DNA of 64,000 bases from an uncultured Bacilli bacterium (GCA_947625625.1 CANQPC010000001.1:25258-89257); one strand, 5' to 3'; shown: positions 1 through 64,000, numbered from the stretch's first letter. Notes: generated by a model not told the origin, from the letters alone. Numbers and translations: made by a program.

Positions 1-702
1 TGTGATTATGATGATGAAGATAATATTTATTGTAATAAGAAAGTCAACAACATTTTTGTTACTGATAAGCCATATAAACTAATGGACGAGGTATTACATA
101 ATGAAGGCTATAAACTTATTATGAATAAGAGAATGTACGATACTATTATAGAAGATGAAATTTATTTTACGACTATTAATATTGTCAGTGATAATTATAG
201 TAATTTAGATAAAATAGGGGAAAAACTCGAAAAGGGTAATGTAAATTATTTTAATATGACAGAGAATATGAAGATGGAAAATAATATTACAATGGCGATT
301 GAAATACTCATGTACGGATTTATTACGCTTGTCACTTTAATTGGGGTAACTTCGGTATTTAATACGATATCGACTAGTATTACTCTAAGAAGAAGAGAAT
401 TTGCAGTACTTCGAAGTATTGGCCTTACGAAAAGAGGATTTAATAAGATGCTATTTTTTGAGAGTTTATTCTTTGGTATCAAGTCGCTTATTTTGGCTCT
501 TCCGGTAAGTTTTGGTGTAATACTTCTTATTCATAAATCAGCTTCGGGAATGATGAATATAAGTAATATTTTAATTCCATGGAATAGTATTATATTTTCG
601 ATACTTGGAGTATTTGTAATAGTTTTACTTACAATGATGTATTCATCTTCAAAGATAAAGAGACAAAATATTATAGAACAAATAAGAGAAGAAAATATTT
701 AA
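1..702 (+). CDS. ABC transporter permease, FtsX-like C-terminal domain (5' partial; frame is open to window start)
   Basis: Frame is open from nt 1; translation has 4 TM helices and a FtsX-type loop, MacB/FtsX-like permease tail. Confidence 0.7.
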   Translation, partial: CDYDDEDNIYCNKKVNNIFVTDKPYKLMDEVLHNEGYKLIMNKRMYDTIIEDEIYFTTINIVSDNYSNLDKIGEKLEKGNVNYFNMTENMKMENNITMAIEILMYGFITLVTLIGVTSVFNTISTSITLRRREFAVLRSIGLTKRGFNKMLFFESLFFGIKSLILALPVSFGVILLIHKSASGMMNISNILIPWNSIIFSILGVFVIVLLTMMYSSSKIKRQNIIEQIREENI

Positions 703-774
703 CTTCTCTTTTTTTGAAATAATACTTTCTTTTTTCGACAAAATATTATATACTTATGGTAGAGAGGAGTGAAA

Positions 775-1476
775 ATGATGGCAAGATTTTGTCCTAACTG
801 TGGTAATGAATTACCAGACAATGCCGCGATGTGTGTGAAATGCGGAAAAATGTTAAATGAAGCAAGCAATACTACTAATAAAAATAGTTCGAAGAAGAAA
901 GGTCTTCCAACTTGGGCGATAGTTTTAATCGTCGTAGGATGTGTAATACTTATACCACTTATAATTATTATTATTTTAGGTGTGGTTGGGTATAATATTA
1001 TTAAAGATGTCGAGCCTAATCATATCAATAATGGAAGTATTTTTTCGGAAGGTCGTACTTTAGAGGGAACAATAAATGATACTTTACAGAATGATGATAT
1101 TAGAATTACTCTAAATGACACTCTCATGTATTCTTCGATAGGTAGTGGCTATTTTGTTAACACACCAGCTGATGGAAATGAATATTTAGTATTTTTCTTC
1201 GATGTGCAAAATAAAGATGATGAGAGTGAATCTATTTCATATTTGGACTTCGATGGATATGTCGATAATTATGAAACTAATCCAGTAATCTTACTTAACG
1301 ATGTAGATGGAACAAAAAGTTTATCGGCAACTTTGGCTCCCGGTATGAAAACAACTGGTTACGTAGCATTCGAAGTAAGTACTGATTGGAAAGAATTTGA
1401 AATCCGCTACGACGAAAATATGTTTGATGACGATGATGATACCTTTATATTTAAAGTCGTAAATCCAGATGCATAA
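775..1476 (+). CDS. Membrane-anchored protein with N-terminal zinc-ribbon (CPNCG...CVKCG), one TM helix, DUF4352-like extracellular domain
   Basis: ORF track; RBS AGAGAGGAG 7 nt upstream of ATG 775 (track start 769 is GTG); CxxC..CxxC motif then TM. Confidence 0.5.
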   Translation: MMARFCPNCGNELPDNAAMCVKCGKMLNEASNTTNKNSSKKKGLPTWAIVLIVVGCVILIPLIIIIILGVVGYNIIKDVEPNHINNGSIFSEGRTLEGTINDTLQNDDIRITLNDTLMYSSIGSGYFVNTPADGNEYLVFFFDVQNKDDESESISYLDFDGYVDNYETNPVILLNDVDGTKSLSATLAPGMKTTGYVAFEVSTDWKEFEIRYDENMFDDDDDTFIFKVVNPDA

Positions 1477-1500
1477 ATTTGCATCTGTTTTTCTTTATTT
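1466..1500 (+). terminator. Rho-independent terminator (CAGATGCA-loop-GCATCTG + T-run)
   Basis: Hairpin overlapping the stop codon, followed by TTTTTCTTTATTTTTT. Confidence 0.5.
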
Positions 1501-1542
1501 TTTATAGAAAATAGTATATAATTATTATAGGAGGAAAAGAAT

Positions 1543-2238
1543 ATGAATGTAGTAGACATTATAATAATTATCTTTTTAGTACTTGGTGCAATAGCGGGAT
1601 TTAAAGCTGGTGTAATAAAAAAGACGGCAGATTTTTTAGGAATGTTCGTAATAGTTATTTTATCATTTTATTTAAAAAATTATCTTTCGGTTTTTATGTA
1701 CGAAAATTTACCATTTTTTAATTTTGGAGGTTTTATTAAGGGCGTCGATGTAATAAATATTTTACTATATGAAGTTTTAGCTTTTGTAATTGTATTTATA
1801 GCACTTTTATTTATTTTAAAAGTTGTTCTCATGGTTACAGGACTTATCGAAAAATTACTTAAAGCTACTGTAATACTTAGCATTCCTTCGAAAATACTTG
1901 GTATTGTTGTCGGGGCAATCGAAATGTATGTCTATATTTTTCTTATCTTGGTGGTAGCTAGTTTACCAATATTTAAAATTCCTTATTTGAGGGAATCGAA
2001 AGTAGCTAACTTTATGTTAGATAATACTTTAATACTATCTTCGATTTCTGAAGAAATGACTGGAACATATGGAGAAGTATATAAAATTATTACAGAAAAA
2101 GATAATAAGACTGACGAGCAGTTAAATGAAGAAGTATTACAATTATTGATAGAAAAAGAGGTTATTACAAAAGATTCCGCTAGAAAGCTAGTCGATAAAA
2201 ATAAGGTACATATTAATAATAAAAAAATAGTAGAATAG
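1543..2238 (+). CDS. CvpA family membrane protein (colicin V production protein-like)
   Basis: N-terminal MNVVDIIIIIFLVLGAIAGFKAGVIKK typical of CvpA; multiple TM helices; RBS AGGAGG. Confidence 0.6.
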   Translation: MNVVDIIIIIFLVLGAIAGFKAGVIKKTADFLGMFVIVILSFYLKNYLSVFMYENLPFFNFGGFIKGVDVINILLYEVLAFVIVFIALLFILKVVLMVTGLIEKLLKATVILSIPSKILGIVVGAIEMYVYIFLILVVASLPIFKIPYLRESKVANFMLDNTLILSSISEEMTGTYGEVYKIITEKDNKTDEQLNEEVLQLLIEKEVITKDSARKLVDKNKVHINNKKIVE

Positions 2239-2247
2239 AGGAGATTG

Positions 2248-2544
2248 ATGATGAGTTTAATTCATTATGAAAAAGATTTTGATTCTTTAATAAAAGAAAA
2301 AGCAGTAGTGGATTTTTATGCTGATTGGTGTGGTCCTTGTAAAATGTTTGGTCCAACTTTTGAAGAGGTTTCAAAGGATTATGACTATAATTTTATAAAG
2401 GTAAATGTCGATAATTACCCTGATATTGCTAAAAGATATGGTGTTATGACAATACCGACGGTTATTTTGTTTGAAAAAGGGAAAGAGGAAAGAAGAAATA
2501 TCGGACTACTCCATAAAGAAGAATTTAAAGAATTTTTGAAATAG
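2248..2544 (+). CDS. trxA: Thioredoxin
   Basis: WCGPCK active-site motif; ~98 aa; RBS AGAGGAG. Confidence 0.85.
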   Translation: MMSLIHYEKDFDSLIKEKAVVDFYADWCGPCKMFGPTFEEVSKDYDYNFIKVNVDNYPDIAKRYGVMTIPTVILFEKGKEERRNIGLLHKEEFKEFLK

Positions 2545-2640
2545 TGTAAAAGCTATTTCTTTTTTATAAAAAGTTATTGCTTTTTTATCTTTTTTTTGTT
2601 ATTATTAGTATGTAAATAATAGATAGGAGGAAAACTTATT

Positions 2641-3378
2641 ATGTATAAAGATGAAAATAAAGAACGAGATAGTGAAGATAAGAAGGGAATATTTTTTGGA
2701 ATAATTGGAGTTTTAACTTTAATTGTAGCTATAATTGGTGCATCATTTGCATATTTTTCAATAAATGCTACTAGTAGAAAAGATGCTGTTACGGTAAATG
2801 CTGCTTCAGTACAAATTGTATATGAAGAAGGTCAGAATATTGAAATTAAAGATTTAATTCCTGCATCACAGAGTGTTGCTAGTGAAGCTTTAAGAAGATA
2901 TTTAGATGAAGAATCTGGAGATGACATGCAGCCTTATCAACTATGTAAAGATGACAATAAACGTACAGTATGTGGAGTTTATGATTTTACTTTGACAAAT
3001 AATGGTGATGCTGCCGTTGAAGTTACCGCTAAAGTGGATCCTACTCCTTTGGCACAGGGACCTGAACCAGCTAAAGAAAAAGGCTTTCAAAATCTTAAGT
3101 TTGTCATGTACGATATAACTGAAAATGAAAAGACTGGAAGTCAATTATATACAGGTACATTTACTTATGAAAAATTTGGATTATTTGGTTCTGGCGGAGA
3201 GGAAACACAAAGAATAGATGGTTCTGGAACAACTAAAAAATATCGTTTGTTTATTTGGCTTGACGAAGCAGAAGAAGCTAATAATGAAGAGCAAGGAGCT
3301 GTATTTAAGGGAACAGTTAATATCGATGTAGTCGGTGCTGAAAACGGTAATATTACTGGTACTATTAAGGGACATTAA
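2641..3378 (+). CDS. Secreted TasA/camelysin (M73)-like protein with SipW-cognate-type signal (..GASFAYFS..)
   Basis: N-terminal TM followed by FAYFS motif like the SipW-cognate signal class; C-terminal ..RLFIWLDEAEE..QGAVFKG resembles TasA C-terminus; RBS AGGAGG. Confidence 0.5.
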   Translation: MYKDENKERDSEDKKGIFFGIIGVLTLIVAIIGASFAYFSINATSRKDAVTVNAASVQIVYEEGQNIEIKDLIPASQSVASEALRRYLDEESGDDMQPYQLCKDDNKRTVCGVYDFTLTNNGDAAVEVTAKVDPTPLAQGPEPAKEKGFQNLKFVMYDITENEKTGSQLYTGTFTYEKFGLFGSGGEETQRIDGSGTTKKYRLFIWLDEAEEANNEEQGAVFKGTVNIDVVGAENGNITGTIKGH

Positions 3379-3408
3379 AAAAGCAATTTATAGTTGCTTT
3401 TTTTTTAT
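3377..3408 (+). terminator. Rho-independent terminator (AAGCAA-loop-TTGCTT + T9)
   Basis: Hairpin then TTTTTTTTT immediately after stop of 2641..3378. Confidence 0.55.
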
Positions 3409-3442
3409 TTTTTTGCTATTATTAAACTAGGTGATAAATAAT

Positions 3443-4003
3443 ATGAATGAAAGTAGAAGTAAAAGAGATGTTTTCTATTTTGTAGTTCTTATTCTTACTA
3501 TGATTACAATGCTAGTGGGAATTACTTTTACTTATTATTCTTTTTTAGCGGGTGATAAGAAAGATAGTACACAGATTAGAACGGGTACTTTATCAATAAA
3601 TTATATCGATGGAAGGGAAATTAATACGTATTTACTTTTACCTATCGAAGAACCTAATTTAAATACTACTTTTTCTGTTTATAAAAAACATTTTTCGGTT
3701 ACTAGTGATGGAACACTCGACCAGATTATGGACTTATATATCGACGTTACGAGCAATGATTTTGATAGTAATGCTCTAGGTTTTGCTTTATATGATTCTT
3801 CTAATACTAAAATAGCTACTGGTTCTATTCCGGATTCGGGGAAAGTGCTTATGAAAAATAATGTATATTTAGATAGTGGGGAAACAAAGAGTTATACGGT
3901 ACTTATCTGGCTTCAAGAAAACTATCGAAATCAAGATTACGAACAAGGTAGTACTTTTGTAGGAGGATTTGAAATAGATGCTAGACAGATAGAACTTAAA
4001 TAA
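3443..4003 (+). CDS. Second TasA/camelysin-like secreted protein (paralog of 2641..3378)
   Basis: Signal anchor ..VGITFTYYSF.., 'TGTLSINY' like TasA 'SGTLDLS', C-term 'VLIWLQEN..QGSTFVGGFE'; ATG 3443 after GGTGA RBS. Confidence 0.5.
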   Translation: MNESRSKRDVFYFVVLILTMITMLVGITFTYYSFLAGDKKDSTQIRTGTLSINYIDGREINTYLLLPIEEPNLNTTFSVYKKHFSVTSDGTLDQIMDLYIDVTSNDFDSNALGFALYDSSNTKIATGSIPDSGKVLMKNNVYLDSGETKSYTVLIWLQENYRNQDYEQGSTFVGGFEIDARQIELK

Positions 4004-4067
4004 TATCTTCTAGTTTTTTCTTTACTTTGAAAAATATTTGGGTTATATTATATGTGGAGGATTACTT

Positions 4068-4922
4068 ATGATTGGGAAAGTTTTAAAAGTTAATGATTAT
4101 AAATTTGTTTACGGACAAGATACGACATATATTAATGTCTACGGAGCTTTTAAAAATAAGAAGAGTGGAAATAGATATGCTGTATATAGTTACGATAATA
4201 AAAAATTGTATTATGGTTCTTTATTTATAAAAAATGATAGTTTGATTATTATGACTTCAAAAGATGATTCGGAAGATGTAATTAAATTGTTTGTCGAATC
4301 AATAATCAGTGGAAAAAATAATGATGATTGGGAAATTGTTAATCTAGGTAATATTAATTCGGCAGAGATTATCGACCAACATGAATTAAAAATTGATGTC
4401 GATATGGCAATGTTGGCTGACAAGACTATTCCGAAACCTAAAATAGAAAAGAAAGAAGAGGCTCCTAAGAAGAAAAAGAAAGTTTCTATTCCTTTACTTG
4501 CCATGTTTATATTAATTTTAATGGTAGCTTTATTTTTGTTTGTTGGTCCAAACTTTTTAATGGGTAAAGATAAGAAGTATCTATGTGTTAAAAGTTATAC
4601 ACATGAGGAAATTCCCGCTAGTGTTACCGATAATGTCAGTTTAATATTTAATAATAAAAATGAAATTGTCAGTATAGATATAACGACGGATTATTTATTT
4701 ACAAATCATGATTATTATAAAGAATTTAAAGATAAGAGTTATTTCTATCAGTATATAAAAGATGGAGATACTTATAAATTTGATGATGATAATTATACGT
4801 ATAAGCTTTTTTCTAAAATTGATACCGAAGTTGATTATTTTATGCCGAGAGAATTGAAAAAACTTGTGGATTATTATGAAAAAGAAAATTATACTTGTAA
4901 TTTAGTTGAAGAAAGTGATTAA
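4068..4922 (+). CDS. Hypothetical bitopic membrane protein (Lys-rich linker, single TM, C-terminal extracytoplasmic domain)
   Basis: ORF track; GGAGG RBS 7 nt before ATG 4068; central TM LLAMFILILMVALFLFV. Confidence 0.4.
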   Translation: MIGKVLKVNDYKFVYGQDTTYINVYGAFKNKKSGNRYAVYSYDNKKLYYGSLFIKNDSLIIMTSKDDSEDVIKLFVESIISGKNNDDWEIVNLGNINSAEIIDQHELKIDVDMAMLADKTIPKPKIEKKEEAPKKKKKVSIPLLAMFILILMVALFLFVGPNFLMGKDKKYLCVKSYTHEEIPASVTDNVSLIFNNKNEIVSIDITTDYLFTNHDYYKEFKDKSYFYQYIKDGDTYKFDDDNYTYKLFSKIDTEVDYFMPRELKKLVDYYEKENYTCNLVEESD

Positions 4923-4925
4923 TTT

Positions 4926-5873
4926 ATGAATTTTTACTTGCTATATAGTGGCGATAAGGCTATCTTGAATAAAGAAATAAATGATTTGAAAATTAAACTA
5001 AAAATAGAAGATAACGACGTTATTTATTATGATATTGAAGACGTAGATGGAATTATTCAAGAAGCTCTTACAATCAGTATGTTTTCTTTAAATAAAATGA
5101 TTATTATCGATGGAACAAGTTATTTTAGTGATAAAAAGGGAGTTTCTAATGTTAATGTAATAGAAGATTATTTTGATAATTATAATCCGAATAGTTATTT
5201 GATATTTATTTCGAATAGCGATAGTATCGATTCGAGAAAAAAACTTGTGAAATTAATAAGTAGCAAGGGCAGTGTGAAAAATCTTGAAATAACTGATAAA
5301 TATTTAAGTGATTATGTTATTAGTTATTTGAAAGATGCTGGTTATAAGATTAATTTTAGTGATGTTAAATATTTTCTTAATAAGAGTGGGACAAATATCG
5401 ATAATATTAAGAATGAATTAGATAAGTTAATGTTATATAAAATTGATACGAAAATGATACTTAAAGATGATATTGATTTGCTCGTTATGGAGCAGTTTGA
5501 TGATTCGATATATGATTTAGTTAATGCTATTTTAAAAAATGATAATAAAAAGGCTATTAAATTATATAATAATTTTAAAAATAATGGACTTGATGCTAGT
5601 CAAATGTTACCGATAATTGCTTCACAGATTAGACTTTTATTTCAGGTAAAGAGATTATATAATAGCGGAAAATCTAATGAAGATATTGCTAAAATATTGG
5701 AATTTAAAAATGTATATAGAGTTAAGTATTTACTTAGTGATAGTTATTATTATAGTGAAGAGGATCTCATTAGATATTTATCGAAACTTGCCGATTTAGA
5801 TAGAGGAATAAAACTTGGAACTTGTGATGGTGATGTTTTCTTAGAACTATTTATTATTAAAAAGGACATGTAA
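4926..5873 (+). CDS. holA: DNA polymerase III subunit delta
   Basis: Size and N-terminal pattern of HolA; sits upstream of sspI and, further on, rpsT-gpr, recalling B. subtilis holA..rpsT-gpr synteny. Confidence 0.7.
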   Translation: MNFYLLYSGDKAILNKEINDLKIKLKIEDNDVIYYDIEDVDGIIQEALTISMFSLNKMIIIDGTSYFSDKKGVSNVNVIEDYFDNYNPNSYLIFISNSDSIDSRKKLVKLISSKGSVKNLEITDKYLSDYVISYLKDAGYKINFSDVKYFLNKSGTNIDNIKNELDKLMLYKIDTKMILKDDIDLLVMEQFDDSIYDLVNAILKNDNKKAIKLYNNFKNNGLDASQMLPIIASQIRLLFQVKRLYNSGKSNEDIAKILEFKNVYRVKYLLSDSYYYSEEDLIRYLSKLADLDRGIKLGTCDGDVFLELFIIKKDM

Positions 5874-5900
5874 AAAAAGCATCTTTTTGATGCTTTTTAC
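5874..5900. terminator. Bidirectional rho-independent terminator (AAAGCATC-TTTTT-GATGCTTT)
   Basis: Palindromic hairpin flanked by A-run and T-run between convergent holA and sspI. Confidence 0.6.
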
Positions 5901-6103
5901 ATACCTTTTTTGATGTTTTTTAAGATGGTATTTTTTTCTTCATCAGTACTATTATTCCATAATAATTCAAATAGAACACCAAGACCGATTAGTGGGTCTT
6001 CTTCTTTGGAAGATATTGATTCTTCGATAGAGGACTTTATGTCTTCTTCGGTATCTTCTTTGAAATTATTAATGATATAAGCACGTACGTCAATATTATC
6101 CAT
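5897..6103 (-). CDS. sspI: Small acid-soluble spore protein SspI family
   Basis: 68 aa; ..PLIGLGVLFELLWNNSTDEEKNTILKNI.. matches the B. subtilis SspI core (LPGLGVLFEVIW...SEKNEMLKTL). Confidence 0.65.
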   Translation of the reverse strand: MDNIDVRAYIINNFKEDTEEDIKSSIEESISSKEEDPLIGLGVLFELLWNNSTDEEKNTILKNIKKGM

Positions 6104-6272
6104 ATAATCACCATTACTATTATGATATAAATTTATAGTTTTATTCAGTTATTGTTATAATTTGAATTAATTCTTATGTCTTGATGATTTTGATAGTTGG
6201 GTTTATAATATAATAAATTAAAAGTTAAGGAGGAAGCAATAGATTAAATAGTTTGTCTATTGTTATGTTTTT

Positions 6273-7349
6273 ATGTCTATTTATATTCATATTCCTTTTT
6301 GTCATACGATATGTAGTTATTGTGATTTTTGTAAAGTATATTATAATAAGAAATATATTTGTCGTTATTTAGATAATTTAGAGAAAGAAATTAGAGAGAG
6401 ATATAAGGGGGAAGAAGTAAGTACTATCTATATTGGAGGTGGTACTCCCAGTGCTTTGTCTCTAGTAGAACTTGAGAGATTATTAGAAATTACTAAAATA
6501 TTTAAAGTAAAGGGTAATATAGAATTTACTATCGAAGGAAATGTTGAATCTATTACCGAAGCTAAGCTTAAGATAATGAAAAAGTACGGTGTGAATAGAA
6601 TTAGTATAGGAGTTCAATCTTTTAATAAAGAGATAATTAAATTATTGGGAAGAGTGCATACTAGGGAAGATGTTTTTAAAAAGATTAAACTAATAAAGAA
6701 ATACTTTGATAATATTAATATTGATTTAATTTATGCTGCTTACGATAATGTAGATATTATAAAAGAAGATATTAGTAACTTTTTAAAATTAGATATTCCT
6801 CATTTATCGGCATATAGTTTGATAATTGAAGATAAGACAATGCTTAAAATAAATGGCTTTAAAAATATAGATGAAGATTTGGACTATGAAATGTATAAAT
6901 ATATTGAAGATACTTTGGAAGATAATAGATATATTCACTATGAAATAAGTAACTATGCGAAAGAGGGATTCGAAGCGAAGCATAATTTGGTCTATTGGAA
7001 TAATGAAAAATATTATGGCTTTGGTCTATCTAGTGTAAGCTATATTGATAATGTGAGAAGGACAAATACTAAGAATTTGACTAAGTATTTAGATGGTAAT
7101 TACTTACAAGAAGAGAATTATGAAGATATAAATATGAGAATGGAAAATGAGATTATGCTAGGGTTTAGAAAACTTATGGGTGTTAATAAAAAAAAATTTA
7201 AAGATAAATATGGTGTCAATATTGAAGATGTGTTTAATATCAATGATTTGATAAAAATGGGATATTTGGAAAGAGATGGTAATTATATTAAAATTGCTAA
7301 AGAATATGTGTATGTATCAAATGAAATAATAATTAGAATGGTTAATTGA
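6273..7349 (+). CDS. hemW: Radical SAM heme chaperone HemW (HemN-like)
   Basis: LYIHIPFC...C.YCDF radical-SAM signature at N-terminus, GGGTPS motif. Confidence 0.8.
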   Translation: MSIYIHIPFCHTICSYCDFCKVYYNKKYICRYLDNLEKEIRERYKGEEVSTIYIGGGTPSALSLVELERLLEITKIFKVKGNIEFTIEGNVESITEAKLKIMKKYGVNRISIGVQSFNKEIIKLLGRVHTREDVFKKIKLIKKYFDNINIDLIYAAYDNVDIIKEDISNFLKLDIPHLSAYSLIIEDKTMLKINGFKNIDEDLDYEMYKYIEDTLEDNRYIHYEISNYAKEGFEAKHNLVYWNNEKYYGFGLSSVSYIDNVRRTNTKNLTKYLDGNYLQEENYEDINMRMENEIMLGFRKLMGVNKKKFKDKYGVNIEDVFNINDLIKMGYLERDGNYIKIAKEYVYVSNEIIIRMVN

Positions 7350-7394
7350 CATATTATTATAAATATTTTATAATTTAGATGTGAGGTTAAGGAA

Positions 7395-8186
7395 ATGGAA
7401 AAATTAATAAATTTTATTACTAATCATAAATTTTATTTACCTATTATATATATTATTGTGGGTATTATTTTGAATGCTATTATTTCTGGATTTGTCAATA
7501 AGGCAGTTAAAAAACATAAAAATAAAGATAAGAGAAAAGATACGGTTATCTCACTATGTAAAAATATTTTTAAATATTTGATAATGATTTTTGTCGTCCT
7601 TGGTATTTTAAATGTATATGGAGTTGATACTACTAGTATTATAGCTTCTCTTGGTATTTTTGCAGCGGTTATTGGACTTGCCTTTCAAGATATATTGAAA
7701 GATTTTCTAGCTGGAATAACGATTGTCTTCGATAATAAATATTCGGTTGGCGATACGGTGGAAATAAATGGTTTTAAGGGAACAGTTATATCTCTCGGAC
7801 TTAGAACGACAAAGATAAAAGCTTTTTCTGGAGAAATTAAGTGTATTGGTAATTCTTCTTTCAGTGAAGTTATTAATTATAATTTGGCTGATGCGGATTT
7901 GTTTTTAAATCTTAATGTGGCTTATGATACAGATATTGATAAGTTAGAGAAAATTTTATTAGATATGAAGGATGAAATATTGAAGGTAGAGAATGTTAAA
8001 GATTATAAATTACTTGGTGTCGATGAATTTGGAAGTTCATCAATTGTTTATATGGTCGATATTACATGTTTAGCAATGACTAATGTCGGAGTAAAGAGAA
8101 AAGTTTTAAAGCTTATTAAGAAGAGATTTGATAAAGAGGGAATTAATATTCCTTATACGACAGTTGACGTTAATATTAAAAAGTAG
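7395..8186 (+). CDS. Small-conductance mechanosensitive channel (MscS family)
   Basis: 3 N-terminal TM helices then MscS beta-domain pattern (GDTVEINGFKGTVISLGLRTT). Confidence 0.8.
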   Translation: MEKLINFITNHKFYLPIIYIIVGIILNAIISGFVNKAVKKHKNKDKRKDTVISLCKNIFKYLIMIFVVLGILNVYGVDTTSIIASLGIFAAVIGLAFQDILKDFLAGITIVFDNKYSVGDTVEINGFKGTVISLGLRTTKIKAFSGEIKCIGNSSFSEVINYNLADADLFLNLNVAYDTDIDKLEKILLDMKDEILKVENVKDYKLLGVDEFGSSSIVYMVDITCLAMTNVGVKRKVLKLIKKRFDKEGINIPYTTVDVNIKK

Positions 8187-8194
8187 GTGGAGAA

Positions 8195-8770
8195 ATGGAA
8201 AAGGTAGATTATTTTAAGAAAGAGTACGAATATATTAAGGATGTTAAGAAGAAAGAAGATATTAAATACTTAGTTAGTAATTTACCTGATTATTTCTTTG
8301 AAATACCTGCTTCTTCAACAGGCAAGTATCATCCTGATTTTGCCTTGGGTAATGGCGGACTTGTCAGACATACGAAAGTAGCGGTTAGAATTGCTTATGA
8401 GCTTTTGAATAATCCGGGAATAAATAATTTTACGGATGAAGAAAAAGATTTAATTATAATGGCTCTTCTTTTACATGATGGATTTAAATGTGGAAAAGTT
8501 AAGGAGAAATATACGAGAATGGATCATCCTTTATTAGCGGCTTCTTTTGTAAGAGAAAATAAAGATAAGTTATCGTTAAGTGAAGATGAAGTAGAACTTT
8601 TATATAATATGATTTCTTCACATATGGGGATATGGAATAAGGATTTTGATAATAATGAAGTTACTCCGATACCGAAAGATAAATATCAGAGATTCGTGCA
8701 TATGTGTGATTATCTAGCTAGTAGAAAGGTTATAAATGTTTCTTTTAATGGTAATGATATAAGTAATTGA
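8195..8770 (+). CDS. HD-domain phosphohydrolase
   Basis: H..HD motif (LLLHDGFK), ~190 aa HD superfamily architecture. Confidence 0.65.
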   Translation: MEKVDYFKKEYEYIKDVKKKEDIKYLVSNLPDYFFEIPASSTGKYHPDFALGNGGLVRHTKVAVRIAYELLNNPGINNFTDEEKDLIIMALLLHDGFKCGKVKEKYTRMDHPLLAASFVRENKDKLSLSEDEVELLYNMISSHMGIWNKDFDNNEVTPIPKDKYQRFVHMCDYLASRKVINVSFNGNDISN

Positions 8771-8820
8771 CTTCTAAGAGAAGTCTTTTTTTCATAAGAT
8801 GGTTATAGGTGAATGTATAA

Positions 8821-9804
8821 GTGAAAAAAAGATATTTTTTACTTCCATTGGTGTTTATATCGTTGATACTTTTAGTTTTAGATAATAATAAAACAGTAGT
8901 AAATAAAGAGATTACTTCTGACGTGGTATCTATTAATTATCCTTTTTTTGATATTGAGATTGTAGATAATTATATTAAAGATTATCTTAATAATTATAGT
9001 GATAAGGAAAAAGTTACTATTGATTATGATTATTATAATGATGAAGATATTTATTATGTTACTTTTTATAGAAATATTTTAGATAATAATAAGGTAATTA
9101 GTGGCAGTGATTCGTTTGAAATAGATGTAAGTAGTGGTAATGCTTCGAAGATTAATAAGACAAATTATGAGTTTGATTTTGTTAAATACAAGAATATTGA
9201 TACTAATAGAAAGATAGTTGCCCTTACTTTTGATGATGGACCTAATTATAATACAAATAAAATTCTTAATATTTTGAATAAGTATAATGTTCCCGCGACA
9301 TTTTTTGTTTTAGGTAGTAAAATAAAGGGTAATGAAAATACTTTGAAAAAGATGGTCGATTCTGGTATGGAAATCGGGAATCATACTTTTAATCACTTAC
9401 TTTTAACAAAATACAAGGAAAGTGTTATAAAAAGGGAAATTGAAGATACGAGTAAATTAATATTTGAAGTTACAGGTAAATACCCTACATTATTAAGACC
9501 TAGTTATGGTTCTTCGAATAAAAAGGTTAAAAAGGCCGCTGGTATGCCTATTATTATTTGGGATGTCGATACATTGGACTGGAAAAATCATAGTTCGAAG
9601 AGAATAATCAGTAGGGTAATGAATAAGGTTAAAGATGGTGATATTATTTTAATGCACGATATATATAGTGCTACTGCGAATGCAGTAGATAATATTATAC
9701 CAATGTTAAGTTCAATGGGTTATTCTTTTGTCACTGTTTCGGATTTGTTTTATTATAAGGAAGTTCCTTTGGAAAAGGGAAAAGTATATGGTTATGCTAG
9801 ATAA
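8821..9804 (+). CDS. Polysaccharide deacetylase (NodB-homology domain) with N-terminal signal/TM
   Basis: TFDDGP motif, HTFNH and later conserved His; GTG start after AGGTGA RBS. Confidence 0.75.
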   Translation: MKKRYFLLPLVFISLILLVLDNNKTVVNKEITSDVVSINYPFFDIEIVDNYIKDYLNNYSDKEKVTIDYDYYNDEDIYYVTFYRNILDNNKVISGSDSFEIDVSSGNASKINKTNYEFDFVKYKNIDTNRKIVALTFDDGPNYNTNKILNILNKYNVPATFFVLGSKIKGNENTLKKMVDSGMEIGNHTFNHLLLTKYKESVIKREIEDTSKLIFEVTGKYPTLLRPSYGSSNKKVKKAAGMPIIIWDVDTLDWKNHSSKRIISRVMNKVKDGDIILMHDIYSATANAVDNIIPMLSSMGYSFVTVSDLFYYKEVPLEKGKVYGYAR

Positions 9805-9853
9805 CTATTGACTTTAAAAGAATTTTGACATATTATATTACGTGGGTGAAAAT

Positions 9854-10765
9854 ATGGAAGAAACTGCGGGTTTAGATTTAGAAGGTGTTAAAACTCTAAA
9901 AGGTATTACTAGTAAATTAGTAGCTATGAGAAAACTTAAAAAAGTAGTTCATAATATAGGAAAGATTGAAATAATTGGAAATAGTGCTATATGTTTTGTC
10001 GATAGTGAAAAGCTATATAGGTATTTAAAGAAAAGTGGTAATACACTTAATATTTCTGGTAATCAAATACCATTAGTAGTTAATTTTGGTGAGATAAGCT
10101 TTCCTTCATTTATAAATATTATTCATGAAAATGGCGAGAAAATAAATTTTGAATTTTATGGATGTAAGTTTTATGATGAGATAAACATCAGTGCTGGTAA
10201 AAATGGTAGTGTTATTTTAAGTGAAAATGAATATTTAGCTAATAATAGACTTAAGAAATTAAGACTTCAAGATGAAAAAGCTTTTTATTCAATTGAAGCT
10301 TCAAAAGTAGTCTTAATTGATGAAAAAATTATATCTGAAAAATGTAATAAAGATAATAATGTCTGCATGTTAATAAGAAAGACAAATGGAGATAGTAGAA
10401 CGGAATTTTATAATGCGACAGTTGGAATAAATGAACTTAATATCAATACTGGAACTTTTGTTTTTGATGATAGTTTAATTAAGGCAAAATATATGAATTT
10501 AGACTGTGATAAAATGGTTAGAGAAGGTAATAGTTCAGTTGTCAGTAAAGAAGTAATGATATGCGAGAAAGATGATAATCCAGAACATTTGAGAAATGTA
10601 TCGGCATCTTCGTTTCTTTACAATAGAGCTCTATTTAGAAATACTCCTCTCTCTGAAAAGAGTATAGAACAATATAGGAAGAGACCTTATAGCACTTGTG
10701 ATAATAATGATTTAAAATTATATACTGATAGTAGTAAGGGAAAGATAAGAAAATTGTGTTTATAA
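9854..10765 (+). CDS. Hypothetical Cys-containing protein
   Basis: ORF track (start ambiguous: GTG 9842 or ATG 9854); sigmaA-like promoter TTGACT-17-TATTAT at 9809..9837. Confidence 0.4.
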   Translation: MEETAGLDLEGVKTLKGITSKLVAMRKLKKVVHNIGKIEIIGNSAICFVDSEKLYRYLKKSGNTLNISGNQIPLVVNFGEISFPSFINIIHENGEKINFEFYGCKFYDEINISAGKNGSVILSENEYLANNRLKKLRLQDEKAFYSIEASKVVLIDEKIISEKCNKDNNVCMLIRKTNGDSRTEFYNATVGINELNINTGTFVFDDSLIKAKYMNLDCDKMVREGNSSVVSKEVMICEKDDNPEHLRNVSASSFLYNRALFRNTPLSEKSIEQYRKRPYSTCDNNDLKLYTDSSKGKIRKLCL

Positions 10766-10898
10766 ATTTATAATAATTAAAAATAAAAAGATAGAGACAT
10801 ACTTTATCTTTTTGCTCGTTTGGGGGGTATAAAATTTTTCTTTACAAAAAAGGACTTTTGTTATATAATTATATTGGTTTTTTGTAAGGAGTGATGCT

Positions 10899-12638
10899 AT
10901 GGCTTATATCAGTAATGAAATCATTAATGAAATAAGAAATAGAACTGATATAGTAGAAGTAGTATCAAAATATGTCAATCTTACTAAAAAAGGAAAAAAT
11001 TATATTGGAGTTTGTCCTTTTCATGACGATCATTCGCCAAGTATGAGTGTAAGTCCTGAAAAGCAAATATTTACTTGTTTTTCTTGTGGAGCTACGGGTA
11101 ATGTGTTTACTTTTGTAGCGGACTTTGAAAAAATTTCGTTTATTCAGGCAGTACAATTACTAGGAGAAAAAGCTGGTATTAATATTTCAAATAGTGATAA
11201 ATTAGTAGATAATAAGAAAGATGATTATTTTGAAATATATGAACTGGCTAATAAGTTTTATCAAAATAGTTTATTTACTAGTTTGGGAAAGAATGCTGTA
11301 GAGTATTTAGAAAATAGAAAAATTAGCAAAGATACAATTAAAAAATTTGGTATTGGTCTATCAATTCAAAAGGTATCTTTGACGGATTACTTGGTAAATA
11401 AGAAGTATTCTATTCAGAAATTAAATGATATAGGTCTTACTAATGATAACGGGAAAGATGTTTTTATTAATAGAATCATGTTTCCGATATATGATTTGAG
11501 TGGAAATCCGGTTGCTTTTTCGGGTAGAATATATAATACAAAAGATACTTCGAAATATGTGAATACTAAGGAAACTGATAAATTTAAAAAGGGTAAAATA
11601 CTATATAATTATCATATTGCTAAAGAGCATTTGAAAAAGAATGATACTGTAATAATCATGGAAGGGCAGATGGATGTTATCAGGGCCTCGACAGTGGGTA
11701 TTAATAACTGTATTGCTACAATGGGAACTGCTCTTACAAGAGATCATAGAAATGTATTGAAGAATATGGCCGATAATATTATTTTATGTTTTGATGGGGA
11801 TACTGCCGGAGAGAAGGCAACGCTATCGGCAATTGAGCTTCTTTTAGATACTGGAGTTAATATTAGAATAGTTAGATTACCTGATAATATGGATCCTGAC
11901 GAGTATATTTTGAAAGAGGGAAAAGATGCTTTCCTTCGGCAAATTGATTTGGCTGTCAGTGTAATTGAATATAAAATGGAAATCTTAAAAAAAGATAAAA
12001 ATTTAGGAGATGCTAGAGATATATCTAACTATATTAATTCTGCGATTAAAGAGATTGCTAATGAAAAAGATGATATTGTCGTAGAACTTAATTTAAAAAA
12101 AATTGCTACTAATTTTAATGTCGAATATGAAACGATACGAAAAAAGTATGATGATTTTAAGACAAAAAATAGAGTGATAAAAAAAGAAGAAATAAAGGTA
12201 AAGAAAACTTATGATAGATATAGAAAAGCGGAGAATAATCTCATATACTATATGCTTAAAAGTAGTACAGTACTCAATATGGTAGAAAAAAGAGTTGGGT
12301 ACTTTCCAACAAAAAATATTAGAGATTTATCGAATGAAATTATTTACTATTTTCATAAATATGGTATAATAAATGTCGCTGATTTTATTAGTTATATATC
12401 TTTTTCAGATGAATTATTAGGAACCTTAAAAGATATTTTAGCTATGAATATAAAGGAAGATTTTCAGGTAGAAGAAATAGAAGATTATATTTTTGTTATA
12501 AGTGAGTATTATAAAAAGAAGAAAATAGATGAACTGACAAAAATGATGAAAGAAGAAAAAGATCCTTTAAAACAAGCTAAAATACTTGGAGAAATTATGG
12601 AAATAAGGGGAGTGAGAAAAGATGATACCAGAAATTAA
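10899..12638 (+). CDS. dnaG: DNA primase
   Basis: Zinc-binding [10 protein letters not shown]...C.SCG motif, TOPRIM (IMEGQMD..D.D), followed by sigA as in the macromolecular synthesis operon. Confidence 0.9.
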
Positions 12639-13722
12639 AGATTTTGAAGAAAGAAAAGAAAATTTAATTAAAAAAGGTAAGGAACTTGGATTTATTACTT
12701 ATGAAGAATTAGCGGAAGAATTAAAGGGACTCGAAATTGGAAGTGATTTACTTGATGAGCTTTATAATTCTCTTATCGAAAATGATATCAGTATTGTATC
12801 AGAATCTGATTTAGATGATGATTCTGACGACGAAGCTAGCGGTGGTAGTCTCGAAGATATTTTAAAAGATGATAATATTGCTAAAGAACTTACTATTAAT
12901 GATCCTGTCAGAATGTATTTGAAAGAAATTGGTAAAATTAGTTTGTTATCTCTTGATGAGGAAAGTGAACTATCGGAAAAGATAGCTTCCGGTGATGAAA
13001 TGGCGAAGAATAGACTTGCCGAATCAAATTTACGTCTAGTTGTATCAATTGCTAAGAGATATGTTGGAAGAGGAATGCTTTTCTTGGATTTGATTCAAGA
13101 GGGTAATATTGGACTTATGAAGGCTGTCGAAAAATTTGATGCTAATAAGGGTTACAAGTTTTCGACATATGCTACTTGGTGGATTAGACAAGCTATTACG
13201 AGGGCAATTGCCGATCAAGCTAGGACAATTAGAGTTCCAGTTCATATGGTTGAAACAATTAACAAGCTTTCGAGATTTCAGAGACAGTTGACACTTGAAT
13301 TAAATAGAGAACCAACAGATGAAGAGTTGGCAGAAAAGATGAATATGACGCCTGAAAAGGTTCGAGAGGTTATTAAAATCGCTCAAGATCCTGTGTCTTT
13401 AGAGACTCCTATTGGAGAAGAAGAAGATTCACATTTAGGTGATTTTGTACCTGATGAAAGTAATATGTCTCCTGAAGATTTTACTATTCATGAAATGTTG
13501 AAAGAAGAAATTTCAGATGTTCTCCTTACTCTTACGGAAAGAGAAGAACAAGTACTTAGACTTAGATTTGGACTTGATGATGGCTGCTGTAAAACTTTGG
13601 AAGAAGTAGGGCAGATGTTTGGAGTAACGAGAGAGAGAATTAGACAAATTGAAGCGAAGGCACTTCGTAAACTCAGACATCCATCGAGAAGTAGAAAACT
13701 TAAGGATTTCTTAAATGAATAA
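12622..13722 (+). CDS. sigA: RNA polymerase primary sigma factor (sigma-A)
   Basis: Regions 1.2-4 conserved ([18 protein letters not shown].., [28 protein letters not shown]). Confidence 0.9.
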
Positions 13723-14386
13723 ATTATCGAAAAGACTTGAAGTAATTGCAAGTTTTGTTCCAGATAATAAAAAGATTATCGATATTGGATGCGATCATGC
13801 TCTACTATCAATCTTTTTAGCGGAAAGATGTAATAAAAATAAAGTTATTGCTAGTGATATTAATGCTAATGCTTTGAATACGGCGATTAAAAATGTTAAA
13901 GAGGCAAAACTTGAAGATAGAATTGATACTAGATTGGGAAATGGTTTAGAAGTTGTAAATAAAGATGAAATAGATACGGTAATTATTTCGGGAATGGGTG
14001 CTAATACGATTGTCGGAATTTTAAAGTATGCTAAAGATAAACTTACTAATGTAGATGATATTATTATTCAAAGTAATACAGATTTGTATTTTATTAGAAA
14101 GAATATTACGATAATGGGGTACTATATCGATAATGAAAAGTTAGTTAAAGATAAAGGTATTATTTATACAGTAATTAGATTTAAAAGAGGAAAGAAAAAG
14201 TATAATTATAAAGAACTTTATTTGGGACCGATATTATTAAAGAATAGTGATAATTTATTCAGAGAAAAGTGTATAAAGGAGCTTAAGACAATTAAAATGA
14301 TTTTAGGTAATATAAAAGAGGGTCATTTTAGTTATAAAATTAAACTTAAGAAAAACTTAAAGATATTAGAAAAAATGGTAGATTAA
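13715..14386 (+). CDS. trmK: tRNA (adenine22-N1)-methyltransferase TrmK/YqfN family
   Basis: SAM-MTase motif IDIGCDHA, position immediately after sigA as yqfN in Bacillus. Confidence 0.7.
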
Positions 14387-14450
14387 TAGTCTACTTTTTT
14401 TCATATTATGTTCTTTCTTTTCATATCTTGTAGTGAAAGGAAGAGTGATT

Positions 14451-15254
14451 ATGAAACAGATTATACCATTTAAGAAAGAACTTCCGTTTAAAACAAAGGT
14501 ATGTGATATTACTTCGATATCATTAGAGAGAGATATTGATATTAGTGATGATGGTATCGTATCGGGAGTATTTCATATTACTGGAGATTATAAAATGAAT
14601 GAGGGGTCGATAAATAGAGAGGATTTTTCTTTTGATTTACCATTTGATATTACACTTGATCCGAGATATGATATAAAGACAGTTAATGCTGATATTGAGG
14701 ATTTTTATTACGACATTATAAATGAAGATACTTTAAAAGTAAATATTGATTTGTTTATTGAAGCTGATTATCTACCAGAATCGGAAATAAAGTTGGAAGT
14801 TACAGGTACTGTGGATGAAGATAGTAATTTGAAAGAAGATGATACTAGTTCTTCGGAAGATAGAGAAGATAATACAGAAGACTTAGAAGATAAAGAGGAA
14901 GAAGTATTAGAGGTAGTAAAGGAAGAAACTGATACTAGTGAAGATAATACTTTGAGGTTAGATGAGAAAGAGAGAGATGAAACAATTTTTAGTCCGAGTA
15001 TTTTATTTGAAGATAAGAAAACTGAAGAACTTCCAATAGAAAATGATAATATGATTTCTACTAGTGACTTGTTTTCGAATTTAGATGATACAGAAACTTA
15101 TTCTACATATTATGTCTATATTGTAAAAGAAGATGATTCAATCGATAAAATACTTTCTAAATATGGTGTTACAAAAGAGGAATTAGAGGACTATAACGAT
15201 ATTACAGAAATTAAACCGGGTGATAAGGTAATAGTACCGAAAAAATGTGAATAA
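14451..15254 (+). CDS. SpoVID-like protein (N-terminal SpoVID-type domain, acidic linker, C-terminal LysM)
   Basis: N-term FKTKVCDITSISLERDID..GVFHITGDY resembles SpoVID N-domain; C-term YYVYIVKEDDSIDKILSKYGV..PGDKVIVP is LysM; followed by ysxE-like gene as in the spoVID-ysxE operon. Confidence 0.5.
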   Translation: MKQIIPFKKELPFKTKVCDITSISLERDIDISDDGIVSGVFHITGDYKMNEGSINREDFSFDLPFDITLDPRYDIKTVNADIEDFYYDIINEDTLKVNIDLFIEADYLPESEIKLEVTGTVDEDSNLKEDDTSSSEDREDNTEDLEDKEEEVLEVVKEETDTSEDNTLRLDEKERDETIFSPSILFEDKKTEELPIENDNMISTSDLFSNLDDTETYSTYYVYIVKEDDSIDKILSKYGVTKEELEDYNDITEIKPGDKVIVPKKCE

Positions 15255-16134
15255 TGATATAAGGAGAGTAATAGATAAATATAAAGTATCTCCCAAGAGA
15301 CTTACTATTAAATCGAATGCTAAGATAATTGACGATAAAATAGTTATTAAAAATCGGAAGAATAGTAATCTGGAAAATATTTATAAATATTTGAAATCGA
15401 GGTCTTTTGATTATTTTCCAGAGCTTCTCGATTTATTTGATGATTATGAAGTGTATCCTTTTATCGAAGATATTTATGAGCCTAGAGAGCAGAAGGCTAT
15501 GGATTTAACTCATCTACTTAGTCTATTACATAGTAAAACAACTTTTTATCGAGAAGTCGACATAAATCATGTCAAAGAAATATATGAAGACATGATTATG
15601 AATTTGGATTATTTGTATAATTATTATAATGACCTTATTACGTTAATTGAAAAGGAAGTATATATGTCACCTTCTTCATATTTGATTGCAAGAAATATTA
15701 ATATTATCTTTGAGAGTATATATTATTCGAGGGATTCACTCGAGGAATGGTATAAAAAAAAGGAAGATAATAAAAATGAACGAGTAGTTAATATTCACAA
15801 TAATATTAATTTGGAACATTATATAAAGAATGAAAAACCTTATTTGATTAGTTGGAATAAGAGTAGAATAGATAGTCCTATTTATGATTTGCTTTCATTT
15901 TATAAGAATCATTATTTGGAATTTGATTTTGATGATTTATTTCATTATTATGAGGGATTTTACCCTTTAAAAGAAGATGAAAAGTTACTTTTATTTAGTT
16001 ATATGGCTATGCCTTTTAAGATAGAGATGGAAAACGACCAGTACAAGATGTGTATTAAGATTAATAAGATGATTGACTATTTGTATAAGACAAGTAATTT
16101 AATTATGAACTATCAAAAAAAGAAAAAAGGATAG
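15247..16134 (+). CDS. CotS/YsxE-family spore coat kinase-like protein
   Basis: GTG start overlapping upstream stop by 8 nt (operon coupling); kinase-like CotS/YsxE family pattern; synteny after spoVID-like gene. Confidence 0.45.
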   Translation: MNNDIRRVIDKYKVSPKRLTIKSNAKIIDDKIVIKNRKNSNLENIYKYLKSRSFDYFPELLDLFDDYEVYPFIEDIYEPREQKAMDLTHLLSLLHSKTTFYREVDINHVKEIYEDMIMNLDYLYNYYNDLITLIEKEVYMSPSSYLIARNINIIFESIYYSRDSLEEWYKKKEDNKNERVVNIHNNINLEHYIKNEKPYLISWNKSRIDSPIYDLLSFYKNHYLEFDFDDLFHYYEGFYPLKEDEKLLLFSYMAMPFKIEMENDQYKMCIKINKMIDYLYKTSNLIMNYQKKKKG

Positions 16135-16224
16135 TTCTTTTTTTGTTTTAAAATATTAGTAAATTAATCTTTACTTTAAACTTATTAATTGTTATAATTA
16201 TGGAGAAAAAGGCTGGAGGTAAAA

Positions 16225-18408
16225 ATGGAAGAAAAGAGTTATATTAAAGGTAAACTATATAAACAGATATACCGCAACGAGATGAATGGTTATATGGTCG
16301 GTTTATTTAGAGTTAAAGAAAGTAATGTTGATATAAAAGAAGATATTATTAATATAACGGGTGTTCTTCCGATATTAGATGAAAAGAAAGAATATGTATT
16401 ATATGGTAATATAGTAAATCATAATAAGTATGGTAGACAGTTTGCGGCCGATTCTTTTGAGATTGTCCTTCCTACGAAAAAAGAGGAATTAATTGTTTTT
16501 TTATCGAGTGATTTATTTCCAATAGGAGAGAAAACAGCGCAAAAAATTGTCGATACTTTGGGAGAAGATGCCATAAATAAGATACTAGAAAACAAAGACT
16601 GTCTTCAATTGATACCGAGACTTACCGAGAAGAGAATCGATAGAATTTATAATGTTTTAAAAGATTATCAAAATACTTCAAGTGTCGTACTAGAACTTAC
16701 TAAATTGGGTTTTGAAATGAAAGAATCGTTATCTCTACTCAATAGATATGATAATAAAATATTAGATACAGTCAATACTAATATATATAGTCTCATTGAA
16801 AGTGATGAAATGCCATTTGTGAAAATAGATGAAATCGCTATTAATATGGGAATAGAGGAGACAGATGATAGAAGAGTAAAGGCTCTTATTATTTATGTTA
16901 TGAAAAGTTTATGTTTTAATAATGGTGATACGTATTTGACAAATGAAGAAATTGCTTTTAATCTATCTAGTTATGTCAGTATTACTCCAGAAAAGTTTGA
17001 TTATTTAATGATGGAACTTATAAAGGAAAAAAAGATTATTATTACTGAAGGAAGATATTATTTAAAAAAGTTTTATGATGCTGAAAAGTATATTGCGGAG
17101 AGACTTTGCTTTTTAAATGATATGACTGTTACGGGAAATACAGATATTAATAGACATATCGATAATGATAAATTTAATAAGATATCTTATGATGATATTC
17201 AAAAGAAAGCTATCTATGCGGGAGTAAATAATAATATTACGATAATAACTGGAGGACCGGGAACGGGGAAGACGACAATTATTAAGGCTATTGTTAGAAT
17301 TATTATGAAGGAACAAAAACTTAAAGTTAGCGATATAGCATTATTAGCTCCTACTGGAAGAGCCGCTAAAAAGATGATGGAGACAACTGGTATACCGGCA
17401 TCAACTATTCATAAATATTTGGGATGGGACAAAGATACAAATACTTTTGAGGTTGATGAATATTCTCCAAATGGAGAAAAATATATAATAGTAGATGAGG
17501 TTAGTATGATAGATACTCTCCTTATGGAGGCTTTACTTAAGGGGATTAAGAGAAATGCGAAACTTATTTTAGTTGGCGATTATTATCAACTGCCTAGTGT
17601 TTCTGAGGGACAAGTACTTAAAGATTTGATAGATAGTGATTGTCTTCCGGTAATTAAATTAAATCAAATATATAGGCAGACAGAAGGCTCTTACATTTTG
17701 AATTTGGCTTATGATATTAAAGAGAAGAATATTAGTGAAGATTTATTTTTGAAAAAAGATGATTATTTATTTGTAAATGGTAATAATGATAATACTTTGG
17801 AAATAATTAAAGATATAGTAGGTAGAGCAGTAAAAAAGGGACTTACAGATAGAGAACTACAGGTACTTGCTCCAATGTATAAGTCGATTAATGGTATTGA
17901 TAATTTGAATATAATGCTTCAAGAGATTTTTAATCCAAAGAGTGATAAGAAGAGAGAAATTAATTTAAGAGATGTTATATTTAGAGAAGGTGATAAGGTA
18001 TTACAACTTGTCAATGATACTGATAATAATGTCTACAATGGAGATATTGGCTATATTGAAAATATAATTGTATCGGATGGGAAAAAGGTAACTAACCAGA
18101 TTAATATTAATTATGATGGCAATGTAGTCGAATATACTCCTGATAAGTTTGGTAATTTTAGGCATGGATATGCGATTAGTATTCATAAGGCACAAGGTAG
18201 TGAATTTGATACGGTTATTATGCCAATTACTCCTTCATTTAAGAGAATGCTCTACAATAAACTTGTCTATACGGGTGTTACGAGAGCTAAGAAAAGTCTT
18301 ATAATTGTTGGAGATGCTAATTCTTTTATATATGGTATTAATAATGATTACGTCGATAATAGAAAGACAACTTTAAAAGATTTTATTATTGATAAATATA
18401 GTGTATAA
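16225..18408 (+). CDS. recD2: ATP-dependent RecD-like DNA helicase (RecD2)
   Basis: Walker A GGPGTGKTT, helicase motifs, C-terminal YAISIHKAQGSEFD..VYTGVTRAKK. Confidence 0.85.
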   Translation: MEEKSYIKGKLYKQIYRNEMNGYMVGLFRVKESNVDIKEDIINITGVLPILDEKKEYVLYGNIVNHNKYGRQFAADSFEIVLPTKKEELIVFLSSDLFPIGEKTAQKIVDTLGEDAINKILENKDCLQLIPRLTEKRIDRIYNVLKDYQNTSSVVLELTKLGFEMKESLSLLNRYDNKILDTVNTNIYSLIESDEMPFVKIDEIAINMGIEETDDRRVKALIIYVMKSLCFNNGDTYLTNEEIAFNLSSYVSITPEKFDYLMMELIKEKKIIITEGRYYLKKFYDAEKYIAERLCFLNDMTVTGNTDINRHIDNDKFNKISYDDIQKKAIYAGVNNNITIITGGPGTGKTTIIKAIVRIIMKEQKLKVSDIALLAPTGRAAKKMMETTGIPASTIHKYLGWDKDTNTFEVDEYSPNGEKYIIVDEVSMIDTLLMEALLKGIKRNAKLILVGDYYQLPSVSEGQVLKDLIDSDCLPVIKLNQIYRQTEGSYILNLAYDIKEKNISEDLFLKKDDYLFVNGNNDNTLEIIKDIVGRAVKKGLTDRELQVLAPMYKSINGIDNLNIMLQEIFNPKSDKKREINLRDVIFREGDKVLQLVNDTDNNVYNGDIGYIENIIVSDGKKVTNQININYDGNVVEYTPDKFGNFRHGYAISIHKAQGSEFDTVIMPITPSFKRMLYNKLVYTGVTRAKKSLIIVGDANSFIYGINNDYVDNRKTTLKDFIIDKYSV

Positions 18409-18487
18409 AATATTATTAGATGACAATAATATTAGTGTATCAAATTATTTATATTTGATATTAGTCATATTTTAAGGAGGTAAACAT

Positions 18488-18646
18488 ATGAAATCCAAAA
18501 TGGGTATGGCTTTAATGGGTATCGGTATGGGTGTCGGTAGTGCCGCACTATACCAGAGTATAAAAAGTGGTAAAATGAAAAAATGGGTTAGAAAAATGAA
18601 CTCTGCTAAAACGAAAGCCATAGATGACCTAGAAAATATGATGTAG
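18488..18646 (+). CDS. Small Gly-rich membrane peptide (52 aa)
   Basis: Strong RBS AAGGAGG 8 nt upstream; GxxxG repeats (MGMALMGIGMGVGSAALY) then basic tail; not in ORF track because <60 aa. Confidence 0.3.
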   Translation: MKSKMGMALMGIGMGVGSAALYQSIKSGKMKKWVRKMNSAKTKAIDDLENMM

Positions 18647-18731
18647 GAAGAGAATTTGTTTCTCTTTCTTTTTTTAAAATAGATAGTATAAAAAGTTTAA
18701 TTATTATCATAATAAAAGTGAGGGATTAAAT

Positions 18732-19163
18732 ATGGAAAAAGAAGACATTAATGCTCTAGATGAAATTCACAAAGGGGCTTCTATGGGAATGGATGCTGTT
18801 AATTTTGTGCTCGATAAGGTAGACGATAAGAAATTAAAAGATGTTTTAGATAAGATGTATTCTGATTATCAAAGTCTTGCCGAAAGAATTGAGAGTGTCT
18901 ATCCTAAATATAATGATGGAGAACCTCATGAAACTAGTCTTATGAATAAAGTTATGACATGGTCGGGTATCGAGATGAAAACAATGACTGATACTAGTAA
19001 TTCGAAAATAGCGGAACTTCTCCTTCAAGGAGTCAATATGGGAATTATCGAAGGGAGAAAAATACTAAATAAAAAGAATATCGATAAAGAGGTTTCAGAG
19101 ATTGTTTCAAAATATGTTACTATGCAAGAGACTAGTGTAGAAGTATTAAAGAAATATTTGTGA
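18732..19163 (+). CDS. Hypothetical helical protein (possible four-helix-bundle family)
   Basis: ORF track, RBS GAGGGA. Confidence 0.4.
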   Translation: MEKEDINALDEIHKGASMGMDAVNFVLDKVDDKKLKDVLDKMYSDYQSLAERIESVYPKYNDGEPHETSLMNKVMTWSGIEMKTMTDTSNSKIAELLLQGVNMGIIEGRKILNKKNIDKEVSEIVSKYVTMQETSVEVLKKYL

Positions 19164-19177
19164 TTTTATCTATATGC

Positions 19178-19230
19178 TAAAAAACTACAAAAGTGATATT
19201 GAGATATCATAACTTTGTAGTTTTTTGTTA
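19178..19230. terminator. Bidirectional terminator (AAAACTACAAAAGT...AACTTTGTAGTTTT)
   Basis: 14-bp inverted repeat flanked by A/T runs between convergent 18732..19163 and rpsT. Confidence 0.55.
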
Positions 19231-19249
19231 TAAATATAAAAAAAAGTAA

Positions 19250-19519
19250 CTACTTTGCTTCCATAGTATTTACTTTTTTAGTTAATCGAGATTTTTCACG
19301 GTCAGCTTTATTTTTATGAATTAGGCCTTTTACTTTTGCGTTATCTAACGATTTAATAGCTAATTTTAAGTATCTTTCGGCATCCTCTTTGTTACCCGCT
19401 GCTACTGCTTTGTCGGTATTTTTAATAGCATTTTTAACAGTGGACTTTAATTGTTGATGGGCTAAAGTTACTTTTTTTATTTGAATAATTTTTTTCTTTG
19501 CATTTTTAACATTTGCCAT
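19250..19519 (-). CDS. rpsT: 30S ribosomal protein S20
   Basis: MANVKNAKKKIIQIKK... classic S20; true start MAN (track start further upstream is spurious extension). Confidence 0.85.
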   Translation of the reverse strand: MANVKNAKKKIIQIKKVTLAHQQLKSTVKNAIKNTDKAVAAGNKEDAERYLKLAIKSLDNAKVKGLIHKNKADREKSRLTKKVNTMEAK

Positions 19520-19620
19520 TAAAGTTCCTCCTTCCAAAACTAATTATAATTCTATCAAAAAATTAGTAAAAAAGCAAATATTTTCGGCGTTTTTTGGAAA
19601 AAATATTATTGGTGAAGATG

Positions 19621-20643
19621 ATGGGACATGAAATTGATTTGAAAAATTATGAAATTAGGACGGATTTAATACTGGATTCGATTGAAAATAAGAGTGTTGA
19701 TATCGAGAAAGATATTAAAACTTCTGATGATATTAAAGTTACGAAAGTTTTTGTCGATAAAGATAATGGGAAACTTCTGTCTAAAAAAGAGGGTAATTAT
19801 GTGACAATAGAATTTAAAGATATTACAGATACGGGAAATAAAGATAAACTTACGGATGCTTTTTCTTGTGAACTTAAAGATATGCTAAATAAACTTAATA
19901 TTAGTAGTGATGCTTCAGTGTTAATAATTGGACTTGGTAATGAAAAGAGTACGCCAGATAGTTTGGGGCCAAAAGTAATAGCAAATATTGTTGTAACGAG
20001 ATATTTATTTGTATTAAAAGAGGATGTTAAGAAAGGAGTTAGATGTGTATCTTCAATTAGTCCGGGGGTAATGGCAAATACGGGAATTGAAACTTCTTCG
20101 ATTGTGTCGTCATTAGTTAAGGAAATTCATCCGGACTTTTTAATAGTGATAGATGCTTTAGCTGCTTCATCAATCGATAGAATTAATAAGAGTATACAAA
20201 TTACAGATACGGGAATTCATCCGGGAAGTGGGGTTGGAAATATGCGAAGAGAAATAAGCTTTGATACAATGGGGATTCCTGTTATTGCCATAGGAGTTCC
20301 GACGGTTGTCGAGTCCTCTATTATTGTATATGATACAATTAATTATTTATTCAAACATATATCTTATATAAAAGATAATCAAAGTAAGAATAAACTTATT
20401 TTTAGTAGAAGTAATTATGCAGATAAAATTAGAGATAAAGATTTATCTTTGGAAGAGAAAAAGGAAATTAGTGGAATGATTGGGGAATTATCTGATAGTG
20501 ATAGACAGAGCTTAATATACGAAGTCTTAAGTTCTCTTAATTATAATTTTATTGTTACACCTAAAGAAATTGATTTTTTAATCGATAGACTTACAGATGT
20601 TATAGCGGGTGGTATCAATAATTCACTACATGATGAAGTGTAA
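19621..20643 (+). CDS. gpr: Germination protease (spore SASP-degrading endopeptidase)
   Basis: N-term ..IDLKNYEIRTDLIL.. and ..IIGLGNEKSTPDSLGPKV.., ..GIHPGSGVGN.. match GPR; rpsT-gpr adjacency as in Bacillus. Confidence 0.8.
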   Translation: MGHEIDLKNYEIRTDLILDSIENKSVDIEKDIKTSDDIKVTKVFVDKDNGKLLSKKEGNYVTIEFKDITDTGNKDKLTDAFSCELKDMLNKLNISSDASVLIIGLGNEKSTPDSLGPKVIANIVVTRYLFVLKEDVKKGVRCVSSISPGVMANTGIETSSIVSSLVKEIHPDFLIVIDALAASSIDRINKSIQITDTGIHPGSGVGNMRREISFDTMGIPVIAIGVPTVVESSIIVYDTINYLFKHISYIKDNQSKNKLIFSRSNYADKIRDKDLSLEEKKEISGMIGELSDSDRQSLIYEVLSSLNYNFIVTPKEIDFLIDRLTDVIAGGINNSLHDEV

Positions 20644-20711
20644 AATACTTGTAAAAATATTTGTTTTTTAGAATTTATGTTATATAATTATGAATAGGAG
20701 GAATAAAGATT

Positions 20712-21710
20712 ATGAAAATAGCAATTAATGGTTTTGGAAGAATTGGAAGACTTGTATTTAGATTAATGGAAGAAGATAATTTTTTTGATGTCGTAGCGAT
20801 AAATGATTTATCTAGTCCAGAAGAACTTGCTTACTTACTTAAATATGATACAAATCATCGTAATTATGAAAAGAATATTACTTTCGATGAAGAGGGAATT
20901 ATAGTAGATGGCAAAAAGATTAAGGTATTAGCGGAAAAAGAACCAAAGAATTTACCTTGGAAAGAAATGAATATTGATTTGGTATTTGAATGTACGGGAA
21001 AATTTACTAAGGAAGATGATGCTAAAAAGCATATTATAGCAGGAGCTAAAAAAGTACTTGTCAGTGCTCCTTGTAAAGGAAATGTTAAAACAGTTGTCTA
21101 TAATGTAAATGATGATATTATAAGTAGTGATGATAATATTTTATCAGCGGCTTCTTGTACGACAAACTGTCTTGCACCAGTACTTAAAGTACTTCAAGAT
21201 AATTTTGGAGTGAGTAAAGGTTTTATGACGACAATTCATGCCTATACTAACGATCAAGTGACACTCGATGTGGCTCATAAAAAAGGTATTAAAGAGAGAA
21301 GAGGAAGAGCATGTGCAATGAATATTATTCCTACTTCGACTGGGGCCGCTAGTGCAATTGGAAAAGTACTTCCGGAGTTAGATGGAAAATTATCGGGAGG
21401 AGCAATTAGAGTACCTGTTCCTGATGGTTCTCTTATCGACTTATCTCTTACTTTAAATAAAAATACGACGGAAGAAGAGATTAATAAGGTGTTTTTAGAT
21501 AATCAAAATGAAACGATAAAAGCTACTTTTGATCCAATAGTGTCTTCGGATGTTATCGGTAGTACTTATGGAGCTATTGTCGATTTATCGTTAACAAAAA
21601 TAGTAAATAATTTGGACGAACAGATGATTAAAGTAATAGCATGGTACGATAACGAAATGGGCTATTCAGCACAAATGGTTAGAACGGCAAAGAAATTTTT
21701 AGAAAGATAA
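20712..21710 (+). CDS. gap: Glyceraldehyde-3-phosphate dehydrogenase
   Basis: INGFGRIGR Rossmann motif, SCTTNCLAP catalytic Cys motif. Confidence 0.9.
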   Translation: MKIAINGFGRIGRLVFRLMEEDNFFDVVAINDLSSPEELAYLLKYDTNHRNYEKNITFDEEGIIVDGKKIKVLAEKEPKNLPWKEMNIDLVFECTGKFTKEDDAKKHIIAGAKKVLVSAPCKGNVKTVVYNVNDDIISSDDNILSAASCTTNCLAPVLKVLQDNFGVSKGFMTTIHAYTNDQVTLDVAHKKGIKERRGRACAMNIIPTSTGAASAIGKVLPELDGKLSGGAIRVPVPDGSLIDLSLTLNKNTTEEEINKVFLDNQNETIKATFDPIVSSDVIGSTYGAIVDLSLTKIVNNLDEQMIKVIAWYDNEMGYSAQMVRTAKKFLER

Positions 21711-21767
21711 TGGGTATTGTCTTTCTTTTTTTCTGTCTTTGGAAAGATGTTTTTGAAATTAAATTAC

Positions 21768-21802
21768 TTGACAAGGGGAAATTTCTAAGATACAATTAAT
21801 TT
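21768..21802 (+). promoter_or_regulatory. Sigma-A type promoter TTGACA-17-TACAAT upstream of rny
   Basis: Consensus -35 and near-consensus -10 with 17-bp spacer. Confidence 0.45.
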
Positions 21803-21862
21803 GTATAGTTTAAATTAAAATTAAATAATTTTTTCTATAAATGAATTTAGAATGGAGGCGAT

Positions 21863-23419
21863 ATGATGAGTGAAACAGTTTTCTCCATTTTACTATTTGT
21901 TCTTGGATTAATTTTAGGGTTAGTTTCAATATTTGTTATTAACTTTTTAAGAAAAAAGAAAGACCAGAAAAAAGCTGATTCAATAATAGATAATGCTAAA
22001 AAAGATGCTGATAAGATTAAGAGAGACTCTCTATTTGAGACAAAAGAAGAAATCCATAAATTAAAAATGGATACTGACAAAGAAATTAAAGAGAAAAAGA
22101 AAGAAATTAAAGATCAAGAAGATAGACTTTTACAGAGAGAAAATAATATCGATAGAAGAGATGTTGCTCTTCAAAATAGAGAGAATTCTCTCGAAGAAAG
22201 AGAAAATGGTCTATTAGAAAAACAACAAAAAATTCAAGATGCAAAAGAAGAAATGGAAGAATTAAAAAGAAAAGAACTTGAAGAATTGGAAAAGATTGGA
22301 AAGTATACTAAGGAACAAGCAAGGGATGCTATAATGAAAGCTGTCGAAGAAAAGATGACAAAAGAGATGGCAGCTTATATAAAGGAAATGGAAGCAGAAG
22401 CAAAACTTGAAGTTCAAGAAAAATCGAAAGAATTGCTTGTCGGAACAATGCAAAAATATGCCGCTGATATTACGAGTGAGCAGACAGTTTCAGTTATTAC
22501 TTTACCTAACGACGAGATGAAAGGTAGATTAATTGGTAGAGAAGGTAGAAATATTAGGACGATAGAATCGGTTACTGGTGTCGATTTGATAATTGATGAT
22601 ACGCCAGAGGCGATAGTTATTTCTAGTTTCGATCCTTTACGAAGAGAAATAGCGAGACTTACTTTGGAAACTTTAATTAAAGATGGTAGAATACATCCTG
22701 CTAGAATTGAAGAATTATATGCTAAAACATGTGCGGATGTCAGACAAGCTATTAAGGAGTATGGTAAAAATGCTCTATACGAGCTCGGTCTATCGAAAAT
22801 GGATCCAGAGCTAGTGGAAATAGTTGGAAAACTTCATTTTAGAAGCAGTTACGGACAGAATGCTTTAAGTCATTCGATGGAGGTAGCTAATTTGGCAGGT
22901 ATACTTGCTTCGGAACTTGGTGAAAATGTTAATTTGGCTAAGAGAGCAGGACTTCTTCACGATATTGGAAAAGCTATCGACTTTGAAATGGAAGGTAGTC
23001 ATGTAAAAATTGGAGTCGATTTAGCAAAGAAATATGGCGAAGATGAAGTGGTAATAAATGCTATTGCTTCACATCATGGTGATGTTGAGCCTACAAGTAT
23101 TATTTCTTCGATAGTGGCTATTGCCGATACTATTTCTGCTTCGAGACCGGGAGCAAGAAATGATTCTTCGGAAAATTATATTCAGAGATTAGAGCAGTTA
23201 GAAGAAATAGGTAATAAGATGCCCGGTGTCGACAAGGCTTATGCAATTCAAGCTGGCAGAGAACTTAGAGTTATGGTTAAACCGGAAGAAGTTGATGATT
23301 TAACGGCACATCAGCTAGCTAGAGAAATAAAAGAAAAGATAGAAAATGAACTTAAGTATCCTGGTACAATTAAAGTTACAGTTATAAGAGAAACTAGGGC
23401 TTCGGAAGAAGCAAAATAG
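21863..23419 (+). CDS. rny: Ribonuclease Y
   Basis: N-terminal TM, coiled-coil, KH ([12 protein letters not shown]) and HD domain (LLHDIGK). Confidence 0.9.
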
Positions 23420-23461
23420 TTTCTTTTTCTTTACATTTCAATAATAAGATGTTATACTTTA

Positions 23462-23833
23462 ATGGTAAAGGTTGTGAATGTAGTGAGTGACAAAACTGTT
23501 AATATTAAGTGTATGGATGATGATGATTTTGCCTATAGCAGATTTGTTCAGCATGGTTGTGGAAATATTATTTCTTTAAATGAAGATAATGTTTTTACTG
23601 TTTTATGTGTCGATTATTTTGGAGATACTATGGTGCAATATTATACTGTCTGCCCGAAATGTGGTTATATGGTTATGATCGACGAAAAGGATTTGACCCC
23701 AGAATTAAAAATGAGTGCTTATGCTAGTATGACGAAAAATCCTTTTCAGTTTAAGTTAAATTGTCTTCGTTCGGAAACGATTTATTGGAAGAATAAAAAT
23801 AGGGAAGCTGTCAAGAAGAAAATAAAAATATAA
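23462..23833 (+). CDS. Hypothetical protein with C4 zinc-ribbon (CPKCG)
   Basis: ORF track; no homolog recognised. Confidence 0.35.
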   Translation: MVKVVNVVSDKTVNIKCMDDDDFAYSRFVQHGCGNIISLNEDNVFTVLCVDYFGDTMVQYYTVCPKCGYMVMIDEKDLTPELKMSAYASMTKNPFQFKLNCLRSETIYWKNKNREAVKKKIKI

Positions 23834-23853
23834 TGATATTTGAAGGAGGTTTT

Positions 23854-24816
23854 ATGGGATTATTTGATAAAATAAAGAAGGCCTTTAGTAAAGATAAAGA
23901 AGCTATAAAGTATGATACTGGTCTTACAAAGACAAGACGGGAATTTACTACAGAAATAAGTAATTTATCAAAAAAATATCGAAATATTGATGATGATTAT
24001 TTTGAAGAATTAGAAAATATCTTAATTATGGCTGATATTGGTATTAATACGGTAATGAAGTTTGTCGATAAGCTTAAAGATAGGGTTAAGGAAGAAAAAA
24101 TAAAAGATACTGATACTTTGAAAGAAATCATTGTCGATGAACTGATGATTATGTATATCGATAGCGGTATATTAGATAGTAAGATAAAATATAGCGATAA
24201 TGGACCGACAGTAATTTTATTTGTCGGTGTAAATGGTGTCGGAAAGACTACTAGTATTGGAAAAATAGCTAGTAAACTTAAAAAAGAGGGGAAAAAAGTC
24301 CTACTAGTAGCGGGTGATACTTTTCGAGCGGGAGCAGTAGAACAGATTATTGAATGGGGGAAAAGAATTGATGTACCTGTCGTTAGTACTGATTCAAAAG
24401 ATCCTTCGGCGACTGTATATGATGGAGTTAATATAGCTTTGAAAGAAAATTATGATGTCGTATTAATCGACACTGCTGGTAGACTTCAAAATAAGGTTAA
24501 TTTGATGAACGAACTTGGTAAAATTAACAGTGTTATTAAAAAGCTGATACCAGATGCTCCTCATGAGACACTTCTCGTTATCGATGCGACAACAGGACAA
24601 AATGGAATAGCACAAGCTAAAGCTTTTAATGATGTTACTGATATTACGGGAATTGTTCTCTCAAAATTAGATGGTACCGCTAAAGGGGGAATTGTTCTTG
24701 CCATTAGAGAAGAAGTAAATATACCGGTAAAGTTTGTGGGATTAGGAGAAAAAGAAGAAGATTTGGAACCATTTGATATTGAAAAATATATTTATGGATT
24801 GTTTAAAGATTTATAG
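23854..24816 (+). CDS. ftsY: Signal recognition particle receptor FtsY
   Basis: NG domain motifs GVNGVGKTT, DTAGR, GKGG; GGAGG RBS before ATG 23854. Confidence 0.9.
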   Translation: MGLFDKIKKAFSKDKEAIKYDTGLTKTRREFTTEISNLSKKYRNIDDDYFEELENILIMADIGINTVMKFVDKLKDRVKEEKIKDTDTLKEIIVDELMIMYIDSGILDSKIKYSDNGPTVILFVGVNGVGKTTSIGKIASKLKKEGKKVLLVAGDTFRAGAVEQIIEWGKRIDVPVVSTDSKDPSATVYDGVNIALKENYDVVLIDTAGRLQNKVNLMNELGKINSVIKKLIPDAPHETLLVIDATTGQNGIAQAKAFNDVTDITGIVLSKLDGTAKGGIVLAIREEVNIPVKFVGLGEKEEDLEPFDIEKYIYGLFKDL

Positions 24817-24830
24817 AAAGGGAGATTATT

Positions 24831-25223
24831 ATGAAAAAAGAAGAAAAAAAGGATAAAAAAAGTAATGCTAAAGATAAAGATGTAAAAGTAAAAAATAAGA
24901 ATGTTGATAAAAATAAGGAAAAAAATAATAAAAAGAAGAAAAAAGAGGAAAAATATAAAATGGTCGATAGTGATAAGCTAAGAAAAGTAGAACTTGTCAT
25001 TACGACGATTGTGGGAATAGTTTTTCTAATACTTTTATTTTTTGCAGTTACTAATGATTTATTCATGCCCGCTGCACTTATATCTTTTGCTTTATTCTTA
25101 TTTTGTATCTGCTATTACTATATTGAAGATGAAAATAAAAAGACAATGGTGTATGTACTTTTTTCTCTCGGTGTATTACTTATAGTAATAGAAGTTATTT
25201 ATACATTAGTTAAGGTTTATTAA
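24831..25223 (+). CDS. Lys-rich N-terminus, 3-TM membrane protein (hypothetical)
   Basis: ORF track; 45-aa K/E/N-rich low-complexity N-terminus then TM helices. Confidence 0.4.
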   Translation: MKKEEKKDKKSNAKDKDVKVKNKNVDKNKEKNNKKKKKEEKYKMVDSDKLRKVELVITTIVGIVFLILLFFAVTNDLFMPAALISFALFLFCICYYYIEDENKKTMVYVLFSLGVLLIVIEVIYTLVKVY

Positions 25224-25516
25224 TGGAAGAAGTTAATTATTTGATAATGCTCTATGATTTTTATGGAGAGCTTTTGAGTGATAAGCAGAGGGAATATTTT
25301 GAAGATTATTATTTTAATAATTTATCTTTAGGTGAAATAAGTGAAAATACAGGTTTAAGTAGAAATGCTATTCATAAGAATATTAAAAATAGTGAAGATA
25401 GACTTAATTTTTATGAAGAAAAGTTAGGATTATATAAAAAGAGAATAAAACTTGAAGAAATTATTAAGTCTATTAATGATGAAAATATAGCAAAGAGGCT
25501 TAGTGATTTGTATTAG
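25223..25516 (+). CDS. ylxM: YlxM/p13-like putative DNA-binding protein (UPF0122)
   Basis: LYDFYGELLSDKQREYFEDYYFNNLSLGEISENTGLSRNAIHKNIK matches YlxM sigma-70-r4-like HTH; normally precedes ffh. Confidence 0.7.
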   Translation: MEEVNYLIMLYDFYGELLSDKQREYFEDYYFNNLSLGEISENTGLSRNAIHKNIKNSEDRLNFYEEKLGLYKKRIKLEEIIKSINDENIAKRLSDLY

Positions 25517-25525
25517 GAGAAAATT

Positions 25526-25663
25526 ATGACAAATAGAAAATATAAGATGTATTATGATTATCGAAAGAGAACTAGAGGGGGATTTTTAGATGCAATATTT
25601 TTATCATCAATATTGCTTACGGGTTTTGTTTTAATTTTTCTTACTATGATAGGAGTGAAATAG
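25526..25663 (+). CDS. Small basic TM peptide (45 aa), translationally coupled to downstream AAA ATPase
   Basis: AGGAG RBS; stop TAG abuts ATG of 25664 gene; hydrophobic C-terminal helix. Confidence 0.35.
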   Translation: MTNRKYKMYYDYRKRTRGGFLDAIFLSSILLTGFVLIFLTMIGVK

Positions 25664-26557
25664 ATGGAATCGATATTAGATAGATTTGCGGACAATTTGA
25701 CAGATGTTACTTATATTACTAATCCCGCTATTGCACGTGATGATGAGATTAAAAAATTAATACTTGTCCTTCTTACTCCAGAAAAATCTGCTGTTTTAGT
25801 AGGTAAACCTGGTATTGGTAAAACGGCTATAGTTGAAGGACTGGCATATCGTATTCAAAGAAATGAAGTACCAGAAGCATTACAGGGTTATACGATATAC
25901 AGAGTAAATACGACAGCTCTCATTAATACTAACGGAGAAGAAAATAGGGTATTAAAATTAGTTGAAGAATTAAAAAATAGAGAAAAAGTAATATTATTTA
26001 TCGATGAGATTCATACGTTAATTGGAAGTGACGCACAAGGAGCATTAGATCTTGCTAATATGTTTAAGGAAGGTTTAAGTAGAGGAACTATTAAAATGAT
26101 AGGAGCAACGACAACTTATGAATACGAACAATATATTATGCGAGATAAAGCCTTTCTTAGAAGATTTGAGAAAGTTGATGTCTCTGAACCTACGGAAGAA
26201 ATGACAGTTGAGATTCTCATGAAGACGCTTCCTAAATTGGAGAAGCAAACGGGAGTAATACTTCCTTATACTGATTTTATTAAAGAGAAAATAATGAAAT
26301 TTATTGTGGGTATGACTACGGAATTTAAAAGGGTATACGAAATATCTTCGAGATATCCTGATATTGCTCTAGTAATACTTAGACAATGTTTTTCCAATGC
26401 AATTTATGAAAATAGAAGAACGATTAATTTTAAAAATATATATGATGCTGTAAGTACAACGAAAGCAGTTTATCCTGATGTTATAGCAAAAGAATTAGTT
26501 AATTTTAAAGAAATATTTAAGGAAGAATTAAAAATAGAGAAAATTGAACTTCCATAA
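25664..26557 (+). CDS. Orphan AAA+ ATPase corresponding to the ClpA/ClpB D1 nucleotide-binding domain only (no N-domain, no D2)
   Basis: LDRF..NLT, Walker A GKPGIGKTAIVEGLAYRI, Walker B ILFIDEIHTLIG, sensor/arginine-finger region FLRRFEKVDVSEP align to ClpB D1; ORF ends after ~297 aa. Confidence 0.6.
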   Translation: MESILDRFADNLTDVTYITNPAIARDDEIKKLILVLLTPEKSAVLVGKPGIGKTAIVEGLAYRIQRNEVPEALQGYTIYRVNTTALINTNGEENRVLKLVEELKNREKVILFIDEIHTLIGSDAQGALDLANMFKEGLSRGTIKMIGATTTYEYEQYIMRDKAFLRRFEKVDVSEPTEEMTVEILMKTLPKLEKQTGVILPYTDFIKEKIMKFIVGMTTEFKRVYEISSRYPDIALVILRQCFSNAIYENRRTINFKNIYDAVSTTKAVYPDVIAKELVNFKEIFKEELKIEKIELP

Positions 26558-26571
26558 TTAGAATATTTTAA

Positions 26572-26600
26572 AATCTCAAAAAGTACTTTGAGGTTTTTTG
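26572..26600 (+). terminator. Rho-independent terminator (TCTCAAA-AAGTAC-TTTGAGG + T-run)
   Basis: Hairpin + TTTTTTG after stop of AAA gene. Confidence 0.5.
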
Positions 26601-26669
26601 TTTAATAGAATATTTTATACTTGCTAATTTTAGGAGATATTATATAATATTATTAGAAGAAGGTGAACT

Positions 26670-28124
26670 ATGTCAGTTAGAGATATTTTAGATAATATTA
26701 ATTATAAACTTGTAAAGGGAAGTTTAGATACTGAGGTAAAGAACATTATATATGATTCAAGAAAAGTAAATAAAGGAGATTTATTTATTGCTTTAAGAGG
26801 ACAAAATAGTGACGGGCACGATTATATAGATATGGCTATCGAAAGTGGTGCTAAAGTAATAGTAATAGATAAAAAGATGGAAATTTTAGATGATGTGACA
26901 GTTATTGAGGTTGACGATACGAGAAAGAGTTTATCGTATATGGCAAGTAATTTTTTTAGTAGACCTTTTGAAGATGTCGTATCGATTGCTATTACGGGAA
27001 CGAAAGGGAAAACAACTACTTCGTGGATGATTAAAAATATTTTGGAAGAAGATAATAAAAAAACTGGTGTTATTGGAACAATGGGAATATTTTATGATGA
27101 TAAACATTATGAAACGGTTAATACGACACCTGAATCTTATGAAATTCAAAAATATGCAAGGGAAATGGTCGATGCTGGAGTTAAATATATCGTCATGGAG
27201 GTTTCTTCGCAAGCTTTAAAAGTTGGAAGAGTTGAAGGAATTTTATTTGATTATGGAATATTTACGAATTTGACTAGGGATCATATTGGTGATGGAGAGC
27301 ATTCTGATATGGATGATTATATTTATTCGAAGAGTTTACTTTTTAAGCAATGTAAAAAAGGAATATTTAATATTGATGATTCTTACTATGAAAGAATGGT
27401 TAAGAATAGTACATGTGATATTCATACTTTTGGTCGTGATGATAAGGCTGATTTTAGAATAGATGGTTTTAAATTATTTCGAAGAGAACATTTTATTGGG
27501 GTTGAAGTAAATATTAAAGGGGTAATTAATGATACTTTCCTTATTAATACACCGGGAGAGTTTTCTGTATATAATGGTGTTTGTGCTATTGCGGTAGCAT
27601 ATTTATTGGGTTGTAATATTGACAGTATGAAAGTGGCTCTATCTAAAGTAGCGGTTAAAGGAAGAGTAGAAATTGTTCCGGTATCAGATAAATATAGTGT
27701 CATTATCGATTATGCTCACAATGGGGTAGCAATGGAAAATATTTTGACGACAATGAAAGCCTATCATCCGAAGAGAATAGTAAGTCTTTTTGGAGCGGGT
27801 GGCAATCGAAGTCGCGATCGAAGATTTGATATGGGAGAAGTATCAGGTAAGTATGCTGATTTGACAATTATTACTGAAGATAATTCGCGAATGGAAGATG
27901 TCAATGATATTATGAATGATATTGAAATTGGCATTAAAAGGACAAATGGTAAGTATATTAAGATAGCTAATAGAACAGATGCGATTAAGTATGCAATAGA
28001 TAATGCCATGGAGGGTGATATTATTCTTTTACTTGGAAAGGGACATGAAACATATCAAGATAAGAATGGTAAGAAGACTCATTATGACGAGAGAGAAGTT
28101 ATTAAAGAAATTATAAATAGTTAA
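26670..28124 (+). CDS. murE: UDP-N-acetylmuramoyl-L-alanyl-D-glutamate--2,6-diaminopimelate (or L-Lys) ligase
   Basis: Mur ligase motifs ITGTKGKTTT, DNADD-like region, C-terminal LGKGHE; located away from dcw cluster. Confidence 0.85.
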   Translation: MSVRDILDNINYKLVKGSLDTEVKNIIYDSRKVNKGDLFIALRGQNSDGHDYIDMAIESGAKVIVIDKKMEILDDVTVIEVDDTRKSLSYMASNFFSRPFEDVVSIAITGTKGKTTTSWMIKNILEEDNKKTGVIGTMGIFYDDKHYETVNTTPESYEIQKYAREMVDAGVKYIVMEVSSQALKVGRVEGILFDYGIFTNLTRDHIGDGEHSDMDDYIYSKSLLFKQCKKGIFNIDDSYYERMVKNSTCDIHTFGRDDKADFRIDGFKLFRREHFIGVEVNIKGVINDTFLINTPGEFSVYNGVCAIAVAYLLGCNIDSMKVALSKVAVKGRVEIVPVSDKYSVIIDYAHNGVAMENILTTMKAYHPKRIVSLFGAGGNRSRDRRFDMGEVSGKYADLTIITEDNSRMEDVNDIMNDIEIGIKRTNGKYIKIANRTDAIKYAIDNAMEGDIILLLGKGHETYQDKNGKKTHYDEREVIKEIINS

Positions 28125-28181
28125 TTTACTTTTAGAGATAAATTTGTTAAGATATAAATTAAGAGAAGGAGGGATACTGTT

Positions 28182-29438
28182 ATGGTACCATTTAAAAAAG
28201 CAAATATATTAATTCCAAAGAATGTCGATATGACAAAGTGGAGTGTCGTAGCATGCGACCAATATACTAGTGAGCCTGAATATTGGAAAGAGGTAGAAGA
28301 AATAGTAGGTGATGCGCCATCAACACTTCGAATTACTTTACCGGAAATATTTTTAGAAGAAGATGATGTCGAAAAGAGAATAAATAAAATTAATTCGGTA
28401 ATGAAAGAGTATGTCGATAGTGATTTATTTGAAGAACTTACTGATTCAATGATATATTTGGAGAGAAGACAAAGTGATGGAAGAATAAGAGAGGGTCTTA
28501 TTGGAATGGTCGATTTAGAAGATTATTCTTATGAAAAAGGCTCACAGTCATTAATTAGAGCAACAGAAAAAACAGTAATAGAAAGGATTCCACCTAGACT
28601 TAAAGTACGAGAGAATGCTTCTTTAGAGCTTCCACATATTATGATTTTAATCGACGATGAAAAAGAGGAAATAATTGAGAATTTAAAAAAGGAAGTTACA
28701 GAGAAAGATGTAGTATATGATTTTGACCTTATGGAAAATGGTGGTCATATAAAGGGTTATAAATTAAGTGACGCCTCTATGGAAAAGGTTATCGATGGAT
28801 TAGATAGACTTGCCGACAAGGATTATTTTGAAAAGAAATATAATGTTACTGATAAAGGAGTACTATTATTTGCAATGGGAGATGGTAATCATTCACTTGC
28901 TACGGCAAAGGCTAATTATGAGAATTTGAAGAAGACATTAAGTAGAGAAGAATATTTGAATAATCCCGCTAGATATGCTCTCGTTGAGCTTGTTAACTTA
29001 CATAGTAGTGCATTAGAATTTGAACCTATACATAGAGTTATCTTCGATACTGATGTTACAAAATTAGTAGATAGTCTATATAAGTATTACGATATAAATG
29101 AAGATGGAGAGGGACAAGAATTTGAACTTGTAACTAGTGATATCGATAAGAAACTATATATAAGTAATCCGAAATCTAATATTGCGGTTGGCTCTATTCA
29201 GATGTTCTTGGATGATTATTTGAAAGATAATAAAGGTAAAATAGACTATATACATGGAGATGTTACTACTAGAGGTATGGGTATGGAAAAAGGTAATGTG
29301 GCAATATTATTTAAGGCTATGCCTAAGAGTGAATTATTTAAGACGGTTATCTTAGATGGTGCTCTTCCTCGAAAGACGTTTTCAATGGGACATAGTTACG
29401 ATAAGAGATATTATTTAGAAGCAAGAAAGATTAAGTAG
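28182..29438 (+). CDS. DUF1015 family protein
   Basis: Length and conserved core consistent with DUF1015. Confidence 0.6.
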   Translation: MVPFKKANILIPKNVDMTKWSVVACDQYTSEPEYWKEVEEIVGDAPSTLRITLPEIFLEEDDVEKRINKINSVMKEYVDSDLFEELTDSMIYLERRQSDGRIREGLIGMVDLEDYSYEKGSQSLIRATEKTVIERIPPRLKVRENASLELPHIMILIDDEKEEIIENLKKEVTEKDVVYDFDLMENGGHIKGYKLSDASMEKVIDGLDRLADKDYFEKKYNVTDKGVLLFAMGDGNHSLATAKANYENLKKTLSREEYLNNPARYALVELVNLHSSALEFEPIHRVIFDTDVTKLVDSLYKYYDINEDGEGQEFELVTSDIDKKLYISNPKSNIAVGSIQMFLDDYLKDNKGKIDYIHGDVTTRGMGMEKGNVAILFKAMPKSELFKTVILDGALPRKTFSMGHSYDKRYYLEARKIK

Positions 29439-29461
29439 TAATATAAAGTTGTAAGATAAAA

Positions 29462-29496
29462 AGTAGACACAAAAAGATGTGTTTACTTTTTTTGAT
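29462..29496 (+). terminator. Rho-independent terminator (AGTAGACACA-loop-TGTGTTTACT + T7)
   Basis: 10-bp stem (1 mismatch) then TTTTTTT. Confidence 0.55.
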
Positions 29497-29564
29497 GATA
29501 CTATCTTTTAATGTTTTTTTGGAAATTTTAAGTGAAAATGTCTGGTTTTTATAAATCAATTTTA

Positions 29565-29690
29565 AGAGAGAATGCCTCTATGATTAAATATTTTTTGACA
29601 TTTTTTATGATTAAATATTTTTTGACATTTTTTATTGACTTTTTTATATAAAAGAAGTAGAATAGCTTCTATATTTTAAAGGAGGCGTGT
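29565..29690 (+). promoter_or_regulatory. Promoter region with tandem 27-bp direct repeat (ATGATTAAATATTTTTTGACATTTTTT x2), a third TTGACT -35 box, -10 TAGAAT, and a palindrome TAGAAtagcTTCTA
   Basis: Direct repeat visible at 29584..29637; TTGACT-17-TAGAAT at ~29639..29667. Confidence 0.4.
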
Positions 29691-29697
29691 GTCATTT

Positions 29698-30402
29698 ATG
29701 TTAGATTATTCACAAAATGATGACGAAAAAAAGATTTTTATATTAAATTATGAAGTAGATAATGGGATGCTAATTATTCATTTAGCTTCGGGATTAACTT
29801 ATAGGGTTCCCGATACTGGAAAAAACAGAGAGATAGTTAATAGAAAGATGGAAGAGCAAGTTAGAGAGGTTTCCGATAAAAATACTGTTACTTTATTAAA
29901 ACAAGATATTAATGATATAAAAGTTAAAAGTATAAAATGTGTTATGCTTTTTGTTACGGTAATTATTCTTTCTATGCTTGGCTTTTCAAGTAATATTTCT
30001 ATTGCCCTTTCGACTTGTTTGGGAGTAACTGGAACTATTGCTGTCAGTACCTTAGTAGCATCGCTTATAAAACTTATAAAATTAAATAGGCTTTATAAAG
30101 ATATAGAAAAAAATAAATTTTTCTTAGATAATGAAAAGGAGATAAATGAAGGCTTGAAAGAAGAAATTATAAGAGATAATATTACTACTAAAATTAAAAC
30201 TGATAATTTTGATATTAATACTGTCGATAAAGTACCACAAAAGGTATTAGATGAAATAGCTAATCTAGCTAATGTTCAAAGAAATTTTGAATTTGAAGAT
30301 GGTAATTTTGAAGAACATGAATTCGAAGATAGTAATTTTGAAGAACAAGAGCTTAACCATCCTAAGGTAAAGAGTAGAAAAAGGGAAATAAATAAGTGGT
30401 AA
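29698..30402 (+). CDS. Hypothetical membrane protein (2 TM, acidic F-E repeat tail)
   Basis: AAAGGAGG RBS before ATG 29698; central TM pair. Confidence 0.4.
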   Translation: MLDYSQNDDEKKIFILNYEVDNGMLIIHLASGLTYRVPDTGKNREIVNRKMEEQVREVSDKNTVTLLKQDINDIKVKSIKCVMLFVTVIILSMLGFSSNISIALSTCLGVTGTIAVSTLVASLIKLIKLNRLYKDIEKNKFFLDNEKEINEGLKEEIIRDNITTKIKTDNFDINTVDKVPQKVLDEIANLANVQRNFEFEDGNFEEHEFEDSNFEEQELNHPKVKSRKREINKW

Positions 30403-30568
30403 TTTAGATAAAAAAGGCGAAAAATATTTACTTATTTCACATAATATGGTAATATATTAATGGCTTTTCAGAAAAATATACACAAGTGTTGATTTAATTA
30501 TCCGAGTGCCATTTGGTGGATATTAAAGAAGAGATACTTGGAAGCAAAACGAAAGGAGAATGATAAAT

Positions 30569-31492
30569 ATGGCAGTAGTATCAATGAGCTATTTGCTAGA
30601 AGCTGGAGTTCATTTCGGTCATCAGACAAAGAGATGGAATCCAAAGATGAAAGAGTATATTTATAACTCGAGAGATGATATTTATATTATCGACTTACAA
30701 AAGACAGTAGAAAAGATGGAAGAAGCTTATGCGGCACTTAACAAGATTGCTAGTGAAGGTGGAAAGGTTCTATATGTTGGAACAAAGAAACAAGCACAAG
30801 AAGTTTGCCGAGAAGAAGCTGAAAGATCAGGAATGTACTATATGACTGAGAGATGGTTAGGTGGTACTTTAACTAATTTTAGAACAATTAGAAGAAGAGT
30901 AAATCGTCTCGAAGAAATCGAAAAGATGGAAAGTGATGGTACATTTGATAAATTACCTAAGAAAGAAGTAGTAGGATTAAGAAAAGAGTACGAAAAGTTA
31001 AATAAGAACTTATGTGGTATTAGAGAAATGACAAAATTACCTCAAGCGGTTATTATTGTCGATTCTACTAAAGAGTACAATGCTATTAGAGAAGCTAGAA
31101 GACTTGGTATACCAGTATTTGGTCTTATCGATACAAATTGTGATCCTGATGATGTCGATTATGTATTGCCTGGTAATGATGATGCAGTAAGAAGTATTAA
31201 AGTTGTACTCGGTGCTCTTACTAATGCAATAATTGAAGCTAATGGTGGAACAATTGTCGACTATGTAAGTGAAGATGATAGAAAAGTATCAAAAGAAAAG
31301 TCTTTTACGAAAAAAGAAAAGAAAGATACTAAGGAAGAAGTAGCAGTTCAAAAAGAAGAAGTTAAAGAAGAAAAGCCAGAATTAGATTTAAGTATTTTAA
31401 CTGTTGCGGAACTTAGAGAGCTTGCTAAGAAAAAAGAGATTAAAGGCTATTCTAAAATGAAAAAAGAAGAATTAATTGAAAATTTAAAATAA
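30569..31492 (+). CDS. rpsB: 30S ribosomal protein S2 with ~60-aa K/E-rich C-terminal extension
   Basis: S2 core ([18 protein letters not shown].., [12 protein letters not shown]); C-terminal tail ..[31 protein letters not shown] resembles Rho_N/SAP-like helix. Confidence 0.9.
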
Positions 31493-31503
31493 GGAGGGTA
31501 AAT

Positions 31504-32376
31504 ATGATTACTGCAAATATGGTTAAAGAGCTTAGAGAATTAACTGGAGCAGGAATGTTAGATTGTAAGAAAGCTCTTACTGAGACTAATGGAGATATGG
31601 AAGAGGCTGTTACATGGCTTCGTGAAAAAGGTATTTCAAAAGCCGCTAAAAAGCAATCGAGAATTGCAGCAGAAGGATTAGCAACTGTAAAAGTTGAAGG
31701 CAATAAAGCAGTTATCGTCGAAGTTAATTCAGAGACTGATTTTGTTGCTAAAAATCCAGAGTTTGTTTCTCTTGTCGATTCTATAGCTAAGGTAATTTTA
31801 AATAGTGATGTCAAAACTATCGAAGAAGCTAATAAGTTAGAGGTAGATGGAACTACTGTCGAAGAGTTAGTAGTTCAAAAAACTGCTACTATTGGAGAAA
31901 AGTTATCTTTTAGAAGATTTGAAATTTTAACTAAGACTGATTCTGAAGTATTTGGTGTTTACTCTCATATGGGTGGAAAGATTGTAGCGGTAACTATTCT
32001 AGAGGGCAATGACGAAGAAGTTGCCAAAGATATTGCTATGCAAATAGCCGCTATGAGACCTCTTTATTTAGATAGAGATTCTGTTCCAGAAGATAGAATT
32101 GAAAAAGAGAGAGCTATTCTTACGGAGCAGGCTGAAAATGAGGGACTTGATGCTAATAAGCTTCCAATGATTGTAAATGGCAGATTGAATAAATTTTATG
32201 AAGAAGTTTGTCTATTAGATCAAGGATTTGTCAAAGAAAATAAGATGAAAGTATCTAAGTATGTAGAAGGTAAAAATATGAAAATATTATCTTTCGTTAG
32301 ATATGAAGTCGGAGAAGGAATTGAAAAGAAAGAAGAAGATTTTGCTGAAGAAGTTGCTAAACAAATGAATAATTAA
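31504..32376 (+). CDS. tsf: Elongation factor Ts
   Basis: VKELRELTGAGMLDCKKAL UBA-like N-term; rpsB-tsf synteny. Confidence 0.9.
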   Translation: MITANMVKELRELTGAGMLDCKKALTETNGDMEEAVTWLREKGISKAAKKQSRIAAEGLATVKVEGNKAVIVEVNSETDFVAKNPEFVSLVDSIAKVILNSDVKTIEEANKLEVDGTTVEELVVQKTATIGEKLSFRRFEILTKTDSEVFGVYSHMGGKIVAVTILEGNDEEVAKDIAMQIAAMRPLYLDRDSVPEDRIEKERAILTEQAENEGLDANKLPMIVNGRLNKFYEEVCLLDQGFVKENKMKVSKYVEGKNMKILSFVRYEVGEGIEKKEEDFAEEVAKQMNN

Positions 32377-32402
32377 TTCTTTCATGATTGGATGTGAAAG
32401 CT

Positions 32403-32669
32403 ATGAATATAGATAATAATAAAATACTAGATGATAAACAAGTATTTGATGTAGTTGTCGATGGTATTCAAAAGAAAGCAAAAGTTTTGAATATATTAAA
32501 AATTGATGATAAAAAATACGTTATTTATTCTATAGATAATGGTAATGATACTTCAGATATTTTCTCTTCAGAAGTTGTAAAAGATGAAGATGGATACGAT
32601 AAACTTGTCGATATTTTAGATCCAAATATTAGAAAGAAAATTTTAGTACTTATAAATGCAATGCTTTAA
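32403..32669 (+). CDS. Small DUF1292-like protein
   Basis: ~88 aa acidic protein; start ambiguous (TTG 32388 / GTG 32394 / ATG 32403). Confidence 0.35.
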   Translation: MNIDNNKILDDKQVFDVVVDGIQKKAKVLNILKIDDKKYVIYSIDNGNDTSDIFSSEVVKDEDGYDKLVDILDPNIRKKILVLINAML

Positions 32670-32692
32670 GTAATTTAGGGGGTAGATTTTGT

Positions 32693-33985
32693 ATGAATGA
32701 AAATATTAATGCTGATAGAGAACAAATAAAAGCTAATTTAAAGGAAGCTAGAGATGCTTTTTATGGAAGTATAAAAGGTGTCTTCTCTTCTTTGAAGAAT
32801 TATGCGAAGATTTCTGTGTCTTCAAAAAAATTATTTTTTAGTGATTTTAATAATAAGAGATTATTAAGAGAGCTTAATAAAAAAGAAGCTAAAATGCAAA
32901 AAATAGCTAATAGGCTTGGCATAGAATTATTAGTTCAATATGATAATAAACTTAACTTCGGTAGCAAGCAAGAGGTAAATTCTTCTAATGCTGAAGTAAC
33001 TGTAAGTGATAATTTAGAAAATGTTAAGTCTGAAAAAAGGGAAAAGAAAAAGCATTTTTCTTGGTTTAAAAGAAATAATAAAGATTCTAAGTTAGAAAAT
33101 GATTTTGAAGTTCAAGAAGTTTCTGCTTCTGATGAAATAGAAACTAATCCAGTTGAAACTATTAATAATGTCAGCGATAATGATGGTGAAATGGTTTCTG
33201 ATGTTACAGAAGATAATTTAGCCGAAATTACTAATGACATCAGTGGTAGTGAAGAGGAAGTAACTGATTCTGATGAAGTAAAAGATAATCTTGAGATTGT
33301 TCTTGATGAAGATAGTGAAGAAGAAATACTCGATGATAATAAGGAAAATAACAAAAGTAAACATTCGTTTTTCTCAAAAATTAAGAATATATTTAGAAGA
33401 AAGTCTATTTCTTCAGAAAGTTTAGAAAATGATTTAGACAATGAAACAGATGTGGTAGATAATTCATTGGAAAATGAAGATGAACCAACAGTAGAATCTA
33501 TCGAAGATTCAACTAAATCTGATAGTTCAGTAGTAATTCCAGTTGAGACTAAGAGTGAAAGTAAAGATGAGAATGCTAGTTTACCAAAAGTAAATAATAA
33601 CGAACCAAAAGTAAATAATAATGAACCAACAGTAGTTGGAAAATATTATAATTATGCATTTGAAGAAATTGAAGGTGACAATAAAAAATTGGAACTTAAT
33701 AATTCAACTGTTCCTGAAGTTACTTCAAAGTCTAAAATGAAAAATGGTATTTCTAATAGATTACTTAATAGTAATTTTGGTTTGAATTTAAGAATTGCTT
33801 TCCAAAAGGTTGGTATTGCTTTACTTACTGCAACTAACTTTACGACTGAAAAAATTGCGGATTTTTGTGATAGACGCCGAGAAAAAGATTTGAATGATTT
33901 ACGCGAGTTAAGAGAAATGGCTATTAATTCTAAAGGGTCAATATCTTCTTCTAATGGTATGGTTAGAAGAAAAAGTTTACAATAA
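32693..33985 (+). CDS. Highly acidic Ser/Glu/Asp/Asn-rich hypothetical protein with in-frame 21-bp tandem repeat (PKVNNNE x2)
   Basis: ORF track; low-complexity acidic central region; RBS GGGGG. Confidence 0.4.
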   Translation: MNENINADREQIKANLKEARDAFYGSIKGVFSSLKNYAKISVSSKKLFFSDFNNKRLLRELNKKEAKMQKIANRLGIELLVQYDNKLNFGSKQEVNSSNAEVTVSDNLENVKSEKREKKKHFSWFKRNNKDSKLENDFEVQEVSASDEIETNPVETINNVSDNDGEMVSDVTEDNLAEITNDISGSEEEVTDSDEVKDNLEIVLDEDSEEEILDDNKENNKSKHSFFSKIKNIFRRKSISSESLENDLDNETDVVDNSLENEDEPTVESIEDSTKSDSSVVIPVETKSESKDENASLPKVNNNEPKVNNNEPTVVGKYYNYAFEEIEGDNKKLELNNSTVPEVTSKSKMKNGISNRLLNSNFGLNLRIAFQKVGIALLTATNFTTEKIADFCDRRREKDLNDLRELREMAINSKGSISSSNGMVRRKSLQ

Positions 33986-34030
33986 AAAAAATCTAGTTGA
34001 TGTCAAATAAACATCATACTAGTTTTTTTT
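33984..34030. terminator. Bidirectional terminator (CTAGTTGATG...CATCATACTAG) between convergent genes
   Basis: Inverted repeat flanked by A8 and T8. Confidence 0.55.
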
Positions 34031-34039
34031 AATTATTTT

Positions 34040-34630
34040 TTATTCAACTTTCTTTCCGCAATTTTCACAGAAAGCTGTATTTGGTTTTAATTTTTGTCCG
34101 CATCCTAGACAATATCTTTCTGGTTCATTGTTTGAATTTGAATTATTTGCTACTCCAATTGGACCATTTTTACTTACTTCAATGCTACCATCATATTGAT
34201 AATCTTTTGATAATCCAATTACCATTGTCATGATTCCTGAGAAGAAAAGACCAAGAATACCGAAAGTCGAAGGATTTTTATTCATTCTCTTACCTAAGTT
34301 ATAGAAAATGAAGAAGTATACTGCTAGTGTTGCAACTCTTGAAACTAGTGGAATTACTGGTAAACTTATTCCGAAGTTTCCAAGAATGGTAAGTATTGTT
34401 CCAGAAATAAGTATAAAGAAGTACCACCAATTTAATCCTGATATTTCTATTAATACCCAATTATTGTAAAATGGTATAATAGCCTCCCAACCATTTTTTC
34501 CAGCTTTTTTAAATAACTTCCAAAGACCAACGATGTATAATACGGCAACTACTATTGCGATAACAGCAATAAATAGTAATAATAATATTGATCCTCCTAG
34601 TAATGCAGATAATAAATTTGATTCGTCCAT
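34040..34630 (-). CDS. Polytopic membrane protein with C-terminal zinc-ribbon (CLGCGQKL..CENCGKK)
   Basis: ORF track; 5 predicted TM helices then CxxC..CxxC. Confidence 0.5.
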   Translation of the reverse strand: MDESNLLSALLGGSILLLLFIAVIAIVVAVLYIVGLWKLFKKAGKNGWEAIIPFYNNWVLIEISGLNWWYFFILISGTILTILGNFGISLPVIPLVSRVATLAVYFFIFYNLGKRMNKNPSTFGILGLFFSGIMTMVIGLSKDYQYDGSIEVSKNGPIGVANNSNSNNEPERYCLGCGQKLKPNTAFCENCGKKVE

Positions 34631-34742
34631 AAATTCACTTCCTTTCTACTATAAGTATATCAAAAGGTTTAAATTTTATCAATATAATTTTGTTTGTAAT
34701 TAATACCTTTATAAATGAATATTTTGTAATAGGTGAAGAATA

Positions 34743-36650
34743 ATGTTTACTAAAGGTATTCATAAGAGAATTAGAATAGTATTGCTCGGTATTTTAATTA
34801 TATTTTTAACTATTGTTTTGAAAGTATTTTATATTGAAGTTATCGAATATAAGAAACTTAATACTCTAGCTAGTAATTTGTGGAGTAGGAATTTACCAAT
34901 TGAAGCTGATAGGGGGAAAATATTTACAGTTGATGGAGAAGTAGTGGCGGGTAATCTTACGACGACTTCTTTGGTTTTTATTCCTAATCAGATTAAGAAT
35001 AAGGATTTGGTAGCAAGTAAAATTAGTGAAATTTTAGGGGTAGATAAATCTTTAATAGAAGAACATTTATATAAAAGTTCAATGATGGAAAGAGTGCATC
35101 CTGAGGGAAGAAGGCTTTCTTATGAAGTGGCAGATAAGATAGAATCTTTAAATTTTGATGGAGTATATTTACTTAAAGAATCGAAAAGATATTATCCTCA
35201 TGATGAGATGCTTTCGCATATTTTGGGTTATGTTGGTATAGATAATCAGGGGTTAAGTGGATTAGAACTCGAATATGATAAATATTTGACGGGAGAATAT
35301 GGTTCAATTCAGTATTTTTCTGATGCAAAAGGGAATAATTTGGAAAGGAATTCGGTGTATGTAGAGCCAGAAGATGGTTTAGATATTTATCTTACTGTTA
35401 ACTATGACATACAGTCTTCGATTGAAAGAGAATTAGATAATATAGTTACTAAGTATAGTCCGGAAGGGGCATGGGCGATAGCAATGGATCCTAATAACGG
35501 GGAAATACTTGGGATGAGCTCACGACCTAATTTTAATCCTAATAATTATCAGGATTATGATACGGAAACTATTAATAGAAATATGGCTATTTGGGCTAGT
35601 TATGAACCAGGTAGTACTTTTAAAATTCTGACACTGAGTGCTGCGATTAACGAGGGAAAAGTTGATTTGATTAATGATACTTTTTATGATGGAGGATCAG
35701 TTAATGTCGATGGAGCGAGAATTAAATGTTGGAAGGCTGGAGGACATGGAGCACAGACATTTTTAGAGGTTGTGCAAAACTCTTGCAATCCTGGCTTTGT
35801 AGAACTAGGCAGGAGATTAGGGAAGGAGACTTTATTTGATTATATTGATAAATTTGGGTATGGTAAAAAGACGGGAATAGATTTGAATGGAGAAGCTTCA
35901 GGAATACTTTTTAATCTTTCAAAAGTTGGTCCAGTTGAGCTTGCGACGACTTCTTTCGGTCAAGGAGTAAGTGTTACAGCGTTACAACAAGTAACAGCGG
36001 TTAGTGCCGCGATTAATGGGGGAACTTTATATAGACCCCATATTGTTAAAAGAATAGTGGAACATGAAACAGGACAGATAATTGAAGAAGTTGAGCCTAA
36101 AGTAGTAAGAGAAAATATAGTTACTGAAGAAACTAGTGAAATGGTCAGAATGACTTTGGAGTCAGTAGTATCTCTTGGTACTGGTAGAAATGCTTATATT
36201 GATGGTTATAGAGTAGGTGGAAAGACAGGAACAGCTCAAAAAGTTAATAATGGAGCATATATGCAAGGTAATTATATAGTATCTTTTATTGGCTTTTTAC
36301 CCGCTAATGATCCTAAAATTGTCGTCTATTTAGCTATTGATAATCCTAAAGGAATAACTCAGTATGGAGGAACGGTATCGGCACCGATAGTTAAGAATAT
36401 TATGGAAGATGCTATTATAGCTCTTGATATTGAAAAACAAGATGGTGGAACGGAGAAAAAATATCAGTGGTACGATAAAAAATATTATATGGTGGAAGAT
36501 GTCGTAGGACTTACTAAAAAAGAAGCTACTTCTGTACTTAAGAAGTTTACAGTTGAATATACTGGTAGTGGAGACAAAGTAATTAGTCAATCTCCAGAAG
36601 CTGGTAATCGTATTGCCGAAGGGGAAGCAGTTAGGATTTACTTGGGATAA
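34743..36650 (+). CDS. Penicillin-binding protein 2B / SpoVD-type class B PBP with C-terminal PASTA domain
   Basis: N-terminal TM, dimerisation domain, transpeptidase motifs STFK (AxxSTFK), SCN, KTGTA; PASTA at C-terminus. Confidence 0.85.
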   Translation: MFTKGIHKRIRIVLLGILIIFLTIVLKVFYIEVIEYKKLNTLASNLWSRNLPIEADRGKIFTVDGEVVAGNLTTTSLVFIPNQIKNKDLVASKISEILGVDKSLIEEHLYKSSMMERVHPEGRRLSYEVADKIESLNFDGVYLLKESKRYYPHDEMLSHILGYVGIDNQGLSGLELEYDKYLTGEYGSIQYFSDAKGNNLERNSVYVEPEDGLDIYLTVNYDIQSSIERELDNIVTKYSPEGAWAIAMDPNNGEILGMSSRPNFNPNNYQDYDTETINRNMAIWASYEPGSTFKILTLSAAINEGKVDLINDTFYDGGSVNVDGARIKCWKAGGHGAQTFLEVVQNSCNPGFVELGRRLGKETLFDYIDKFGYGKKTGIDLNGEASGILFNLSKVGPVELATTSFGQGVSVTALQQVTAVSAAINGGTLYRPHIVKRIVEHETGQIIEEVEPKVVRENIVTEETSEMVRMTLESVVSLGTGRNAYIDGYRVGGKTGTAQKVNNGAYMQGNYIVSFIGFLPANDPKIVVYLAIDNPKGITQYGGTVSAPIVKNIMEDAIIALDIEKQDGGTEKKYQWYDKKYYMVEDVVGLTKKEATSVLKKFTVEYTGSGDKVISQSPEAGNRIAEGEAVRIYLG

Positions 36651-36703
36651 TTTGTAATTTTGGTAATTTTATGATATAATATGACCTATTTAAGGGGGAT
36701 ATT

Positions 36704-37579
36704 ATGGAGATTATTAATATTTCAAAGAAAAAGCTCGATAGTTTAGAACCTTTTACTTTGCCTAAAAATGTTATTAGTACAGAATGTGAATTATTTAAAT
36801 TTAGATATCGAGGAGTAGATAGATTAGTAAAAAAATTATTTAATAATGATGGATTAGTATTTGCTAATAAGCTTTATACTCTTCAAGCAATCAGTGCGAA
36901 TTTAGATTATATACCAGAATACTTTGTAACTCCAGATTTCTTGCTTTCAATTAATAAGTCAATCGAAGCTTTTGTTATGCCAATTTTAAATGGTATTAAT
37001 ATTAGTATTATTCTAAATGAGAAGGAGTCTAATGTTTCTCTCGAAGAAAAAAAATATTACTTGAAAAGAATAGGCGTAATATTAGAACAGATGAAAAATA
37101 TTAGAAAATATACTCCGCTAACTGACTTTTATTTGGGAGATTTGCATGAAGATAATTTTTTAGTCGATCCTAGTAAAGTAGATTTAAGTGTTGTCGACGT
37201 CGACAGTATAAAGATAGCGGGAAATAAAACAAGTCCTTCGAAGTATCTAACACCTTTTGGGTTACTCAGTGTCGTCTCTGGAAAATATAAGGAGAGAGAC
37301 AATGACTCTTTTGGAGCTTATGAGGCTGATGAAAATACTGATTTATATTGTTATAATATCATTGTTTTGAACTTTTTATTTGGTAGTAGCATTAACAATA
37401 TTGAAATTACAGAGTTTTATAAATTTATTAACTATTTAAATGATTTGGGTGTCGATAAGAATCTTTTGGAATCTTTTAATAGAATTGTATGTAATTCTAA
37501 TAATATTAATCCGATGAATTATATTGATTCTTTAACTCATAAGCAAATTTATAAAGCTAGAAGTCGTGAATATAAATAA
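36704..37579 (+). CDS. Protein-kinase-like / phosphotransferase (APH/CotS-like fold) hypothetical protein
   Basis: Catalytic-loop-like LGDLHEDNFLVD and DxD-like VVDVDSIKI; occupies the position usually held by murE between the PBP gene and mraY. Confidence 0.45.
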   Translation: MEIINISKKKLDSLEPFTLPKNVISTECELFKFRYRGVDRLVKKLFNNDGLVFANKLYTLQAISANLDYIPEYFVTPDFLLSINKSIEAFVMPILNGINISIILNEKESNVSLEEKKYYLKRIGVILEQMKNIRKYTPLTDFYLGDLHEDNFLVDPSKVDLSVVDVDSIKIAGNKTSPSKYLTPFGLLSVVSGKYKERDNDSFGAYEADENTDLYCYNIIVLNFLFGSSINNIEITEFYKFINYLNDLGVDKNLLESFNRIVCNSNNINPMNYIDSLTHKQIYKARSREYK

Positions 37580-37664
37580 TTTACATTGTAGTGTAAAATG
37601 ATAAAAGAGTACTATTTTATTTGATTTAGTTGTGATATAATATACTTGGAAATGGAGTGAAATA

Positions 37665-38657
37665 ATGCTAACATTAACAAAGTCATTATTAGCTTTGATG
37701 CTTGGTTTTATTAGTTCGGCAGTATTTGGTTTAATTGTCATTCCTTTTTTAAAGAAACTTAAAGCAGGACAAAGAATTAATGTTTATGTCGAAGCACATA
37801 AGGGAAAAGCTGGTACACCGACGATGGGAGGACTTATTTTTATAATTCCTACTTTTGCAATAGTGTTGTTTTTATTACTTACGGGCAGAATTGATTATTC
37901 GGTCAATCTCGTAATTGTGCTGTTTGTTTTTGCTGCTTATGCTTTAATAGGCTTTTTGGATGACTTTATCAGTTTAAGAAAGAAGACAAATAAGGGACTA
38001 ACACAATTTCAGAAACTTTTTTTGCAACTTATTGTCGCTTTGGTCTTTTATATTTTATTTAGACAATTTACAGATGGAGATTCATATCTTCGAATATCAG
38101 CTTTAGGTATCGAGTGGAATTTAGGATGGTTTTATGGAGTCTTTATTTTATTCTTACTTGTCGGTACTTCGAATGCTGTCAATTTGACTGATGGACTAGA
38201 TGGTCTGGCGGGAGGATTATCGGCAATTTCATTTTTAGCATTTGGTCTTATTGCGATGGGTAGTTGGTGGATCGAAGGTAATGCCGATATGGGAATATTT
38301 TGTTTTGTTCTCGTTGGTTCAATTATAGGCTTTTTACTTTATAATACGAATCCCGCTAAGGTATTTATGGGAGATACTGGCAGTTTGACGCTCGGAGCGA
38401 CAATGGCGACAATAGCTATTCTTACTTCACATGAACTTTCTCTTGCTCTGATCGGAGGAGTATTTGTTGTAGAAACTCTTACGGTTATTATTCAAATATC
38501 TTCCGTCGTCTTACTTAAAAAACGTGTGTTTCTAATGACACCAATTCATCATCATTTTGAAAGACTGGGTTGGAGAGAAAATGATATAGTTAAATTGTTT
38601 TGGACGGTTGGTTTTATACTTTGTCTATTTGCTTTAATATATGGTGTATGGTTATAA
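37665..38657 (+). CDS. mraY: Phospho-N-acetylmuramoyl-pentapeptide transferase
   Basis: MraY motifs (NAVNLTDGLDGLA, GDTGSL..). Confidence 0.9.
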   Translation: MLTLTKSLLALMLGFISSAVFGLIVIPFLKKLKAGQRINVYVEAHKGKAGTPTMGGLIFIIPTFAIVLFLLLTGRIDYSVNLVIVLFVFAAYALIGFLDDFISLRKKTNKGLTQFQKLFLQLIVALVFYILFRQFTDGDSYLRISALGIEWNLGWFYGVFILFLLVGTSNAVNLTDGLDGLAGGLSAISFLAFGLIAMGSWWIEGNADMGIFCFVLVGSIIGFLLYNTNPAKVFMGDTGSLTLGATMATIAILTSHELSLALIGGVFVVETLTVIIQISSVVLLKKRVFLMTPIHHHFERLGWRENDIVKLFWTVGFILCLFALIYGVWL

Positions 38658-38659
38658 TT

Positions 38660-38697
38660 AAAAAACTATAAGTTTTAAAGGCTTATAGTTTTTTTAA
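38660..38697. terminator. Bidirectional terminator (AACTATAAG-loop-CTTATAGTT) between mraY and convergent ftsW-like gene
   Basis: 9-bp perfect stem flanked by A5/T6. Confidence 0.6.
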
Positions 38698-39773
38698 GTT
38701 CTGCTTATGTTTAATAGAATACCCATACTTATTAAGCTAATTATGAGGCTACTTCCTCCGTATGATAGAAAGGGGAGTGTTACTCCGGTAACGGGAATTA
38801 ATCCGACGACGACCATTAAATTTAGCATTGTTTGAAAAGCTAAACCAAAAGTTATTCCGAAGGCTAAATATTTACCAAAGGTATCTTCGGTTTTAATGGC
38901 TATTTTAAATCCTCTTACGATAATGGTAATGAAAAGAATAGATACAATTAGGATACCCATAAAGCCAAATTCTTCACTTATAATGGAGAAGATGAAATCT
39001 GTCTGCGGTTCAGGTAAATAGAAATGTTTTTGAATTGAGTTTCCAAATCCTAACCCTAATAGACCACCTGGACCAATAGCATAGAGACTTTGAATTATTT
39101 GAAAGCCATCTCCCAGCGGATCAGACCAAGGATTTATGAATGATATAATTCTCTCTAAGCGGTATGGAGCGATAAGAATTAAAATTACTATTCCAATTAA
39201 ACTGGCAATACCTATTTTGACAAAGAAATTCATTTTGACACCACTTACGAATAGTAGAACTATTATTGTCATAACGATAACAACACCGGTTCCGAAATCG
39301 GGTTCAAGCATAATTAATGCGAAGATTAACATTACAATACCGAGAATTGGAAGTACACCTTTCTTGATGTCTTTTATTTCTCGAGCATTTTTTTCGAGGT
39401 ATTTGGAAGTAAATATAATTAGTCCTAATTTAGTAAATTCAGAGGGCTGAATACCAAAACCTCCTATACCAAACCAACTTCGACTGCCGTTTCTAACTGT
39501 TCCTATGCCGGGAATTAAGACAAGAATAAGTAAGATAAGGCAAATACCAAAGATGATATTCGAAAATTTTTTGTAATTTTGATAGGGAAATCTTGATATG
39601 ATAAACATGACAATATAGCCAACAATTAAAAAGAAGGACTGTGATTTTAAATATTTGAAGGGGTCATTAAATTTATATTCGGCCCAAACGTACGATGAAG
39701 AATAAATCATAATTGTTCCAAATATACTGATTATAATTACTGCGATTAAAAGAGGTAAATCGTATTTTTTCAT
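38694..39773 (-). CDS. FtsW/RodA/SpoVE (SEDS) family peptidoglycan glycosyltransferase
   Basis: 10-TM SEDS architecture, conserved ..PEPQTDFIF.. and ..LPFLSYGGSS.. motifs. Confidence 0.85.
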   Translation of the reverse strand: MKKYDLPLLIAVIIISIFGTIMIYSSSYVWAEYKFNDPFKYLKSQSFFLIVGYIVMFIISRFPYQNYKKFSNIIFGICLILLILVLIPGIGTVRNGSRSWFGIGGFGIQPSEFTKLGLIIFTSKYLEKNAREIKDIKKGVLPILGIVMLIFALIMLEPDFGTGVVIVMTIIVLLFVSGVKMNFFVKIGIASLIGIVILILIAPYRLERIISFINPWSDPLGDGFQIIQSLYAIGPGGLLGLGFGNSIQKHFYLPEPQTDFIFSIISEEFGFMGILIVSILFITIIVRGFKIAIKTEDTFGKYLAFGITFGLAFQTMLNLMVVVGLIPVTGVTLPFLSYGGSSLIISLISMGILLNISRT

Positions 39774-39854
39774 CTATAATCACCTAATTAATATTATTAA
39801 TTTGCTTACAATTATATACTATTCTATAAAAATAAAGAATTAGTTTTATTTTGA

Positions 39855-40391
39855 CTAATTCTTTTCGAAGATAGATATTATTTTAGCGGTTAAATAGACA
39901 ATTTTATGATTGTTTTTAATGGCAATATTTTTACAGTAGGCTTTTCCACCGATAGTTAACGATGCGATAAAAGCAGTAATTAGCAAGCTTACAATGAAAC
40001 TGTCTACGTTTAGAAGTTTAGAAATAGCAAGGGAAATGGTTACTCCGGCCGAACCAGATATGATTCCACATATATCTCCAATGACATCATTACAAAATGA
40101 TGAAACAATGCTGGCATTTTTTTTAAAATTGACAGCTTTTTTAGCGCCTTTCATTTTTTTGGAACTCATAGCATGGAGGGGCTCTTCATCGGTACTTGTC
40201 ACTGCGACTCCTATCATGTCGAAAATAATGCCTATAATAATAAAGAGAAGCAAGATAATAATATCAATTATGATATTTACTTTAGGCATAGTTGTTTCGG
40301 AGATAAATGAAAAAATGAAAGAGATAAAGAAGGCGATAATGGTAACTTTTAGTACCCAATAATTTTTCTTTGTTTTGGTGTTTTTTGACAT
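39855..40391 (-). CDS. Small 4-TM membrane protein; candidate OapA-like partner of upstream large ncRNA
   Basis: 178 aa (~20 kDa), four predicted TM helices, conserved-looking acidic loop TDEEPLHAM; start lies 19 nt after the ncRNA terminator so it must be transcribed by read-through. Confidence 0.4.
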   Translation of the reverse strand: MSKNTKTKKNYWVLKVTIIAFFISFIFSFISETTMPKVNIIIDIIILLLFIIIGIIFDMIGVAVTSTDEEPLHAMSSKKMKGAKKAVNFKKNASIVSSFCNDVIGDICGIISGSAGVTISLAISKLLNVDSFIVSLLITAFIASLTIGGKAYCKNIAIKNNHKIVYLTAKIISIFEKN

Positions 40392-40410
40392 AATTTATTT
40401 CCTTTCTTAA

Positions 40411-40436
40411 TAAAAAAAGGCTATGCGAAGCCTTCT
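40411..40436 (-). terminator. Rho-independent terminator on minus strand (AGGCTTCGCATAGCCT + T7)
   Basis: On the minus strand the hairpin is followed by TTTTTTT; lies between ncRNA and the 4-TM gene. Confidence 0.6.
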
Positions 40437-41018
40437 TTATTTATAAAATGGCAATTTTTATAGTTAACTTTATGTCTTAGGTCAAGTAGGATTTCCCTCT
40501 TTTCTACATTTCGTTACCAAAATGCGGTTCCCCTTTAAAGAAAAGAATATATTGTTACCAGATATATGACTTGATTACCACTTAGTACATACTGTAATCC
40601 TATAAAAATGTCACTCTAGGAGATTTCCTCGAGCAATGAACTTACTATTAGTTCTCTTTTGCAACGATGGTTTCAAATTGCAATATTAAGTAAAGTTAGC
40701 TAAGCTTTATTTAACTGAATCAATTATTCCCCATAATCACGCAAGACAAGCTACGCTACTCGCAAGTTTCCCCGCCTAGTAGGTTTAATCCTAGTTCGCA
40801 TCATGCCTCTTATCGCAAAATGCAAAGATAGGTCTCCACGAATATTGGAACAGAATCATATGCCATTATGAGTGCCCAATAATCTACCTTCCAGCATCCA
40901 CCCTAAACTGGGCGTATAAAGCAGACACAAGAAGTTTCACAGGTGTGCTCTTTAGTGAGTTTTTAGGCTCACCTTCATAGTAAGCTTTAATTGACTAGAA
41001 TAATGTGCCATCAATATG
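40437..41018 (-). ncRNA. ~600-nt highly structured non-coding transcript; candidate OLE-like (ornate large extremophilic) RNA or other large ornate ncRNA
   Basis: No ORF >=60 aa in any frame across ~800 bp; GC noticeably higher than flanking DNA; many local hairpins (e.g. CUAGGAUUAAACCUACUAG, GGUGAGCC..CUCAC); bounded by consensus promoter and intrinsic terminator on the minus strand. Confidence 0.45.
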
Positions 41019-41024
41019 TCATTA

Positions 41025-41053
41025 ATTGTAACATAAAAAAGATAAAATGTCAA
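41025..41053 (-). promoter_or_regulatory. Consensus sigma-A promoter on minus strand: -35 TTGACA, 17-bp spacer, -10 TACAAT
   Basis: Reverse complement of 41048..41053 = TTGACA; of 41025..41030 = TACAAT. Confidence 0.5.
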
Positions 41054-41113
41054 ATTTGTGTCAAGTTTTTTAAGTTATTACTACAATAGTATTATATGAT
41101 TAAATATTTGATT

Positions 41114-41148
41114 CTTGACATAGAATTTGAATATTGATATTATATATT
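41114..41148 (+). promoter_or_regulatory. Sigma-A type promoter TTGACA-17-TATTAT for GH3 gene
   Basis: Sequence match. Confidence 0.4.
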
Positions 41149-41206
41149 TAGTTAATAGGAATAATAGTTATGAATATAAAATATATTTTATTACGAGGTG
41201 ATTTAA

Positions 41207-42604
41207 TTGAAGTTTAATGTTAATACAAAAACGATTATATATGGTATTAGTTTTTTTGTGTTATTAGTAATTTTTGGTTTATCAATATATTTTTCTTCGA
41301 GTGGCAATGGTAATTCCGAGCTTGAAGTACAAATACTAGAGGGAACAGTAGTCAGTGCTAACGAGGGATTATTTACAGTTGTTGATGATAGTGAAACTGA
41401 GTATACTTTTAATGATGAGGAAGTTGATACTTTAGAGGGAGACGAAATAGTAATTAAGTATACTGGTAAATTAGATGAGAGTAAAGACATTCAAGATGTT
41501 GTCATAGTTGATTACGTGTCGATGGCGGTAAGTAAGAATGATGATGAGAAAGTTCTTCCTACTAAGTATAATGATAAAGGTATTTTTAGTGATTATTATG
41601 ATATGGCATATAAGAAACTTAAGGAAATGTCTTTAGATGAAAAAATAGGACAATTATTACTTGTCAGGTATCCTGATAGTGATGGGGTAGGTGTACTTAA
41701 AAAATATGGTTTTGGTGGATATGTGTTCTTTGGAAAAGATTTTACTAATAAAACGAAAGATGAAGTTCAAAAGATGATGAAAGAGTTACAAGATGTAAGT
41801 AAAATACCTATTTTGACCGCTACTGACGAAGAGGGAGGAGATGTCGTCAGAGTAAGTAACAATAGTAAACTTGCTTCAGAAAAATTTAAGTCTTCTAGTG
41901 AGATATATAAAGAGGGAGGACTTACGGCGATAGCAGATGATACGAAAAATAAAAGTAAATTACTTGAGGAATTAGGTATTAATTTGAATTTAGCTCCAGT
42001 GGTGGATGTGTCTACAAGTGCTGGCGATTATATGTATAGTAGAGCTCTTAAGGAAAATGCAGAGATTACTAGTCAATATGCTAAAACGGTAATTGAAGCA
42101 AGTAAAGGAACGGGAGTATCATATACTTTAAAACATTTTCCGGGATATGGAAATAATGCTGATACTCATAGTAGTAGTGCCACTGATTCGAGGAGTTTAG
42201 AAGATATTAAGAAAAATGATTTGCCTCCATTTGAAGCAGGTATAAAGGCAGGAGCAGAAGCGGTACTAGTTAGTCATAATACAGTGACGAGTATCGATCC
42301 TAATAATCCAGCTTCACTTTCTTCAAAAGTACATGATTTACTTCGAAATGATCTTGGATTTACAGGAGTAATTATGACGGATGACTTGGCTATGGGAGCT
42401 ACTTCTTCGATTGGAGATGCCGTAGTGAAAGCGGTAATGGCCGGTAATAATTTAATTATGGTTACGGATTATGAAAGCAGTTACAATGCACTTAAAAAAG
42501 CAGTAGGTGATGGAACGATAAGTGAAGATGATATCGATAATCTTATCTTTAAAGTAATTGCTTGGAAATATTACAAGGGACTTATGCTCAAAGGGCAAAA
42601 ATAA
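41207..42604 (+). CDS. Glycoside hydrolase family 3 beta-N-acetylhexosaminidase (NagZ-like) with N-terminal membrane anchor
   Basis: GH3 N-domain motifs (KHFPGYG, D-dyad region); TTG start after GAGGTGA RBS. Confidence 0.75.
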   Translation: MKFNVNTKTIIYGISFFVLLVIFGLSIYFSSSGNGNSELEVQILEGTVVSANEGLFTVVDDSETEYTFNDEEVDTLEGDEIVIKYTGKLDESKDIQDVVIVDYVSMAVSKNDDEKVLPTKYNDKGIFSDYYDMAYKKLKEMSLDEKIGQLLLVRYPDSDGVGVLKKYGFGGYVFFGKDFTNKTKDEVQKMMKELQDVSKIPILTATDEEGGDVVRVSNNSKLASEKFKSSSEIYKEGGLTAIADDTKNKSKLLEELGINLNLAPVVDVSTSAGDYMYSRALKENAEITSQYAKTVIEASKGTGVSYTLKHFPGYGNNADTHSSSATDSRSLEDIKKNDLPPFEAGIKAGAEAVLVSHNTVTSIDPNNPASLSSKVHDLLRNDLGFTGVIMTDDLAMGATSSIGDAVVKAVMAGNNLIMVTDYESSYNALKKAVGDGTISEDDIDNLIFKVIAWKYYKGLMLKGQK

Positions 42605-42638
42605 AAATACTAGTCATATTTGATTAGTATTTTTTTGA
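42605..42638 (+). terminator. Rho-independent terminator (AATACTAGTCA-TATT-TGATTAGTATT + T7)
   Basis: Hairpin + T-run; near-identical to hairpin at 48006..48031. Confidence 0.55.
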
Positions 42639-42733
42639 AGATTTATACACTCTTTAAAAAGAAAGTAAACCATAGGTATATTTAAAAATTGATATATAGT
42701 TATTATAATTTTTTTAGAAAGGAGTTAAGAATT

Positions 42734-43240
42734 ATGAATCAAGAAAAAATAGGTAAATTTATTGCTAATATGCGAAAAGCAAAAAAATTAACACAGGAAG
42801 AACTTTCTGAAAAACTTGGTATTACTAAAAATGCAGTAAGTAAATGGGAAAGAGGTCTATGTTTAATGGATATGTCGCTACTTAGGCCACTAAGTGAGAT
42901 TTTAGGAGTAAGTATCAATGAAATACTATCAGGAGAAAAGATAGAAAATAACGATATTGAAGAAAAGAGTGAAGAAAATATCATCAAATTAACTGAATTA
43001 GTAAATTTAAAGACGATGAAATATGGGATTATGGGAATGACTATTTTATTTATAATTTTAATTTTGATTTCATTTTTAAAAAGTATGTCGCCATTTGCTT
43101 TAGTTAGTTTAATATGTGCATATAATGGAGTAACATTTTTAAGTAGATATAAAATAAAAAAAGATAAAAATGATCTATTTGCTGGTGTAATGTTTTTTAT
43201 TGCGGTTATATGTAATACTTTTGCTTTTATAATATCTTAA
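42734..43240 (+). CDS. XRE-family HTH transcriptional regulator with C-terminal 3-TM domain
   Basis: HTH_3 (QEELSEKLGITKNAVSKWERG) then TM helices; GAAAGGAG RBS before ATG 42734. Confidence 0.6.
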   Translation: MNQEKIGKFIANMRKAKKLTQEELSEKLGITKNAVSKWERGLCLMDMSLLRPLSEILGVSINEILSGEKIENNDIEEKSEENIIKLTELVNLKTMKYGIMGMTILFIILILISFLKSMSPFALVSLICAYNGVTFLSRYKIKKDKNDLFAGVMFFIAVICNTFAFIIS

Positions 43241-43351
43241 TAAAATGATTTAGATTATCAGGTTAAAATGATAATCTTTTTTTTGTTGACTTTTTTTTAA
43301 ATATATTATATTATTGTATTAAGCAAGTAATACAGTCAGAAAGGAGCTATT

Positions 43352-43711
43352 ATGAATTTTGTATTTGATAATGATAGGCCTATATATATTCAGCTAGTGG
43401 AACAATTAGAAATATATATTATATCGGGAAAAATAAAATCGGGTGGGAAATTGCCATCTGTTAGAGAACTTGCTCTAAAAACAAAAGTAAACCCTAATAC
43501 AATGCAAAAAGCACTTGTAGAACTAGAAGATTTAAAACTTATCTATACGGAAAGAACAAACGGGAAATATGTTACTAAAGACCAGAAATTACTAGATAAA
43601 TTTAAAGATAAATATGCCAAAGATAAAACACAAAAATATATAGATGATATGAAGGAATTAGGATTTGAAAAAAGTGAAATAGTTGAGTTTTTAAAGGAGG
43701 AGAGTATTTAA
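43352..43711 (+). CDS. GntR-family (YtrA-like) transcriptional regulator
   Basis: IYIQLVEQLEIYIISGKIKSGGKLPSVRELA winged-helix GntR signature; ~120 aa short YtrA type. Confidence 0.7.
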   Translation: MNFVFDNDRPIYIQLVEQLEIYIISGKIKSGGKLPSVRELALKTKVNPNTMQKALVELEDLKLIYTERTNGKYVTKDQKLLDKFKDKYAKDKTQKYIDDMKELGFEKSEIVEFLKEESI

Positions 43712-44406
43712 TGAAATTACTAGAGTGTAAACATGTTTATAAAAGTTTTGATAAGAAAGAGGTTTTAAAAGATATTAACTTAAAGATACCAAAAGGAAAA
43801 ATTATAGGATTACTAGGAAAAAATGGTATGGGAAAAACAACTTTAATTAAACTTATCAATGATTTGCTTACTCCAACTAGTGGAGAGATTTTGATAAATG
43901 GAAAAGAAATAGGTATCGATAGTAAGAAAATAATTTCTTATTTACCTGAGAGAACTTATTTAGATAAAAGTATGACAATTAAGCAAACTTTTAAATTCTT
44001 TTCTGAATTTTATGATGACTTTGATATAGAAAAAGCAAAAAGGTTAATAGAAGATTTAGATTTGGAAATAGATACTAAAATTTCTAAAATGAGTAAGGGG
44101 ATGCAAGAGAAGTTACAGCTTATACTTGTTATGTCAAGAAATGCTGAACTCTATATATTAGATGAACCTTTAGGTGGAGTTGATCCTGCGACAAGAGATT
44201 ATATATTAGATACTATTTTAAATAATTTTAATGAAAAAGCTAGCGTACTTATTTCGACACATCTTATCGGTGACATAGAGAGAATATTAGATGAAGTAAT
44301 ATTTATCGATAAGGGTAAAATAATACTTTCGAGTGATGCCGATAAGTTAAGAGAAAAAGAAAAGGGTTCTATTGATGAAATATTTAGGAGGATGTTCAAA
44401 TGTTAG
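43711..44406 (+). CDS. ABC transporter ATP-binding protein
   Basis: Walker A GKNGMGKTT, signature MSKGMQEKL, Walker B LYILDEP. Confidence 0.85.
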   Translation: MKLLECKHVYKSFDKKEVLKDINLKIPKGKIIGLLGKNGMGKTTLIKLINDLLTPTSGEILINGKEIGIDSKKIISYLPERTYLDKSMTIKQTFKFFSEFYDDFDIEKAKRLIEDLDLEIDTKISKMSKGMQEKLQLILVMSRNAELYILDEPLGGVDPATRDYILDTILNNFNEKASVLISTHLIGDIERILDEVIFIDKGKIILSSDADKLREKEKGSIDEIFRRMFKC

Positions 44407-45188
44407 GTAAATGTTTAAAATATGATTTAAAATATGTTTATAAGCTTTTAATAGTATTCTATTTAATTGATATTGTATTTGCTTGCCTTACGAGAATTTT
44501 TTTTGGATTTGATAATTCATCTATTTTAAAAATTTTAGGTTATATTGCAAGTAGTACTACTATCAGTTTTATGTTTAGTATAATTATAAATAATCTAATA
44601 AGGGTATGGGCTAGATTTGTTAAAAATATATATGGAGATGAGTCTTATTTAACACATACTCTACCTATAAATAAGAGGACGATTTATACTTCTAAATTTT
44701 TATCTTCATCTATTACAATGCTTACTAGTGTATTGGTTATATTACTATGTGTGGTTATTGCTTATTATTCAAAAGAAAATTTAGAGGTTGTAAAAAATAC
44801 GTTACAGTTTTTTGCAACAACTATGAATAGCACAACTATAAAGGTAGTTCTTACAGCTTTCTTTGTTATCTTTTTAGAATTTACTACAGTATTACAAGCT
44901 GGTTTTACTGGATTATTATTAGGACATAGGGCAAATAATTATAAAATGGCTAAATCTATATTTTATGGTTTTTTAAACTATATATTTGTCGTAGCTATTT
45001 CAGTTTTAGTTATCTATATTATTGGTCTATTTAATCCAAATATTATGGCTTTATTTAGTTCAAATACTCTTACTGTCGATATAGTAAGACAGGCACTAAT
45101 TTTGGGAATATGTTTGTATATAGTATTAATTAGTATCTATTATTATATAAATATAAAGATTTTTAGAATGGGTGTCAATGTTGATTAG
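44400..45188 (+). CDS. ABC-2-like membrane permease (hypothetical)
   Basis: 6 TM helices; operon position after GntR-ABC ATPase (ytrABC-like). Confidence 0.5.
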   Translation: MLGKCLKYDLKYVYKLLIVFYLIDIVFACLTRIFFGFDNSSILKILGYIASSTTISFMFSIIINNLIRVWARFVKNIYGDESYLTHTLPINKRTIYTSKFLSSSITMLTSVLVILLCVVIAYYSKENLEVVKNTLQFFATTMNSTTIKVVLTAFFVIFLEFTTVLQAGFTGLLLGHRANNYKMAKSIFYGFLNYIFVVAISVLVIYIIGLFNPNIMALFSSNTLTVDIVRQALILGICLYIVLISIYYYINIKIFRMGVNVD

Positions 45189-45405
45189 TTAGATAAATTA
45201 TAATCTATGAATGCATATAATTTATTGTTTTTCATAGTATAATATGGGAAAGAAAAATCTTACAAAAAATTAAAATTTGTGCTATAATTTATTTGTTAAG
45301 CAAAAGATATTAAGTCAATTTTATCAATGAGTAGCAAAAATGCGTAAGTCCAATTGAAGAGGGGCTTACGTATTTTTATGTTTAAAAATTAAAGGAGGAA
45401 TTTTT

Positions 45406-47424
45406 GTGAAAGAACTTGATTTGGAAAATGGTAAAATTTCTAAATTGATTAAAAAATTTGCTATACCATGTGTTATTAGTATGATTGTTGCTGCGCTTTA
45501 CAATATTGTCGATCAAATATTTATAGGGTGGAGTGATGCTGGTTCTTTTGGAAATGCTGCGACAAATATTGTCTATCCGTTTACTGTTATTGCTCTTGCT
45601 TTTGCTCTACTTATTGGTGATGGTTCTGCTGCTCTATTTAATTTGTCATTGGGAGCGAAAAATAAAGAAAAGACTAGTAAATCTATTGGTAATGGATTGA
45701 TACTTTTAGTAATTGTATCGATTATACTTACTATTTTGGGACTTGTTTTTAATAAGCAAATATTGAATATTTTTGGTGGTAATCCTAAGGAAGTTCAATG
45801 TTATCAGTATGCTAAAGATTATTTGAGGATTATCTGCTATGGATTACCTTTCTATATTATAGGACAAGGGTTAAATGCTTCGATAAGAAGTGATGGTAGT
45901 CCTAAATATGCGATGATGGCAACTGTCGTCGGAGCAGTATCTAATATTATTTTAGATCCAATATTTATATTTGTTTTTAAGATGAGTGTTAAAGGGGCCG
46001 CTATGGCAACTATTATAGGGCAGATACTTACTTTTATAATTAGTATCTTGTATTTTAGAAAGGCGAAATCTTTTAAGATAAATAAAGAATCAATTAAACT
46101 AAATAGGGAAATATGTAAACAATTAATGTCTTTAGGGTTAGCTTCTTTGATTACTCAGCTTGCAATAGTAATTATAATAGCGGTTACTAATAACTTAATT
46201 GGTAAGTATGGTTATATGACAATATCTAGTTCTGGAGTAGCATATGGCGTTGTAACGCCACTTGCTGTTATTGGAATATGTATGAAGGTATTTGGCATCG
46301 TCATATCTATAGTTATTGGTGTTTCTTTAGGAGGTATGCCTATTATTGGCTATAATAGGGGTGCTGGTAATATTAGGAGAGTAAAAGAGACAGTTAGATA
46401 TATTTTAATAATAAATTTATTGATTGGCTTATTTGCTTTTGGGTTATTTGAACTTTTTCCGACTCTTATTATTAATATTTTTGGAAGTGGAAATTCTTTT
46501 GAATATTTGGAATATGCTAAATACTGTTTGAGAATATTTTTAAGTGGTATTATGCTTACTTGTATAGTTAAATCTTTATCGATATTATTACAATCGATGG
46601 GTTCTAGTTTTAAATCGACATTACTTGCTCTTGCTAGAGATGTTATCTTTTTTGTTCCAGCCATTGTAATAATTGCCTCATTAAGTCATAGCGTTATTAC
46701 AATGTTATGGAGTGCTTTAATAGCAGATGTCTTATCTTTTATTACAGGAATAATACTATTGAAAAAGGAATTTAGTAAAAGTGAAAAAGTAAGTGAAGAA
46801 GATGAAATAGAGGGGCAAGGACAAAATAGTGATAAATTGTTACTTAAAAATAAAGTTATTATAACTATTTCTAGAGAGTATGGTTCTGGCGGACATTTTG
46901 TTGGAAAGTTACTTGCCGAGAAGCTTGGTATTAAGTTTTATGATAAAGAAATTATTAATTTGACCGCTAAAGAATATGGGTATAGTAGAAAATATATTTT
47001 AGATAATGAAGAGAAGAATTTTAAGACAAGTATGTTCTACAATAATGATGATAAACTATTTGCAAGTGAATCTAAAGTAATAGAGGCTCTTGCTAAGAAA
47101 GATTCTTGTGTTATTGTTGGTAGATGTGCTGATTATATTTTACGAAATAATAAATATTTAGTTAGAATATTTTTATATTCAGATGTCGATTCGAAAATTA
47201 AGAGAGCAGTTAAATATTATGGATTAAATGAAAAAAATGCTCTAAAAGAAATAAATAAGGTAAACAAGCAAAGAGCTAAATATTATAATTATTTTACTAA
47301 TGGTGTTTGGAATTCTTATGAAAATTATGATATGGTTATTAACGTCGATAAATTAGGCGTAGAAGAGACGGCTGAAATAATTAAAAATATTGTTATTACT
47401 GAAGATAGGAAAGGTAGGAGATAG
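45406..47424 (+). CDS. MATE efflux transporter fused to C-terminal cytidylate-kinase-like domain
   Basis: N-terminal ~450 aa: 12-TM MATE/NorM pattern; C-terminal ~200 aa: ISREYGSGGHFVGKLLAEKLGIKFYDKEII..IVGRCADYIL.. matches the cytidylate kinase-like family; single uninterrupted ORF; GTG start with AAAGGAGG RBS. Confidence 0.65.
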   Translation: MKELDLENGKISKLIKKFAIPCVISMIVAALYNIVDQIFIGWSDAGSFGNAATNIVYPFTVIALAFALLIGDGSAALFNLSLGAKNKEKTSKSIGNGLILLVIVSIILTILGLVFNKQILNIFGGNPKEVQCYQYAKDYLRIICYGLPFYIIGQGLNASIRSDGSPKYAMMATVVGAVSNIILDPIFIFVFKMSVKGAAMATIIGQILTFIISILYFRKAKSFKINKESIKLNREICKQLMSLGLASLITQLAIVIIIAVTNNLIGKYGYMTISSSGVAYGVVTPLAVIGICMKVFGIVISIVIGVSLGGMPIIGYNRGAGNIRRVKETVRYILIINLLIGLFAFGLFELFPTLIINIFGSGNSFEYLEYAKYCLRIFLSGIMLTCIVKSLSILLQSMGSSFKSTLLALARDVIFFVPAIVIIASLSHSVITMLWSALIADVLSFITGIILLKKEFSKSEKVSEEDEIEGQGQNSDKLLLKNKVIITISREYGSGGHFVGKLLAEKLGIKFYDKEIINLTAKEYGYSRKYILDNEEKNFKTSMFYNNDDKLFASESKVIEALAKKDSCVIVGRCADYILRNNKYLVRIFLYSDVDSKIKRAVKYYGLNEKNALKEINKVNKQRAKYYNYFTNGVWNSYENYDMVINVDKLGVEETAEIIKNIVITEDRKGRR

Positions 47425-47426
47425 TT

Positions 47427-47924
47427 ATGTATAAAATAAATGATTATGTAATTTATAAAAGAGATGTGTGCAAAGTAGAAGACATAAGGAATAATAAAAT
47501 AAATGGGAAAGACTACTATATTTTAAAACCTATTGATGATGAGTCACTAATTATTGATGTTCCAGTAGATAATAGAATGGGCTATTTGAGGAGTATAATG
47601 AGTAAGGAGGAAGCTGACTCTCTGATTAATAATATTTGTAATATAGAGCCAATAGATAATATGGATGATAAGTATATAGAAAAAACGTATAAAGATATGT
47701 TATATAATGGTACACATGAGGATTTAATAAAAGTTATTAAAACGACATATTTAAGAAATGCTGATAGAATAAAAAATAATAGAAAAATAAGTGATAAAGA
47801 TAATGATTGTTTTAATAAAGCAGAAAAGTATTTATATAATGAACTTTCAATAGTTTATAATATGAATTTTGATGAAACAAAGAATTATATTATTCGTAAA
47901 GTACAAGAGCAAATAAACGAGTAA
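47427..47924 (+). CDS. CarD/CdnL/TRCF-domain family protein
   Basis: N-terminal YKINDYVIYKRDVCKVEDI...YYILKP resembles the CarD RNAP-interacting domain. Confidence 0.55.
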   Translation: MYKINDYVIYKRDVCKVEDIRNNKINGKDYYILKPIDDESLIIDVPVDNRMGYLRSIMSKEEADSLINNICNIEPIDNMDDKYIEKTYKDMLYNGTHEDLIKVIKTTYLRNADRIKNNRKISDKDNDCFNKAEKYLYNELSIVYNMNFDETKNYIIRKVQEQINE

Positions 47925-48000
47925 AGTAAAATGGCGTAGATGATAGTAGTATTGCTATGAGGTCAAGGCAAGAGATAATGGAAAAGATATAATAAATTTA

Positions 48001-48036
48001 TAAAAAATACTAATCGTGTTTGATTAGTATTTTTTC
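48001..48036. terminator. Bidirectional terminator (AATACTAATC-GTGTT-TGATTAGTATT)
   Basis: Perfect 10-bp stem flanked by A6 and T6; contains stop codon of minus-strand permease gene. Confidence 0.55.
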
Positions 48037-48810
48037 AATGTAGCTTACTACTTTATACATAATGATTGAAACGAGCATTAAGATGATGATTCCCGACATG
48101 ACAAGATTTAAGTTAAATACTTGTGAGCCATACATGATAAGATAGCCAATGCCTTCTTTGGAAACTAAAAATTCGCCCATGATAATTCCGATCAGAGACA
48201 TACTGATATTTATTTTGAGACTACTTATAATAGTAGGGTAACTACTTGGTAAAATAACCATTTTATATATTTGCCATTTACTAGCTTTAAATGATTTTAG
48301 TAAATTTATTTTGTTTTGGTCTGTTTCATTGAAACCATTATAGACTGTTATAATAGTTACGATAACAGAAATTAATAGGGCCATTATTATTATTGAGTTC
48401 ATGTTTGCTCCAAAAAAGATAATAATAATTGGTCCTAATGCTACTTTGGGAAGACTATTGATAACTGTTAAATAGGGATCAACTACTTTATAAATAAAAT
48501 TATTCCACCAGAGAATAGTAGCTATTACTATGCCAATTAGAGTTCCTAATCCAAAGCTTATTAATGTCTCATAGATAGTTATCCAAATGTGCTTGAAAAG
48601 ATTTCCTTGCTTATATAGACTTATGATTGTCGATATTATTTTACTAGGTGAAGATGAAATAAAAGTGTTTATTATTTCATACTTGGCTAATAATTCCCAT
48701 CCAACAATGAATATTATAAGAATTAGTAGTTGGGTTAGAATGATAAGAAATTTTCTTTTTTTTCTTTTTTTTAAATATTCTTTATGTTCGTTACTATACA
48801 TGAATATCAA
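48010..48810 (-). CDS. ABC transporter permease (SsuC/TauC/NrtB-like)
   Basis: 6 TM, binding-protein-dependent permease signature. Confidence 0.8.
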   Translation of the reverse strand: MIFMYSNEHKEYLKKRKKRKFLIILTQLLILIIFIVGWELLAKYEIINTFISSSPSKIISTIISLYKQGNLFKHIWITIYETLISFGLGTLIGIVIATILWWNNFIYKVVDPYLTVINSLPKVALGPIIIIFFGANMNSIIIMALLISVIVTIITVYNGFNETDQNKINLLKSFKASKWQIYKMVILPSSYPTIISSLKINISMSLIGIIMGEFLVSKEGIGYLIMYGSQVFNLNLVMSGIIILMLVSIIMYKVVSYIEKILIKHD

Positions 48811-49564
48811 TGTCCTTCCATATCATGTCATAGTATTTATTGAAGTCTTTACATTTTCGATTATTAATTGGAGTAGTTTTATCATCCATTTCGATATCGT
48901 ATATTTTTTTTACTTTAGATGGTCTACTTGTTAAGACGATAACACGATCTGCCATCGTTAAAGCTTCGGCAATATCGTGAGTTATCATGATAGTGGTTTT
49001 TCCTTCTTTTTTTATTATTTTCCAAACATCATCTGATACGGCTAGTCTAGTTTGATAGTCCAAAGCTGAGAAGGCTTCATCGAGAAGTAAAATATCGGGA
49101 TCAGTTGCAAGTGTTCTAATTAGAGCAACTCTCTGTCTCATACCGCCAGATAAATTTTTAGGATATTTTTTTATAAAGTCTTTTAAACCATAGTCTTCAA
49201 GCAATTTAATTACTTTATCTTCGTTTTCTTTAGTTAATTTTTTTTGTACTTTGAGGCCTAAAAGGCTATTATCTAAAATGGTTAGCCAAGGAAAGAGAGT
49301 GTCTTCTTGAAGCATGTAGCCTAATTTTAAATCTTTTTTAGGGAAAGCTATATTACCGGCTGATTTATTTTCAAGATTACATAAAATTGATAGTAGGGTA
49401 GATTTACCGCAACCAGAAGGACCTACTATGGCAACAAATTCTCCTTCCTTGATATTTAAGTTTAAATCTTTGATAGCTAGGGTTTCACCATCTTTAGAGT
49501 GATATATTTTAGTTAGATTTTCAATAACTAAAATATTATTTGAATTCTTCGAAGTATTCATCAT
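48794..49564 (-). CDS. ABC transporter ATP-binding protein (SsuB/TauB-like)
   Basis: Walker A GPSGCGKST, signature LSGGMRQRVA, Walker B LLLDEAFSALD. Confidence 0.85.
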   Translation of the reverse strand: MMNTSKNSNNILVIENLTKIYHSKDGETLAIKDLNLNIKEGEFVAIVGPSGCGKSTLLSILCNLENKSAGNIAFPKKDLKLGYMLQEDTLFPWLTILDNSLLGLKVQKKLTKENEDKVIKLLEDYGLKDFIKKYPKNLSGGMRQRVALIRTLATDPDILLLDEAFSALDYQTRLAVSDDVWKIIKKEGKTTIMITHDIAEALTMADRVIVLTSRPSKVKKIYDIEMDDKTTPINNRKCKDFNKYYDMIWKDIDIHV

Positions 49565-59235: not shown

Positions 59236-59433
59236 ATTTTTTCTTTTTTTTGATTAATTTTCCTCACTTTATCTAATTTCATTTATTTTTATTCCCTCCT
59301 TACTTTAGATACGATTTATTGGGTCGTATTTTTTTTTTATTTAATTTTATGTTTTTGTGATATACTTAATTTAAGAGAGGTGATTTGACAAAAATAGATG
59401 AAATAATTATAATACTCGCCTGAGGTGAGGAAA

Positions 59434-60429
59434 ATGAGCTTTGAAGATGCTTATGAGGAATTTAAAATCTATGCTTCAAAACGGCATAAAAAAGAAAGTT
59501 TTGGAAATATTACTCGCGATTTTAATTGTAAGATATTACCTTATTTTGAGGGGAGAAAGATAGAGTCATTAACTAAGAATGATATTCTTAGGTGGAAAGA
59601 TGATTTATTATCTTTTGATTATAGTAAAAAATATCTTTCAAAATTATATTATGTTTTTTGTATTTTCTTTGATTATTGTTGCCTTTATTATGATATAGAA
59701 GATAATATTGTTAGAGATGTTGGTAATTTTAAAATTCAGCCTAAAAAGGTAAAAAGTGATTTTTATACTAGACAAGAGTTTGAACGTTTTATTACTGGCT
59801 TTGATAATATAGTTTATAAGTCATTTTTTATACTTATGTTTTATACTGGTTGTCGTCCTAGTGAGGCTATGGCTTTGAAGTTTAGTGATGTAAGAGGCAA
59901 GTATCTTTCTATTAATAAGTCAATAGAGAGAAGAGGGGAAAGAAATATTTGTACTACAAAAAATGTTTATTCTGTTAGAGATGTTATTCTTTGTAATAGA
60001 GTTCTTTCCTGTATTTCTGATTTGAAAAAATATTATATAATTAAATACGGGCAATTTTTCGAAGATTATTTTATCTTTGGAGGCATTAAGCCATTAAGTG
60101 GTACTTCTATTGATAGATATAAAAAAAAGGCTTGTGAGAGGGCTAAAATTAGGTGTATAACTCAACATCAATTTAGACATAGTTATGCTACTTATTTAAT
60201 TAGTAATGGTATTCCTATTAATACTGTTTCTAGATTGCTAGGACATAGTAGTGTTGATACTACTGCTAGAATTTACGTACATCAAGATTTGAGCCAAGAA
60301 AAAAGAGTATTAAATACTCTTAATTCGCCGATATTTTCTTTTGGAAATATTACTCGCGATTTTAATTGTAAAATATTACTTTTTTTAAAAAGAAAAATAT
60401 CTATCTTAAAACATTTTTCAATGTTTTAA
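59434..60429 (+). CDS. Tyrosine site-specific integrase/recombinase (phage integrase family) with repeat-derived C-terminal extension
   Basis: C-terminal catalytic region RHSYATYLISNG..LGHSSVDTTARIYVH (R..H..R..Y); GAGGTGAGG RBS before ATG 59434. Confidence 0.75.
   Translation: MSFEDAYEEFKIYASKRHKKESFGNITRDFNCKILPYFEGRKIESLTKNDILRWKDDLLSFDYSKKYLSKLYYVFCIFFDYCCLYYDIEDNIVRDVGNFKIQPKKVKSDFYTRQEFERFITGFDNIVYKSFFILMFYTGCRPSEAMALKFSDVRGKYLSINKSIERRGERNICTTKNVYSVRDVILCNRVLSCISDLKKYYIIKYGQFFEDYFIFGGIKPLSGTSIDRYKKKACERAKIRCITQHQFRHSYATYLISNGIPINTVSRLLGHSSVDTTARIYVHQDLSQEKRVLNTLNSPIFSFGNITRDFNCKILLFLKRKISILKHFSMF
59499..59539. repeat. 41-bp direct repeat copy 1 (inside 5' end of int)
   Basis: TTTTGGAAATATTACTCGCGATTTTAATTGTAA(G)ATATTAC; 40/41 identical to 60339..60379. 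Confidence 0.6.
60339..60379. repeat. 41-bp direct repeat copy 2 (3' end of int)
   Basis: See copy 1; encodes the same FGNITRDFNCKIL peptide at both ends of Int. Confidence 0.6.
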
Positions 60430-60432
60430 TTC

Positions 60433-60455
60433 AAAGTGGTGACCAGTATGGAATT
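60433..60455. repeat. attR: 23-bp repeat overlapping tRNA-Glu 3' end
   Basis: Exact match to 58073..58095. Confidence 0.6.
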
Positions 60456-60513
60456 CGAATCCATGAATGCTGCCGTGAAAGGGCAGTGTGTTAAGCCACT
60501 TCACCAACTGGCC
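60437..60513 (-). tRNA. tRNA-Glu (anticodon UUC)
   Basis: Reverse complement GGCCAGUUGG...CUUUCAC...UUCGAAU...ACUGGUCACCA folds as cloverleaf; encoded CCA. Confidence 0.8.
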
Positions 60514-60519
60514 AAAAAA

Positions 60520-60596
<77 letters not shown>

Positions 60597-60668
60597 ATTT
60601 TTGCATTGCTTTTACATTATATCATAGAAGAAACTAATTGACAAGTATTTTTGCAAAAAACATAAAAA

Positions 60669-60744
60669 TGGTGTCCCCTTAGGGATTCGAACCCTAGACC
60701 CACTGATTAAGAGTCAGTTGCTCTACCAACTGAGCTAAGGAGAC
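60669..60744 (-). tRNA. tRNA-Lys (anticodon CUU)
   Basis: Reverse complement GUCUCCUUAGCUCAGUUGGUAGAGCAACUGACUCUUAAUCAGU...GGGGACACCA. Confidence 0.75.
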
Positions 60745-60864
60745 ATCAGTAAATACAGTTAATATTATATCATATTTTTCTTATTTGTGAACCCCTAAAA
60801 TAAAAATATTGAAAAAAAAGTTAAAATATGATATATTTAGTTTAATGAATAAAGAGAGGATGAT

Positions 60865-60999
60865 ATGATGGGAAAAGAAGTTAAAAAGAAAGAAAAGAAT
60901 GGAAATAAAGCTAATACTCCTTTAATATGTATATTTTTTGTACTTTTATTAGTAGTAATAGTTATGCTGGTGTTTCTTCTTTCAGAATATGCTTTTTAA
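60865..60999 (+). CDS. Small membrane peptide (44 aa)
   Basis: RBS AAGAGAGGA; K-rich N-term then TM helix. Confidence 0.3.
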   Translation: MMGKEVKKKEKNGNKANTPLICIFFVLLLVVIVMLVFLLSEYAF

Positions 61000-61102
61000 T
61001 TAATTAAACTAGAGAATATAAGTTCTCTTTTTTAGTGTCTGAAGTAATTGACTTTTATATAGGGATTTGTTATAATTTATTATGATAAGGTAGCGTGATG
61101 AA

Positions 61103-64000
61103 ATGAGAAAATTAGGTGGAAAAAGTTTTTGGATAATTTTAGGAATTAGTATGTTATCATTGATAGTTTTAACTGTCGGGGTAATCTTTTTAACTAGAGA
61201 ATCAGAAGAAAAGTTTTTACAAGCTGGGTATATTATAAGTAGTAATGCTACAAAAACTAATCGTTATTTTTTTGATGATGATACTGTTTATAAAGAAAAT
61301 ATATTTGATGAATATGTTTTTACTGATTCTAACAATAAAGAAGTAACTACTAGTAAAGATAATTTTATTCATTACTTAGATAATTCTATTTCATTTATGA
61401 AAAATGGTGTTATTTTAGACTTGGGCGGTTTAGATACATCTTTAGTTCCTTATTATAATATTACTAATAAGTCTGTTATTAAGTATAACAATGGTGGCTA
61501 TTATGTCGAGACAAATGATAAGACGTTAGTATTTAGTAACTTTTTAGGAAAGATAAATGATGATAAATATATAGTTGCTGGCTCTAAAGTTAGGGTTAAG
61601 CTTGCTGGAAACGATGAAGAAGTAAATGGGGAATATTTTGAAATTTTATTTGTCGAAGATGGTATTGTAAAAATAGAAAATGAAGAGGGTAGTTATCAGA
61701 CAGTAGCGGATGGTACAATTATCTATGTTGGAGATGATATTAAAATAAATCTTGGTACGGGAGAATTGTCTAAAGGTGATGAAAAGAAATTAACACTATC
61801 GGAAATGACAATTGATGGTAATGAAAATATCGATATTGTCCCTCAAGATGGATTAGTCGACAATCCTCAAGATGAAGATAATACTGACAATGGTAATAAT
61901 GATAGTGAAAATAATATTGAAAATAATTCTGACAATGGAGAACAGGACAATGAGAATATCGAAGGAACTGAAGGTAATGGTTCTGTTCTTAAGAAAGAAG
62001 TGTCTGTCGACTTACTAACGGCTGAAGTTGGTATAAATTATATTAATGCTAGTTTTCAAGTTATCGATACAGCAAATATTATTAAAGGTAATTTGGTTGC
62101 AACTTTGACTAATATGACAACTGGAGATATTGTCAACCGAAAAATATTAGAAAACGTCAGCGATATACAAAACTTTAATACTAGTTCGTTATCTCCTGAT
62201 TGTACGTATTCGATGACTGTTATCGAAGAAAATAATACTTCTGGTATTGAATATTTTAGAAGAGTTTTTAATACTGAGACACTCGACCTTCGACTTATTA
62301 GAGATTTAGTTACAACTGACTCTTTATCTTATGTTTTAGATTTTGGAATTAGTAGCGGGGTTAAGTCTGCGAATGTATCTGCTTTTGATAAAGACAATCA
62401 TCAGGTTGGAATTACACATACGATAGTGAATGGTGATACTGATGGTGTTACTTTCGAAGGATTAGAAAAGAATTCTACTTATCATATTGTCGTCGATTCG
62501 GTAATATTTGATAATACTAATTATGCACAAGTCTACAAAATAGAGACGAGTGATATGACTTTGAAAGAGAAACCAGTTCTTGGAAATATTTCAGTTTCTA
62601 CTGATATTGATAATGGAAAGTTTACTCTTAAGATGGAAGAACCAATAGATACCGACGATAGCATAGTTAGATATACTTATGAAATATATAGTGAAGATGA
62701 TTTAAAGAAAGATATGATTCCTTCACCTGTATATGTTTATCATCAAGAAGAGCTTAAAGATTTGACTTTAACTTACGCACAAAGTAAATTGGAAGAGAAG
62801 AAAAATTATCTTTTTAGAGTGGTAGTTGAATATTATGATAATTATAAATATAATGAAATAGAAACCGCGAATAGTGAATATTTTATGGTTTTGGGTAGAC
62901 CAAAAATTGAGTTTATTCCTGAAAATGTCGATTTTAATCAGATTATTGGTACAATTAAGATGGAAGATGATGGATGTACTATTCCTTTCGAGGGAAGAGT
63001 ATGTGGTACTGATACTTACAATGAGACAAGTAATATTATCGTCCGCTACAGAAGTGCTCTATCTAGCAGTTCGACGACAATTAAAGATAGTGTCTTTGTA
63101 CCAGATGAAACGGAAGAGAATGTTTATAATATGAAACTTCATCTCACTGGACTTACAGAAAATACAACATATATTTTTGAAGTTTATGCTGATATTGATT
63201 TGAAAAATGGAGCAGGATTACAAGTAGGACAATATATAGGAGGATTTACGGTAACTACTAAGGGTATCGATGCTCTTAAAATGCAAAATTGGAAGCAAAA
63301 TTCTTCGGTCTATGAAACTCCTATTTCTGTAAGTGGCGAGATGGTATCGACAGTAGCGGAAAGTGATTATTCTGATAAGTTAGCTAGTTTGACATTTAAG
63401 CTATATCAGGGTGATGTTTCTAAAAATCTTAAAGAAGGTGTTTCGGTCGATTCACTTAAATCTTTTACAGATACGGAAAGTGTAGCGGAGAAATATTATA
63501 ATAAAGAATTTTCTATTACTTCAAATATGTTTGGAATTACTAATTTAGATGAGCTTAGAGAGTTATCAGGTGGTAAGCTCAGCAGATATTATACTATCGA
63601 AGTAACTGATGCTTATGATGCTGATAGAGCTAATAGATTTGAGATTTTAGATAATATATTTGTATTTGAAACACCTTCGATATTACTTCTCGAGGATGAA
63701 GTAGAAGCTCCGACTATTATAGTGGAAGAGCTTACAAATAATCAAATGCGTTCGAATACTTTTACTAAAAAGTATGATTCTAATTTGGGAAATAATATTG
63801 TAGTAGGTTATAGAGTAATTGCTAACTTTAATAAAGAGAAAATTGAATCTTATTTTCAAGGTAATACTCCTGTCATGTCAATTAATTTTCATATATATAA
63901 AAATGGTAAGGAAGTTAATATTGCTCCTGAAGATAGAACAATTGATTTGACTAATGAGGATTCTAAGACAAAGTATTTCTTCTTGGATTATGGTACTGAT
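61103..64000 (+). CDS. Very large surface/cell-wall-associated protein (3' partial; open to window end), N-terminal signal anchor, repeated beta-rich (FN3/Ig-like) modules
   Basis: Frame open for 966 codons to the window edge; N-terminal TM FWIILGISMLSLIVLTVGVIFL; repeated ..TYxFxVxA.. blocks. Confidence 0.55.
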   Translation, partial: MRKLGGKSFWIILGISMLSLIVLTVGVIFLTRESEEKFLQAGYIISSNATKTNRYFFDDDTVYKENIFDEYVFTDSNNKEVTTSKDNFIHYLDNSISFMKNGVILDLGGLDTSLVPYYNITNKSVIKYNNGGYYVETNDKTLVFSNFLGKINDDKYIVAGSKVRVKLAGNDEEVNGEYFEILFVEDGIVKIENEEGSYQTVADGTIIYVGDDIKINLGTGELSKGDEKKLTLSEMTIDGNENIDIVPQDGLVDNPQDEDNTDNGNNDSENNIENNSDNGEQDNENIEGTEGNGSVLKKEVSVDLLTAEVGINYINASFQVIDTANIIKGNLVATLTNMTTGDIVNRKILENVSDIQNFNTSSLSPDCTYSMTVIEENNTSGIEYFRRVFNTETLDLRLIRDLVTTDSLSYVLDFGISSGVKSANVSAFDKDNHQVGITHTIVNGDTDGVTFEGLEKNSTYHIVVDSVIFDNTNYAQVYKIETSDMTLKEKPVLGNISVSTDIDNGKFTLKMEEPIDTDDSIVRYTYEIYSEDDLKKDMIPSPVYVYHQEELKDLTLTYAQSKLEEKKNYLFRVVVEYYDNYKYNEIETANSEYFMVLGRPKIEFIPENVDFNQIIGTIKMEDDGCTIPFEGRVCGTDTYNETSNIIVRYRSALSSSSTTIKDSVFVPDETEENVYNMKLHLTGLTENTTYIFEVYADIDLKNGAGLQVGQYIGGFTVTTKGIDALKMQNWKQNSSVYETPISVSGEMVSTVAESDYSDKLASLTFKLYQGDVSKNLKEGVSVDSLKSFTDTESVAEKYYNKEFSITSNMFGITNLDELRELSGGKLSRYYTIEVTDAYDADRANRFEILDNIFVFETPSILLLEDEVEAPTIIVEELTNNQMRSNTFTKKYDSNLGNNIVVGYRVIANFNKEKIESYFQGNTPVMSINFHIYKNGKEVNIAPEDRTIDLTNEDSKTKYFFLDYGTD

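Follow-up and report, generated by a model that had tools for sequence, protein, structure and literature searches.

An intact OLE RNA gene and its oapA partner in an uncultured Bacilli genome, with a predicted promoter and a terminator-like 3' hairpin of their own

OLE (ornate, large, extremophilic) RNA has been known since 2006 and is represented in Rfam. A recent catalogue lists it in over 2,800 Bacillota genomes, those of the RF39 gut clade among them, and the OLE RNAs of this clade are covered by the survey of Fernando and Breaker (2024). In Halalkalibacterium halodurans and Clostridium acetobutylicum, both Bacillota, the RNA is about 600 nt long and is encoded directly upstream of oapA, and experiments in these two species have established its high abundance and its localization at the membrane. 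Biochemical work (Block et al., 2011, cited through later papers) attributes to an OapA dimer both the binding of the RNA and its anchoring to the membrane. In the two species OapA dimers hold the RNA at, and possibly through, the cytoplasmic membrane, and the RNA itself dimerizes. The resulting particle helps cells in the cold, in short-chain alcohols, in excess Mg2+ and on poor carbon sources, possibly via an activity of OapA related to that of the CNNM/MpfA Mg2+ transporters; its function may overlap with that of MpfA, and mpfA would be unusual in a genome that carries OLE. The literature describes OapA as weakly homologous to the CNNM domain of MpfA, with four transmembrane helices, a distinctive DxxxD motif and a loop rich in positive charge, and names CorB (7M1U) as its best structural match; the conserved positive charges of the loop have been proposed to face the cytoplasm.

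We analyzed a window of 64,000 nucleotides from an uncultured Bacilli bacterium (GCA_947625625.1, CANQPC010000001.1:25258-89257), in which a sequence-only reading had proposed, as its first hypothesis, an OLE RNA upstream of oapA on the minus strand. The whole 64-kb window was scanned with all 4227 Rfam families. The OLE model (RF01071) matches 41027..40432 on the minus strand with 394.7 bits (E = 1.8e-112, for a gathering score of 50), and the match is untruncated, spanning model positions 1-616. OLE is the sole family to match this region; RNase P, 6S, SRP, ROOL, GOLLD and raiA, which had been put forward as the other models to search, have no Rfam match there, and the absence of RNase P had already been noted from its motif. 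Elsewhere in the window, Rfam matches consist of tRNAs and of a tmRNA that the earlier reading had also seen, placed at 50740..51097.

The ~600-nt RNA belongs to the OLE class and has an essentially complete conserved architecture. Together, the RF01071 score and the 40% identity of the downstream protein to a named OapA (see below) uphold the initial hypothesis, and we are highly confident that the locus is a standard ole-oapA module; none of the tests run gave evidence contradicting the identity of either partner. An OLE RNA with oapA is already known, and this is an intact, ordinary copy. Standard Rfam annotation would detect OLE at this locus, which gives the finding little weight as a discovery; its value is that reasoning from the sequence was validated and that the locus is now cleanly annotated.

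The match, which we take as the extent of the OLE RNA gene (40432..41027), is 596 nt long, and the first ~10 positions of the model overlap the -10 box of the promoter described below. The mature or primary RNA likely runs from ~41018 to ~40412, that is, about 605 nt from the predicted start to the U-tract. A transcript of ~600 nt without an open reading frame had been expected, and the longest ORF on either strand of 40400..41060 is just 33 aa. The G+C content of the match is 36%, which makes this RNA very A+U-rich compared with characterized OLE RNAs. In sliding windows, G+C reaches 0.38-0.39 (40600..41049), while the flanking spacers have 0.22-0.26 and the neighboring genes 0.29-0.35; the rise described as clearly above the surrounding DNA is real but only modest. 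The many hairpins noted in the sequence find a counterpart in the predicted fold of the region (MFE of -165 kcal/mol, z = -3.58 relative to shuffles) and in the covariation described below, which upholds the OLE fold.

The window RNA shares the full set of conserved OLE blocks, namely GAUGGCAC, UAUUCUAGUC, the GCCCA loop, AAUGGCAU, GUGGAGACC, GGAUUAAACCU, GAGGAAAUCUCCUAGA, ACUAAGUGG, GGGAAAUCC and GACCUAAG. It also has in common with known OLE RNAs nearly all helices of the model and the P13 hairpin with its GNRA loop and bulge. Both partners of 154 of the 159 model base pairs exist in the window, and 140 of the 154 pairs are canonical.

Relatives were collected from a homologue alignment of the protein encoded downstream, which led to 80 loci from species-representative genomes. 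With the window RNA as nhmmer query, an OLE homologue was found on the same strand as the OapA-homologue gene, usually directly upstream of it, in 76 of 81 loci. All 16 relatives sampled to span the range score as OLE in Rfam (311-429 bits). For covariation, 73 full-length copies (64-91% identical to the window, median 74%) were aligned with MAFFT, and the Rfam consensus structure was projected onto the alignment via the window row; this structure was not derived from the 73 copies, nor was the alignment fitted to it. Standard pairs occupy 88.3% of the cells, compared with 36-44% after a shift of the 3' partners by 1-3 columns, and both-side (compensatory) changes occur in 116 of the 154 pairs. 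None of 500 shuffles reached the observed values. The comparison of homologous loci that had been suggested for this region thus supports the OLE structure.

These results leave next to no chance that the region is another housekeeping RNA (RNase P, 6S, SRP or a riboswitch leader) or a decayed protein gene. The scan of 4227 families returned OLE alone, the tmRNA lies elsewhere, no ORF exceeds 33 aa, and compensatory changes in 116 pairs are not expected of a pseudogene. The Rfam scan, the covariation and the ORF lengths refute both options, and the fallback of a possibly undescribed structured RNA becomes superfluous.

Beyond the Rfam model, the MFE fold contains a possible closing helix formed by GAUGGCA (41012..41006) and UGCCAUU (40453..40447), both on the minus strand. 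Its pairing is maintained in 75.7% of the cells, against at most 48.6% in slid controls, with few compensatory changes, which lends this candidate helix modest support.

We then have to ask whether the RNA is of the full-length type or one of the reduced forms found in small-genome gut clades. The related loci come almost exclusively from uncultured gut MAGs titled Bacilli, Firmicutes, Tenericutes or Mollicutes, and these closest relatives point to a Bacillota host, the phylum in which OLE is found, typically in anaerobic or extremophilic members. From the same relatives, the host appears to be an RF39-like gut Bacilli MAG. According to Fernando and Breaker, OapB and OapC are largely absent from the RF39 and TANB77 clades, where shortened forms of OLE are common. 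The window RNA could therefore be such a reduced variant, working with OapA alone and without OapB and OapC, a reading that we find rather doubtful though worth weighing. The labels of the relatives (Bacilli, Tenericutes or Mollicutes, with Clostridium sp. CAG:302 among them), the placement of family CAG-302 in order RF39 (PMC7676259) and the complete 1.46-Mb chromosome of one relative (L027) speak in its favor. So does the absence, from the window RNA and throughout the clade, of the small 4-bp hairpin found at positions 424-435 of the Rfam model, the one respect in which the window RNA departs from the helices of that model. The score of 394.7 bits is also near the boundary of Fernando and Breaker (2024), whose full-length class has at least 390 bits and full-size P7, P8 and P9 and whose other cut-offs are 310 and 235 bits, although their model differs from that of Rfam.

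Against a reduced variant, all the remaining Rfam helices are aligned, including hairpins at model positions 198-241 and 249-277 that probably correspond to P7 and P8, as judged from the positions given in PMC9723947; variant 2 lacks both. The P13-type hairpin, at 40547..40567 on the minus strand (AUAUA-U-CUG[GUAA]CAAUAUAU; model positions 479-500 in the RF01071 alignment), has a GNRA tetraloop (GUAA) and one bulged U, and the corresponding model helix 18 covaries in the 73-sequence alignment. In H. halodurans OLE, the GNRA loop and the bulge of P13 are needed for OapB binding (PMC7936274), and variant 1 is often without this site. As a sequence feature, the hairpin of the window would be the counterpart of the H. 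halodurans OapB site. Since the putative P7 and P8 and the P13 site are kept, the window RNA looks like the full-length type, with P-numbering transferred by position and with the Rfam model in place of that of Fernando and Breaker. As for the other protein partners, neither OapB nor OapC was found within the 64-kb window, which is too small for this negative to be informative, by tblastn with a published OapC and by Pfam searches of small ORFs, which returned no L7Ae-type protein; tblastn with the published OapC gave nothing in the fetched loci of the relatives either.

The gene directly downstream of the RNA (39855..40391, minus strand) encodes a protein of 178 aa, 19.4 kDa and pI 9.6, which is OapA (OLE-associated protein A). 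By BLASTP, it is 40% identical over 169 residues (E = 4e-34) to the OapA of C. acetobutylicum, whose sequence is given in Supplementary Table 4 of Kretsch et al. (2025; PMC12286853), a result that settles the comparison with OapA proposed at the outset. The block FCNDVIGDI-GI-SG is identical in the two proteins. It contains the DxxxD motif (D102-VIG-D106, encoded at 40088..40074), both aspartates of which are invariant in 17 homologues. The lysine-rich loop (residues 76-91, SSKKMKGAKKAVNFKK, encoded at 40166..40119) retains K78, K79, K84, K90 and K91 in all homologues. A membrane protein of ~20 kDa with four transmembrane helices had been anticipated, and in the AlphaFold model (pLDDT 73) four long, hydrophobic helices span residues 4-37, 40-66, 93-127 and 131-159; in a Kyte-Doolittle profile, helices 1, 2 and 4 stand out clearly and helix 3 less so. 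The window protein thus resembles known OapA in its DxxxD motif, lysine-rich loop, four helices, mass of ~19 kDa and CNNM-like fold, and differs from it only in the length and sequence of the N- and C-terminal tails.

Profile searches of the same protein gave no match to any NCBIfam model and a CNNM/DUF21 match in Pfam that stays below threshold (21.1 vs 28.4 bits). In a sequence search of the PDB the best match is only CorB (E = 0.12), and Foldseek with the AlphaFold model ranks MtCorB first (7M1T and 7M1U). An MpfA/CorB/CorC-type transporter was considered and rejected. Those proteins carry a CBS pair and CorC/HlyC domains, whereas the window protein ends at residue 178 without them; because these domains are missing and the CNNM match is below threshold, it is not a transporter of this type. 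The remaining differences go the same way: the window protein has four transmembrane helices where MpfA, CorB and CorC have three, its DxxxD motif is absent from CNNM domains, and the conserved CNNM proline (GEIGPK in CorB) is aligned to TIGGKA.

A sigma-A-type promoter had been read on the minus strand as TTGACA-17-TACAAT between 41053 and 41025. It is present at exactly that place, with a -35 box at 41053..41048, a 17-nt spacer and a -10 box at 41030..41025 (11 of 12 consensus matches), and the -10 is extended (TGtTACAAT, 41033..41025, the TG being at 41033..41032). The promoter scan is by itself non-significant, with 8 promoter-like sites in the region for 11.6 expected from shuffles. What makes the call credible is not the scan but its conservation across relatives: with the conserved 5' motif of OLE (GAUGGCAC) as the anchor, at least 10 of 12 promoter positions match in this register in 68 of 72 relatives. 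These promoters have TTGACA, a spacer of 16-17 nt and, in almost all cases, a TGn-extended -10, and 29 of them are perfect. Given the usual spacing of 6-8 nt, transcription is predicted to start at ~41019..41017. The gene for the housekeeping sigma factor, rpoD, also lies inside the window (12622..13722).

The consensus scan found no promoter-like site on the minus strand between 41025 and the ATG of oapA. A weak TTGACC-17-TATAAA pair lies inside the 3' end of OLE (40485..40457); it was set aside as an improbable oapA promoter, its -10 being without the conserved final T and the nearest relatives having no acceptable -10 there.

The 3' end of OLE bears an intrinsic-terminator-like element (40412..40438, minus strand), with a core stem of AAGGCU (40434..40429) and AGCCUU (40422..40417), a 6-nt loop (UCGCAU) and seven U (40418..40412). 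The stem can be extended by A-U pairs, and its energy lies between -8.1 and -11 kcal/mol, according to the number of these pairs included. A strong terminator had been claimed at 40436..40411; the hairpin and its U7 exist, but the terminator is only of moderate strength and the coordinates were off by 1-3 nt. Our consensus scan reported a terminator on the plus strand only, apparently because, on the minus strand, pairing of the A-run with the U-tract leaves no T tail, so that the call was missed there. Of 77 relatives, 52 have a hairpin of -4 kcal/mol or lower directly followed by a T-run at this place, at a distance of 25-40 nt from the final conserved block of OLE. Their stem sequences vary widely while pairing is kept (GGCCUUCGGGCC, GGUCCACGGACC, AGCCCGGGAGGGCU and others). 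About a third of the relatives have a T-run alone or nothing recognizable after OLE. The search for an antiterminator partner of the hairpin yielded merely a 5-nt complementarity, and we discarded this candidate. We found no mention of a terminator of ole itself in the OLE RNA literature searched.

Downstream of the hairpin, the putative ribosome-binding site of oapA (GAAAGGA, 40400..40406, 8-9 nt upstream of the ATG) begins 5 nt after the U-tract, and GAAAGGA or AGGAG is kept upstream of the ATG in relatives. The last U is separated from the ATG (40391) by 20 nt, where 19 had been counted; the adjacency itself holds.

The 3' hairpin could serve as a 3' stabilizer instead of, or besides, acting as a terminator. 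A stricter form of this idea is that hairpin and U-tract only protect the 3' end of an OLE RNA made by processing, oapA being transcribed independently or by near-complete read-through, which we regard as improbable. It would fit with the 3' processing of OLE in H. halodurans, with a stem of just 6-7 strong pairs and -8 kcal/mol, and with the absence of the hairpin from a third of the relatives; the weak -35/-10-like pair in the 3' end of OLE, which has a better -10 in 24 of 64 relatives, could then provide the independent promoter. However, seven U directly 3' of a hairpin form the classical arrangement of an intrinsic terminator, and it is this arrangement, beyond the stem alone, that recurs in 52 of 77 relatives. 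In addition, neither the window nor its closest relatives have an acceptable -10 downstream of the internal TTGACC, and the distance from U-tract to ATG is just 20 nt.

We therefore favor termination with partial read-through, in which ole-oapA appears to form a self-contained transcription unit in this lineage. The near-consensus, extended -10 sigma-A promoter would start transcription ~10 nt before GAUGGCAC, and most transcripts would stop at the hairpin and its U7, so that free OLE RNA would be abundant. The fraction that reads through would be the only evident mRNA for oapA, and OapA would for this reason be made in lower amounts than OLE RNA. Translation of oapA from read-through transcripts is suggested by the lack of an acceptable promoter downstream of that of ole and by the position of the ribosome-binding site, 5 nt past the U-tract; that oapA is expressed solely in this way is something we infer rather than observe. 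By analogy with H. halodurans and C. acetobutylicum, the module of the window would act in membrane tethering and in the stress role of the particle. The transcriptional architecture of H. halodurans is not transferable here, because OLE in that species forms part of a long polycistronic RNA from which it is released by processing, unlike the window ole with its own near-consensus promoter and terminator-like 3' hairpin. The same two elements, a near-consensus promoter and a terminator-like 3' hairpin, accompany ole-oapA across ~70 related gut MAGs. This apparently clade-wide, self-contained promoter-OLE-terminator-oapA unit, with its local linkage to a SEDS gene, is the only mildly new point of the locus. 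Such a compact unit could be convenient for expressing and dissecting the OLE particle outside a long operon.

The SEDS gene is of the spoVE/ftsW type (38694..39773; TIGR02615, 460.6 bits; TIGR02614, 414.5 bits) and lies 81 nt downstream of oapA on the same minus strand. It is possibly co-transcribed with oapA, in which case it would be part of the context of the module and not of its core. The consensus scan found no terminator-like site between the two genes, and read-through may for this reason extend into spoVE/ftsW. The same-strand arrangement of spoVE/ftsW after oapA is limited to the nearest relatives (10 loci, L001 among them), the gene being inverted in 6 others, and mraY is close by in seven of the nearest relatives. 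In more distant relatives the neighbors change and the promoter-OLE-oapA unit stays. A broader proposal can be built on these observations: in this reduced-genome gut lineage, ole would be autonomous and very strongly promoted, a conserved leaky terminator would set the OapA-to-OLE ratio, and CAG-302-like read-through into spoVE/ftsW may couple OLE to the expression of a peptidoglycan polymerase. We consider the proposal as a whole a long shot; if true, it would tie the OLE particle in a concrete way to the biology of the cell wall or of sporulation. In the literature searched, no paper was found that reports OLE RNA together with spoVE.

The envelope setting described by the sequence-only reading, between a SEDS gene (spoVE/ftsW) and a GH3 hexosaminidase, is borne out by profile matches for both flanks. 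The neighbors in the window (spoVE/ftsW, mraY, a SpoVD-type PBP and GH3) differ from those in the model species, which form an isoprenoid and DNA-repair cluster, and cell-wall and sporulation neighbors are already among the OLE associations in the literature. A spore-former context had also been suggested, and it is right that the window holds a GPR germination protease well above cut-off as well as SpoVD- and SpoVE-type matches; actual sporulation is not established by them, because the host belongs to a reduced-genome gut clade. The rest of the window is ordinary housekeeping, with holA, dnaG-rpoD, recD2, gpr, gapA, rny, ftsY, murE, rpsB-tsf, the SpoVD-type PBP gene and mraY.

OLE RNA helices differ in size across the clade, as seen in columns 215-250 and 337-397 of alignment A2, which joins the window copy to those of related ole-oapA loci (L002-L080) fetched from other genomes, mostly gut MAGs. 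In most relatives, the hairpin at positions 198-241 of the Rfam model (RF01071) carries an extra apical insert of about 20 nt (GCCUAUACA...UUGAYGGAC), which is absent from the window OLE and its nearest relatives. The same hairpin is reduced to a stub in L042, L061, L067, L070, L072 and L075, and in the OLE RNAs of L055 and L077 the long arm at 286-384 is without its apex.

The spacing between OLE and the gene of its associated membrane protein also varies. About 40 nt is usual, but seven loci (L014, L017, L019, L051, L054, L062 and L073) contain an insertion between OLE and oapA, and the distance there is 340-3200 nt. Six ole-oapA loci (L019, L029, L036, L040, L045 and L055) come from records titled Bacteroidaceae or Muribaculaceae, and they cluster with those of Bacilli MAGs. 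These records are probably mis-binned contigs, in agreement with the report that OLE matches outside Bacillota resemble assembly or transfer artefacts (PMC11332333). On the other side of ole, the spacer at 41054-41206, which separates it from the GH3 hexosaminidase gene, contains a plus-strand promoter-like site in divergent orientation (TTGACA-17-TATTAT with TG, 41115..41143). The minus strand of this spacer has a second TTGACA as well (41064..41059), which lies 11 nt upstream of the -35 element of ole.

Several genes of sporulation type are found in the window: a GPR germination protease (19594-20643, plus strand; 331.9 bits, cut-off 120), a class B PBP of the SpoVD type (34743-36650, plus strand; 736.7 bits, cut-off 688) and SpoVE (38694-39773, minus strand; 460.6 bits, cut-off 448.8). 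The lineage carrying them appears to be RF39-like, and the genome of one relative is only 1.46 Mb in size. Within the stretch of cell-wall and translation genes, three sizeable plus-strand ORFs gave no match to NCBIfam at the cut-offs applied (1e-5 and 1e-30): one of 418 aa (28182-29438), one of 430 aa (32693-33985) and one of 291 aa between the PBP gene and mraY (36704-37579). The last two were also run against Pfam, and neither gave a match there. Another plus-strand ORF, of at least 969 codons, fills a 3-kb stretch (~61090-64000) and continues past the window end.

The sequence-only reading had placed a tmRNA gene elsewhere in the window, and Rfam confirms it on the minus strand at 50740-51097 (145.2 bits); the tag peptide given by ARAGORN is GNSYKNAVAYA. 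Finally, the segment 57537-60744 could represent a small element integrated at a tRNA site. Several small orphan ORFs (57537-59235) lie ahead of a tyrosine-recombinase-like ORF of 334 aa (59425-60429; motif RHSYATYL...GHSSVDTTARIYVH), for which no NCBIfam match was obtained at E ≤ 1e-30, and 8 nt separate the end of this ORF from a minus-strand cluster of tRNA-Glu, tRNA-Ile and tRNA-Lys genes (60437-60744).
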